Shown: piece by piece, positions 1 through 64,000 of the stretch | How the letters are laid out: each line of letters begins with the position of its first letter | How positions within the stretch are numbered: position 1 is the first letter of the stretch | Assembly (NCBI RefSeq): GCF_000143415.4 | Contig: NW_003314295.1 | Span: 248,001 to 312,000 of the forward strand | Length of the DNA stretch: 64,000 nt | Source of the DNA: Selaginella moellendorffii | Lineage: Eukaryota; Plantae; Lycopodiophyta | Direction: 5' to 3' | Position numbers and translations under genes: made by a program | Notes under the pieces: model-generated | What the model saw: only the letters and a program-made list of their open reading frames with translations | Told to the model about the DNA's origin: nothing | Databases searched by the model: none

Positions 1-71
1 GCCAACTGCTGAAGATTGCACCCTACCTCACCAATCAGCTCATTGATCTGACATCTGCACCGACCAACACT

Positions 72-3000
72 TTGACAGACTCGTCCACACTCAACTCGAC
101 ACAGACAGCTGTTGACACATTTCGCACCGAGATTCAACCAGGCGATTGTGACAATGATGTTCCGACAATTGACCTACGACTTGACAAACACCTTGTTCGA
201 GGAGCCATAATTGACGGTGGCTCCAGCATTAATATTATTGAAGAAAGTCTTGTTCAACAACTCAACATCGGCCCAGTGCACCCAGCACCTTTCAATGTCC
301 GAATGGCCGACCACCGATCTGTTCAACCCAAAGGCATCATCCAAAAAGTCAACACCACCATTCAAGGCATTGTAATACCAGTCAACTATGTCGTCCTCAA
401 ACTACTGGAGCAGACCGACAGATTCTCCTCGGTCGACCTTGGCTCCAAACTGCCCAAGTTTATCAAGATTGGCCCAATGACAATCTTATCCTTCGCGGAC
501 CAGACAGACCGACAACTGTGTCGACAAAAGCGACTAAATCACTGTCCAGCCACAACCGACCTATTGACTTGGAAGAATATAATCTCAAAGATGGCCTCGA
601 CGACTATCAAGAACAACAAATTCTCAAAGCCTACCCCGATCTTGAACCTTTGGCCGAGATCGACCTGTTTCGAATCATCGCAGACTTCCAACGAGAACGA
701 CCCCCGATTACATCAGCACTGAAAAATCCAGTCACTCGAGATACAAAACTCGAAGCGCCACTGGCATTCACAGTCGACAAGCACAACAAAGTTGCCTACA
801 TTCCATCCATTCCAGCCGACCAAAAACTCGAAAAAGTCAGCCTTGCCGACGACGGCAACGAACACTACATTGTACTCGCCACTGACATCTCGGCAAGTTT
901 TCGAGACAAAGGCATCAATCTTCTCCGAAAGAAGAAACACTTGTTCGCTTGGAGTTATCGAGACCTTAAGGGAGTTTCACCAAAACTCAGCCTTCACACC
1001 ATCACCCTTCTTCCAGACTCAAAACCAAGAAGACAAGCAGCCTACTGGATGAATCCGAATCTGATGGAACAAGTAAAGAAAGAACTCGACAAGCTTCTCC
1101 AAGTCGAGTACATCTACCCAATTCAGAATCCGATATGGCTTTCACCACTGGTGGTTGTGCCAAAGAAAAATGGCAAACTTCGAATCTGCGTCAACTATAA
1201 ACAGCTCAACGGCGCCACCGAAAAAGATGTCTTCCCGATACCATTTACCGACGAAGTTCTTGACGCAGTCGCCGGACATGAAATGTATTCCTTCCTCGAT
1301 GGTTTCTCCGGCTACAACCAAATTCACATCGCCGAAGAAGATCAGCACAAGACAGCATTCATCAGTCCATGGGGAGCCTATGCCTATCGACAAATGCCTT
1401 TTGGACTCTGCAACGCCCCATTCACCTTCCAAAGGCTTGTCACCAACACTTTCCGAGACTACCTCACTGACTTCATGAGAGTCTTCATGGACGACTTCAG
1501 CATTTTCAGCTCGGAAGATCGACATCTTGAATGCCTGGAGAAATGCCTCAACAAGTGCGAGGAGAACAACATAGCACTCAACCCCGACAAATGCGCTTTC
1601 TATGTCAAATCTGGAGTACTTCTCGGCCACATCTGCAAAGACGGCATTCTCATCGACAAGGACAAAGTTGACGTCATCTCCAAACTCGAACCGCCGAAGA
1701 ATCAGAAAGAACTTCGGTGCTTCCTCGGCAAAGTCGGATATCACCGACGATTCATCCACAAGTATGCTCACATCGCCAAACCACTCACCGATGGACTGAA
1801 ACAAGATGCCCAATGGACATGGACGTCCGAACAGCAACAAGCATTCGACAATCTCCGACTCAAACTAACAACAGCACCAATCCTTGCCAAACCCGACTGG
1901 ACACAAGAGTTCCACATTCATGTTGACACTTCCGACGTCGCCACTGGTGCAATTCTCAGCCAAACTCAACACGACAACCGAGATCAACCGATCTACTACG
2001 CCAGCTGACTACTCAACCCAGCTGAACGAAATTACACCACCACCGAGAAAGAAGCTCTTGGTATGATCTACTCACTTCAGAAGTTCCGACACTACATACT
2101 GTCAACCAAAGTCGTCCTTTTTGTCGACCACAAGGCACTCCTTTACCTCATCAACAAGCCGATACTATCTGGTCAAATATCAAGATGGTTCCTTTTACTA
2201 CAAGAATACAACTTCGAGATTGTCCACAAACCCGGCAAAAATCATGAGCAAGCAGACTATCTCAGCCGGATCACCACCGGCGACAAACCCGAAATACTTA
2301 CCGACAACTTACCCGACTCAAACCTATTCCGAGTTTCAATACCAGCAACCTGGCTCGATGACGTCTTCAGTTACCTCAACTCAGCAAAAGTTCCAGATCA
2401 GTACACTACGTCCGACCAAAAGAAGACTTTTGTTGCTAAAACCTGACGATACTCAATCATTGGAGGCACTCTCTACAAACTCGGAATTGACAACATTCTT
2501 CGCCGATGCATCAAGCAGCCAAACACAACTCAAATCATCAAGGAAGCTCATGATGGACCTTCCAGCAGACACTTTGCCGCTGACACCACCACTCGGAAGA
2601 TTCTTCAAGCCGGCCTCTGGTGGCCAACACTCTGGCACGACATTGAAGAATTCTGCAAACGCTGCGACACATGTCAAAGACACCGATTACCACCAAAAAC
2701 TTAGACTCAACAACTCAACCCAACATTCCCAATGGCACCATTTCAGAAATGGGGACTCGACTTTGTCAGACCCCAAGTCAGCACCCGTCGACGAAATCAG
2801 TACATCATCATCGCCACAGATTACACTACCAACTGGGCCGAAGCAATACCTCTCCGACATGCCACAGCGAAAGCAACAGCAACCTTCATCTATGAAAATA
2901 TCATCACTCGTTTCGGCACACCACTCAAACTCATCACTGACAGAGGCACCCACTTCATCAACGAAACAATCGAATATCTCGCCACCAAGTTCAAAATCCA

Positions 3001-3603
3001 ACACAAAACGTCAACACCATACTATCCTCAAGGCAACGGTCAAGCAGAAGCAACAAACAAAACACTGAAGACCATCCTCAAAAAAGTCATCAACGATTCC
3101 AGCAAAGACTGGGACGACAAACTTCTTGACGTACTTTGGGCCTATCGAACTGCGTATAAAGTCACCACCAACATGACGCCATTCAAACTCGCCTTCGGAA
3201 CAGAAGCCATCACGCCAATCGAATTCATCGTCCCAAGCATGCGAGTCACCGTCAAGTATAATCTCGACACCCGACATGCAGTTTGAGAAAGGCTTCAGCA
3301 ACTCGAACATCTCGACGAACTCTGACTCAATGCCCTCTGGACACTTCACGCCATCCAAAAACAGAGAAAAGCTCAGCACAACCGACAAGCATCCCGGCAT
3401 AACATTCCCAAATACAGCGTCGACGATCATGTTCTCTGGTACCGAGGACCCATTGGCAAACTTGGCCGAAACTCCACACCAACTAGCAAGGACCTTTCAA
3501 AATCATTGAACTATACCCCAATGGCACCGCCAAAGTCAGCACACTCGCTGAAGACTTCACTGAGATCGTCAACCTCAACAAGCTTCGACCATATCACGTC
3601 GAC
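72..3603 (+). pseudogene. Decayed pol polyprotein (protease, RT, RNase H, integrase)
   Basis: ORFs 518-2008, 2063-2446 and 2732-3286 share one frame and are separated by TGA stops. Frameshifts occur near 410 (ILLGRPWL lies in the RT frame) and near 3470 (just before the GPF motif). Confidence 0.92.
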
Positions 3604-6009
3604 ATGTTCAGCATCAGCACATCAGCAAATTTCCAACCCAAACCGACAAACACCCCAACACCAACAATCGACAATCACCCCGGCAGACAAAGTTTAACTC
3701 AAATCAGTTCGACACAACTCAACTCGACTCAACACGAACTCATCCACCAACTTCAGCAACAAACAGAAGCAAAAATATATAAGTCCCAAGCCACCGTTGG
3801 ATCAATGCCACCTGAGCAAATATCAACAGTTGAACTTGAGTTAACTTCATCAACAATATCCACCATTGATTTGCAATCAAGCCAAATCAAACCACATCAA
3901 TTCCGTCAACAAATCTCTACCGTTCATCACCAGCAATCGAGCACCGCACGATCAGCCAACCAACAGTTACGGGTCTCAAGAACCCTAATGGGGCGAGCAC
4001 TTCGATCACAGAAAATGAAGAGAAAGATGCCAGCTCATCCACCCCGGCGCCTCAGATACGTCATACACCATATTCCTAGGCTTCCTAGCAACGACACAAC
4101 CACCTGGCTCAAGGACCACGGATTCGAGCTCCTCCACAAGGCCTTTTCAACACACCCTGATCAAAAACTAGCGAGGAAACTGGCCGCCTCCTTCAACACC
4201 AAGAACAGCACCATAACTGACGGCACCAACGAGATCACCCTCAGCCTAGCAAGAATCACCTCTGTTTTCAAAATCTCCAACAAGGGACTGCTCAAATTTT
4301 CAGGAGAAGTTCCAGAGCAAATCATCAAGGCCAATCGAGAAATTACCGGTGAGCTCACATGGGAGGACATCGAGGAGCAGCATATGGATCGCCTCAAAGC
4401 CCTCCTTCTCTACTACGAACTTCGCCCAACAGATCGCACCATCAGCAAGCGCACAGCAGAAGTCTACGGAGCTCTACTCGACGGCAAATGTGTGAACGTG
4501 GCTCATCATCTCCACGAACTCCTTCTCAAGCTTCTCGACCGCGCCGTCCTCACCACACTCAACAAGAAGACCATGCGGACAGTAATCTTCCCACTGCTCA
4601 TCGCTCTACACCAAGCTCTTCCCAACAAGCTACCATGGACAACCCAAACAAACTCCACAGAACAAAGCGACAGTTCTGAAGAACACTCAGAATCAGAAGG
4701 AGCAACTCCTAGCAAGAAACCAAAACCAGCATCTCAACAATCAGGCTCAACTCACTCCAACAACACCAGCTCCAGCAACAAACACTCCAACAATTCAACT
4801 CCACTTCGCCGCCGCCTCACACACAAAACACCAACGAATCCAGCTCCAAAACAGCTGATCCGACAGCACCTCGTCATCAGCGACAATAAAGACAACTCAC
4901 ACCAGTTTCCACACTCACCCCAGAGCCCAAATCCACTCAAATCAGCCCCAAAACCGACAACTTCTCACAAACACATCAACATCGCCAAAGCAAAACATCA
5001 GCTGCTCACCCAGAACTCAGTTTCTCCACCAGCTGAGAACAACATTCTCACCGCCCCAACCTCCTCAACACGTTCCACAAAAGAAAACATTGACTACCTT
5101 CGCCAATCACTTGCAGAACACGGAACCATGCCTACTCCAGCAAATGCCACGACCAGCATTAACAAAACTTCTGCCCCTTCAACAAAATTCTAAGAGAAAA
5201 ATTTGCCAATGGATACATTAATTTCAGCGCCACATCTAGGCCGTTCGTCCAGCATCAAACCAAAAAGCTCCTCTCCACCCACCTCAAAGAATCCGGCCCA
5301 ACCACGTCACCCACATCCAACGAAGCAGATTAAGCCTCCAGCAACTTCAACTCCCGGCAAGAACACAGCGAACCCTAGCGAGATACACCAGGATCACGAA
5401 GTAGGAGCAGGAGCAGCAGCCATGCCTCAGCCACAGAGTCAGGTACGCCGTGATTACGATGAGATCAGGAAGGAATACGAGGATAAACTCCGCGACCCAA
5501 GCTACTGCACCCGTAAGTTGTTTGAAGCCCTCGATCAACGCATGTACCGCGAGCAAGCGAACCAATTCCCAACACCATCCGACATCGCACAGCATCTTCT
5601 CAAGCAAGATTCCTTCATATACACCTAGGGAGCAGTCAAGAAGGAGTTTTACGAGCCTTTAAACCACCGACTGGACACTCAGCTCGAGGAGATGAAGCAA
5701 ATCTGCACTGACCTCCGGGACATCAGGAAGATCGTCTCCAAGCAGCCATCAACCCCATCAGCAGCTCACGAATTCACCTACAAATTTAAATATGAAGAGC
5801 TCAACACCCACTACTGGAAGCTCAAGGATGATCATACTGCCCTCCTGGCTGAGGTAGCCGACCTCCAGGAAGATGGGACAGATCCACCAGACAGTGTCCC
5901 CAACCACGAGCTTACACTCCCATAGCAAAAACGTCGCCTCTATCGACTGGAGCAACAGCAGCAACAAGCGATGGAGACTCACTATGTTCGCACTGAGGAC
6001 GGTGTCTAG
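3604..6009 (+). pseudogene. Extra 3' ORF of the Gypsy element: a globular domain resembling Athila/Tat 3'-ORF plant transposon proteins, then an S/P/T-rich linker and a helical tail
   Basis: ORFs 3604-5193, 5203-5628 and 5692-5925 are in one frame, broken by single TAA/TAG codons. The segment LARKLAASFN...EITLSLARITSVFKISNKG resembles retrotransposon extra-ORF domains (recognised by eye). Confidence 0.65.
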
Positions 6010-6149
6010 TTCTGTCAGGGGAGCAGAGTGTCCCAACCAAAAACAAGGTTCAGGGGACTCCGACTTTGAACCCAAGGCTGCATCGGAGCCATAGATTAAA
6101 TCATGCACAGTATATAGTATATGTTAGCAATTAGAACCACTAGCCTTTC

Positions 6150-6160
6150 AAAGGGGGGAA
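6150..6160 (+). promoter_or_regulatory. Polypurine tract of the first Gypsy element
   Basis: AAAGGGGGGAA about 140 bp after the extra-ORF stop. Confidence 0.65.
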
Positions 6161-6513
6161 TCCAAATTGTGGATCCCTATCTCCATTCCATCGTTTCTCT
6201 TATCAATACACAGCATTCTTTTACTCGTGCTTCTTCTCTACCCTTGGAGATCGGGCCCTTTTCTCTTTTATTTTCTTACTAACAATAGATTTCCAGGGAA
6301 GAGGAGTTTTCACACCTCTTCATAAGGCGTGGTGAGTTGAGGGGTATAGGGACACCTATATTCCGTTGTCATGGGCTCTTGGCCGGGGAGGCTAACTTAG
6401 GCACACCGCTAAATGGGGGAATGCCCCCGGAGACATGGTCAACAAGTCATAGGATAAAAAAAAAAAAGAGACGTTCGATGTAGGCATTGAACTTCTTCTA
6501 TGAGTGGTAGAGT

Positions 6514-7357
6514 TGTAAGGAACCGACTCCCCAAGATGTCGTAGGCTAAAGGATCCCCGAAAGCATGACCGAAATGACAAAGAGTTCATCGGATGGGACC
6601 GAGTCGAAGATCAAGTCCAAGACCGACTCTGAGACCGAGTTCGAGATAGAGTCCGGGATCGAGCCCGAGGCCGAATCGGAGACCGAGTTTGAGACCGAGT
6701 TCAAGATAGAGTCCGAGATCCAAATCGGGTCCAAGACCGAGTCTGAGGTCGAGTCCAAAGTCAAGTCCGAGATCGGGTCCGAGATCGAGTCCGAGATCGA
6801 GTCCGAGACCGAGTCCAAAGTCGGGTCCGAGATCGAGTCCGAGATCAAGTCTGAGACCGAGTCCGAATACTAATACGGGTCAAGGGGTGAAAGCCCAAAG
6901 CGTGCATCTCCCAGGGGGGGGGCTGCAGGGGGTTCCAAAAGTATAGTAGGGATAGTGAGGTCTAGAAACCAGTCTTGAAGGAACTCTCCAGTGGTGCTTC
7001 CAAACTGACTTGAGGTTGAGACTGGGGCCGAGGGGCCTTGGGTGGGAGTGAGTATGGGCTTGGGTGGTGCCAGAGGGGTCACTCAGGGAAGTGCTCAAGA
7101 GCAGCTCCCACTCCCGAAAGGGAAACCGACTGTGGTGCTCCCGGCTCATGTGGAGTGGTGCCCCACTTGAGTACCTTGTGGCTCATTGATCCTCGCCCTT
7201 CCTAGGGGCTTGGGCCTTCCCTTCGGGATGGAAGTGGGGTGGTAGAGGTACCCATACCAGGCCGTTAGGCCACGGTGTTTTGCCCCGATGTCCCAAAACA
7301 AGTGTTACACCCAAGGCTTGGGATTTAGAGGGTCTCATGATCAAGTCTTGTTGTAAC
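6514..7357 (+). mobile_element. LTR (family A) preceded by a PPT-like tract; right end uncertain
   Basis: Starts TGTAAGGAACC directly after ...TATGAGTGGTAGAGT, homologous to the tract flanking the LTR at 32023. Its first ~400 bp are homologous to 33070-33488. TATA-like CCAAAAGTATAG near 6935. Confidence 0.65.
6597..6868 (+). repeat. Hexamer tandem array (GAGTCC/GAGATC/GAGACC) inside an LTR
   Basis: Directly visible 6/12-bp periodicity, which produces spurious E/S-rich ORFs. Confidence 0.9.
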
Positions 7358-9063
7358 AAGGGGTGTTAGGAACCTGGAGGCTTGGTGTGCTTGGCTGCTT
7401 GTGCCTGCGGGGAGTGTAGCCGAACCTTAAGTCCAATCTAACCTGGGGAGGGGGATTGGGAGAGATTTGGGAATCCGTGGATGGATGGCTAACGCTCTGT
7501 TGCTCGTGCAGTGAGTAGCTGAAACCAAATAGGACCAAGCAGGAGCTGGTACAATATGCGGGAACCTTAGCGAGGGAACTTAGCACAAGCCAAGGTAGTG
7601 TTGGTCGGATAGACGAGGTAAGCTGGCAAATTGGAAAGGAAAAATTTATGGCTTACAAAAAGGCTATGCCTATGTTGTGGGTGATGTTATGAACATAACT
7701 GGTTCTTGAGCCAATTCAACCATGGGGCAAGAAATTCATGCCAATCACGAATTCTACTACTTACGTAGATATTCTGGCTAGATTCCAACGGCAGGCTGAA
7801 TTTTATACTAATAGACAATGACAATATCAAGGTTAGCATCAGTAATTTTTGCTGGCTGAAACCATGCTATGTGAAACCATTGTAGGAATTCAAAGATGCT
7901 TACGATGTCGTCAACTATGGAACAACAAAACTGTCAGCAACTTCCTTCGAGCTCCCAAGTTACAAGCTGGTGATATAGACTTGAGCTAGAGAATTCTGAG
8001 GATCTTGATCAATACTGGCTTCTAAAGGTAATGGAGCCAGTTCAAAAACTGCACCAAGAAGTAACAGGAATATAAAAGGATGATTTTACTTAACTAAAGT
8101 TATCTTGTGATAATATATATTAAGAACAAACATTTTTTCTTAAGCAAACTTGTAAGGGGACTGAGATAATAGTGAATATATCTAGAATATATTTAAATAT
8201 TCTAAGATATTCTACTATCTAACACTTGCTATTCATTTAGATTAATCTTGTATTTATAATTTATAAACTTTCTTAAACCCTTTCTAATATATTCTTTTTT
8301 ATTCTATTATCTAATGGTTGAGATGCAACAAGATTAATCTTGTGTTTGTAAACTACAAATATGCTTATAACTATAAACTTTATTTGATCAATTAGATTAA
8401 TAAGTAAGAATAACACTACTATTAAGTAAACAAAACGTTACTATATGTAATGTGTAGCAATTTATATATATTGAAAACAAACATTATTTTTACTTTTCAT
8501 ACCACTTGCAGATAAATAATTATCTTTGAACAAGGTTGTTTAGATTAAGTGTTTTATTTATTCCAAAATTGGGTTAAAAAGTGGAGTTAAAATATTTTAA
8601 GTCAGCTAATAATTATAATAATATAATTAATTAATTATTAATATCTGTTTATCTATTTATTTTTTCTTTTAAAAAAGTATGAAACTATATATAGTAGATA
8701 AAAAGTTTATTAATTAAAATATACTAATTATGTGATTATATTGAGCTTGAAGCAAGAGGAGCAACTGCATGCTGCCCGAGCTCCCAAAACCGCGAGACCC
8801 CAAACCATCAACCCCTTCTCGTTTCGATTCCCCCTGCCAGCCCTAATTTCGTGGCATATTCTCCCGCGTGAGGCGGAATATTCTAAAAGTACACATTCGA
8901 AAAAAAAAAAACCCCAGCCTTTTGGCTGGTAATATAATACAAAGAAAACTGTACATTCTCTTCATTGTAAAAAATGTTGTGATGCCCCTGGAGCTATCGT
9001 TATGGGGGCAGCACCGAGTTTCTTCGTTCTTTAGAATTTCTTCCATGAAAACCAGTCGATCGA

Positions 9064-12000
9064 TCATCGGTTCTGGAAGTTGAAAACTTTGATGCAGATG
9101 GCGAAGCACACCGCGAAGACGACGACGAGGCCGACGTGAACTCCGGCCACGACGCCCAAGAAGTCGTGCCTGAACCCAAAGTAGGACCTCAAGAAGCGCT
9201 CCACGGTCGTCTCTTCGCCGTCGGCCCGGAACAACGGCGTGGTGACATCTCCGAGCTGAGACGTGAGGAGGCCGTAGAGAGACCACGCCGGTGGCGAGGC
9301 CCAGTAGTACCACCTCCACCACACTGGAATCGCCTGAGAGACAAACCAAAGTGTTAGGGAATCGCAAAAGAAATGTGTGGAATTCATGAACTTACGGGTC
9401 GAGGGATGATGAAGCCAGAGAACAGGTTCCAGATTCCGTAGAATGCCGAGGATACGATGGTTGCAATCTGGTCGTTGGGTGTCAGCGCCACCGTCACCAT
9501 GCCGTAGAGCGTGTAGTAGAGGAACGTCATGTACAAGAAGAAGAGGAACCACAAGAACTTGGCTGCTGTCCATTCCAGCTGCATCGTCGCGTACACAATG
9601 AGTCCATACGCGAAGGCTTGCACGAACACGTAGGGAATCTCGATCAGGACCTGGACGCACGGAGTTTTCCTTGATGAGTCAAACGAAATCTGAAGAGTCG
9701 GATGTATGCTTTACCTGAGCAAAAGCATATGGAAGGGGAGAGTACATTCCAGCGGCTCTTTCTCGATAGTAGACCGTTCGCTCGATAGCAACGACTGGCT
9801 GCACTCCTGATGAATTGCTGAACCCAATGAAGAGCACAGCAGCGTATATAGATCCCATCAGATTAAAGAGGTCTTGTTCTCGTGATCTGCTCACGAGAGA
9901 AAGGCAGGAGTCAGAACCAACGCTCGATTGAACTACACAGCGTTTACCTTTTGGAGCCGATGTCCCAAAACATTGTGCCAAATATTATCGCGACAACCAA
10001 GGTGAAGAACATGCGAACCAGAACGTAGTATGGATTTTTCCAGTATGACTGATGTTGTTTCCACAAGCATCCCATGACCTGTCCGAGGAACGACAGAGGG
10101 TATTGCGTTGGAAACCATATGTCCTCCGTGCCGGGAACCGGAGTGCTCAGCTGAGTAATAATAGCTTCATTGTGCCTAGACACACCAGTGGTTTAGCCAA
10201 GAAAGAGATAATGGTCAAGTGTGCTTACTGGTAGACTGAAGAAGTTTTATAGATGTCCGCAAAATCTACTCCCAGACGATTCTCCACGTCTGCAGCGGTA
10301 ACCTCTAACATCCATGTAGCTGGATTGTATCCTTCTCTTATGTTAGGAACACCGCTAATACCCTGGGGAAATTAATCCATATAAATCATCTCAAGTCTGC
10401 AAGAACAAAGCAAGCGACTTACCTGGAAGTATTCAACAAGTTTGTGCGAGTTCTTTCCCAAGGAACCTGCGTAGATAACGCGCCCTCCGCGTTTCATCAA
10501 CAGAAGCTGGAGAAAGCAGGCAGGTTTTCAAGAGAGTTTGCAAGGTAATAATCGCGTACCTCATCGAAGGCCTCAAAAATGTCAATGCTAGGCTGATGAA
10601 TGGTGCAGACGACAGTGCGACCGGTGTCGACAGTGTTCCGGACCGTTCTCATGACAATTGCTGCCGCTCGTGCATCCAGTCCGGAAGTTGGCTCGTCCAT
10701 GAAAATAATTGAAGGATTTGCAACGAGCTCCACGGCAATTGTCAGTCGTTTCCGCTGCTCGGTCGAAAGTCCATCAACTCCAGGGAGACCAACCATCGCA
10801 TCCCGGAGAGGGTTAAGCTCTACAAGCTCCATAACTTCTTCCACAAACATCTGTTCCAAAACTCATCTTAGCAAACTTGACTACGAAAAACATCTCTCTC
10901 CTTACCTTTTTCGTCCCCTTATCAATGTCATCCGATAGTCGGAGCCAAGCAGAATAAACAAGTGACTCGTACACTGTAACGTTGGGTGAATGAATGTCAG
11001 TTTGTTCGCAATAACCCGAAATCCTAGCAAAAGTAGCCTGGTTTTTGGGATAGCCGGAGATGCGAATGTCGCCTTCAATGTAGCCACCAGTTTTACGCCC
11101 GGCTAAAACATCCATGAGAGTTGTCTTTCCAGCACCGCTTACACCGACAAGAGCCGTGAGAACTCCAGGCCTGAAGCTACTGCTTACGTCGTGCAGCAAC
11201 TGTAATCTATTTTCTGTCACGCCTTGTTGCTTCATTTCCTGTTCCAAGTGCATTAGAACTCAATATCCTACAAAGGAAATGCGTAAAAGCATACCGCGGG
11301 CATGTCAACGTAGTAGTTAACATGATTGAATGACATTGCTAAAGGTTGAAACGGGAGTATCATTCCCCTTTTAGAATCGGCACCCATTCGACCAGACGTA
11401 AGCTCCAAATCTCCTGGCATTCGATGTTAGACCATATAATGAAATTTGTGATGGCGCCATTACCTGCATTAGAAGATCTGCCCGATCGCTTTGATTTTGC
11501 ACGCACTGATCTTTCTGAGACTTCGCCGGTGCGGTTCACGTTTTGCTCTTCTAGTATTTCCTCAGACACTACGGCCTGCGGGTTTCCAGGAGCTGTTTAA
11601 ATAGAAAAAATGAGTACCTACATGGAGAAAAGAAATAGATTTCTACGTACCGCTGAAGTAAGCGAGTGCCAAAGTGAAAACAACGTTGAAGAAAATGGCA
11701 TAAGCCAACTGAGCACCAGTTCCAAGCCAATACCAGTTTTTATTGGGGAACAGGCCTCGAGACTCTAGAACTTGGTTGCCAATGGTGGTGGTCTGATTGG
11801 CATTTTCGAGAATCTGCCATCTTGATGCACTGAACTCGTTCACGGCAAGCGCATTCTGTGCGTACATCATGGGCGACGACCAATATCCCCAAATCCACCA
11901 AGGTTCAACGTCCTCTGGAAATTAAAGACCATTATAAGTTGTGCTACCTGAGTATAGTCAATGGATTACCTCTAGAAAGAAGAAAACCACCGAGGACAAG

Positions 12001-14618
12001 AACTATCAGCAGCGTGAAAGAGCCGAAGGTGTTTGCTACAACCATAGTCCGAGAAAGTGAAGCAATGAATCGGAAAAGACCTCCCGACATTTGATGAATT
12101 AAGAACATGAGGAGGAACTGCTGGAAGAACCTGAAACACAAACATAAAATATCAACACTTTTCTCACTTAACATCAATGTAACAGACCTGGCGGCACTAG
12201 GAGCAAATCCAACCACGTAGTACGTCATGCACACCCAAAGTGCTGATTCGAGCAGGGACACTGGAATTCGAGTGATCAAGTTAGGAAGAGAAAATGCCCA
12301 CGCAGGAAATAGCATCTGGTCCCGCTGCTTGTAAAATACTGGAAGTCGCGCAATGGTCATTGACAACTCCGCAAATCCATTAAACATGACGATGATCAGG
12401 CCGAAGAATAAGGCTCCCATGTAGAGACTGCCATCGCCAACAGTTCTGTGATGCATTTCGGTCCGGAGAAACACAGTCATCGTGATTACGGCTATAACAA
12501 TCAGCTGCATTGGAAATTTTAGTATCAGATGTATAGATTTTAGTCTTTGATAGCATACCTGACAACTTTTGAACACATAGACGAATGAGTTCCTCTTCAT
12601 CAAAAGTATCTCCCGCGCCAAGAGAGCCTTGAAAAGCTCCCAGTTACTAAGAGCGTACTTCTGAGTGACAAGAGCTGCCGGATGGCTTTTACTCTTGTCG
12701 AAAGGCCGCGCCAATTCTTCAGCAATGTTCTGACCGACATGGAACTTTTGAAAGGCATCCGCGAACTCCTGGACAGGTATAAATCTGTATGGCATCCTCT
12801 TGTCAGCCCAATACTGTTCCTGGTCTTTCCTTGACGTGACTTCTTGCAAAAAGTCCGCGACACCTTTCCTCGGAGGACATTTAAATCCCTGCGTCTCGAA
12901 GAAATCCAACACGAGTTCCCGGGGCCCCTGATACACAATCTGCCCCTCCGATAGAAGAATCAAGTCGTCGAAAAGCTCAAACGTCTCGGGAGCAGGCTGG
13001 AGCAAGGAGATGACCATGGTAGCATCGAGCACATGGACAAACTGCCTTAAGCTCTTCACTATCTGAAATGTGGTCGAGCTGTCAAGACCGGTTGAAATCT
13101 CGTCCATGAAAAGAGACTTTGCAGGCCCAACGAGCATCTCTCCTGCAAAATAAACATTTGTCATAAACAAATCGTGACCAAAAAGCTTCCAGGCTTGCAA
13201 GTCTTACCTGTAGTGACACGCTTCTTTTGTCCTCCAGAAATACCCCTGCGCATGGCGTCTCCGACAAGTATATCAGAACAAACGTCCAAACCCAAAATCT
13301 GGAAGCGAAAAAATGCATGAGAACCGCGAATCCTCTTTGATCACGATCCAAAACACGCTTACCTTCAGCACATAGTCCGTTACAATGGAGGTCTCCTGAC
13401 CCTCTATAGCCGACGCCTGTAAGAAGCTCGTAAGAGCGCTGCCAACCAAAAAGTGCTTATTACCTTCATGAACGCATCAACATCGGGATCCGGTTTGATC
13501 TTGGCGTTTTTCTCCCGTCTTGAAAGCTCCGTTATCATCTCTGACACAAGTTATAGGAAAGTCAATTCCACTTGCACGCCAACCCAGGACGTTGCTTACC
13601 ATATCTGCTTCCCACTCCTTGACACCTAGAAGCAAAATCAAACGTCTCCCTCACTGTCAACTCCCCGCTATGCAAGTCGTGTTGGCTTATGTAAGCAGAA
13701 GTCCTTTGAGGCACAAATTCAGTCAATGTGTGGCCATTGTAGGTGACTCTCCCAGAAACCTGTAAAGTAAAATCTAAGATGAGAACCATCTCCTAAAAGC
13801 TAGAGGACTTCCTTGCCTTAAGGCTTTGGTCCAACTTTCCAGAAAGCGCCAGAAGCAGCGTAGTTTTCCCTGCGTTAGGAGGGCCCAGCAGAAGTGTCAT
13901 CCTGTAGAGAAGTATGAGTACAAGATTTTTGCCGAAAGCTGCAGCAATTTCATTACCTGGAAGGCTTCACGGTACCACTAACGTTGTGCAAAATCGTGAG
14001 GACGTGTTTCTTAGAAGGGAGCAAGTGTAGCTTTCCCAAGATTTGCTGGAAAAACAAATCACAACATAAAAGTAAGAGCCAGAGAGCGATGAAAAGATTT
14101 TTTCGTTAATAATACGAACCTAGGACATGTTGATGACAAAGTTAAACAGCGTCGGTAGAGCTCGCTTGCCGACACGTACAGCAGCTTCGATTTGAAGTCC
14201 TTCGTACCTCACCTCGATTTTGGGAAGGTCTATCCCGACTCTGAGACAATTGTTCCAAGAGTGAGAAGAAACTCGAATCAAAACATTTCTACTACCTGTC
14301 GATCCTTTCCCGGAGCTTGCGGATGAACATCTCGTTCTCCGTGTCCGTTGTTGCCAAGAGCTTCTCCACAAGATTCCTCCTCTCCGTGAGGCCCAAGGAC
14401 TTGACATCAATGTGCTCGTGGCGAGTGCTCCCATGCTCGCCCACGTTCTTGATTATGGCCGTCCGGAGGCGATCGTATGTGGGAAGCTTCTCCAGCGCGG
14501 CCCACTTCAGGGCCTCCTCATCGTCCACCTCCCTGACCGAGCTGCGCGAGAAGACATTTTCCGTCCACGATCGCGAGCTCGCCGCTCTCATCAGCTCCAC
14601 GTCGGTCGGAAGCGCCAT
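9064..14618 (-). pseudogene. Full-size ABCG (PDR) transporter, copy 1; multi-exon, with an in-frame TAG at 14120-14122
   Basis: PDR signatures [79 protein letters not shown] and C-terminal FNFQNR. Introns are ~50-80 bp. The last codon of exon 2 is TAG where copy 2 has CAG. Confidence 0.88.
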
Positions 14619-15605
14619 CGCTCCCCCCTTGTCCCCTCTTTCGCGACGATCCAATGCAATGTTTTCGGCAATATCTGGAATTCCGGGGCGAGGCGACCTA
14701 CAAAATTCCACCCCCGATTCGACGAGCTACCACTAGAAGTCGATTCGATCGAGATCCAGATCCCAGATCCTGGCGCTACATCCCTGGATCGATCGAGCCG
14801 GAAGAAATGAGGAGAATGGAAAATAGTTTGGGAGCTAGGGCTTTATATAACTTGGACACTTGGCCTCTTTGGACCATGGCCGGAAACTTCTACCAACAAG
14901 CTTCTCATTTAGACGCTTCTGGGATTTGATCCGACGGTCCAGACGCTTAACTAGAAAGCGCACGTGATGCTGTGATTTCGTGACCCTCTTCTATGGAGAG
15001 TCCTCGCCAATAAAAACCTGTTCTAGACAAAGTAGGAGTGCTCTTCTCGACGCCGCCGCACACGCTTTGGCGTGGATGCAAAGTTTTCTTCCCGGGTTTT
15101 TGAGCGAAATTTCGAAATAGAAGCGTTGACAGGGGTGAATATGCTGCGTACACTAGTTGTTTCAACAATGGTGTTTGAACACCACCAATAGGATTGGAAA
15201 AAAAAATGGTGGTTGTTTCCTCGAATTCGACTGGAATCGTTCGGCTATTCAATGTGACCTGATCAAAGGTCTTTACAAATTGTAGTAACTTTTGATTACT
15301 GAAGAAATTTTATGTTTACTGGAGTTATTTTATTCAATATAATTCAACTAGTTTGGAGTCAACTTTGATTTGCGATCTTTGAGCAGCATTCAAGATAGTT
15401 TTGCTCGGTGGAAGGAGGTCCCGTGCTAATAATGTAAAACACTTCGGTTTACTAGCAGTTTTTTAAGTACAACTTGTGGTAGAGTTTGATCTCATTACTA
15501 GCAGCTTTTAAATACAATATGTGCTGTCATAAGATCTCGCTGCGCTATATGCTAAACATTCGCGTTTGCAAATCAAAAAGCGATTGAGATTCTCATCTTG
15601 TAAAC

Positions 15606-17687
15606 TTACAATCTTTTCGTCATGTAGGGACCTTCTAGCTCATAGCCTAGTTTCCTGTAGTAGTGTCTAGTTCCCACTCCGGATATCACTGCCAGTTTCA
15701 CGGATCGATGCTCCTTGCGAGCTATCCTCTCGGCTTCTTCCATCAAAAGAGTTCCATACCCTGTACAAATTGGAAGTAGCTTGAGACAATAGGATAAAGA
15801 TGAAAACAAATAGACATGGTGTTGTAGCTTGTCGGCGTCACGGCCATGAACCGGCACCACAGTTCCATAAACGTGCAGCTCGCGAACTATCGAACATCTG
15901 TCCAGCAGATCGGGGCATGTAGCGTTGGGACCGCATTTTCTCATGCGCAGTAAACCCACCAGTATATCCTAGATGATCACTCTCAAGCAAGATAAGCATG
16001 ATATGCATGAGAAAGACTTTGAGAAAGCTTTAGGCAAAATACCTGTCTAGTGTCTTCATAGGCCAGAAACGTCTCCCAGCCTTTGTTAGCACAGTAGTCA
16101 CGCCTTACTAGCTCTACTTCTTCAGGCTTGATTTGATTGTGTATATCCTGCAAAAGAATCAGAATTATTAGTTGAATGTTACTTACTCGTAAGCATGTGA
16201 GCAAACCTGAATCCCAGCTTCTCTTGTCCTGACATCTCTACATTTCAAGCCCAAGTCCTCCATCCTCATCAACGCCAGCTCTCGCAGGTTTCCCTTCTCG
16301 ACGCCCGACGTTACAAGAGGCATGGGGATATCACGTTGTATGCGATAGACCCGAGTCCAGGGAGGTACCAGAGACAACACTCGAGGAAATTGACACCGGG
16401 ACGGGGAGGCGTTGTCCAGCAGCGGCTGAGCGAGGACGAGGCCAGGGTACGGGCAATTGCGGAGATTGTAGGGGCTATGGTGGAAGGACGCCGCAGCGGT
16501 GAGGACGTCGATCTCAATGCGCTTAAATCCGCTGCTTGCCGCCGCTACGGCCTTGCCCGAGCGCCAAAGCTCGTGGAGACGATCGCGGCGTTGCCAGAGA
16601 ATGAGCGCGATCTCGTCCTGCCCAGGCTCAAGGCCAAGCCTGTGCGCACTGCCTCTGGGATTGCCGTGGTTGCCGTCATGTCCAAGCCGCATCGGAACCC
16701 ACACATCGCCTATCTGTGTCTGCTGCCCGGGAGGCCCAGATTCGGACTTCGAATATAGCACACAGTCCTGGTATGAACCAACGAGCATGAGAGCAATTCG
16801 AGCAAGGTAAATTCTATAGTCTTTTTCATTTCTTTTTTTGCTAGCAAAAAAAAATTCAGGTACAATCCTTATATACAGCCATAGCGTGGATAAGGTGATC
16901 AAGTTTATGGATTCTCTTCTCTGTCACTGAGCAAAGGTGATCGCCACAGGTTGAATGTATCCTTATGGGAGGTACTTTCATGTCTTTGCCAGCAGAATAC
17001 CGCGACTATTTTATCCAAAATCTCCATGACGCTCTGTCTGGTCACACCTCTCGAGATGTGGAGGAAGCCGTGAGATACTCAGAGCATGCTGCCATCAAGT
17101 GCATTGGACTGACCATTGAGACGTAAGCCTTGCGTGGTTTCTTTCAATCACCTGGTTTCTTAATTTCGTTTTTCTCGCTGTTGCAGGCGTCCCGACTACT
17201 GTCTGTCTCCTCACTTGCGCCAGATGTTGTCTTATGGCTGTACGCGGCTTGAGATTGGGGTGCAGAGCACGTACGAAGATGTCGCTCGAGATACTAACCG
17301 GGGCCATACTGTTGCTGCTGTTGCCGACTGCTTTTGCCTTGCCAAGGACGCTGGCTTTAAGGTCCGATGGCATTTCCTACACGAACTTCTTTCGCTGATT
17401 ATGTATTTCAGGTGGTTGCTCATATGATGCCTAACCTTCGAAACGTTGATATGGAACGGGACATGGAAAGCTTCCGCGAGTTTTTTGAAAATCATTCCTT
17501 TCGAGCGGACGGCCTCAAAATCTATCGAACGCTGGTTATTCAAGGGACAGGTTTGTACGAGCTATGGAAGACTGGAAGGTTAGTGTATTTGCTGGTCTTT
17601 TCTCCGAGACAAAACTGATGTGCATCCTGATTGATACAGGTACAAGAACTATCCACCTGAACAACTCGTCAATCTCTCCACTGCCAT
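15606..17687 (-). pseudogene. ELP3: Elongator complex protein 3 pseudogene with internal inversion (16384-17675)
   Basis: C-terminal exons on the minus strand ([33 protein letters not shown]). N-terminal exons on the plus strand ([45 protein letters not shown]). The start ATG GCA GTG GAG remains on the minus strand at 17687-17676. Confidence 0.92.
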
Positions 17688-17696
17688 TTGCTGCTA

Positions 17697-17705
17697 AAAC
17701 CCTAA
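17697..17705 (+). promoter_or_regulatory. Telo-box (AAACCCTAA) just upstream of the ELP3 start codon
   Basis: Exact motif 10 bp from the ATG, with a second partial AACCCTAA at ~17712. Telo-boxes are typical of plant translation-related genes. Confidence 0.6.
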
Positions 17706-20229
17706 CCCAAGAACCCTAAAAGAAAAAGTTGAAATATATTTTTGACCAGCCATCGCTCCATTCTAGCCCTAAATTCAAACCTGTCTTTTTTTTTCCTTTA
17801 AAAATTAAGTTATTTTGAAATTTTTTTTAATCAGTTTTAACAAGTCCATTGCTATTTAAATTTTTGGTTTGCTTAAGTAAACGTTATAGTGGGACCCATT
17901 TTCATTCAACAAAGCCTCAAAGAAAACACACCTTTCTAGTCGTAATGTCTACCAAACACGCCACACGCTCAGAGTCTGCTCCCCACCTCTGAGGTATCAA
18001 TCTCCTTTCTCCCCAACCTCGCAAAACCCCTCCCTCAAGATGTCCCACCACGTCAGCCTGTTTGCCACGTGAACTATTCGCGATACAACCAAAAAATAGA
18101 AAAAGTTAGGGTTAGGGTTCGACAGTAAGGCTTTGCTAACGATTCGAACGGCGTTTACTTGTGTGTCCTCAACTCCTAGACTAATGTCACATGCATAACA
18201 TTGTGTAGTCATTTCCTCTTTTTCGAAGGAGAGACTTGAAAAAACATGGGTCTGATTGAGCGCTCTCTAGGACTTCTAACATTGCTGTCGAATATCAAAT
18301 TAGAGAATCGTAATTCTGTGGCTAACACTGTCCATGGCATTGCACTCTCTGTTTGCTGAGCCAAAATTGTCATCTTAGCTTGAGTTGGCTGATCTATTAC
18401 CAATAGGGCCCATCGTACCGTGAAGAACACTTCCTTCCTAGGATGCCTTGCACCACAACTTTGGCCATGACAGAATCTCCAACACCAAAGGGATGATCAT
18501 TGATTCTTTTTCTTGTAGTTCCTTGAATAACGAGCTTGTGCCTGTTCAATGTTTGCTCTTGCTCTTTCTTCCAAGATCGGCCTGTGATTCGAGCTTTCTC
18601 CAATGTAGTTCTGGGATTCAATACCATCATTGGTTGCGGTGAGATCTCGCTCAAAAGGTGAAAAACCTGTGGACTCGTGTCTTGTTGTTCTGTAAGCAAA
18701 GAGTACTTCCGGCAAAACATTGTCCCACTCCCCTTTCTTGAGCAAAATATTTACTGAGACCATCTTTTCTAGTGTCTTGTTTAAGCGCTCTACCATGCCA
18801 TTAGTTGAAGGTTTGAATCGTCCTGTCAGGGTGTGCTTCGCACCCATTCTGCAGCACAGTAGGGAGAATGCCTCACTGCAAAACTCTTTTCCCCTGTCAG
18901 TAAGGATCTCCTCTGGGACTCCATGTCTTAAGATAACATCCTCGTAGATAAACTCCACGGCAGTCTGAGTAGATTTGTCTTTTACTGCTCGTGCCTCAAC
19001 CTACTTAGAGAAGTAGTCCATGCAAACAACAATATATTTGTTGCCATGTCTGGAGGGGAAGTTGAAAGGTCCAACAAAATCAAGTCCCACCCTTGCAAAG
19101 GCCCTCCAATTGGCAACGGCTGTAATTCTGAGGTTATAGATGACCGCATAGGAGCATTAGAGATCTTGCAAGCCGTACATGAGGCTATCACCCGATCAAC
19201 ATCATTCCTCATACCAATCCACCAGTAATGCTGCTGTAAATCATCTAGGATCCTGTTCCGTGATAAATGTCCCGATAAAGAGGAAGCATGGTATCTAGCA
19301 CGAGCTCATCGACCTCATCCCGCTGAACTACCAACAGGTATTGATTCAGCTCTCTTGAAGCGATGTACATTAGCTTGCCATCTAGCACACCAAACTTATC
19401 TCTTCCTCGATTGAGTTTTCTCCTCACTGACTTGTCAATGCCAGGAACAATCTCTCCTGAGTCAGCAAAGGCCAAGCGCAGTTTGTATTCTTCGCGATCC
19501 ATCTGAAGTCCAAAGCAGGGATAACTACCTCAACCAACCCACACACTTAAATAATCAAGTCCAAATGGGGATGCTCACGCGGATGGAACTACAACCCAGA
19601 ACAGGAATGATAAATATTGCCACTATAGCAAGGAAATTCAACAAGTTTGTGAGACAGTCTAGCTGTGAAAGGCTCTGGATAACCCGTGAGCCTCTTTTGT
19701 AAACAATTTCATAGTCATATCCCATTAAGTAAATCGACCATCGCTGGAGACGACCTGAGAGTGATCCTGAGCCTTGAAGAGCCTTGAGCGCTTGGTGATC
19801 AGTTTCGATTTTGACTCGGGTGCCATGGACATAAGCACGGAAGTGTTTGAGTCCCTGTACTACAGCAAGACATTCCTTTTCCGAAATGGAGTAATTTTGC
19901 TCAGCTTTCTGCTATAATAAGCAATGGGATGTTCCGCATTGCCAATCTGTGCCAATATTGCTGATATGGCAAGTCTTGACGCATCGCACTGCAAAAGCTG
20001 CACAAGATGGATCAATACATTACCAGGCAACCACAATACCTGCAATCAGGATAAGATAATATAGGCTACTTGCACAGCTCCCGCTTTAGTTCTTCAAAGG
20101 CGTTCTGCTGCTTGGCACCCCAAGCCATCCGCTCCGACTGCTTTAGAAGCTTTGTCAGTGGCAAGGCCCTTTCTGCGATTTGTTGATAAATCTTCGATAA
20201 TAGCCAGCCAGACCAAGAAAGGCTTTAAT

Positions 20230-20278
20230 CTGCATCGAGACATTAGAGTTCCAAACACACGAAGGAGAACTCGTGTAC
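20230..20278 (-). other. 49-bp GT-AG intron at the RT thumb/connection region
   Basis: TAG|GTACACG...CTAAT...ATGCAG|ATT. Removing it gives FPIPEGKK*IKAFLGLAGYYRRFI, the canonical spacing with one CAG>TAG decay. A CTAAT branch-point motif is present. Confidence 0.8.
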
Positions 20279-20713
20279 CTACTTCTTTCCCTCAGGAATA
20301 GGAAACTCCTTCACTGCTGATATTTTCTCAGGATCCGGAGCAATTCCTTTGCCAGATACCACATGTCCAAGAAACTTAATTTCGCGCATGAAGAAGTGAC
20401 ATTTTTTTGGCTTAATCTTCAGACCTGCTGCTTTCAATCTATAAAATACCTTTCTGAGGTCTGTGATGTGGCTACATACTCCCCGAGAATAGACATTAAC
20501 GTCGTCTATATAGACAAGTGACGATTCCCATCTGAGCGTACCGAGGACACGGTCAATAAGTCTTTGAAAAGTAGCACTCGTGTTACATAGCCCAAAAGGC
20601 ATGCTTTTGAACTGGTACAAACCATCCCGGCATGTAAAAGCTGTCTTTTCCTTATCCTCTTCTCTCATAGGCACTTGCCAGAATCCAGAGGCTAGATCAA
20701 TTGAGGAAAACAC

Positions 20714-20762
20714 CTGCGTTACAACACATAAGTACCAGCATACCTCTCTCTCAGACATCTAC
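20714..20762 (-). other. 49-bp GT-AG intron within reverse transcriptase
   Basis: CAG|GTAGATGT...TAACGCAG|GTG. Removing it joins DQLAGAQ to VFSSIDLASGFWQV with the canonical RT spacing and repairs the frame. Confidence 0.85.
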
Positions 20763-22252
20763 CTGTGCACCAGCAAGCTGGTCGAGTGTATCATCTATTT
20801 GTGGTAGTGGATAAACATCACGCTTAGAAATGGAGTTCAACTTGCGATAATCAATGCAGAATCTGGTTGTGCCATCCTTCTTCTCGACGAGAACCACTGG
20901 CGATGCCCAGGGTGATGATGAAGGCTCAATTACGTCAGCATCTAACATTTTCTTAATCTCCTCGGAAACAATCTTCCACTGTTTGGGAGTTTCACGGTAT
21001 GCATGCTGCTTGATAGGCTTGCTTGAGGAAGTATGGATCTCATGATGAAGCATATCAGTTTTGGTCAAGAGTTCCAGTACTAAAAATCTCCTGATACTGC
21101 CACAGCAACTCATCAAATTCAGAAACGAGATCCGTACCTGAGAGCATATCTCCAACTTTTAGTTCTCCTTTTATCCTCCCAAGGAATTTTAGAGCCTCCT
21201 CATCTAGTGGCAGCTTTTCTGAAGACATACAGCTCACTCCCCCAACATAATTTTTGAATGGTTCTCGCAATCCAAGAGCATCCAGACCATAAACAGCTGT
21301 ATAGCACACAATGTCTGAGATATCTTCGCATGCTGCCTCGGCTATAGGATCACCCGACTTGACGTTCACCGTGGAGGTTGTCAAGTTTGCCATAAGGATG
21401 TCAGGCTTGTCCTTATATGCAGAACTAATTATTCCATTAGCTACTGACATGCCTCTCTAGAGTGCCTGATATGAGGACCACAAGTGATGAACGTTCCCTT
21501 GCAGCAACAAATAAAGAATTGTGTTGGGACAAATGCCTACATGTACTGGGCATGAATACATGCAGCATGGAACAAAACAAATTAAATCACAACCTGTGAC
21601 ATAGGAGGAATCGTAATGTCTGCGTCCGCTTTTAGTAGCACCACCTTTCGATCAACCAAAAATACTTTGTTTGCAATTGCCTCTGCAAAGAGCAACCACA
21701 GCTTGTGAGGCAACATCAATCTGGATGCCATGTTACCTTTGCATGGCTCCTTCCACAGATACATCCCTTGCTTGATTGGAGCAAATGTTTTAAACTCGGA
21801 AGTGCAACAAAAGGCTTTGTGTGAAGATTCAGGTTTAAGCAGACCCCCCAACTTCACAGGTCTGTGACCATTGGAGAAAGTGAGTTGCCTCTCCCTTATT
21901 TCAATCTTTGCACCTATAGCATCCATCCAATCAAGTCCCAATAGTGCTGCATTTGCACACGTGACTATACATGTCATCCTCACTGTTGTGTTCCCAACCT
22001 TCAAATCAAGGTTGACTAGACCTCAAGGTGTATATAGCTCATCATTGATCATGTGTATAAGTATGTGATGACAAGGGCATACCACCTTGGAGGCCTCTGT
22101 TACCCACTTTTCTAGCACTATTGTCTCATCATAGCTTGTGTCCACCATGGCCACCACTCTCTCAGAGAAATCTGAGTTCAACCATAGAGATAACAAATTG
22201 ATTTTCTTTTGGTCCACCATATCATGACCACAACAAAATTTTGTGATTGTAG

Positions 22253-22805
22253 TGTAAGCAATCAAAGAGAACAACTTAAGAGACAGTCCATAGGGTTCAA
22301 ATATAGAGGGAAAGGGCTCATGAATAAAAGTGCATCCCCTTTTTCAATGGGTCTTAGGATATTTGGGTTAAGCGTTCTAGGGTTTGAATAGTACTGGGTT
22401 GGGTGACCTCCCGGGAAATCCAAATTCAAGAGCTTACATTTGGTATCAGAGAAGTCTCGAGTCTGATTCTGTTGGTTAGTTTAGGGGAATCACATTTGAG
22501 ATTAACATTTGGCAAGTTTAGTTTGCTTCTGGCTGGGCTAGACTCGAGGGGTAGGGTGTTAAGAGAGCAAGGCTCTCGGGAGAGATGCAGCTCTCAACTT
22601 CCATTCACGAAGGCGTGAATTTGCAAAGAAGCATGATGGATTGTAAATAACTAAAGAGAACGGCTTGAGAGACGGTCTATAGGGTTTAAATATAAAGGGA
22701 AAGAGCCCATGAATAAAAGTGCAACCCCTTTTCCAATTAGTTAATTAAATGTCCTTAGGTTTAAATAATACTGGGTCCCAAAAAGTCCAAATTCAAAAGC
22801 TTATA
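22253..22805 (+). mobile_element. Cassandra TRIM (5S rRNA-derived LTRs), copy 1, nested in the Gypsy element
   Basis: LTRs 22253-22438 and 22642-22805, PBS TGGTATCAGAG at 22441 (tRNA-iMet), 5S-like TAGTACTGGGTTGGGTGACCTCCCGGGAA, and a 5-bp TSD TGTAG on both sides. Confidence 0.92.
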
Positions 22806-25099
22806 TGTAGAAAGAAGGGTAAAGTATCCATTATTTGCGTCTGACCCTTGCACAAGCGCAAGCTCTAATTTAAATTCTCTTCCGAAGACTTTGCTTTAAG
22901 GGCCTCAACTTACCAGTTCAGGTCATTGTATCACTTCTCTAGGTCAGCAATGTAGGTACAATCATGTTGAATGTGGCCCTCTTTCCCAGAAGTGTAACAA
23001 CCAATCCTTTTGCTAGGTCCCTTGTCCCTTTCCCCATCAGTAGGTGCCAACTGCTTGACACCACTACCTACCATGGAACCATTGGTATATCTGTTTTTTT
23101 GAGACCAGCTACCTCTCGAGAAAATCTCACCTCTTTTGGCATCATAGTAGTAGTCCTCTGGCTCTCCTGAGTCATCACTCTCTTGTATCTATGGCTGAGC
23201 AACACGTGTTGTAATTGCTTTGGGTTTCCACTTTTTTAATGCTTTTGCTGCCGCAGAAAGCAATTTGTCCATAGATCTCGTTTTTGCAGTGATCAGATAA
23301 GGCTGCAAATCCTCACGAAAGCCTCAATAAAAAGCTTGCTTCGCCATCCTTTCTACCTTTTCAATGTCATTAGAGATATATGTGGCAGCCCGTCATAGAA
23401 CAGCCCAATATTGCTGCACAATTTTGCCCTTTTGATAATTTCTTGTATTGATAAGTTCAAAGGCTCTATCCTCTAGATCCCCAATGATGAAGAGCCTCTT
23501 GGCCAAAGCTATGGCCTCATTCCATAATGTGTGATAAACATTCTTTGTGCCTCTCTTGAGAAAGCTATAGAGTGAATGCCTTGCATAGTGAGGGTATGTG
23601 CGGAAAAAGATAAAAATTGTGGCCCAAGAAATGATGGAATGGATGGAATGGAGGCCATATTATGGTGGATGATACAGAAGAGGACTATGTGTGATCTGAT
23701 GTCGCAATTGGAAGTAGTAGCTAATATTGGGATTTGATGTAGAGTGTAAGATGAAATGGCCAAATGCTGCTGGAAGCATGTGGAGTGAGAAAATTTGTTT
23801 GCTCCACTGATGAGTGGCTGGATGCTTGTTCTATGTAGGCCCAATTGATTGAAGAAAAGAGCTAGAATGTCTCTAGATTTACTGCAAGTCTCATACTGTG
23901 ATGGTTTAAATTGTATATTTTGTCTCTAACGTCCAAAAAATTTGATTTTTGTTGCATTATATTGTTGAAAGTCTTCTCAATAGAGTGATGTTGGAAGATC
24001 CTAAGTACCATGTATATATGGTGTGGAAATAATGAAAAACAGAGAGTCGGTATTTGTGATGATGGAATGCAATAATTATAAAAGTGAATAGAGTAATGAT
24101 TTGTGAATATAAATGAATGGGAATGAAGAGGAGAATGTGTTCCCAAAAGTGATAGAGACAAGAACCTGGGAACCAAGAGGAAAGGCCGGAAGATGAACAA
24201 GCTCCTAGACAAGTGGAGTTAAGGCCACCTTGAGGCTAGAATCTAAGCTTGAGCTTGTGTTGGCAAGAGGATATGGCCTAGAAGGACATGAGAAACAAGT
24301 GAAAACAAAGAAGAAATAAAAAGAAAGTTAAAAGCTCAAAGAGAGGAGAAAATTCACTGCTAGTGAAGAAGGTAAGTCAAGCTTTTCTTAAGTGTTGTTG
24401 TGAAGGAGCTCCCCTTTGGAGGGCAAAAGAAATCCTAGAGAAGGCCTTGGATTCCATAGAAAGTTAAGCTGAAGTTAGGCATGATGATCTAAAGCTTGTG
24501 GTGTCGAGAGAATTCGAGACCACAAGAGATATTGATATAAGACTTGGAGTATGGTGTCTAGTTGTGCTGGCTGCTCCTGGATGGAGAATGTTGATGCTGT
24601 TGAAGAGGAGAAACTCACACTAAGTGTTTGTAGAAGTCTAGTGGGCAAAAAAAGTGTTAATGCTTGGGAAAGCTACCACAAAATCGAATGAATTTTGTGG
24701 CTATGGTCGGGTTGGACCATTAGAATGAAAGAAATATAAAGAAGTATGAGATAAAAGGGAGAAGCTTTAAAATCACACTTGGTATTATTGCATTGCAACT
24801 AATTTATACCAAGGATGAAGTCAAAAGCTTGACTTAGCACCAATTTGAATTTCAAGCTTGAGATCTCCTACACCTACAGTTAAGTCAGCCTCATGCTATG
24901 TATATGCATGTGTATAGTTGTTGTCATAAAAATAAAAATTGGCTCTATAGCAAAATTGAACTATAGTTGACAGTGTGTGGCAATAGGTTGAGCAATAGAA
25001 GATAAACTTAAGCCTATAATAATCAATATGAAGAGAATAATAAAAAACCTTTTGTTATAAAAATGAGTTCAGAAAGTAAACATTGGATGAATTAGTGCT

Positions 25100-25320
25100 T
25101 GTAAGACATAAATCCCTAAGCTCTAAAGTGGGGCCGAAAGAATGCCACATGATAGTGGCCAAAGTGGAATTTCAACGAGTGTAACATGTTTGGACTAAAA
25201 GCTCTAACTCAAAAAGTTAAGAGCAGGAGTGGAACTCCTAACTAATTGCTTAAAGAACGAGTATAAAGTAATCAATAAGTGAGTCTCTAGAAAGGGATAC
25301 AAGATGGACACACAGTTGAA
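25100..25320 (+). mobile_element. Degenerate 5' part of an LTR (family B)
   Basis: TGTAAGACATAAATCCCTAAGCTCTAAAGTGGGGCCGAAAG is homologous to the reverse complement of 31980-32023. Confidence 0.65.
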
Positions 25321-26048
25321 TAATCAAACTCAGTTGATGGTAGTATTCATAGCTTGTGATATAGCTCCTCTTGTTTTTGTTACAAATCTTCATATTGAAT
25401 AGAGTTTTTTCATGGGAATCTTAGGGATGATATATACCATTGGTTTAATCACTATATAGTGATTACCACTTATCATTCTTAAAATGATGCTTGCCATTTA
25501 TGTGAGTTTCCCATGTGTTTTTAAGGGATAGCATTGCAATGGGACAATAGTTTAAGTGTAACCACTCATGCAAATTGGAGCTTTCTCTTGAATTTTTTCA
25601 AATGTGCATTTATGTATGCTAATGATTATGATGATACCTTCCAACAATTATATTGTCTTTATCAATGGCCGCCTAAATTAATAATACAATTTAGCATTCG
25701 CTTCTAAAGTTTCTTGTTTTGTGTGGAGCCAAATATGTTAGGAGGGAGCAAGTTAAGAATGTTGTGGCTGGAGCAAGTGCATGCAAAAGTCCCACAAGAT
25801 TTTGACAAAGTGTTGTGTTGATAATACTCTTTATTTGGTACAATATTGTGAAATATCATCTCTTCCACTTCTCATTACATGTTCTTTAGCTCCACTTTCT
25901 ATTGATTATAGCTATGATGTCCACTATTGGGCATATGATGAGGTTGGTCACACATATCAACATTGTTAGCATTTTCTAGATTAACATCCTCCATTTCCTA
26001 ACTGGAGGCTTTGGCATCAATATTAGTGTTGTTGCAATAAAAGGTTTA

Positions 26049-26625
26049 TGTAAGTAACTAAAGAGAACGACTTGAGATACTATCCATAGGGTTCAAATAT
26101 ACAAGGAAAGGGCCTATAAAAAAGAGTACACCCGTTTTTCCCATTGGTTAAGGGTTTTGGGATATTTAAGGTTAAGCATCTTTGCATTTGAGTAGTATTA
26201 GGTTGGGTGACCTCTCGAAAAGTCCAAATTCAAAATTTTATATTTAGTATTAGAGAGGTCTTGAGTCCAACTTTATTGGTTGGCTAAGGGAATTATACCA
26301 CATGTTGAGATTGATATCTGGTAGGTTCAATTTGCCTTCGACTGGGGTCGACCCGAGGGGTAGGGTGTTAAAAGAGCAAGGTTCTCAAGAGACCTACAAC
26401 TTTTATCTTCTGTTCACGAGAGCATGAACTTGTAGGAAAGCGTGATGGATTATAAGCAACCAAAAAGAATGATTAAAGAGATAATCCATAATGATTTAAA
26501 TATAAAGGGAAAAGGCCTATAAAAAAGAGTGCAAAGGTTTTGAGATATTTAGGATTAAGCATTTTTGAGTTTGAGTAGTACTAGGTTGGATGACCTCTCG
26601 AAAAGTCCAAATTTAGGAGCTTACA
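26049..26625 (+). mobile_element. Cassandra TRIM, copy 2 (older, heavily mutated)
   Basis: Two degenerate ~190-bp LTRs with the 5S-like box, a decayed PBS (TAGTATTAGAG), and an internal region homologous to copies 1 and 3. Confidence 0.88.
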
Positions 26626-28559
26626 ATCTGAATATTAAGATTCTTCTAAAAAATGAGGAATTAGGTGAATAATGGAGGGTCTTTATATAAATAAATCAAT
26701 GATCCTTTCATCCTTCTTTCTTGAGTACCATCAAGGGGTTCACTTAACACTATAAGCAATTAAATTTTTCATTCTACTTTAATCACTTAATTATGCCTTT
26801 AACTAGTCTCATGTATAACCTCCATAAATCCTCATCCTAACTTAGGGCACTTGCTAACCCCATGCGTGTTCTTATAACTACACCACCACCTAGTACTCTT
26901 TTTATCTTTTGCCACTAAATTGCCTTATTGCAACTAGAGAAAATTCCCACTCCCACTTTTATTCATACTCCTACTCCTCTTCCTACTCCCACTCCTACTC
27001 CCTTATTGCAGCTATGGGCATCTTGAGAGAGGGAGAGGGAATATTTTAATTCTCAAAATATTCATATAAAAACCACAAATATCAAAGGTTTTGCATTTTG
27101 TGTCTTAAGCTAAAGTATGAAGAGAGAGAGAGCTTAGGACATGAACAGAGCCATAGAGAGGAGGAGGATCAAGATGTCATACCTTAACATGGTAAACCCA
27201 GTATAACACATATCTTCTTTCTTTCTGGAGCATTTCTTGATTGATGGAAAGGATCTATGGGATTTGGAGTGGCAATCTTGGAGAGGGTAGGCTAGGAGTG
27301 GTAGGACTACCCCTATAGAGAGATTTCTGAGTGTTGGAGTGAGATTTCATCTTCTTGAAGTTGTGGCATGCAATGCCAGTTTTTAGTGGGGTTTTCTCCT
27401 TCGTCTTTGACCCATTTGAGGGGCTCTTTTTTTGGGTATGTAGATCTCAGGCTTTTCCTTCCATCGAGTATAAGCACTTGTGATCTAATGAAGAAATGGA
27501 GTTTTAGTGATTTTTCTTTCAGTTTTTATTCCTCTTCCTACATCTATATTTTTTCAATCTAAGCTTGAATCCTAGGAAGAGATTGTACCAATTTGTTTGA
27601 TGGGCTCCTAAATCTTTCTAATAGCTATCCAAAGAGTGGTTTGTTGGAGGCCAATTCGTTGAGAGCTATAACATATATGCATTTTTCTTTTAGCGTGCGA
27701 ACACAATTCACTATGGAAGCTTTGCAAAGTGAGAATTCTCCATCTTTGTAAAATCTTGTTTCTAAGTGGTCTTAAGACATGGATAGAGCTATCCATTATC
27801 CAAATTTGTGCATTTCCATCATTTTTTTTTAATCACACTTTAGTTTCTTTCTTCCCCACACTATAACAATTTTTGAGTGCCAATTTCTTGAGTGTCTAAA
27901 TCTTATTTTCACTGTCGTTTGTTGTATCGTGTGTGCTTTGCTTTGCTCTTCCTTTTGAGTCATCACTTCAATATTTTCATGGAGTTTTGAGCCAAATTCA
28001 AGTCATTTTCTCTAGTATCGTATGATAAACGAAGTTGCATACCTCTCTAACACATAAAGTTCTTACCTTTCTTGCAATTTCTTACATCAGGATAGTAAAT
28101 CCCTTTGTGATATCTTATTTTTGTGTTGTATCATCTAATTTGATGTCTAATTTCATGAAATCTTATTGTTCTTCACTAACTTTCATCCTTGTTTGAGTGT
28201 GATTATTATTCTTAAGATTTTTTTTCCCATCTTGCACTTTGCTTTTGCAAATCTTTGTGTGAGGATGATCTAGCTTTTTAGGGTGACATTAAGCCACTTT
28301 CCAGGTGATTCCAAGAGTTTTTAATAGAAAAGCACAACACTTGTTTCTTTTAGAGATACCTTAACATTTTCACACCTCTTGGAATTTTATTTTGGAATTT
28401 GCAACATTCATGACCATTTATTTTGGTTATAAGCTTTGCTTAGGTGTTTGAGGATGATTCAACTTGCTAGATTGGGTGCATCACTTCATAGCATTTACCA
28501 TATTTAGGCATTTGCAGTGATTCAAACATTTTATGCTAGTGATAACACGTTCATAATCA

Positions 28560-30261
28560 CCTAGAGGATCAATTTGGAAGGCACTAGTCTCCATTCTTAA
28601 AGGCAAGTTTTCACATTTAAGGCAAGAGTTTGATTTCCATAGATTCATATCGAATGAGGAGGATTTACTAAATCCAACAGATGCTTTGACTAGGGATTTG
28701 CAGCAACTAGTAGAGACAGTTAATCCAATTTATATCCTACAGCAGGGTGTGGATTTACCTTCACACTAAGAGCTTCACCAATACAGATTCATATAGTAAA
28801 ATTTGAGGTTTTTTATGACTTAAATGGAATCACGATGGATGCAGGCAAGCGCAACCACTTTCTTCGATTGATGCATGGATAAGCTCGAGTTTGGGTAGAG
28901 TCATTCTTGGATATAGAGCGGGAATGATATATAGAGGTGAAGAGACTCTTCCTCAAGATGTTTAGATAGGAGAAGGATCTTCAACAACTTCACACCGAGT
29001 TCTTTTCTTTCCTGCAAACACAACATGAGTTTGTCATTGAGTATATTTGGCGGTTCAAGAAGCACTGGAAGCTATGCCTCACTTAGATCCCAGACCTAAC
29101 AGAGATAATCGTGGTTACCACCTTTGTCTAAGGGCTAAAGCCACTCATCTAATGCAAACTTCTCAAGTATAAGCATATTGAGTGTTGTTCAAATTTTGAG
29201 CATGCCAAGAAGGTTGAGAAGGAGCTTTGCCTCATTCTAGGTGTCTCCTAAGTTGCCCAATCTCCATCCAGCCACCTCCTCAAGCATCTGATTGCAACAG
29301 TTTCTCACCAATCTACACCCAAAGTTGTGAAAGAGAAATAGCCACTAGCATTGGAATCTGCTATTACTGAATTTCGCTAGTACAAAAACCTCCTTGAGTG
29401 TCAATAACAAGCTCTCTTGCAACAGCAACAACAATAGACTACCATTCTTGAGGAACTTAAGGCATTGAGATTTTAGCAAATAGAAACAGCATTGAGATGA
29501 CCCTATCATTGGTGTACCCATTGTGAGGCTAGTACACACTCAACAAAATAGTGCTATCACCTCCATCTAGAGCTTTAACTTCCAAGGAGCCAATGTGTCC
29601 AGGAGCATCCATTTGTTGGTAACTTTGCACTTCAACCATCTCAATAAAGAGCACGACTTAGCTGTTAACAAGTACTAGGTCCAACCATCACATACAAGTT
29701 GCCTTTTAAGTTCGCATTTGTTGGCTCCCCTATAGTTGATGTTGGACCTTCTTAGCTTGACAGCACATCTTCTCCGGGCTTGGCTAATACATCTTCCATG
29801 ACTCCTACCACATCTTCATCTCTTCTGACATACATCATGCAATAGCTATTATGTAGCTCAGTCACCCTTTTACTCGGACAACTTTTACGATCAGTCCCAA
29901 GAGTTGGATAGCAGTTAGAAACTCTTGCATAGTCCAACAAACCTTTTCTTCATGCTAGAGAGGAGATCCACATCATGGATACCACAACAACATAAGATCT
30001 AGGAGCTTTTATACAATTAGTCACATTGGGAGATATTGTCATAGCAGAAGCACTCTTGGATTCAGGATCAGGGAGTAATGCCATCTCTTTGGCATTGGCA
30101 AAGTCTGCTGGGTTCCAGATCAAGAACAACACAATCATCATCCTCAAAACCTTTGCAAACCGTACTGTGATCCCTATGGGTATATGTTGCAAAGTGCCTA
30201 TATCAATCCTAGGGATCTCATCATTGGTGGATTTTGTGGTGGTGCATTTCCAGTATGTAAA
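28560..30261 (+). pseudogene. Decayed retrotransposon gag-protease, cut off by the LTR at 30262
   Basis: CCHC-like WCTHCEASTHSTK*C at ~29510-29555; aspartic protease ALLDSGSGSNAI...PMGICCKVPI...VDFVVV at 30040-30245. Confidence 0.72.
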
Positions 30262-32023
30262 TGTAAGCAACTACATTTTTCCATTCTACTTTAATCATTT
30301 AACCACACCTCCAACCACTTGAAGGAGTCTTATTCACAACCTCCATAAGTCCCACTCAGGACTTGGGGCTTGCTAGCCCCGAGAATGGCCACTCAACTTT
30401 TGCACTTAGTCCTAGTGCTCCACGTGACCGGTCCCATGACCAACACCCCAAGGCACCACCAACATACCAGCCTGTTACGCTAGGCTATGCCCAATCACCT
30501 TGGTCACATCGGTGGTCCCACACCTCCTGCATTGCAATCCCGTCTCTCCAAGACTGGGCCATCCGTCCATGAGTGGTCATCCCAAATCCACTCTTTAGCA
30601 TCCTTAGGATGCCCGCAGACATGGGGAATAACTTTCCCCAATATCTCCTTTCTGGTCCCCACCAAGTCCCTTTCTGTCCTTGGCCATGTTCGCTAACACT
30701 GCCACTGGATCAGGGCCCACAGGCCCGACCACTAAGTCCCACGGTCCTCTGGGACTTCCTCACTGCACGACTGTATCCTTGGTCACTACACCAGAGGACT
30801 ACTCTTCTTCCTTTCCACAGTCTGGGCCTTTGGGACAACATTTCGGAACACCGTGGCCTTACTCAAGCCTCGTGGGTACTCTCCCTGCCTTCCGCCTTTG
30901 GGTGCTCTAGCCATAGGCTTAGAGCGAGGTTCCGTTAAGCCACACCAGGTATCCAAGTAGGTAGTGCCACCCACACTTAGACTGGGAGCATCGGCCAGTC
31001 GATCTCCCGGGGGAACTAGAGCCGGCTCTTGAACACTTCACCAAGCTACCCCGCTTGTCGGTCCGTATTCACTCTAGTCTTGGACTTCCCAGTGGTCAGT
31101 TCATCACCCAACACTGGATCTAGCCTTCCTGGGCCAAACTGGCCTTTCTTGGCCAAACTGGCTCTACTATAGTCCTCCCCCTTACTATACTTTTGGAGCT
31201 CACCAAACCCCCTAGGGTCTGGGAGATGAACGCTTTGGGCTTTCACCCTCTCAGACTCAAACTCAAACTCGGACTCGGACTCGGACTCAGACTTGGACTC
31301 GGACTCAGACTCGGACTCGGACTTGGACTCAGACTCGAGCTTGCTCTCGGCCTCGGCCTCGGTCGCGGCCTCGGTCCTGGTCTCAGTCTCGGTCCCGGTC
31401 TCGGTCTTGGTCTCGGTCTCGGTCTCGGTCTCGGTCCCGGTCTCAGTCCCTGTCCCGGTCTCAGTCCCGGTCCCGGTCTCAGTCCCGGTCTCGGTCTCGA
31501 CCTCGGACTCCATCTCAGATTCCATCTTGGGTCCATCTCAGACTCCATCTCAGACTCCGTCTCGGACTCCATCTTGGGTCCATATCGGACTCCATCTTGG
31601 GTCCATATCGGACTCCATCTCGGATTCCATCTCGGGTCCATCTCGGACTCCATCTCGGACTCCGTCACGGACTCCATCTCGGACTCCGTCATGGACTCCA
31701 TTTCGGACTCTATCTTGGGTCCATCTTGGACTCCATTTCGAACTCCACCTCTGACTCCAACCCGGGTCCATCTTGGACTTCTTTCTCGGACACTTCCACG
31801 TGTCATGTGTTGGTCCTTTTGGGTCTCTTTTTGGAGCCTCGCTTATTGCTCGCTTCATGCTCGTTCTTTGAGCACTCCGTTGGGAGTTCCACTCCCGCTC
31901 TCAACCTTTCAAGTCGGAGCCTTTTAGTCCAAACGTGTTACGCTCGTTTGGCTTTTGCTTCGGCCACTACCACGTGGCACCCTTTCGGCTCCACTTTTGG
32001 GGCTTAGGGATTTGTGTCTCACA
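30262..32023 (-). mobile_element. Long LTR (family B), about 1.76 kb
   Basis: Minus strand starts TGTGAGA and ends GCTTACA, and is preceded by the PPT-like TATGGGTGGTGGAGT (32024-32038). Its end is homologous to 26750-26860. Confidence 0.72.
31255..31770 (-). repeat. Hexamer/12-mer tandem array (GAGTCC, GAGACC, GAGATG, GGACCC) inside the LTR
   Basis: Directly visible periodicity with successive sub-arrays. Confidence 0.92.
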
Positions 32024-33069
32024 ACTCCACCACCCATAGACGAAGTTCGATGTCCTCATTGAATGGTAAACCCTTTTATAAAGTAACACCCGCAAGTATT
32101 ATCATTTCCATCCTTGGCACCCAGCCAATACTTGTCTATGGTTTGACCCCGAAGGCTCACCATGCCTTGTCCATCTTCTAAGGGGCATAGTCTCTCCAAC
32201 ATAGAGACTCATTTGGCCACCTGGGGTGGTTTGCTCCCTTTTATTGGTTCAGTTCTCGCTAAACCCGTTAGAGACACCTTCTCTAACTCAATTCTACTAC
32301 TCATTCTAGAGTAGTCCCAACTTCTATTGACATAACCAATTCACCTTGGAACTTTTAATTTTGACTTCTCGAAGTCAATTTCTTTGGTGTCTTTGACACC
32401 TTTCACTGCACATATTGTGCAACTTCACTTCCCATCCTAGGAAGCTCCCCACTTGAGGGCGCCATCGTCCTCCTTTCTATTTTATGCCACTTTTGGCACC
32501 AAGTTCCAACCATCGTAAGTTGTGCTAGAGCTATCCACGGCCCTATCCTTTGGCTACTTCGCCGCTCCTTCCCTTGGAGCTTTCACCTTTGCCAACTTGG
32601 AGCATTTGGGAATCCATCCTTGGAAGCACACTTCCTTTCTCACAATCCATTAGCATCTAACACACTAGTGTTCCATGCCTAACTTTGCCATTTGGATTCC
32701 TTTCAATGAACTCTATGGCCCACACTTGGCCACTAGTCTTTTGGTTTTATCCATTGATTGTTGCACTGAGCAACATAGGATCACTACCTCCATTCTTGAG
32801 GTATCCTTTTGGTTCCATGGCAAAGGCTCTACTTTGCTAAGTCCAACGGGTGCTCACCCTTAGTAGGTCTCTTTAGCAATTTTTGCTCTGAGCTTCGTCC
32901 ACAGCCCAATTTTGCGACCCTTCCATGGGTCTCTCCCCGAGACTACTTTCTTGGACTTACTATACCATCGTATTGGCACAATTGATTTCCCTTTAGGTGC
33001 CCTTCTCACTTGGTCACCTCGACCAAGTCACACCATTATCAATAGTTCAAATCAACACTTTGAACTAGG
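32024..33069 (-). mobile_element. Decayed 3' internal region of a Gypsy element (integrase tail, possible chromodomain remnant)
   Basis: Abuts the PPT and LTR; weak GP-type and W..Y..E..W patterns only. Confidence 0.45.
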
Positions 33070-33519
33070 TGTAAGGAACCAACTTGCCAAGGTGTCGTAG
33101 GCTAAAGGAACCCCGAAAGCATGACCAAAATGACAAAGAGTTCATCGGATGGGACCAAGTCAAAGATCGAATCCAAGACCGACTCTAGGACCGAGTTCGA
33201 GATAGAGTCCGGAATCGAGTCCAAGACCGACTCGGGGACCGAGTTCGAGTCCGAGTTCAAGACCGAGTTCGAGACGGAGTCCGAGATCCGAAATCGGGTC
33301 CGAGACCGAGTCCGAGGTCGAGTCCGAGGTCGGGTCCGAGATCGGGTCCGAGATCGAGTCCGAGATCAAGTCCGAGACCAAATCCGAAGTTGAATCCGAA
33401 ATCGGATCCGAGATCAAGCCAAAGACTAAGTCCAAATACTAATACGGGTCAAGGGGTGAAAGCCCAAAGCGTGCGTCTCCCAGGGGGGACTTTGGGGCCT
33501 AGGGATTTTGTGTCTCACA
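33070..33519 (+). mobile_element. Chimeric LTR fragment: family A head joined to an inverted family B head
   Basis: 33070-33488 matches 6514-6918; 33489-33519 matches the plus-strand sequence at ~31993-32023. Confidence 0.75.
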
Positions 33520-35080
33520 TGGCAATTAGAGAAGCTAGCAATTCCATCTTTAAGAGAAAGAGGGTAATCCATGAGTTGCATTCCATTACTTTCAAGAACA
33601 ATATTAGCAAAGATCATTACATGTCTAGGGTGGAAGCTATGGAGTACATGTTGAGCTATGCCCAAGTAGAAAAAGAGGATGCATGACATTAAGGATGCAA
33701 AAGTAGATCCTATGAAGCTTTTGAAACTTTAGATTTGTTTAAATAGAGAACAAAAGAATTCACCTATCTATACAAAATAGAAGCACTTACAAAGAACATA
33801 AGCAATTGGAGTTTATGTAAATGCTGCATGGAGGCATTTGCATAGTAGCTACATATGGATGTCAACATACTTAAATATGGATCAAACTCCAAATTTTATG
33901 TATTTTTGCTCTCAACTAATGTGAATAAACAACCTTACTCCTCAATAGTGTTCACCTTTGTATAAAACAGGGGTGTATTTCCATATTTAGAGCCTACACA
34001 TCGCTTTATTAAGTAGTACATCTATATATTTGTTCTACAGATAAAATTGAGATGTAAAATGAAAACTGAATCTAGTGGTGCTCATAATATTAATTCATGC
34101 TTATAAACAAAATAAATTACCCCATTAAAATTACCTTTTCTTCTTCTTCTTTTTAGTATTGTAGCCTATATGCTATGCATGCTTGTCTAGTCATTTGCAA
34201 ACTTGATGATGTGTGTAGCAGCCAGAAGTAAAAGCCACAATCACATAGTCAACTTGCAAGAGTTTATAAATGAAAAATACTTTTAAAACTATAGGGAAAA
34301 CCATTACATTTTGGCAATATATTGCATTATTCTAGATTCTCAAGAACTACCTATATTGTCAAGCCTTGTGTGAAAGGGATGGAGTGTGTTCCTATACTTG
34401 ATGCTAATCACATATACTTTCAACAACCTTGAGTGTAAAAAGCATCTCTTCCTTGTAAAGCTCTCTTGCCTGATTAGTAAAGATATATCATCAAGTTCTC
34501 TATAAAGTGTAAACACTACATTGCCATAAATAATAATCATCTATATCAATGCTTGGTTCACACTTGTGTTTCTCTAGGTCCTATAACAAGTTCACCTAGG
34601 TAAACAAAGGTTATATGAGTTAATAGGACTGTAATCTTGATTTTGTGTCTAAATGAAAAGCTCCTCGACCTTTCCAAATGAGCTATATAATCATTTATCA
34701 AGATGTTGAAAGTTTCCTAGTTCAGAATGTAAAAAGCCTCTTACATCTAGTTCTTAGCATCTTTTATATTCAAGTTTTTCTTATAAACATCAATCAAAAG
34801 ATTGTAATAGCCATGATTTATCTGGAAAGTCATGCTTTACATCACCCACAACACAAATAATTATAAAAAAGAAAGATTCATAAAAGTTGCAATGGAAGAA
34901 CACTACAACCTATGTAACAAGACTTCTTTCAATATAGAACTTGTGCCAGAAAACCTGTTGCTATCTATACAAGAAAGATCAAAGTTCAAGAGAAGAGAAG
35001 AAAAATAAGAGAAAAGAAGAAGAGAAAAAACAAAAAAAGAAAAGCAAGGTGTTTATACATAAGTGGATGTTCTCTAAGTA
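33520..35080. repeat. AT-rich dispersed repeat, copy 1 (unclassified non-autonomous element)
   Basis: Collinear similarity with 39350-41495 and 58510-60185, e.g. TGTCTAGGGTGGAAGCTATGGAGTACATGTTGAGCTATGCCCAAG. Confidence 0.85.
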
Positions 35081-35083
35081 GCT

Positions 35084-36128
35084 GTCTGGATTCGGAACCA
35101 CCACATGCCGATCGAACCGACCAGGACGGACAAGCGCCTTGTCGAGAGATTCGGGGAAGTTCGTAGCCGCGATCACTATGATGCCTTCGTTTTGCTTGAA
35201 ACCGTCCAGCTCCACCAACAGCTGGTTCAGTGTGCTTCTTCGCAGCTGCGAATAAGTCCCGCACTCGCCAAGCACCAACTCCGACGAACATTTCCTCGAA
35301 CTCGCTCCCGCTGCAATAGAAAAACGGTACCACTGCTTCACCAGCAATTGCCAGAGCCAGCATCTCTTTCCTGTTCCAGGAGGCCCAACCAGAAGGACGC
35401 CTTTCGGTAGCTTGCCACCTAGACGGGTAAATTTCTGCAAAGAAGCAACCGAGACTGGAGTTACAAACCGGAGAAACACGAAAGAAAAATAGATAAAGCA
35501 ATGACCTTTGGATCCCAAAGATGGCGAACAATCTCCTCCAACTCCGCTTTGGCTTCGTCGACTCTTTTCACGTCACTGCACTTGGTATTAGACTCCAAGC
35601 TTGGCTGTACCTCCTCATTGAGACCCAGCCCTGCCAGGAACCAGGGGCGTGAGTAAGACCTCCTTTCCTATACAGACAAGGATGCCAGTTCAACACGTAG
35701 GCAAGACCTTAAAACAAACGCATCCATGCATTGCAAGCCATGCTCTACGATGCTTACCTTTGCTGAGGCCCTTGTCCTTGACAATGGCCCCAACGCCAGA
35801 GAGAAGTAGAAAGCCCAGAGCCAAGGTTCGAACAGTCCGCCACACTTGAACTCTAAAACGTCCTTCGAACGTGACCATGTGGATTGGCGCACTGGGAGAG
35901 CCCAAAATTCCATCTTTCGTGGCTGTTCCTACTGCTGGAAACGCCGAAGACATGATCGGTCGCGCCTCAGCTTGAAAACTTCCTAGCGATGCAGTTGCTC
36001 CTACACGGTTTAAAAGAAAAAAGGAGGATCAGATCTGATAAAGAAAGAGTTACAGCGTTTACCTCTTTGCAGCGTTTTCAACAAGGCACTGTCATCGAGC
36101 CTATCGACCTTGACGAGAGCTTTGAGAT
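35084..36128 (-). pseudogene. FTSH4: Mitochondrial ATP-dependent zinc metalloprotease FtsH4 fragment A
   Basis: [82 protein letters not shown]. Introns are retained; frameshifts, a Walker B deletion, and no protease domain. Confidence 0.9.
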
Positions 36129-36408
36129 AGCATCAAGCAATTGAACCAACTGCTGCTCTAGAGTCAAAGGAGGAGATTGCGGATCAGCCATGAAGATGAA
36201 TGAAAAAAGAAAGAGCAAAGGAAGAGAAATGACAAAAAGCTGGAAAGAAATGGTAGATCTAGACAATGCAAAAAGCTAGATCTAAACCAAAATCCTAAAA
36301 GGAAAGAACAGAAGAAAAGAAATGGAAAAAGCTAGATCTAGACAATGCAAAAGCTAAATCTAAACCGAAATCCCAAATCCAAGCACTCCCCAGGGACAAT
36401 CAAAGGTG

Positions 36409-36600
36409 CCCCTCACCTCCACCAATGTGAGTGCATGGAATATAGAAAGGGAATACAGAAATGTGCATATCAATTAGCCCAAAAACCTTAGCTTATATAC
36501 AGGAGCGAGTGGTCCGAATTGAAACCAATCCGACGGTTACCAAAATCCCACTATGCTAATATTAGTATACGGCATCGTAGCTGTACACTTGGCCCTCACA
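36409..36600 (-). mobile_element. Short 175-bp LTR (36426-36600) with adjacent PBS
   Basis: Minus strand reads TGTGAG...CTCACA (6-bp terminal inverted repeat), then TTGGTGGAGGTGAGGGG, complementary to a tRNA 3' end ...CUCCACCA (tRNA-Ala-like). Partial copies lie near 37950, 51570 and 55600-55640. Confidence 0.7.
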
Positions 36601-38122
36601 CCTCAATTTTAAAAAATTAAAAATATAATAGCATTTTGATCCACATTTTCTTCTATATAACCTAGAGTTTTGGACTAATATAAATATACATATTATACAT
36701 AGGAGATGAAGGGCAATGTTAAGAGTAATTGGATTTATTTATTTATTTTTATTTAACTTTTGCATTGTTTAGATTTCTTTTGTTCTTGTAAATGTTCCAT
36801 TTCTTTTTTATTGCTCTCTTTCATCAAGAGGTTCATTTAATACCTATTTAACCACTTTCTAAGTTTTTTTTATAATAAAAGGTCTATCCTTTTTTGTATT
36901 TCCTTATACGAATTTAAACTTATCTTTCATTGCTCTGTCTGTTACCATATCTTATTCTCTACATTTGCATCATATGGTAAAGCTAGTTTTCACTCTCTAT
37001 AACAACAACCATATGCATATGTATAGCATAAAACAAATTTAGTTGTGTGATCATAAACTTGAGTTTAAATTGTTATGGATAGTGCTAAATCAAAATTTTA
37101 TTACATGATTTTTTCATTTGAATAATACTTTTGCAACTTTCCAGTGGATAATAGATAAATTTCTTTACAATATGCTAAAAATAACTACTAACATTATTAT
37201 TGATACTTTGATCCACTCAAAAGGGACATAATAAGAGTATATATGTCTATAATATCCAAAAGGTGTTAAATTAATTGTGTCAAATTGATTTGAAACTAAA
37301 GTAGTCTAATTGCTTGTTTGGATCCCAAGATTTATCTTGGGTATTGCATTTCTCACAAAGACATATAAGTTGATCTTGATAGACTTATAATTGAATTTGA
37401 TAGTTAGAATCAATTATAATTTCCCATTTATTTGTGCTAATAGTGTTTTACTTAATAAGGCTTTTTTGTGGTTGACTACTGCTAATCCAACTATTTAACC
37501 CATTAGTAGAAGTTGCATTTGTATTTGTTGTTAGATATTTTTTGTCAAATGGTGTTCCAAAGAGAGTGGATCAAATAATGATCCCACACATATGGTTGAA
37601 GCATTTTACATCTTAATATCTCAACTAAGGAGACACTACATCATTGTGTGTTAATAATTAATAAAATGATGGTTTCATGGAATAAATCATTATGACCTTC
37701 AAAGGGATGATTGCAAAATATATAAAATTTCAATATTTAAATTGGGATGCTTATTTATTATCTTTCTAGCTTGTATATATATTATAGGTATACTCATAAA
37801 TTTGTATTGCTAATATAGTTATTTTATATTTACAATTGCCACAAGTTGATAATGTTAGGTTTTGGGATTAGTATTTAACAAGCATTTTTCCATTGGTCCA
37901 AGTGAAGTTTTTAAACACTTAAACTACATATAAATTTCTATTGTATTTGAGTAGAAAGTGGTCCAAATTGAATCCAATCCAGTATTTATTAAAGTTTCAC
38001 TACATTCATGATAATATACAATAATATAACTCCTTTCAGAAGGATAGTCAATACTAGAAGAATATAAAGAGAAGGCACTAGTGCATCCATAGATAATATA
38101 ATTTATTCATGATCCTTTTGTA

Positions 38123-38338
38123 AAGTGCTTTAATTGTTACATATATATAATTTCTGAAAGATTGGTTTCCTGAATGTCATGTTGAATCTTATTAACTTAT
38201 AACTCAACTTGTTATAATACTTGATAATCCAAGTGCTTTAATTGTTACATATATATAATTTATGAAAGATTGGTTTCCTGAATGTCATGTTGAATATTAT
38301 AAACTTATAACTCAACTTGTTATAATACTTGATAATCC
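38123..38338. repeat. 108-bp direct tandem duplication
   Basis: Two near-identical units starting AAGTGCTTTAATTGTTAC at 38123 and 38231. Confidence 0.9.
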
Positions 38339-40175
38339 CTTCCATTGGGCAAAAAACCTTTTAAACAGACTATGTATTATAAGATTGGGAAGAATGCTAT
38401 AAGTTAAATAACAAAATGTTTGAAAACAGATATTACTTTAAAATATTTTATGTGAAGTTAAACTAATTGAATTAAATCTTTAAAATGTTTATAATAACTA
38501 GATAATAATCCTTATAAGAAACTAATATAATTATCCAGACTTTTATGAATATACACATCTTTAATTTTTAAAGTATATATGGGATTTTGTTAAGCTGTAT
38601 ATATAATATTTTGTATATAATGATTTATTTTTACCAAAAAGTGATATAAATATCTCTGAGTTAATTTTAAAGTCAGAAGTATAGTTTATTTTGACAGTTT
38701 AAATATTAGATTTATTAATAAATTTCTCTTATAAAAACTTCATTATTAATTTTTATTTTATAAAATTAAAATGTTGAGCAGATCATGAAAATCAACATGT
38801 AATTTATTTCATATGGTATGCATGTACTTTAAAAATATTTACAAGATTGTATTTGAACAATGTTTCTATCTTAGTAAGACATCATTAAAAATTTGCCATG
38901 AGAGCTGGATTCCTTGCTAGTTAATTAATATATTTTTGAAAAATTATGGTATAAAATTGAACTGGAAACTTCGGCTTGCCGTGTTTTCATTTTTTAATCA
39001 TACATTTATATTAGTAAAACAGGGTTATAAGATTTTAGAAGGGGGGAGTTTTTTTTCTGGGGTGGAGAAATTTCCAGGTAAGGGACACATGGAACCCCAC
39101 CCTAACACAAGATATTAGCTTATTCTAAATTCTTATCTAACTAATCCTTAGCACTTCATTGCAGAGAATAGATCTAGTGCAACCTCTCTATTGCCACACT
39201 ACAGTTGGGAACTTGAAAATTTAGTTTTGCAATTGTGTAGGGAGAATATACTTAGATTATATAGCTACATTACAGAAGTTCCTCCTAGCAAATAGACTAA
39301 TGACATCAGCTCTCTAATGTAAAAGCCTTTTCTTTCTATCTACCAATCTCAAGTGGCAATTATAGAAGCCAGCAATTCCATCTCTAAGATAAAGAGGGTA
39401 ATGAGTTGCACTCCATTGCTTTCAAGAACAATATTAGCAAAGATCATTACATGTCTAGGGTGGAAGCTATGGAGTACATGTTGAGCTATGCCCAAGTAGA
39501 AAAAGAGGATGCATGACATTAAGGATGCAAAAGTAGATCCTATGAAGTTTTTGAAACTTTAAATTTGTTTAAATAGAGAACAAAAGAATTCACCTATCTA
39601 TACAAAATAGAAGCACTTACAAAGAACATAAACAATTGGAGTTTATGTAAATGCTGCATGGAGGCATTTGCATAGAAGCTACATATGACTGTCAATATAC
39701 TCAAATATGGATCAAACTCCCAATTTTATGTATTTTTGCTCTCAACTAATGTGAATAAACAACCTTACTCCTCAATAGTGTGGCTTGTTCACCTTTGTAT
39801 AAAAAAGGGGTGTATTTCTATATTTAGAGCCTACTTATCATTTCTAAAAATACCTAAAACACATTTCTTTATTAAGTAGTATATCTATATATTTGTTCTA
39901 CAAATAAAATTGAGATATAAAATGAAAACTCAATCTAATGAGTGGTGCTCATAATGTTAATTCATGCTTATAAACAAAATAAATTACCCCATTAAAATTA
40001 CCTTTTCGTCTTCTTTTTTTTAGTATTGTAGTGATTACCACTATATGCTATGCATGCTTGTCTAGTCATTTACAAATTTGATGATGTGTGTAGCAGCCAG
40101 AAGTAAAAGCCACAATCATATAGTCAACTTGCAAGAATTTATAAATGAAAAATACTTTTAAAACTATAGGGAAAA

Positions 40176-41150
40176 TGTAATGCATGTGGTTTTGACCCTT
40201 TATCCTATGGTGATTTACCATAGGATAACACCAAAAAGCGGAACCTAAACCTTCTTTATGCCATATGACACATGCCAGACGCAGAACAAGGACAGACACA
40301 CAAGCAGGAGCTTCAGGTTGGTTAGCCATGCTCAACTTACCCACTATCCCTAATATACATTTGGAACCCCCCCGTAGCCCAACCACCCACCCCCCCTTAA
40401 GGAACACATGCTTTGGGCTTTCACCTTAAGCCTCCCTCAGTATCAGGAGTTAGTATCTGGGACAAACTTGAAACTGTAAGCAACCAAAGGGAACGACTTG
40501 AGAGACGGTCCATGGGGTTCAAATATAGAGGGAAAGGGCCCATGAATAAGAGTGCACCCCCTTTTCCAATTGGTTAAGGGTCTTGGGATAGTTGAAGTTA
40601 AGCGTCCTTGGGTTTGAATAGTACTGGGTTGGGTGACCTCTCGGGAAGTCTAAATTCAGGAGCTTACATTTGGTATCAGAGGGGTCTCGAGTCCGACTCT
40701 TTTGGTTGGCTAGGGGAATCACACCACATGGTCCGACTCTTTTGGTTGGCTAAGGGAATCACACCACATGTTGATTGACATCTGGTTGGTCCAGTTTGCT
40801 CCCGCTGGGCTTGACCCAAGGGGTAGGGTGTCAAGAGAGCGAGGCTCTCGAGAGAGCTGCGGCTCTCAGCTTCCGTTCACGAGGGCGTGAACTTGCAGGG
40901 AAGCGTGGTGGATTGTAAGCAACCAAAGGGAACGACTTGAGAGACGGTCTATGGGGTTTAAATATAGAGGGAAAGGGCTCATGAATAAGAGTGCACCCCC
41001 TTTTTCAATCGGTTAAGGGTCTTGGGATAGTTGGAGTTAAGCGTCCTTGGGTTTGAATAGTACTGGGTTGGGTGACCTCTCGGGAAGTCTAAATTCAGGA
41101 GCTTACAGAAATTTACTAAATATAAAATGACACTAGACATGGGACGAGTT
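40176..41150 (-). mobile_element. LTR fragment (related to families A/B) hosting Cassandra copy 3
   Basis: Minus strand ends ...CATTACA at 40176 and carries GGTGAAAGCCCAAAGC and GGGGTTCCAAATGTATATTAGGGATAGTG, as in the LTR at 6514. Confidence 0.6.
40475..41107 (+). mobile_element. Cassandra TRIM, copy 3 (best preserved)
   Basis: 194-bp LTRs 40475-40668 and 40914-41107 (TGT...ACA), PBS TGGTATCAGAG at 40671, purine-rich GGGAAGCGTGGTGGA before the 3' LTR, 5S A/C-box-like region 40596-40650, and TSD GAAAC/GAAAT. Confidence 0.95.
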
Positions 41151-41499
41151 TATGTGTTGTGGGTGCTTTACATAACCCACAACACATTTAATAAAAAAAA
41201 TAATTATGAAAAAGAAAGATTCATAAAAGTTGCAATGGAAGAACACTACAACCCATATAACAAGAGACTAAACTTATACGTTTATGTAACAAGAACGTTA
41301 ATGTGACCTCTAGGTAGGTGTTCAAATAGCTAAAGCATCTTCTTTCACTATAAAACTTGTGCCAGAAAACGTGTTGCTATCTATACAAGAAAAATCAAAG
41401 TTCAAGAGAAGAGAAGAAAAATAAGAGATAAAAAAATGAGAAAAAACAAAAAAAGAAAAGCAAGGTGTTTATACATAAATGGATGTTCTCTAACTGGAT

Positions 41500-42697
41500 G
41501 TCTGGATTTGGAACCACCACATGCCGATCGAACTGACCAGGACGGATAAGCGCCTTGTCGAGAGATTCGGGGAAGTTCGTAGCCGCGATCACTATGATGC
41601 CTTCGTTTTGCTTGAAACCGTTCAGCTCCACCAGCATGTACTGTTGGTCCTTGGGATTTCAGCTCCCACCTATTGCATCAATTTCGTCCATGAAGATTAT
41701 GCATGGCGAGTGCTTGCGAATAAGTCCCGCACTTGCCGAGCACCACATCCGACGAACACTTCCTCGAACTCGCTCCCGCTGCAATAGAAAAACGGTACCC
41801 CTGCTTCACCAGCAGTTGCCCGAGCCAGCATCGTCTTTCCAGTCGCTGCATTGCAAGCCATGCTCTACGATGCTTACCTTTGCTGAGGCCCTTATAATGG
41901 CCCCAACGCCAGAGAGAAGGAGAAAGCCCAGAGCCAAGGTTCGAACAGTCCGCCACACTTGAACTCTAAAACCTCCTTCGGACGTGACCATGTGGATTGG
42001 CGCACTGGGAGAGCCCAAAATTCCGTCTTTCGTGGCTGCTCCTACTGCCGGAAATGCCGAAGACATGATCGGTCGCGCCTCAGCTTGAGCGATGCAGTTA
42101 CTCTTACACAGTTAAAAAAAAAAAAGAGGATCAGATCCGATAAAGAAAGAGTTACAGCGTTTACCTCTTTGCAGCGTTTTCAACAAGGCACTGTCATCGA
42201 GCCTATCGACCTTGACGAGAGCTTTGAGATACTCGGCCAAAGCACCGGCGCTGTGCTGCGGAAGTGGTCTACTCTCGAACCACCAAATCACTCCCTCGGG
42301 ATCCACCTTGTTAAGATCTCTTAGAAACTTCACTTGTTTCTCCGAGCATCGGGCCATCCTTCTCTCTCCAGCTCCTCCAGCCTTCTCGAGAAATTGCTTG
42401 TGTAGCTCGACATGCAGCGTCTCTTGAGGCGATTCAACACGATCCCTGCGCCATCCGAAATTCAAGCGTCATTAGCAACGGGAAGAGAACGAGGGAAATC
42501 GGATAGAAAAATGCCTGCATCCAGCTGCTTCAACACAATCGCGCGTCCCAGCCCATACAAGGATGCCGCCGACACCATCTGCTTGGCGGAGGAGCCTCCC
42601 TGTGGTCGAAATCCGCGGGCAATCAGCGCGGGCGCAGCCCTAATGGGAGAGAGGAAAGAGAGCGCCATACCTTCTCCAGCAACTGACGCCATGCCAT
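41500..42697 (-). pseudogene. FTSH4: FtsH4 fragment B, including the native start
   Basis: Starts MAWRQLLEK|GT; DPEGVIWWFES...ALAEYLKALVKVDRLDDSALLKTLQRG; [11 protein letters not shown]. An internal deletion removes the Walker A region, and the fragment is truncated after VVVPNPD. Confidence 0.9.
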
Positions 42698-43039
42698 GCC
42701 GCCCGAGCTCCCAAAATCGATCCTTCACGCGCTAGGGCGGCCTCCGCGAGAAGTCCCCAAACCATCAAGAACACGAGAATACCCAGAGGGTTTCAACCCC
42801 TCCTCCTCGCTCCTCCGCGTTTCAATTTCGTGGCATATTCTCCCGCGTGAGACCGAATATTCTAAAGTACACATTCAAAAAAAAAAAACCCAGCCTTTTG
42901 GCTGGTTATATAATTCAAAGAAAACTGTACATTCTCTTCATTGTAAAAAATGTTGTGATGCCCCTGGAGCTATCGTTATGGGGGCAGCACCGAGTTTCTT
43001 CGTTCTTTAGAATTTCTCCCACGAAAACCAATTGATCGA

Positions 43040-46000
43040 TCATCGGTTCTGGAAGTTGAAAACTTTGATGCAGATGGCGAAGCACACCGCGAAGACGACG
43101 ACGAGGCCGACGTGAACTCCGGCCACGACGCCCAAGAAGTCGTGCCTGAACCCAAAGTTGGACCTCAAGAAGCGCTCCACGGTCGTCTCTTCGCCGTCGG
43201 CCCGGAACAACGGCGTGGTGACATCTCCAAGCTGAGACGTGAAGAGGCCGTAGAGAGACCACGCCGGTGGCGAGGCCCAGTAGTACCACCTCCACCACAC
43301 TGGAATTGCCTGAGAGACACCAAGAAACAAACCAAAGTGTTAAGAAATCGGAAAAGAAATGTGTGGAATTCATGAACTTACGGGTCGAGGGATGATGAAG
43401 CCAGAGAACAGGTTCCAGATTCCGAAGAATGCCGAGGATACGATGGTTGCAATCTGGTCGTTGGGTGACAGCGCCACCGTCACCATGCCGTAGAGCGTGA
43501 AGTAGAGGAACGTCATGTACAAGAAGAAGAGGAACCACAAGAACTTGGCTGCTGTCCATTCCAGCTGCATCGTCGCGTACACAATGAGTCCATACGCGAA
43601 GGCTTGCACGAACACGTAGGGAATCTCGATCAGGACCTGGACGCACGGAGTTTTCCTTGATGAGTCAAACGAAATCTGAAGAGTCGGATGTATGCCTTAC
43701 CTGAGCAAAAGCATATGGAAGGGGAGAGTACATTCCAGCGGCTCTTTCTCGATAGTAGACCGTTCGCTCGATAGCAACGACTGGCTGCACTCCTGACAAA
43801 TTGCTGAACCCAATGAAGAGCACAGCAGCGTATATAGATCCCATCAGATTAAAGAGGTCTTGTTCTCGTGATCTGCTCACGAGAGAAAGGCAGGAGTCAG
43901 AACCAACGCTCGATTGAACTACACAACGTTTACCTTTTGGAGCCGATGTCCCAAAACATTGTGCCAAATATTATCGCGACAACCAAGGTGAAGAACATGC
44001 GAACCAGAACGTAGTATGGATTTTTCCAGTATGACTGATGTTGTTTCCACAAGCATCCCATGACCTGTCCGAGGAACGACAGAGGGTATTGCGTTGGAAA
44101 CCATATGTCCTCCGTGCCGGGAACCGGAGTGCTCAGCTGAGTAATAATAGCTTCATTGTGCCTAGACACACCAGTGGTTTAGCCAAGAAAGAGATAATGG
44201 TCAAGTGTGCTTACTGGTAGACTGGAGAAGTTTTATAGATGTCCGCAAAATCTACTCCCAGACGATTCTCCACGTCTGCAGCGGTAACCTCTAACATCCA
44301 TGTAGCTGGATTGTATCCTTCTCTTATGTTAGGAACACCGCTGATACCCTGGGGAAATTAATCCATATAAATCATCTCAAGTCTGCAAGAACAAAGCAAG
44401 CGACTTACCTGGAAGTATTCAACAAGTTTGTGCGAGTTCTTTCCCAAGGAACCTGCGTAGATAACGCGCCCTCCGCGTTTCATCAACAGAAGCTGGAGAA
44501 AGCAGGCAGGTTTTCAAGAGAGTTTGCAAGGTAATAATCCCGTACCTCATCGAAGGCCTCAAAAATGTCAATGCTAGGCTGATGAATGGTGCAGACGACA
44601 GTGCGACCGGTGTCGACAGTGTTGCGGACCGTTCTCATGACAATTGCTGCCGCTCGTGCATCCAGTCCGGAAGTTGGCTCGTCCATGAAAATAATTGAAG
44701 GATTTGCAACGAGCTCCACGGCAATTGTCAGTCGTTTCCGCTGCTCGGTCGAAAGTCCATCAACTCCAGGGAGACCAACCAACGCATCCCGGAGAGGGTT
44801 AAGCTCTACAAGCTCCATAACTTCTTCCACAAACATCTGTTCCAAAACTCACCTTAGCAAACTTGACTACGAAAAACATCTCTCTCCTTACCTTTTTCGT
44901 CCCCTTATCAATGTCATTCGATAGTCGGAGCCAAGCAGAATAAACCAGTGACTCGTACACTGTAACGTTGGGTGAATGAATGTCAGTTTGTTCGCAATAA
45001 CCCGAAATCCTAGCAAAAGTAGCCTGGTTTTTGGGATAGCCGGAGATGCGAATGTCGCCTTCAATGTAGCCACCAGTTTTACGCCCGGCTAAAACATCCA
45101 TGAGAGTTGTCTTTCCAGCACCGCTTACACCGACAAGAGCCGTGAGGACTCCAGGCCTGAAGCTACTGCTTACGTCGTGCAGCAACTGTAATCTATTTTC
45201 TGTCACGCCTTGTTGCTTCATTTCCTGTTACAAGTGCATTAGAACTCAATATCCTACAAAGGAAATGCGTAAAAGCATACCGCGGGCATGTCAACGTAGT
45301 AGTTAACATGATTGAATGACATTGCTAAAGCTTGAAACGGGAGTATCATTCCCCTTTTAGAATCGGCACCCATTCGACCAGACGTAAGCTCCAAATCTCC
45401 TGGCATTCGATGTTAGACCATATAATGAAATTTGTGATGGCACCATTACCTGCATTAGAAGATCTGCCCGATCGCTTTGATTTTGCACGCACTGATCTTT
45501 CTGAGACTTCGCCGGTACGGTTCACGTTCTGCTCTTCTAGTATTTCCTCAGACACTACGGCCTGCGGTTTTCCAGGAGCTGTTTAAATAGAAAAAATGAG
45601 TACCTACATGGAGAAAAGAAATAGATTTCTACGTACCGCTGAAGTAAGCGAGTGCCAAAGTGAAAACAACGTTGAAGAAAATGGCATAAGCCAACTGAGC
45701 ACCAGTTCCAAGCCAATACCAGTTTTTATTGGGGAACAGGCCTCGAGACTCTAGAACTTGGTTGCCAACGGTGGTGGTCTGATTGGCATTTTCGAGAATC
45801 TGCCATCTTGATGCACTGAACTCGTTCACGGCAAGCGCATTCTGTGCGTACATCATGGGCGACGACCAATATCCCCAAATCCACCAAGGTTCAATGTCCT
45901 CTGGAAATTAAAGACCATTATAAGTTGTGCTACCTGAGTATAGTCAATGGATTACCTCTAGAAAGAAGAAAACCACCGAGGACAAGAACTATCAGCAGCG

Positions 46001-48598
46001 TGAAAGAGCCGAAGGTGTTCGCTACAACCATAGTCCGAGAAAGTGAAGCAATGAATCGGAAAAGACCTCCCGACATTTGATGAATTAGGAACATGAGGAG
46101 GAACTGCTGGAAGAACCTGAAACACTCAAACATAAAATATCAACACTATTTCTCACTAAACATCAATGTAACAAACCTGGCGGCACTAGGAGCAAATCCA
46201 ACCACGTAGTACGTCATGCACACCCAAAGTGCTGATTCGAGCAGGGACACTGGAATTCGAGTGATCACGTTAGGAAGAGAAAATGCCCACGCAGGAAATA
46301 GCATCTGGTCCCGCTGCTTGTAAAATACGGAAGGCGCGCAATGGTCATCGACAACTCCGCCAATCCATTAAACATGACCATCATCAGGCCGAAGAACAAG
46401 GCTCCCATGTAGAGACTGCCATCGCCAACAGTTCTGTGATGCATTTCGGTCCGGAGAAACACAGTCATCGTGATTACGGCTATAACAATCAGCTGCATTG
46501 GAAATTTTAGTATCAGATATATAGATTTTAGTCTTCGATAGCATACCTGAGAACCTTTGAACACGTAGACGAATGAGTTCCTCTTCATCAAAAGTATCTC
46601 CCGCGCCAAGAGAGCCTTGAAAAGCTCCCAGTTACTAAGAGCGTACTTCTGAGTGACAAGAGCTGCCGGATGGCTTTTACTCTTGTCAAAAGGCCGCGCC
46701 AATTCTTCAGCAATGTTCTGACCGACATGGAACTTTTGAAAGGCATCCGCGAACTCCTGGACAGGTATAAATCTGTATGGCATCCTCTTGTCAGCCCAAT
46801 ACTGTTCCTGGTCTTTCCTTGACGTAACTTCTTGCAAAAAGTCCGCGACGCCTTTCCTCGGAGGACATTTAAATCCCTGCGTCTCGAAGAAATCCAACAC
46901 GAGTTCCCGGGGCCCCTGATATACAATCTGCCCCTCCGATAGAAGAATCAAGTCGTCGAAAAGCTCAAACGTCTCGGGAGCAGGCTGGAGCAAGGAGATG
47001 ACCATGGTAGCATCGAGCACATGGACAAACTGCCTTAAGCTCTTCACTATCTGAAATGTGGTCGAGCTGTCAAGACCGGTTGAAATCTCGTCCATGAAAA
47101 GAGACTTTGCAGGCCCAACGAGCATCTCTCCTGCAAATTAAACATTTGTCATAAACAAATCGTGACCAAAAAGCTTCCAAGTCTTACCTGTAGTGACACG
47201 CTTCTTTTGTCCTCCAGAAATACCCCTGCGCATGGCGTCTCCGACAAGTATATCAGAACAAACGTCCAAACCCAAAATCTGGAAGCGAAAAAATGCATGA
47301 GAACCGCGAATCCTCTTTGATCACGATCCAAAACACGCTTACCTTCAGCACATAGTCCGTTACAATGGAGGTCTCCTGACCCTCTATAGCCGACGCCTGT
47401 AAGAAGCTCGTAAGAACGCTGCCAACCACAAAGTGCTTATTACCTTCATGAACGCATCAACATCGGGATCCGGTTTGATCTTGGCGTTTTTCTCCCGTCT
47501 TGAAAGCTCCATTATCATCTCTGACACAAGTTATAGGAAAGTCAATTCCACTTGCACGCCAACCCAGGACGTTGCTTACCATATCTGCTTCCCACTCCTT
47601 GACACCTAGAAGCAAAATCAAACGTCTCCCTCACTGTCAACTCTCCGCTATGCAAGTCGTGTTGGCTTATGTAAGCAGAAGTCCTTTGAGGCACAAATTC
47701 AGTCAATGTGTGGCCATTGTAGGTGACTCTCCCAGAAACCTGTAAAGTAAAATCTAAGATGAGAACCATCTCCTAAAAGCTAGAGGACTTCCTTGCCTTA
47801 AGGCTTTGGTCCAACTTTCCAGAAAGCGCCAGAAGCAGCGTAGTTTTCCCTGCGTTAGGAGGGCCCAGCAGAAGTGTCATCCTGTAGAGAAGTATGAGTA
47901 CAAGATTTTCGCCGAAAGCTGCAGCAATTTCATTACCTGGAAGGCTTCACGATACCACTAACGTTGCGCAAAATCGTGAGGACGTGTTTCTTAGAAGGGA
48001 GCAAGTGTAGCTTTCCCAAGATTTGCTGGAAAAACAAATCACAACAAAAAAGTAAGAGCCAGAGAGCGATGAAAAGATTTTTTCGTTAATAATACGAACC
48101 TGGGACATGTTGATGACAAAGTTAAACAGCGTCGGTAGAGCTCGCTTGCCGACACGTACAGCAGCTTCGATTTGAAGTCCTTCGTACCTCACCTCGATTT
48201 TGGGAAGGTCTATCCCGACTCTGAGACAATTGTTCCAAGAGTGAGAAGAAACTCGAATCAAAACAGTTCTACTACCTGTCGATCCTTTCCCGGAGCTTGC
48301 GGATGAACATCTCGTTCTCCGTGTCCGTTGTTGCCAAGAGCTTCTCCACAAGATTCCTCCTCTCCGTGAGGCCCAAGGACTTGACATCAATGTGCTCGTG
48401 GCGAGTGCTCCCATGCTCGCCCACGTTCTTGATTATGGCCGTCCGGAGGCGATCGTATGTGGGAAGCTTCTCCAGCGCGGCCCATTTCAGGGCCTCCTCA
48501 TCGTCCACCTCCCTGACCGAGCTGCGCGAGAAGACATTTTCCGTCCACGATCGCGAGCTCGCCGCTCTCATCAGCTCCACGTCGGTCGGAAGCGCCAT
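43040..48598 (-). pseudogene. Full-size ABCG (PDR) transporter, copy 2; 1-bp deletion near 46328
   Basis: Near-identical to copy 1 including introns. It reads [10 protein letters not shown]... instead of [12 protein letters not shown] because of a missing base. Confidence 0.88.
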
Positions 48599-49561
48599 CG
48601 CTCCCCCCTTGTCCCCTCTTTCGCGACGATCCAATGCAATATTTTCGGCAATATCTGGAATTCCGGGCCCAGATCCTGGCGCTACATCCCTGGATCGATC
48701 GAGCCGGAAGAAATGAGGAGAATGGAAAATAGTTTGGGAGCTAGGGCTTTATATAACGTGGACACTTGGCCTCTTTGGACCATGGCCGAAAACTTCCACA
48801 AACAACCCCATGCTACTCCATGGAAGCTTCTCATTTAGACGCTTCTGGGCTGGGATTTGATCCGACGGTCCAGACGCTTAACTAGAAAGCACACGTGATG
48901 CTGTGATTTCATGACCCTCTGCTATGGAACATATGGAGAGTCCTCGCCAATAAAAACCTGTTCTAGACAAAGTAGGAGTGCTCTTCTCGACGCACACGCT
49001 TTGGCGGGGATGAAAAGTTTTCTTCCCGGGTTTTTGCGCGAAATTTCGAAATAGAAGCGCTGACAGGGGTGAATATGCCGCGTACACTAGTTGTTTCAGC
49101 AATGGTGTTTGAACACCACCAATAAGATTGGAAAAAAGAATGGTGGTTGTTTCCTCGAATTCGACCGGAATCGTTCGGCTATTCAATGTGACCTGATCAA
49201 AGGTCTTTACAAATTGTAGTAACTTTTGATTACTGAAGAAATCTTATGTTTACTGGAGTTATTTTATTCAATATAATTCAATCTCAAAGTTAACTAGTTT
49301 GGAGTCAACTTTTATTTGCGATCTTTGAGCAGCATTCAAGATAGTTTTGCTCGGTGGAAGGAGGTCCCGTGCTAATGTAAAACACTTCGGATTACTAGCA
49401 GTTTTTTTAAGTACAACTAGTGGTAGAGTTTGATCTCATTACTAGCAGCTTTTAAATACAATATGTGCTGTCATAAGATCTCGCTGCGCTATATGCTAAA
49501 CATTCGCGTTTGCAAATCAAAAGATTTCAAAGAAATCGATTGAGATTCTCATCTTGTAACC

Positions 49562-51365
<1,804 letters not shown>

Positions 51366-53989
51366 CTACTATTTATTTCTTTCTTTTGGCTTTAAAAATT
51401 AAAAGTATTGTGAATAAAATTTCTATATCGAAATTAGACAATTTAATTATAAATTTTAAATGATTTAAATTAATTTTTAATACTAATATTATGAGTGTAT
51501 GGAATATGAAAATAAAATACAGAAATTTTTGGGCACATAAATTTACCCAAAAACTCTAATTTATATACAAGAGTGAATGATCCAAATTGAAATCAACTAT
51601 TAAAATATTATTATACTAATCTTAATGTATTAGCATTTGCTTAGCATATTCTGTGTAGCTAACAAAATATTGTTTTGATTTTTCATTATATTAAAAATTA
51701 AATTAAAATTGTATCAAAACAACAAATATTATATTCCACTTTGATTGAGGGAATTATGTCTAGAAAATGCTAGATGAATACAAAAATTAATTTTTGTAAA
51801 CTTGATAATATAAATATTTAAAACAAAATATATTAGTAGGCATAAGTAAGAATAAATATTCATTAATAAAATATTAGATACAAACTTTTATTTGGGAATA
51901 TGAATATATTTAGAAAAAGACCTGACCCAGAGAAAAATAAAAATGAATTTTCTTTTATTAATAATATGTTATATGTAAATTATATTTTTATTTGGGATAA
52001 ACTTATTTTAAGATTTTATCAAACAAAAGAAAATAATTACTGCAAGATATTACTTAATTATAAATTTTATTTAGAATATATAACAATAAAGTTTTAGAAA
52101 CATTAATATATTACTAATGAGATCCGGTCAAGAAAAAATTTATTTGTAAATATATGTTATAGAAACTATAAGTTCAAATCTTATATTCCATAGTATTATG
52201 TACTAATAAAATATATTTGTAGTTAGTAAGAATATTTTAAAATATTACTGTTTAATCAAATACTGCATACATTATCGTAGTTGTTTTTTGATAATAAGTT
52301 AGATTATAAATAAGTAAGGCTATATATAAAAATATAATATGTACTTTTATTGTTTAAATTTTTTTAATGTTTTTGTATTAACACTTGAAACTTTGATCAT
52401 GGTCCTACACATTTATAAAACTAAATTAACCCACATTTGATATACCATCATTTGTGGTTTTTTATATGTTTTAGTGATATTTAGACATGCCATTTGTACA
52501 GAATATAAGTTTCTTATTATTTTTATAAATACTGTTAAATTAAATTATAAAATTTAATTTTGACCTGAAATATTCAAAGATTATAATACTTTATAAAACA
52601 AAATAAGTTCTCTTGTAGTAACCCGTTAAACAGAATTTAAATCTCTGCTAATTTTTGATTTTGATCTAGTGATGGCACCAAAGATATGTATAACTATCAC
52701 GTCATAGGTACAACTTGTCATTGGTTAAATTAGCAAGAGCATTATGTATTGCCACTAGATAATCAAAAATCTTTTAATACCACACTTCCATCACCATGGC
52801 AACACAATTAGCAAGAGATAGAACCTACTATCAAAGTTTGGCCAGCAGTCAGCACCTAGTATCCCAATCTCTACACCCATGAATTCACCTGGTAAAGAAA
52901 GTAAAAAAATTACTATCTTGGTGACCAAGCGGATCTGCCACATGTGAGCCATGAATGCCCCTCTGATGCTAGTGGCTGAGAAACTACATACCAAGAAATT
53001 CTTCAATATGATGCCCAACATAATCCTCCTGACACTAGGCACAACAATAAGCCTAGGAAAGATCACAAAGAACATTACTATCCAAGTATAAACTCAAACC
53101 AAGACTAATTGTCACAGCTACTACTGCAAGTTTTGACTCTTTCATTTTTGCATTCTCTAGAACTTGTGCCACCACCTAAAGAACAAAAAAGAACTCTCAA
53201 AACTTATATTGAAAGGAGAATAGCTTACTTCATCAATTGCTTGCTTGTGGTTTAAACATGTTGTTAGAGGCATCACACCACTATAGTGTTGAAGCAACTC
53301 TACCTTGAATCCAAAGAAACAAAACAAAACAGAATAAAAATGAAGAAGAGAGCAAAAAAGTACCTATAATCTCAATGACTTTCCCAAAAAATCTTTCCAT
53401 TGCTAAGAAGTTTGAGAAAATGCAATCTCACTACAAGAAAATCCACTTACAATAGTAGCTCCAGTGGTGTTACAACTCATCTTAATTCCCAAAACAAGAA
53501 GCAGACCAATAGTCACAATGAGAAAAGAATGGCACCATGCAGGAATTTGCTCATTTAGGATGAATGTGAGGCACCAGTGCCAGAGATTGGCAAGAGTACA
53601 TGCTATAGCTCACAAAACTTTAAATCAAGGGAAAGAGATTTAAATATGAGCTTGAACCACAACTTGAAGCTGCCAATAGTCAAGCCTGCTGTCATCACAA
53701 ATACTCTCCACTAAACCTTAGAATTTACCCTCTTGATTTCAAAGGGTCTTCATTGCAAAAGGTTGAGTGTCAATGTTAGTCAACACTTTGCATATGACAT
53801 GTGTTATAACACCTTGTTCTCTCACCCTAGGTAGTTAGTTGCCTCCCATTGGCTAAGAGTAAACATTAGCATGATTATTTGCTAAGTATAGAAATAACTC
53901 TTTTACAGTTACACCCCCACTTTGCCCAGCAAATGCTAAATGAGTATAAAAATCAATAATTTTATACAATTTTTTCCTTATGATATCTC

Positions 53990-53991
53990 TA

Positions 53992-54043
<52 letters not shown>

Positions 54044-54045
54044 TA
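53990..54045. repeat. Compound microsatellite (TG)n(TA)n(CA)n
   Basis: Directly visible; near-palindromic. Confidence 0.9.
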
Positions 54046-57000
54046 CATACAATACTATACAACATAGACCATATATTTAGAATATTAATATATTCCCAAA
54101 ATAAAAAAAGAAGAATTAGTAAGTAAATATTATACTACTTAGAAAGATGAAAATATTTAGAACACTAAATTTTAAGAAACTTAATACTCAACCCAGAAAA
54201 AAAGTAAAATAAAAATTGCTAAGAATAATTTTTTTATAGTTATTAGAATATAAATATATTTAATACACTCCTAGAAAAAAAAATTAAATGAAGAATTACT
54301 TAAAAATAATTTTATTAATTAGATGTTACATGTAAAGTATTTTTTTACTTGGGATACAAACAAATTTAGAATCCTAAAATGGTAAGAAAACTAATATATT
54401 ACTACCCATACTAATTAATTATTATTAATTTATGGAAGCATTATTTAATTATTATGTGTTTACTTGAAATATAAATAAATTTATAACTAAAATATTAAGA
54501 ACATTAATATATTACTCAGATCCCACAGAAAATTGCTCAATTTAAAAAACAGCACTATTGAAAAACTAAAGTCTAACAAAAATTATATATACCCTTAAAC
54601 TCAAACATCTATATTAATTAATTTAGCAAAGAATTACGTTGCTATGTGCTTTACTTAGAATATAGAACAATAAAATTTTAAGAACACTAATACTACTACC
54701 CAGAACTAAGAAAAGAATTACAAAAAATTATTGTTATTAATATATGTTAAATACAAACTATAAATTCAAAACCTAATAAACTATGTTTGTTGTTAATCAA
54801 AATATTTATAAAGGTGTTTAATCTGTTTTTATTAAGACTAAGCTAACTGTCAACCTCATGTTTGAAATTTGAGTTTCATCCCCATGTGGAATTGCTATAA
54901 TTGCCTGGTCAATACATCATTACAAACAAAGAATTGTCTTATTCATAAAGAAGAAAAATGTATGAGAGGCTAAGTGGCATCTTCTGGCTCCTATCCAGCA
55001 GCCACGCTCACCTTTGTCATTGCTGGTGGAGCTGCTGCCGCCACTGCTGGGGGCTTGGGAGGACTACTTGCATCTTGCGCTGGATCTGGAGCTTGTGGCT
55101 CTAGATCTGCTGTTGGCGCTTGTTCCCGCAGATTGTTGTGGCAATTGAGTGGGAGATCTTTGCCTGGGAGATCCAGGAGCCACAACCTCACTAACTATTT
55201 TCTCGAGCATATCGCTCTCCTATAGGGCTATGCCTTTTACCTAAAGCAGCAGTGGAGATCCTTCATGCTGGGAGCAATAGTGGCAATTTCTGTAGGAAAA
55301 TCAAAAGATCTCAAGAAAAATCTGTGGAGATGTGAGTTTGGATAATGATAGCAATTTCAGGAAAGATGCAGTCTAATAAACACTTTTTATGTGACATGTG
55401 TTGCAATGCCTTCCTCTCTCGCCCTAGGTAGTTGGCCACCTCTCATTGGCTGGGAGCAAGCATCAACATGATTATTCACTAACATGTGGTTAAAGAAATA
55501 ACCCTTTTATAGTTACCCCCCATTAGACGGCTGTGATTGGTTGGATTCGGCAGCCCAAATAGTTTGGCAACTCCTCCTTATTATTATAGATGGCTATTAA
55601 TATTAGTATATGGTATTGTAACCATATATTTGGACCTCACATCATCTTTTCATCTCAGAAGGATGGAAGGTAGTTAGTTGACAGGTTAGGATTTGTTAAA
55701 CCATTAAGAGGAGGCATTGGTGGATATGTAGGTGGTATTAATTATTCCTAATCCCTTTGTACAAAGTGTTTATATAGTGATGCGCTAATAGAACTCTATA
55801 CCCTTGTGACATATGTATATTGAAGAGATGATAAATAACCATCTCAATCCAAATGCTGTAAATTCACATACTTTGCAATTATCCCCTTAAAAGTTTAAAT
55901 GAGTTGTTCCACCAAATTACCTGTCTGTGGATGATAAACACTTGTGAAAGTGTGACATGTCCCCAGCCGAGATATTAAAATGTGATATGCCTTAGCCATA
56001 AATGTGGGACCATTATCCAAGAGAATTTGCTCCAAACAAGAATGTTAGAACACTATTTGATTGAGTAGAAAGTATTGTCACACGACCAGGGTATTTCGCA
56101 ATGACTAAAGAGGAGGCAGCGCGATTCACGGATGGCAGAGCTCCCCGGGCCGAGGGCGCGTTCCAAGGTGGCAACGCATTCCAGGAGGGCCCCAGGAGGA
56201 AGGGGACGCCCCTGGCGCTGTTTGGAGGCAATTCGTAGGTCACAGGGGTAGGGTGATTTGACCAGATGGCACGAATGATGCGCGATCGATTGTGTGTGCC
56301 CATACACTTGTAAAAACAAATTTTGGCCGCAGTATTTTTCCGCCCAGCATATTTTCTTTTCTGGTTTTTGAATTTTTTTTAAAAAAGAATAATGTGGGGA
56401 TTCTAGCATGGCCATCGAGTTTTGCTTTCCATTGTTTATACGAGCATGCCGATGTTTTTTTTTCCTTCTTAAGCTGGAAAAAGCTTGCCCTCGATAGAAA
56501 CATGCTAAGCGGCACTTTGTGATGACTTCGAGGTTTTCTCGAGCATGCTTTGCAATGACGTGAGGTTTTCTACTTGCATCTACACTAATCGTGCTGCTCC
56601 AGGCCGCCTCTTACTGTCTCAAATTCTCTTCCAATCTTTACTCTTTCTAAGTCCTTCAGCATTGAGATGCTTTGGCCGGATGGTGGGTATGCTCTCTATA
56701 AGACTTTCTTCTTAGAAATACAGGAGAGTCCATTGCTTTATGTGCTGTTCACCAGGAGCATGCGGGGCCTACAGGCTATATTCGAGCTTTTTTGTGGGGT
56801 TCTAAAGATGAAAGGGACTTCCAAAATTCCAATCTCACTTCGCACTCTGACATCCGAGGAGAATGTCCTCGACAGAGAGCTGCTCCGGCTCCCAGGACAC
56901 TGCTGCTGGAGGAAGAAAAGATCGATCGATCAACCGAAAGAAGATTGCGGGACCAGACCTTTGCAAACAATCTCTCGTCCTGGCGCCATTTCCTTATCCC

Positions 57001-57819
57001 CGTCGCGGAAAACACAAGAAAAAGAGGTAGAATAGCTGACTTGGCTAGCAACACATCTTGTAATGACGTGGCACAAATGCTGCCGTGCAGATGAGCGGAT
57101 GAATCTATAAACTATACTTTATTTGTTTAGTTAGGGATAAATTCAAGTGTTAAGCAAGCTGATACTCACACATGCACCCATCTTTTGCTCCTGCAGAATG
57201 GAATGGTTGATTTATCTTGTGTATTTTTCCTGCTTTTCTGCAGAGGAAGCAGTTTGTTCAGGCTTGTGACTCATCTGTTCCGAAGTTAGAGCTTCATGAT
57301 GCGTATTCAGTGAGTTTGCATGATGTCAAACGTTCTTTGTATCATTTTGTGCATTCGAGGTCGAGCCAGCAATCACTAATGGAATGATATTGTTTTTCTC
57401 AATAATTTTTGGCCTGACTGACTGGCCTTTTGTGTGGGCTTGATCAGGCTTGGACAACTTCAACTCAAAGTGCAACTATATCCTTCAGATTGTTTAGTTC
57501 TCCTTGGCTTGCGAGTAAAGTTCCACAAATTTTTTGATATATCCCAACACGCTCTGCCTGGAGTGGCAGGTGACCATGCAAAGTAGCGAGAGATGTGATT
57601 TGGTGACGATTGTGAGAGACATGATTTAGTGAGGATCAGAGAATAAGTACATCGTGATTTTTCTATCTGGAAGTCAGATATTGACAAAAGCTGATATTGG
57701 GTAGTTATGAGAAAGATTTGTCTAGCTTTGATAGCATTTATCTAACTGAGATTCTATTTAGAATGCTTCTTATAACAACTGGATTTAGCTGATGTTTTAC
57801 TAATATAAATGTATGATTA

Positions 57820-60185
57820 AAAAATTAAAACATGGCAAGCCAGTTTCCAATTCAATTTTATAGCTTAATTTTTCAAAAATATATTGATGAACTAGCAAGG
57901 AATCCAGCTCTGCTGTCCTAGACGAAAATAAATTTCTAATGATGTCTTACTAAGATAGAACATTGTTCAAAAACAATCTTGTAAATCTTTTTAAAGTACA
58001 TACATAACATATGAAATAAATTAATATAAACTATATGTTGATTTTCATGATCTGCTCAACATTTTCATTTGTTAAAATATCAGAGGAAAATAATAATAAT
58101 GAAGTTTTTATAAGAAAAATTTAATAATAAATCTAATCTTTAAACTGTCCTAATAAACTAAAATTGCTGACTTTTAAAATTAACTCAGAGATAATTATAT
58201 CAATTTTTAGTAAAAATAATTTAATTTATAAATATACAGCTTAACAAACTCCTATATATACATATATATTTTAAAGCTTAAAGATGTGCTTATTCATAAA
58301 AGTCTAGATAATTATATTAGTTTATAACAACTAGATATAATCTTTATAAGAAACATTGAATTCAATCACTTTAACTTCACATAAAATATTTTGAAGTAAT
58401 ATCTGTTTTCAAACTTTTTGTCATTTGACTTTTAGCATTGCATTACAGAGATTTTCTCCTAGCAAATATACTAATGACATTAGCTCTCTTGCATCAAGGC
58501 CTTTTCTACAATTAGAAAAGCCAACAATTCCATCTTTAAGATAAAAAGGGTAATCCATGAGTTGCGCTCCATTGCTTTCAAAAATAATATTAGCAAAGAT
58601 CATTATATGTCTAGGGTGGAAGCTATGGAGTACATGTTGAGCTATGCCCAAGTAGAAAAAGAGGATGCATAACATTAAGGATGCAAAAGTAAATTCTATG
58701 AAGTTTTTGAAACTTTAGATTTATTTAAACATAGAACAAAAGAATTCACCTATCTATACAAAATAGAAGCACTTACAAAGAATATAAGTAATTAGAGTTT
58801 ATGTAAATGCTGCATGGAGGCCTTTGCATAGCAATTACACATGATTATCAACATACTGAAATATGGATCAAACTCCAAATTTTATGTATTTTTGCTCTCA
58901 ACCAATGTGAATAAACAACCTTACTCCTTGATAGCTTGTGATAGTGTGGCATGTTCACCTTGTATAAAAAAGGGGTGTACTTATATATTTAGAGCCTACT
59001 TATCATTTTTACAAATACCTAAAACACAATACTTTATTAAGTAGTATGTCTATATAGTTGTTCTATCAGATAAAATTGAGATCTAAAATGAAAACTCAAT
59101 TTAATGAGTGGTGCTCATAATGTTAATTCATGCTTATAAATAAAATAAATTACCCTATTAAAATTATCTCTTCTTCTTCTTCTTTTTAGTATTGCAGCCA
59201 TTACCACTATATGCTATGCATGCTTGTCTAGTCATTTGCAAATTTGATGTTGTGTGTAGTAGTCAGAAGCAAAAGTCACAATCATATAATCAACTTGCAA
59301 GATTATATAAATGGAAAAATACTTTTAAGACTATAGAGAAAACCACTACACTTTGGCAATGCTCGCTAAAGAGTTTGCTTGTTGCATTATTCTAGATTCT
59401 CAAGAATTGCCTATATTGTTAAGCCTGAGCAAGCATGTGTGGAAGGGATGGAGTGTGTTCCTATAGTTGATGCTAATCACATATGCTTTCAACAATCTTT
59501 AGTGTAAAAAGCATCTCTTCCTTGTAAGGCTCTCTTGCCTAATTAATCTTCAAGTTCCCTATGAAGTTTAAACACTACATTGCCATAGATAACAATTATC
59601 TATATCATTACTTGGTTCACACGTATTTCTCTAGGTCCTATAACAAGTAAACAAAAGTTATACGAGTTAATAGAATTGTAACCTTGATTTTGCATCTGGA
59701 TGAAAAGTTCCTCAACCTTTCCAAATGAACTATGTAACAATTTATTAAGACATTAAAAGTTTCCTAATTCAGAATGTAAAGAGCCTCAATTCTTAGCATC
59801 TTTTATATTCAAGCTTTTCCTATAAACATTGATAAAAAGATTATAGTAGCTATGATTTGTCTGGAAATTCATGCCTTACAGCACCCACAACATATTTGAT
59901 AAGAAAAAAAATTATAAAAAAGAAAGATTTATAAAATTTGCAATAGAAGAACACTACAAACCTATGTAACAAAGTAGGTGTCTAAATAACTATGACATCT
60001 TCTTTAACAATAGAATCTGTGCCAAAAAACCTACTGCTATGATGAGCTGAATCTTGGTAAAGTTCTATCCTCTTTCAAGTCATATATCTCATATCTATAC
60101 AAGAAAAATTAAAGTTCAAGAGAAGAAGAGAAGAAAAATAAGAGAGAGAAAAAAAAGAAAGTATTTATATACAAATGGATATTCT
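57820..60185. repeat. AT-rich dispersed repeat, copy 3 (longest, no FtsH4 attached)
   Basis: 58450-60185 is direct to copies 1 and 2; 57820-58420 is the reverse complement of ~38410-39000. Confidence 0.82.
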
Positions 60186-60299
60186 TTATAGCAGAGTTGA
60201 ATTTGAGACTTCTCTATACCAAATGTAACCTTTTGAATTAATTGAAAGCATACTAAAAGTGATTTAAGTACTCCTGAACAATTTAATTAATATCCTATT

Positions 60300-60953
60300 C
60301 CAATTTTTAAGGTGACAAAACTTGTTTTTCCATCCCTTCCAAACTTGTTGACAATATGGTTCCAATTAACTTGGAACTCTTAACTAAATCTAAATCACTA
60401 TAATATACTTTGTGAAATGCAAATATATCAAACACCATCCAATTGCCAATGCTTAGAAGTTCTTCTTCTAGAGGATGAAACTGTGCCATCTTGGTGAAAC
60501 AATCACTACCAAGATGGCATTGGATATGTGAACACTCCAGCTGTGTTGTAACTGTCACTTGTAAAAACTAATGGCTCAAGAACAACCTCAGTAGAATGAG
60601 CTATAATTGAACTCAAACCTTTGATACCATATATGAGAAAGAATAGAGATAAATCTCATGATAATAGTAGAAAAATCTTGATCTCTGGACAAATGCGTCT
60701 AAAGAAAACCATATAAATACTAAGTTACTCGACTAACTGTTTAGAGTTAACTGGGAAAGGTAGGACTCACGGGGCATAGCAAAGCGACCGAGCACTGCCC
60801 ACTATGCGGCCGGATTCCATCCCAACTGCCCGAAGCTCCTGAGCTCCTAACCCTAAAACTCCGCCCCAAAAGCCCCGAGAATGTAGCTCTCTCCCGAGCT
60901 ATATTCTTGATCCGTGGGTATGGAACTCAAGAAATCAGTACCATTGACATCGC
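60300..60953 (-). mobile_element. 5' remnant of an LTR retrotransposon (LTR, PBS, decayed gag start), possibly Ty1/Copia
   Basis: Minus-strand TGGTATCAAAG at 60629-60619 (tRNA-iMet PBS) next to a ~320-bp GC-richer block, followed by a short ORF MAQFHPLEE... Confidence 0.5.
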
Positions 60954-61498
60954 AATGGAGCTCATCCACGAAACTGGTATTGTTGTAGATTTTTTCTTTT
61001 CTACTCGTCCTTGCTTGTGTAAAGTTTGTGCCTTTTGTCAGGGCATCTATCTCTCGAAGTGATAGAGATCGTGTTGGATTGGATTCGGACCTTGCTCGAC
61101 CTTATAGACAATTATCACAAGGTACTCCATTGCACGGCCGAGGCGATTGTGTCCTACACGCGGGCTCTCTTACAGTTCCATTCCAGCAAAACGATCGAAT
61201 CGCGTGCTCGAATCATAATCTTTTTTTCCGGGCAAACAGTCATTGTCCGCTCCAGCTATGTAAAGCCATTTCGAAGTTCTTGTCTCTCTTTTCCTCTGGC
61301 AGGCTACACGATAAATCGACTTGATCAGTCGCTGGATCTCAATTATAGAGGTGAGAACTTCCTCATCTTCTCTTATTCCATTCCAAACGCACGGACGTTT
61401 TCCCGTTTTTTCTGGCAGAAATAGATTACAGGGATTCATCGCCTCTCCTAGGACGATCTTGGAGCGTTTCACAAACGAGTTTAGAAATGCGTGATGCG

Positions 61499-62808
61499 TC
61501 AAGAGATCACGCCGTTAGCTGGCTTGGTGGAGGAGCTACCAAAATAACTTTCCTGCAGCAGCCTCTTCATGGCTTCGGATTGAAGAGACACGCACACGCT
61601 CTTGCTGCGCCCGCCTTCGCGGCCGGGAGCGATGGTCACCATCCCCTCGCCGAAGAGCGGAGCCGCCAGGAACTCGACGTAGAACGGCTTGGAGAAGCCA
61701 AAGTCGGCATCGTCGTAGACGGGAACGTTGGCGGCCCAGTTGCAAAAGAGAACGTTGTTGGCGAAGAAGGAGGAGGCGCACTTGTAGGATCCGTTGGTCC
61801 TGGTCCCCAGCTGGATCGCCTTTGCAACGTCGCTCACGCTGGACTGACCGAGCGGCGAGACCGCGTCCACGAACTTAAAGGCGGTGGCAGAGTTTCCAAA
61901 GTAGCCGCGGTTCCGCTCCAAGTTGGTGTTGCTCCACAAGCACAACCGCGAGTTGCCGCTGCTCGGCTGCTCCTGCGCCTTGACGACGGCCTTCCACACC
62001 GCGGCGCACAGGGCCTCCGTCTCGCCGCCGCCGCCGCCGGACTCGCGCGTGATCGCCTCGACCACTTTGGAGCCGAAGTGGAAGACGCGGGTGTCCAGCT
62101 CCGACGCCTTGATGCTCAAGTTGGTGTGCGCGAATGGCTGCGGGAGCTGGACGTCGGCCGAGGTGACGTCGACGCTGGACGTGGGACGTGACGAGAGCTT
62201 GCCTTGCTTCCGGTGAGCCTCACCCCAGAGCTTCACCAGCAGGTCCATGGACATGAAGTCGGCGAGAATGTGGCACCAACTTAGTCCGAGAGCGAGGCCT
62301 CCGCCGCGGAACAGAGTATACTGCAAGAAGGGATTGGTTTCGTGTTGCTTTCTCCGGAGGCACACAAACTTACCTGGATGGCGAGCAGCGGAGAGACGCT
62401 GTAGTCGGAGATTCGGACCTCCGGAAGAAGCTGCTGCCGGTTGGATCCGTCCTTTTCCGCCTCGAGCCACTCCCGGAGGCTCGAGTCGCAGGTTGCTTCC
62501 ACGACTCGGATGCCGGCATCGTTGCTCTTGATTCCCAGGTTGCCGTTGTCCAGCACCCGCAGCCTCCCGCTCACGGAGGGGAAAAGATCGAGAACTTCGG
62601 CCAGGGAGAAGTTGAGCTCCTCTCTTTCGACTTCCCAGGGAGAGGAAGTAGGTACCTTGTCGAAGTAGATGACAGTGTGGAGGTAGAAGTTGCCGAGGAT
62701 GCTGTCGAGCTTGGAGACGGGGTGGATTGCGAGCTGGGAGGGATGAATTGAAACCACGGTCTTGACTCCATGAATTGTGACTTGGTGGTGGTGCTGCTGC
62801 TTCAACAT
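61499..62808 (-). CDS. BAHD-family acyltransferase, CER2/CER26-like; 2 coding exons (62808-62374, 62320-61499), ~418 aa
   Basis: FPSVSGRLR, SNDAGIRVVEA, GLSWCHILAD (HxxxD) and DFGFS (DFGWG variant). A 53-bp GTAAGT...TTGCAG intron lies after the conserved Q; probable 5'-UTR intron at 62811-62890. Confidence 0.9.
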
Positions 62809-63867
62809 TGCTGGAACAGGCCTGTGGATTTGCCTGCACAGACGACGAGATATCCGGACTAAGTCGCTACTCGGGACTCGGGATTTGTACCTTTCCTGGA
62901 GGTGAGAGTGGTGGTGGTCTTTTTTTTTTTTCTTTCTTTTCGCTTTTGGGAAGTACTCAGGAATCGTTTTCCTCCAGGCACGTCCTTGATTCGATCCCAG
63001 CGCTGCTGCTGCTACTCCCCTGCGCTCCTCTGGTGGAGTTTGAAGAAGAGATAAGCAAGCGTTGTGGAGGTAAATTCAAGGGAGTGATGGGGAAAGGAAA
63101 AGAGGGAGAGTGGTGGATTTGGCCGCGAATGCTAAGCACGGGGTCCTTATAATGCCCCTCTTCTCTCTCGTTAAGTTCTTTTCCTCGCTCCACTCACTTT
63201 GCAATCAATTGCAGGCACCAAAGCTGGCTGGCCATGGCTGGTGGGGCTCATCAAAGTGTGTTGGAGAAGACAGGCAAAAGAGAAGATGGATGGGGGCCAA
63301 AAGAGAAAGAAAAAAAGTTTAGAACAAGCCAGCAGCACTGAGCAACAGCACCAACACACACTACTACTTACACGGCCAGCGAAGTCAATGGGTGGAATTA
63401 ATGTGAGGGGATTGATTCGCTCATCGTCTTCTCCCCAGGAATTTCTTATAAGCGCGACGACCTGCGTTTGTTCGTAGTTGGTGGTGTTGTTGCGCGGGCA
63501 TTGAATGCCACAAAGGGATCTTCGCGTTGACTTCTCCGTCAATGGTGGTCAAAATTGGTCAATGCCCTAGCCCCGAGTAATTTCTCGTGGACGCGTTGAC
63601 TCCTCTGGTCAATTCTTGTCAAACAAGGTCGCGTGACTGTGTGATTTGTTTGTTTTTTGCCCTCTTTAAAGGTGGTGGTGTGGCGTGGTTGGGCTTTGCT
63701 GGCTGGTGGCCAGCGTTTTTAATGCTTTGGGCAAATTCTCTTCTTTCCGTTCTTTCCTATGGTTGGTAGCAGTTTGAAACTTTCGCGCGGTAGCGTGTCC
63801 ATTTCAAAAATTTAAAAGATGCCATCGGCATCGCCGGCTAGGGCAGAACTTAGGGCTCTTGCGCGCG

Positions 63868-63922
63868 ATGAGCTGGAGGTGCCACGGCAGGAGCAACGAG
63901 GAGCTGATCGCAAACCTCCAGA
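63868..63922 (+). CDS. Probable first exon of protein-L-isoaspartate O-methyltransferase; gene continues beyond the window
   Basis: MSWRCHGRSNEELIANLQ resembles the PIMT N-terminus (M-x-W...N/H-x-E-L-I-x-N-L) and is followed by a GTATGT donor. Confidence 0.6.
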
Positions 63923-64000
63923 GTATGTCAGCTGTCAGATCGCCCCGCATTGCGCTTGTTTGGAGCTGTTTCATGTGAGATCGCTGGCTTTGTTTTGTCG

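Follow-up and report, generated by a model that had tools for sequence, protein, structure and literature searches.

The window analyzed here, the whole stretch of 64,000 nucleotides (64 kb) of Selaginella moellendorffii DNA, contains a decayed Ty3/gypsy copy that occupies approximately 18.4-23.7 kb on the minus strand. Its domains follow one another in the order gag, protease, dUTPase-like segment, RT, RNase H and integrase. The succession of protease, RT, RNase H and integrase on that strand, the last three given by Pfam matches in sequence order, is the arrangement by which a Ty3/gypsy element is recognized. The copy is colinear with full-length Pol relatives, and its RT is closest to animal-type Gypsy Pol proteins. 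The neighborhood of the copy is rearranged, an ELP3 fragment being split, inverted and partly duplicated. The features are as follows, listed in the direction in which the element is read, with the basis of each assignment in brackets.

22934-23659, minus strand: gag remnant (motif reading, three-frame translation)
22253-22805, plus strand: nested TRIM-like LTR element (repeat search, local BLAST)
21737-22274, minus strand: protease region (motif reading, without a Pfam match)
21683-21736, minus strand: candidate A, a GT-AG stretch of 54 nt in phase 1 that stays open in its frame (splice-signal reading)
21594-21682, minus strand: exon separating A from B, which forms the N-terminal portion of the dUTPase-like segment (comparison with dUTPase)
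21537-21593, minus strand: insert B, a GT-AG segment of 57 nt in phase 0 with two internal stops (dUTPase spacing)
21058-21536, minus strand: remaining dUTPase-like segment and linker (weak Pfam dUTPase match, E. coli Dut match)
20763-21077, minus strand: RT N-terminal exon, ending in LAGAQ (comparison with relatives)
20714-20762, minus strand: insert C, 49 nt, CAG/GT...CAG/GT, phase 0 (exact against relatives)
20279-20713, minus strand: RT core exon, VFSSIDL...YIDD...PEGKK followed by TAG (Pfam RVT_1 at E=1.3e-29, covering positions 69-204 of the profile)
20230-20278, minus strand: insert D, 49 nt, TAG/GT...CAG/AT, phase 0 (exact against relatives)
20045-20229, minus strand: RT thumb/connection exon, IKAFLGLAGYYRRFI ... 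PILSYPD (three-frame translation, relatives)
19998-20044, minus strand: site E, 47 nt against 5-7 residues in relatives (comparison with relatives)
19684-19997, minus strand: RNase H, with a frame break near 19905 (Pfam RT_RNaseH, E=3.7e-21, and RT_RNaseH_2)
19623-19683, minus strand: candidate F, region of an ADALSR-like motif, coding (relatives)
18403-19502, minus strand: integrase with HHCC, core and GPY/F (Pfam rve, E=4e-7, below the cut-off)

Decay is evident along the whole element. Three-frame translation reveals at least nine in-frame stops and about seven 1-nt frame breaks, in addition to the nested TRIM-like element. In the gag remnant, for which no Pfam match was obtained at E<=0.01, stops are located in frame at 23393-23395, 23324-23326 and 23189-23191, and the zinc knuckle reads C-X2-S-X4-H-X4-C, its second Cys having gone. 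In the protease region DTS replaces D[T/S]G and a stop lies in frame at 22023-22025. Frame breaks occur near 21486 and 21082 in the dUTPase-like segment at 21058-21536, together with a stop at 21457-21459, and the RT thumb/connection exon displays a frame break near 20177-20185 and a stop at 20066-20068. The integrase is broken near 19300, 19096 and 18560 and carries a stop at 19001-19003; it is colinear with the relatives and contains no intron-like insert. The nested element possesses LTRs at 22253-22438 and 22642-22805, a primer-site-like TGGTATCAGAG at 22441-22451, and the TSD TGTAG at 22248-22252 and 22806-22810. Since these LTRs are only 81.5% identical, the Gypsy copy that carries them must be older still. 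For the Gypsy copy itself, repeat search and local BLAST revealed neither paired LTRs nor a TSD or primer site, and no direct repeat flanks it, which we interpret as their loss from a copy that is old and rearranged.

Within RT, two interruptions can be delimited with precision. Site C is uninterrupted in 10 full-length Pol relatives, in L001, in 10 metagenome relatives and in the second Gypsy element of the window, and zero residues are gained or lost across the junction in comparison with these relatives. The same zero-residue exactness was observed at site D against intron-free relatives. About 20 intron-free relatives were compared at C and D, and the homologues fix the boundaries of both inserts to within a 2-nt slide. 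Exon nucleotides are neither duplicated nor lost at either site and a target duplication is lacking, which speaks against an origin by transposon insertion or as filler DNA. A separate DNA contig runs across insert C. Immediately before the D donor, the copy has the codon TAG, whereas the relatives have a residue there. The sequence-only reading had placed 49-bp GT-AG inserts in RT at 20714-20762 and 20230-20278, and both stand exactly as drawn. In sequence comparison, C and D are confirmed as exact inserts of intron type with U2-type GT-AG ends, and removing these inserts restores colinearity. The pol of the second Gypsy element forms a single uninterrupted frame, and the method is therefore not inventing inserts.

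Insert B lies further upstream in the element, in the dUTPase-like segment. Its removal restores the spacing of dUTPase, ITIPPMSQ/AFVPT being comparable with the contiguous VELAPGDT/TLVPT of E. coli Dut (L002). The gag-protease reading frame (ORF 21582-22004) terminates at a stop within B. Motifs 3-4 align without gaps to E. coli Dut 86-119 and motif 1 is unrecognizable. The Pfam dUTPase match (PF00692) has E=0.01, and its 16 bits fall short of the cut-off of 22. Among solved structures, human dUTPase chains match the segment at E of about 1, and nothing there matched the two short exons. A homologue search with the dUTPase-like part gave no candidate, and its look-alikes in the atlas were uninformative. 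The candidate intron noted at 21537-21593 thus survives as probable by virtue of its two internal stops and the restored spacing, while the dUTPase assignment behind that spacing is itself weak. From this comparison, B is probably an intron.

The remaining candidates fared differently. Candidate A lies in the protease/dUTPase part, a region covered by no homologue among the relatives retrieved. At site E, the copy exceeds its relatives by about 26-32 nt, so extra nucleotides are present, but excision of the 42-nt intron that had been drawn at 19998-20039 gives the wrong frame. When all GT/GC-AG pairs at the site were enumerated, only 26-nt or 35-nt solutions kept both flanking motifs in frame. 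A weaker intron had also been suggested at 19623-19683, in candidate F; here, the relatives align in frame through the first 30-36 nt or so, demonstrating that the region is coding. The original count of five to six introns was therefore too high, F being coding and E not as drawn.

The signals at the ends of the inserts resemble those of host introns. As first described, GT...AG ends are present in all six candidates, and the donor is AG/GT in five of them. Branch-like YTNAY motifs are located 17-20 nt upstream of the insert acceptors. Inserts B, C and D measure 49-57 nt and host introns in the adjacent ELP3 fragment 50-64 nt, which agrees well with the size match to neighboring introns claimed previously. 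The intron lengths of S. moellendorffii show a short, fungus-like distribution (PMC6157073). Elsewhere in the copy, leaving aside the excess at site E, small departures in length from the homologues consist of 1-nt indels, which makes the 49-57-nt class distinct. It might be argued that a decaying pseudogene simply acquired small insertions of an ordinary kind, whose GT...AG ends are fortuitous: the copy is strongly decayed, GT and AG are frequent dinucleotides, and A, E and F have good-looking signals without supporting evidence. Such an origin appears very improbable, however, because homologues fix the boundaries of two or three inserts, each of which coincides with GT...AG, and these inserts also show an AG preceding the donor, a motif resembling a branch point, the length of a host intron and intact exon nucleotides. 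By our own estimate, the chance of GT...AG ends is about 3/256 per insert and about 1e-4 for C and D jointly. An introner, or tandem duplication of an exon piece containing AGGT, might alternatively have produced the inserts after the death of the element. The occurrence of CAG/GT at both ends of C is what a duplication model predicts, but the second AGGT is absent from D, and the inserts resemble neither each other, the flanking exons nor other sequence in the 64 kb searched, so that this origin is scarcely credible. The exactness of C and D, the lack of target duplication, their non-repetitive sequence, and their host-like size and signals point to an intron-like nature, as they probably do for B. 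Judged from the DNA, pol probably contains at least two (C and D), and probably three (with B), U2-type introns of host size.

Transcription and copy number were then considered. Three RNA-seq runs (about 9.2 million reads each), compared with positions 18400-22300 at 85% likeness, yielded 0 reads. In the DNA run no contig skips an insert. Over C, D and E, coverage has the depth of one locus and no independent paralogue spans any of the three, which leans towards a low copy number and is compatible with domestication. Contigs at 85-95% identity over other parts of the element suggest that further copies of it exist. Some breaks of the copy are absent from part of the DNA-run contigs, indicating that its decay is in part recent. 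Protein searches with RT and integrase, and an exact look-up of the RT ORF, revealed no sister copy in protein collections; a scan of metagenomes returned only relatives at 37-59% and likewise no sister copy. These data bear on the idea that the introns were gained in situ by a stationary copy, either a domesticated gag-pol gene or one trapped in a host transcription unit, which never retrotransposed and was later inactivated. The missing LTRs and TSD, the single-locus depth at C, D and E, the partly recent decay, and the rearranged surroundings with the disrupted ELP3 fragment can all be cited in its favor. We nevertheless regard it as unlikely. The copy retains all retroelement domains in order, and we know of no domesticated plant gene that does so, while the contigs at 85-95% identity suggest more copies. 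Furthermore, instead of the intact frame and the expression of a domesticated gag-pol gene, the copy presents the stops and frame breaks counted above, the TRIM-like element with its diverged LTRs, and no reads in any of the three RNA-seq runs.

On balance, we lean towards the explanation that the copy is a dead relic of an intron-bearing Ty3/gypsy lineage in which spliced RNA was the sole source of Pol. Several points are counted against transmitted introns, namely the silence of the RNA runs, the missing LTRs, TSD and primer site, the single-locus depth at C, D and E, the lack of a sister copy in protein collections, and the stop codon before the D donor. Introns are expected to disappear from elements that are copied through RNA, since reverse transcription of a spliced RNA yields a copy that lacks them. 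The splicing, the inheritance within a family and the Gag:Pol logic that we infer for the relic lineage would operate as follows. The introns would have been in place while the reading frame still functioned. In unspliced RNA, translation would stop inside B and produce Gag-protease. The same unspliced RNA would also be the template for reverse transcription, whereby the introns would be kept in new copies. The segment comprising dUTPase, RT, RNase H and integrase would be encoded by fully spliced RNA alone. Splicing would thus set the Gag:Pol ratio in a manner similar to Ogre, but with several introns within catalytic domains.

Our literature searches turned up no account of a Gypsy pol with multiple introns, and the nearest known systems differ from the predicted arrangement in several respects. 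In Ogre elements (Tat lineage, legumes), according to passages in PMC6317226 and PMC4408406 that cite Steinbauerova et al. 2008, an intron downstream of the protease is spliced from part of the transcripts, giving the full polyprotein. Candidates A and B occupy the same position in the element as the Ogre intron. Ogre, however, has a single intron, a non-coding spacer between two ORFs, whereas the spikemoss copy has several short putative introns within RT and the dUTPase-like segment. Neither do its best relatives place the copy with Tat/Ogre, the nearest in RT being animal-type Gypsy Pol. In the Ty1/copia and BARE elements of plants, splicing balances Gag against Pol, and separate RNA pools serve translation and copying (PMC5580714, PMC3735527). 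There, the entire polyprotein is encoded by unspliced RNA, and a gag-only RNA arises when pol is spliced out; the spikemoss copy is the reverse, in that its unspliced RNA could not encode Pol. Penelope-like elements are retroelements noted for retaining spliceosomal introns (PMC4209133), but they belong to another class: their RT is telomerase-like, they lack the LTR/integrase machinery, and they copy themselves by another mechanism. Fungal Gypsy elements that bear a dUTPase have it between protease and RT (PMC2864245). A text search of that paper finds no report of introns, and the dUTPase match of the spikemoss copy is below the Pfam cut-off.

Tentatively, this may be extended to spikemoss Gypsy lineages, which could possess heritable pol introns. 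Their unspliced genome RNA would also give Gag-protease, Pol would come from spliced RNA only, and spliced RNA would be excluded from particles. The switch between Gag and Pol would then be splicing, in place of frameshifting or readthrough. The copy, with its dUTPase-like domain and animal-type RT relatives, would be the fossil of one such lineage. As it stands in the DNA, the copy provides an independent, well-delimited structural example of putative pol introns. If the proposal is true, the element strictly separated the RNA that is translated from the RNA that is packaged and used the host spliceosome to dose Pol, and the single-intron case of Ogre would be extended to a multi-intron design. 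The sorting of spliced from unspliced RNA by retroelements would then become directly testable.

The Gypsy copy, a decayed Ty3/gypsy element, displays in three-frame translation the order gag, protease, dUTPase-like segment, RT, RNase H and integrase along the minus strand from ~23.7 to 18.4 kb. Homology searches were performed exon by exon, the Pfam matches of which are listed below.

Pfam matches in the Gypsy copy
20713->20279, minus strand: RVT_1, profile 69-204, E=1.3e-29
19997->19899, minus strand: RT_RNaseH_2, E=1.2e-08
19911->19684, minus strand: RT_RNaseH, E=3.7e-21
19000->18500, minus strand: rve, E=4e-07, below cut-off

A dUTPase identity for the segment between protease and RT is weakly suggested by sequence similarity: its Pfam match (E=0.01) is below cut-off, human dUTPase chains match at E ~1, and the exon downstream of insert B aligns without gaps to positions 86-119 of E. 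coli Dut (L002). This segment is absent from all relatives, and all relatives are uninterrupted at sites C and D. The best RT relatives are only ~60% identical; those that are named represent animal Gypsy Pol from fish, sponge and tick, while the other near matches (query 20279-20713) are environmental contigs of ~5 kb whose intact ORFs span 1270-1490 residues. Among the best RT matches no plant sequence was found, and protein collections gave no sister copy of the element.

Six introns had been proposed in the sequence-only reading. GT...AG ends are present in all six candidates and an AG|GT donor in five, and comparison with homologues gave the following outcome.

Intron candidates in the Gypsy copy
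21736->21683, minus strand: candidate A, 54 nt, reading frame open throughout
21593->21537, minus strand: insert B, 57 nt, probable intron
20762->20714, minus strand: insert C, 49 nt, confirmed, exact
20278->20230, minus strand: insert D, 49 nt, confirmed, exact
20039->19998, minus strand: candidate E, 42 nt, not confirmed as drawn
19683->19623, minus strand: candidate F, 61 nt, rejected, coding

At site C, ten full-length Pol relatives stop at 20763 and restart at 20713 with consecutive residues; the site is also contiguous in L001 (a further relative), in ten metagenome relatives, and in an unrelated Gypsy element at 701-3232, used as an intron-free control. At site D, L001 and eight metagenome relatives have a single codon, TAG in the Gypsy copy, between the end of the RT core alignment and the start of the next exon, and the spacing from the P.P to the FLGL motif is eight residues, the same as in relatives. 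Both inserts are in phase 0. The two 49-bp inserts originally placed within RT are exact against intron-free relatives, with GT-AG ends and no exon nucleotide duplicated or missing. Insert B contains two stops, and its flanking exon ends, ITIPPMSQ|AFVPT, correspond to the contiguous VELAPGDT|TLVPT of E. coli Dut; it is probably an intron as proposed, tempered by the weakness of the dUTPase comparison. The region of candidate A lies outside the coverage of the fetched homologues. At site E, 47 nt in the DNA correspond to 5-7 residues in relatives between the YPD and DAS motifs, a real excess of 26-32 nt. Removal of the 42 nt first drawn gives the wrong frame, and a GT-AG solution that stays in frame and spares both motifs exists only at 26 or 35 nt. 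Candidate F does not survive as an intron, since relatives align in frame over its first ~30-36 nt, which carry an ADALSR-like motif.

The proposed match to host intron sizes also holds: inserts B, C and D measure 49-57 nt, against 64, 50 and 61 nt for the three introns of the adjoining ELP3 fragment. A YTNAY motif lies 17-20 nt upstream of the acceptor in each, as in the host introns. Intron lengths of the host species, a Selaginella spikemoss, are described as following a fungus-like distribution, sharply unlike that of other land plants (PMC6157073). No likeness of the three inserts to one another or to other sequence in the window was found. They form a separate class because the remaining small length differences between the Gypsy copy and relatives are 1-nt indels, the excess at site E excepted. 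Insert boundaries are pinned by homologues to a 2-nt slide, for which we estimate a chance GT...AG of ~3/256 per insert. The best reading of B, C and D, clean, signal-bearing and host-sized inserts in otherwise colinear catalytic domains, is as spliceosomal introns already in place while pol remained in use.

The Gypsy copy itself is dead and old. Its gag contains three in-frame stops, a further one follows the GPY motif, and the others are as follows.

In-frame stops from protease to integrase
22023-22025, minus strand: protease
21457-21459, minus strand: dUTPase-like part
20279-20281, minus strand: immediately ahead of insert D
20066-20068, minus strand: RT-RNase H connection
19001-19003, minus strand: integrase

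Furthermore, 1-nt frame breaks occur near 21486, 21082, 20177, 19905, 19300, 19096 and 18560, and mutations have altered both the zinc knuckle and the D[T/S]G motif of protease. Nested between gag and protease is a TRIM-like LTR element of 553 bp (22253-22805; 22248-22810 including the perfect TSD TGTAG) with a tRNA-iMet-type primer site. Its LTRs of 186 and 164 bp are only 81.5% identical, so that the Gypsy copy must be older than this insertion. Related TRIM-like copies lie at 40475-41107 and 26049-26625.

The neighborhood is rearranged, an ELP3 pseudo-copy being divided between both strands.

Parts of the ELP3 pseudo-copy
16336-17700, plus strand: ELP3_N and radical-SAM part
15609-15959, minus strand: GNAT tail

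Positions 17000-17675 are duplicated in inverted orientation at 50350-50839 (92-98% identity), and by our own reading the coding part has a frame break near 16730. Telomere-like short repeats of CCCTAA and TTAGGG units, in opposite orientation at ~17698-17722 and 18107-18125, flank a stretch of ~400 bp that separates the ELP3 fragment from the Gypsy copy's 3' end. The Gypsy element at 701-3232 (plus strand) has an uninterrupted RT-RNase H-integrase frame, matched by a single HSP of ~780 residues, and is perhaps young or intact. Imperfect 6/12/18-nt repeats (CTCGGA/CTCGGT units) form a long array at 31226-31780 in a GC-rich block, perhaps a coding repeat of low complexity.

RNA-seq data from three runs labelled as this species, ~9.2 million reads being used from each, gave no reads on 18400-22300 at 85% likeness and are uninformative on splicing. 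The DNA sequencing run X1 agrees with the assembly; one contig crosses C with a single mismatch, and no joint skipping any of candidates A-F was seen in this run. In parts of four regions (protease, dUTPase-like, RT N-terminal and integrase), depth is 2-4 times the single-locus value of ~42. At sites C, D and E it equals one locus, and no independent paralogue carrying them was seen in X1. Part of the X1 contigs, at ~40% of local depth, differ from the window across 18400-22300 by ~100 substitutions and ~20 small indels, among them differences at two of the stops and four of the frame breaks; several defects of the window's copy are absent from these contigs, which may represent either a second haplotype or a closely related copy lacking those defects. 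A dense patch of differences lies at 22114-22148.

The introns may have been carried by a mobile family or gained in a stationary copy. The latter is kept in play by the single-locus depth over C, D and E and by the missing LTRs, no flanking pair having been found by repeat search and local alignment in the window; a lasting domesticated gene is opposed by the full retroelement domain set retained and by the heavy decay.

The literature searched covers Ogre, the splicing strategies of Copia/BARE, Penelope-like elements with introns and dUTPase-bearing Gypsy elements of fungi; no account of a Gypsy pol interrupted by multiple introns was found in it. If B, C and D are introns, Pol would be encoded by spliced RNA alone, while unspliced RNA would be translated only as far as the stop within B (ORF 21582..22004), yielding Gag-protease. 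The same splicing logic operates in Ogre (PMC6317226, PMC4408406), from which the Gypsy copy would differ in having several introns, located inside domains.
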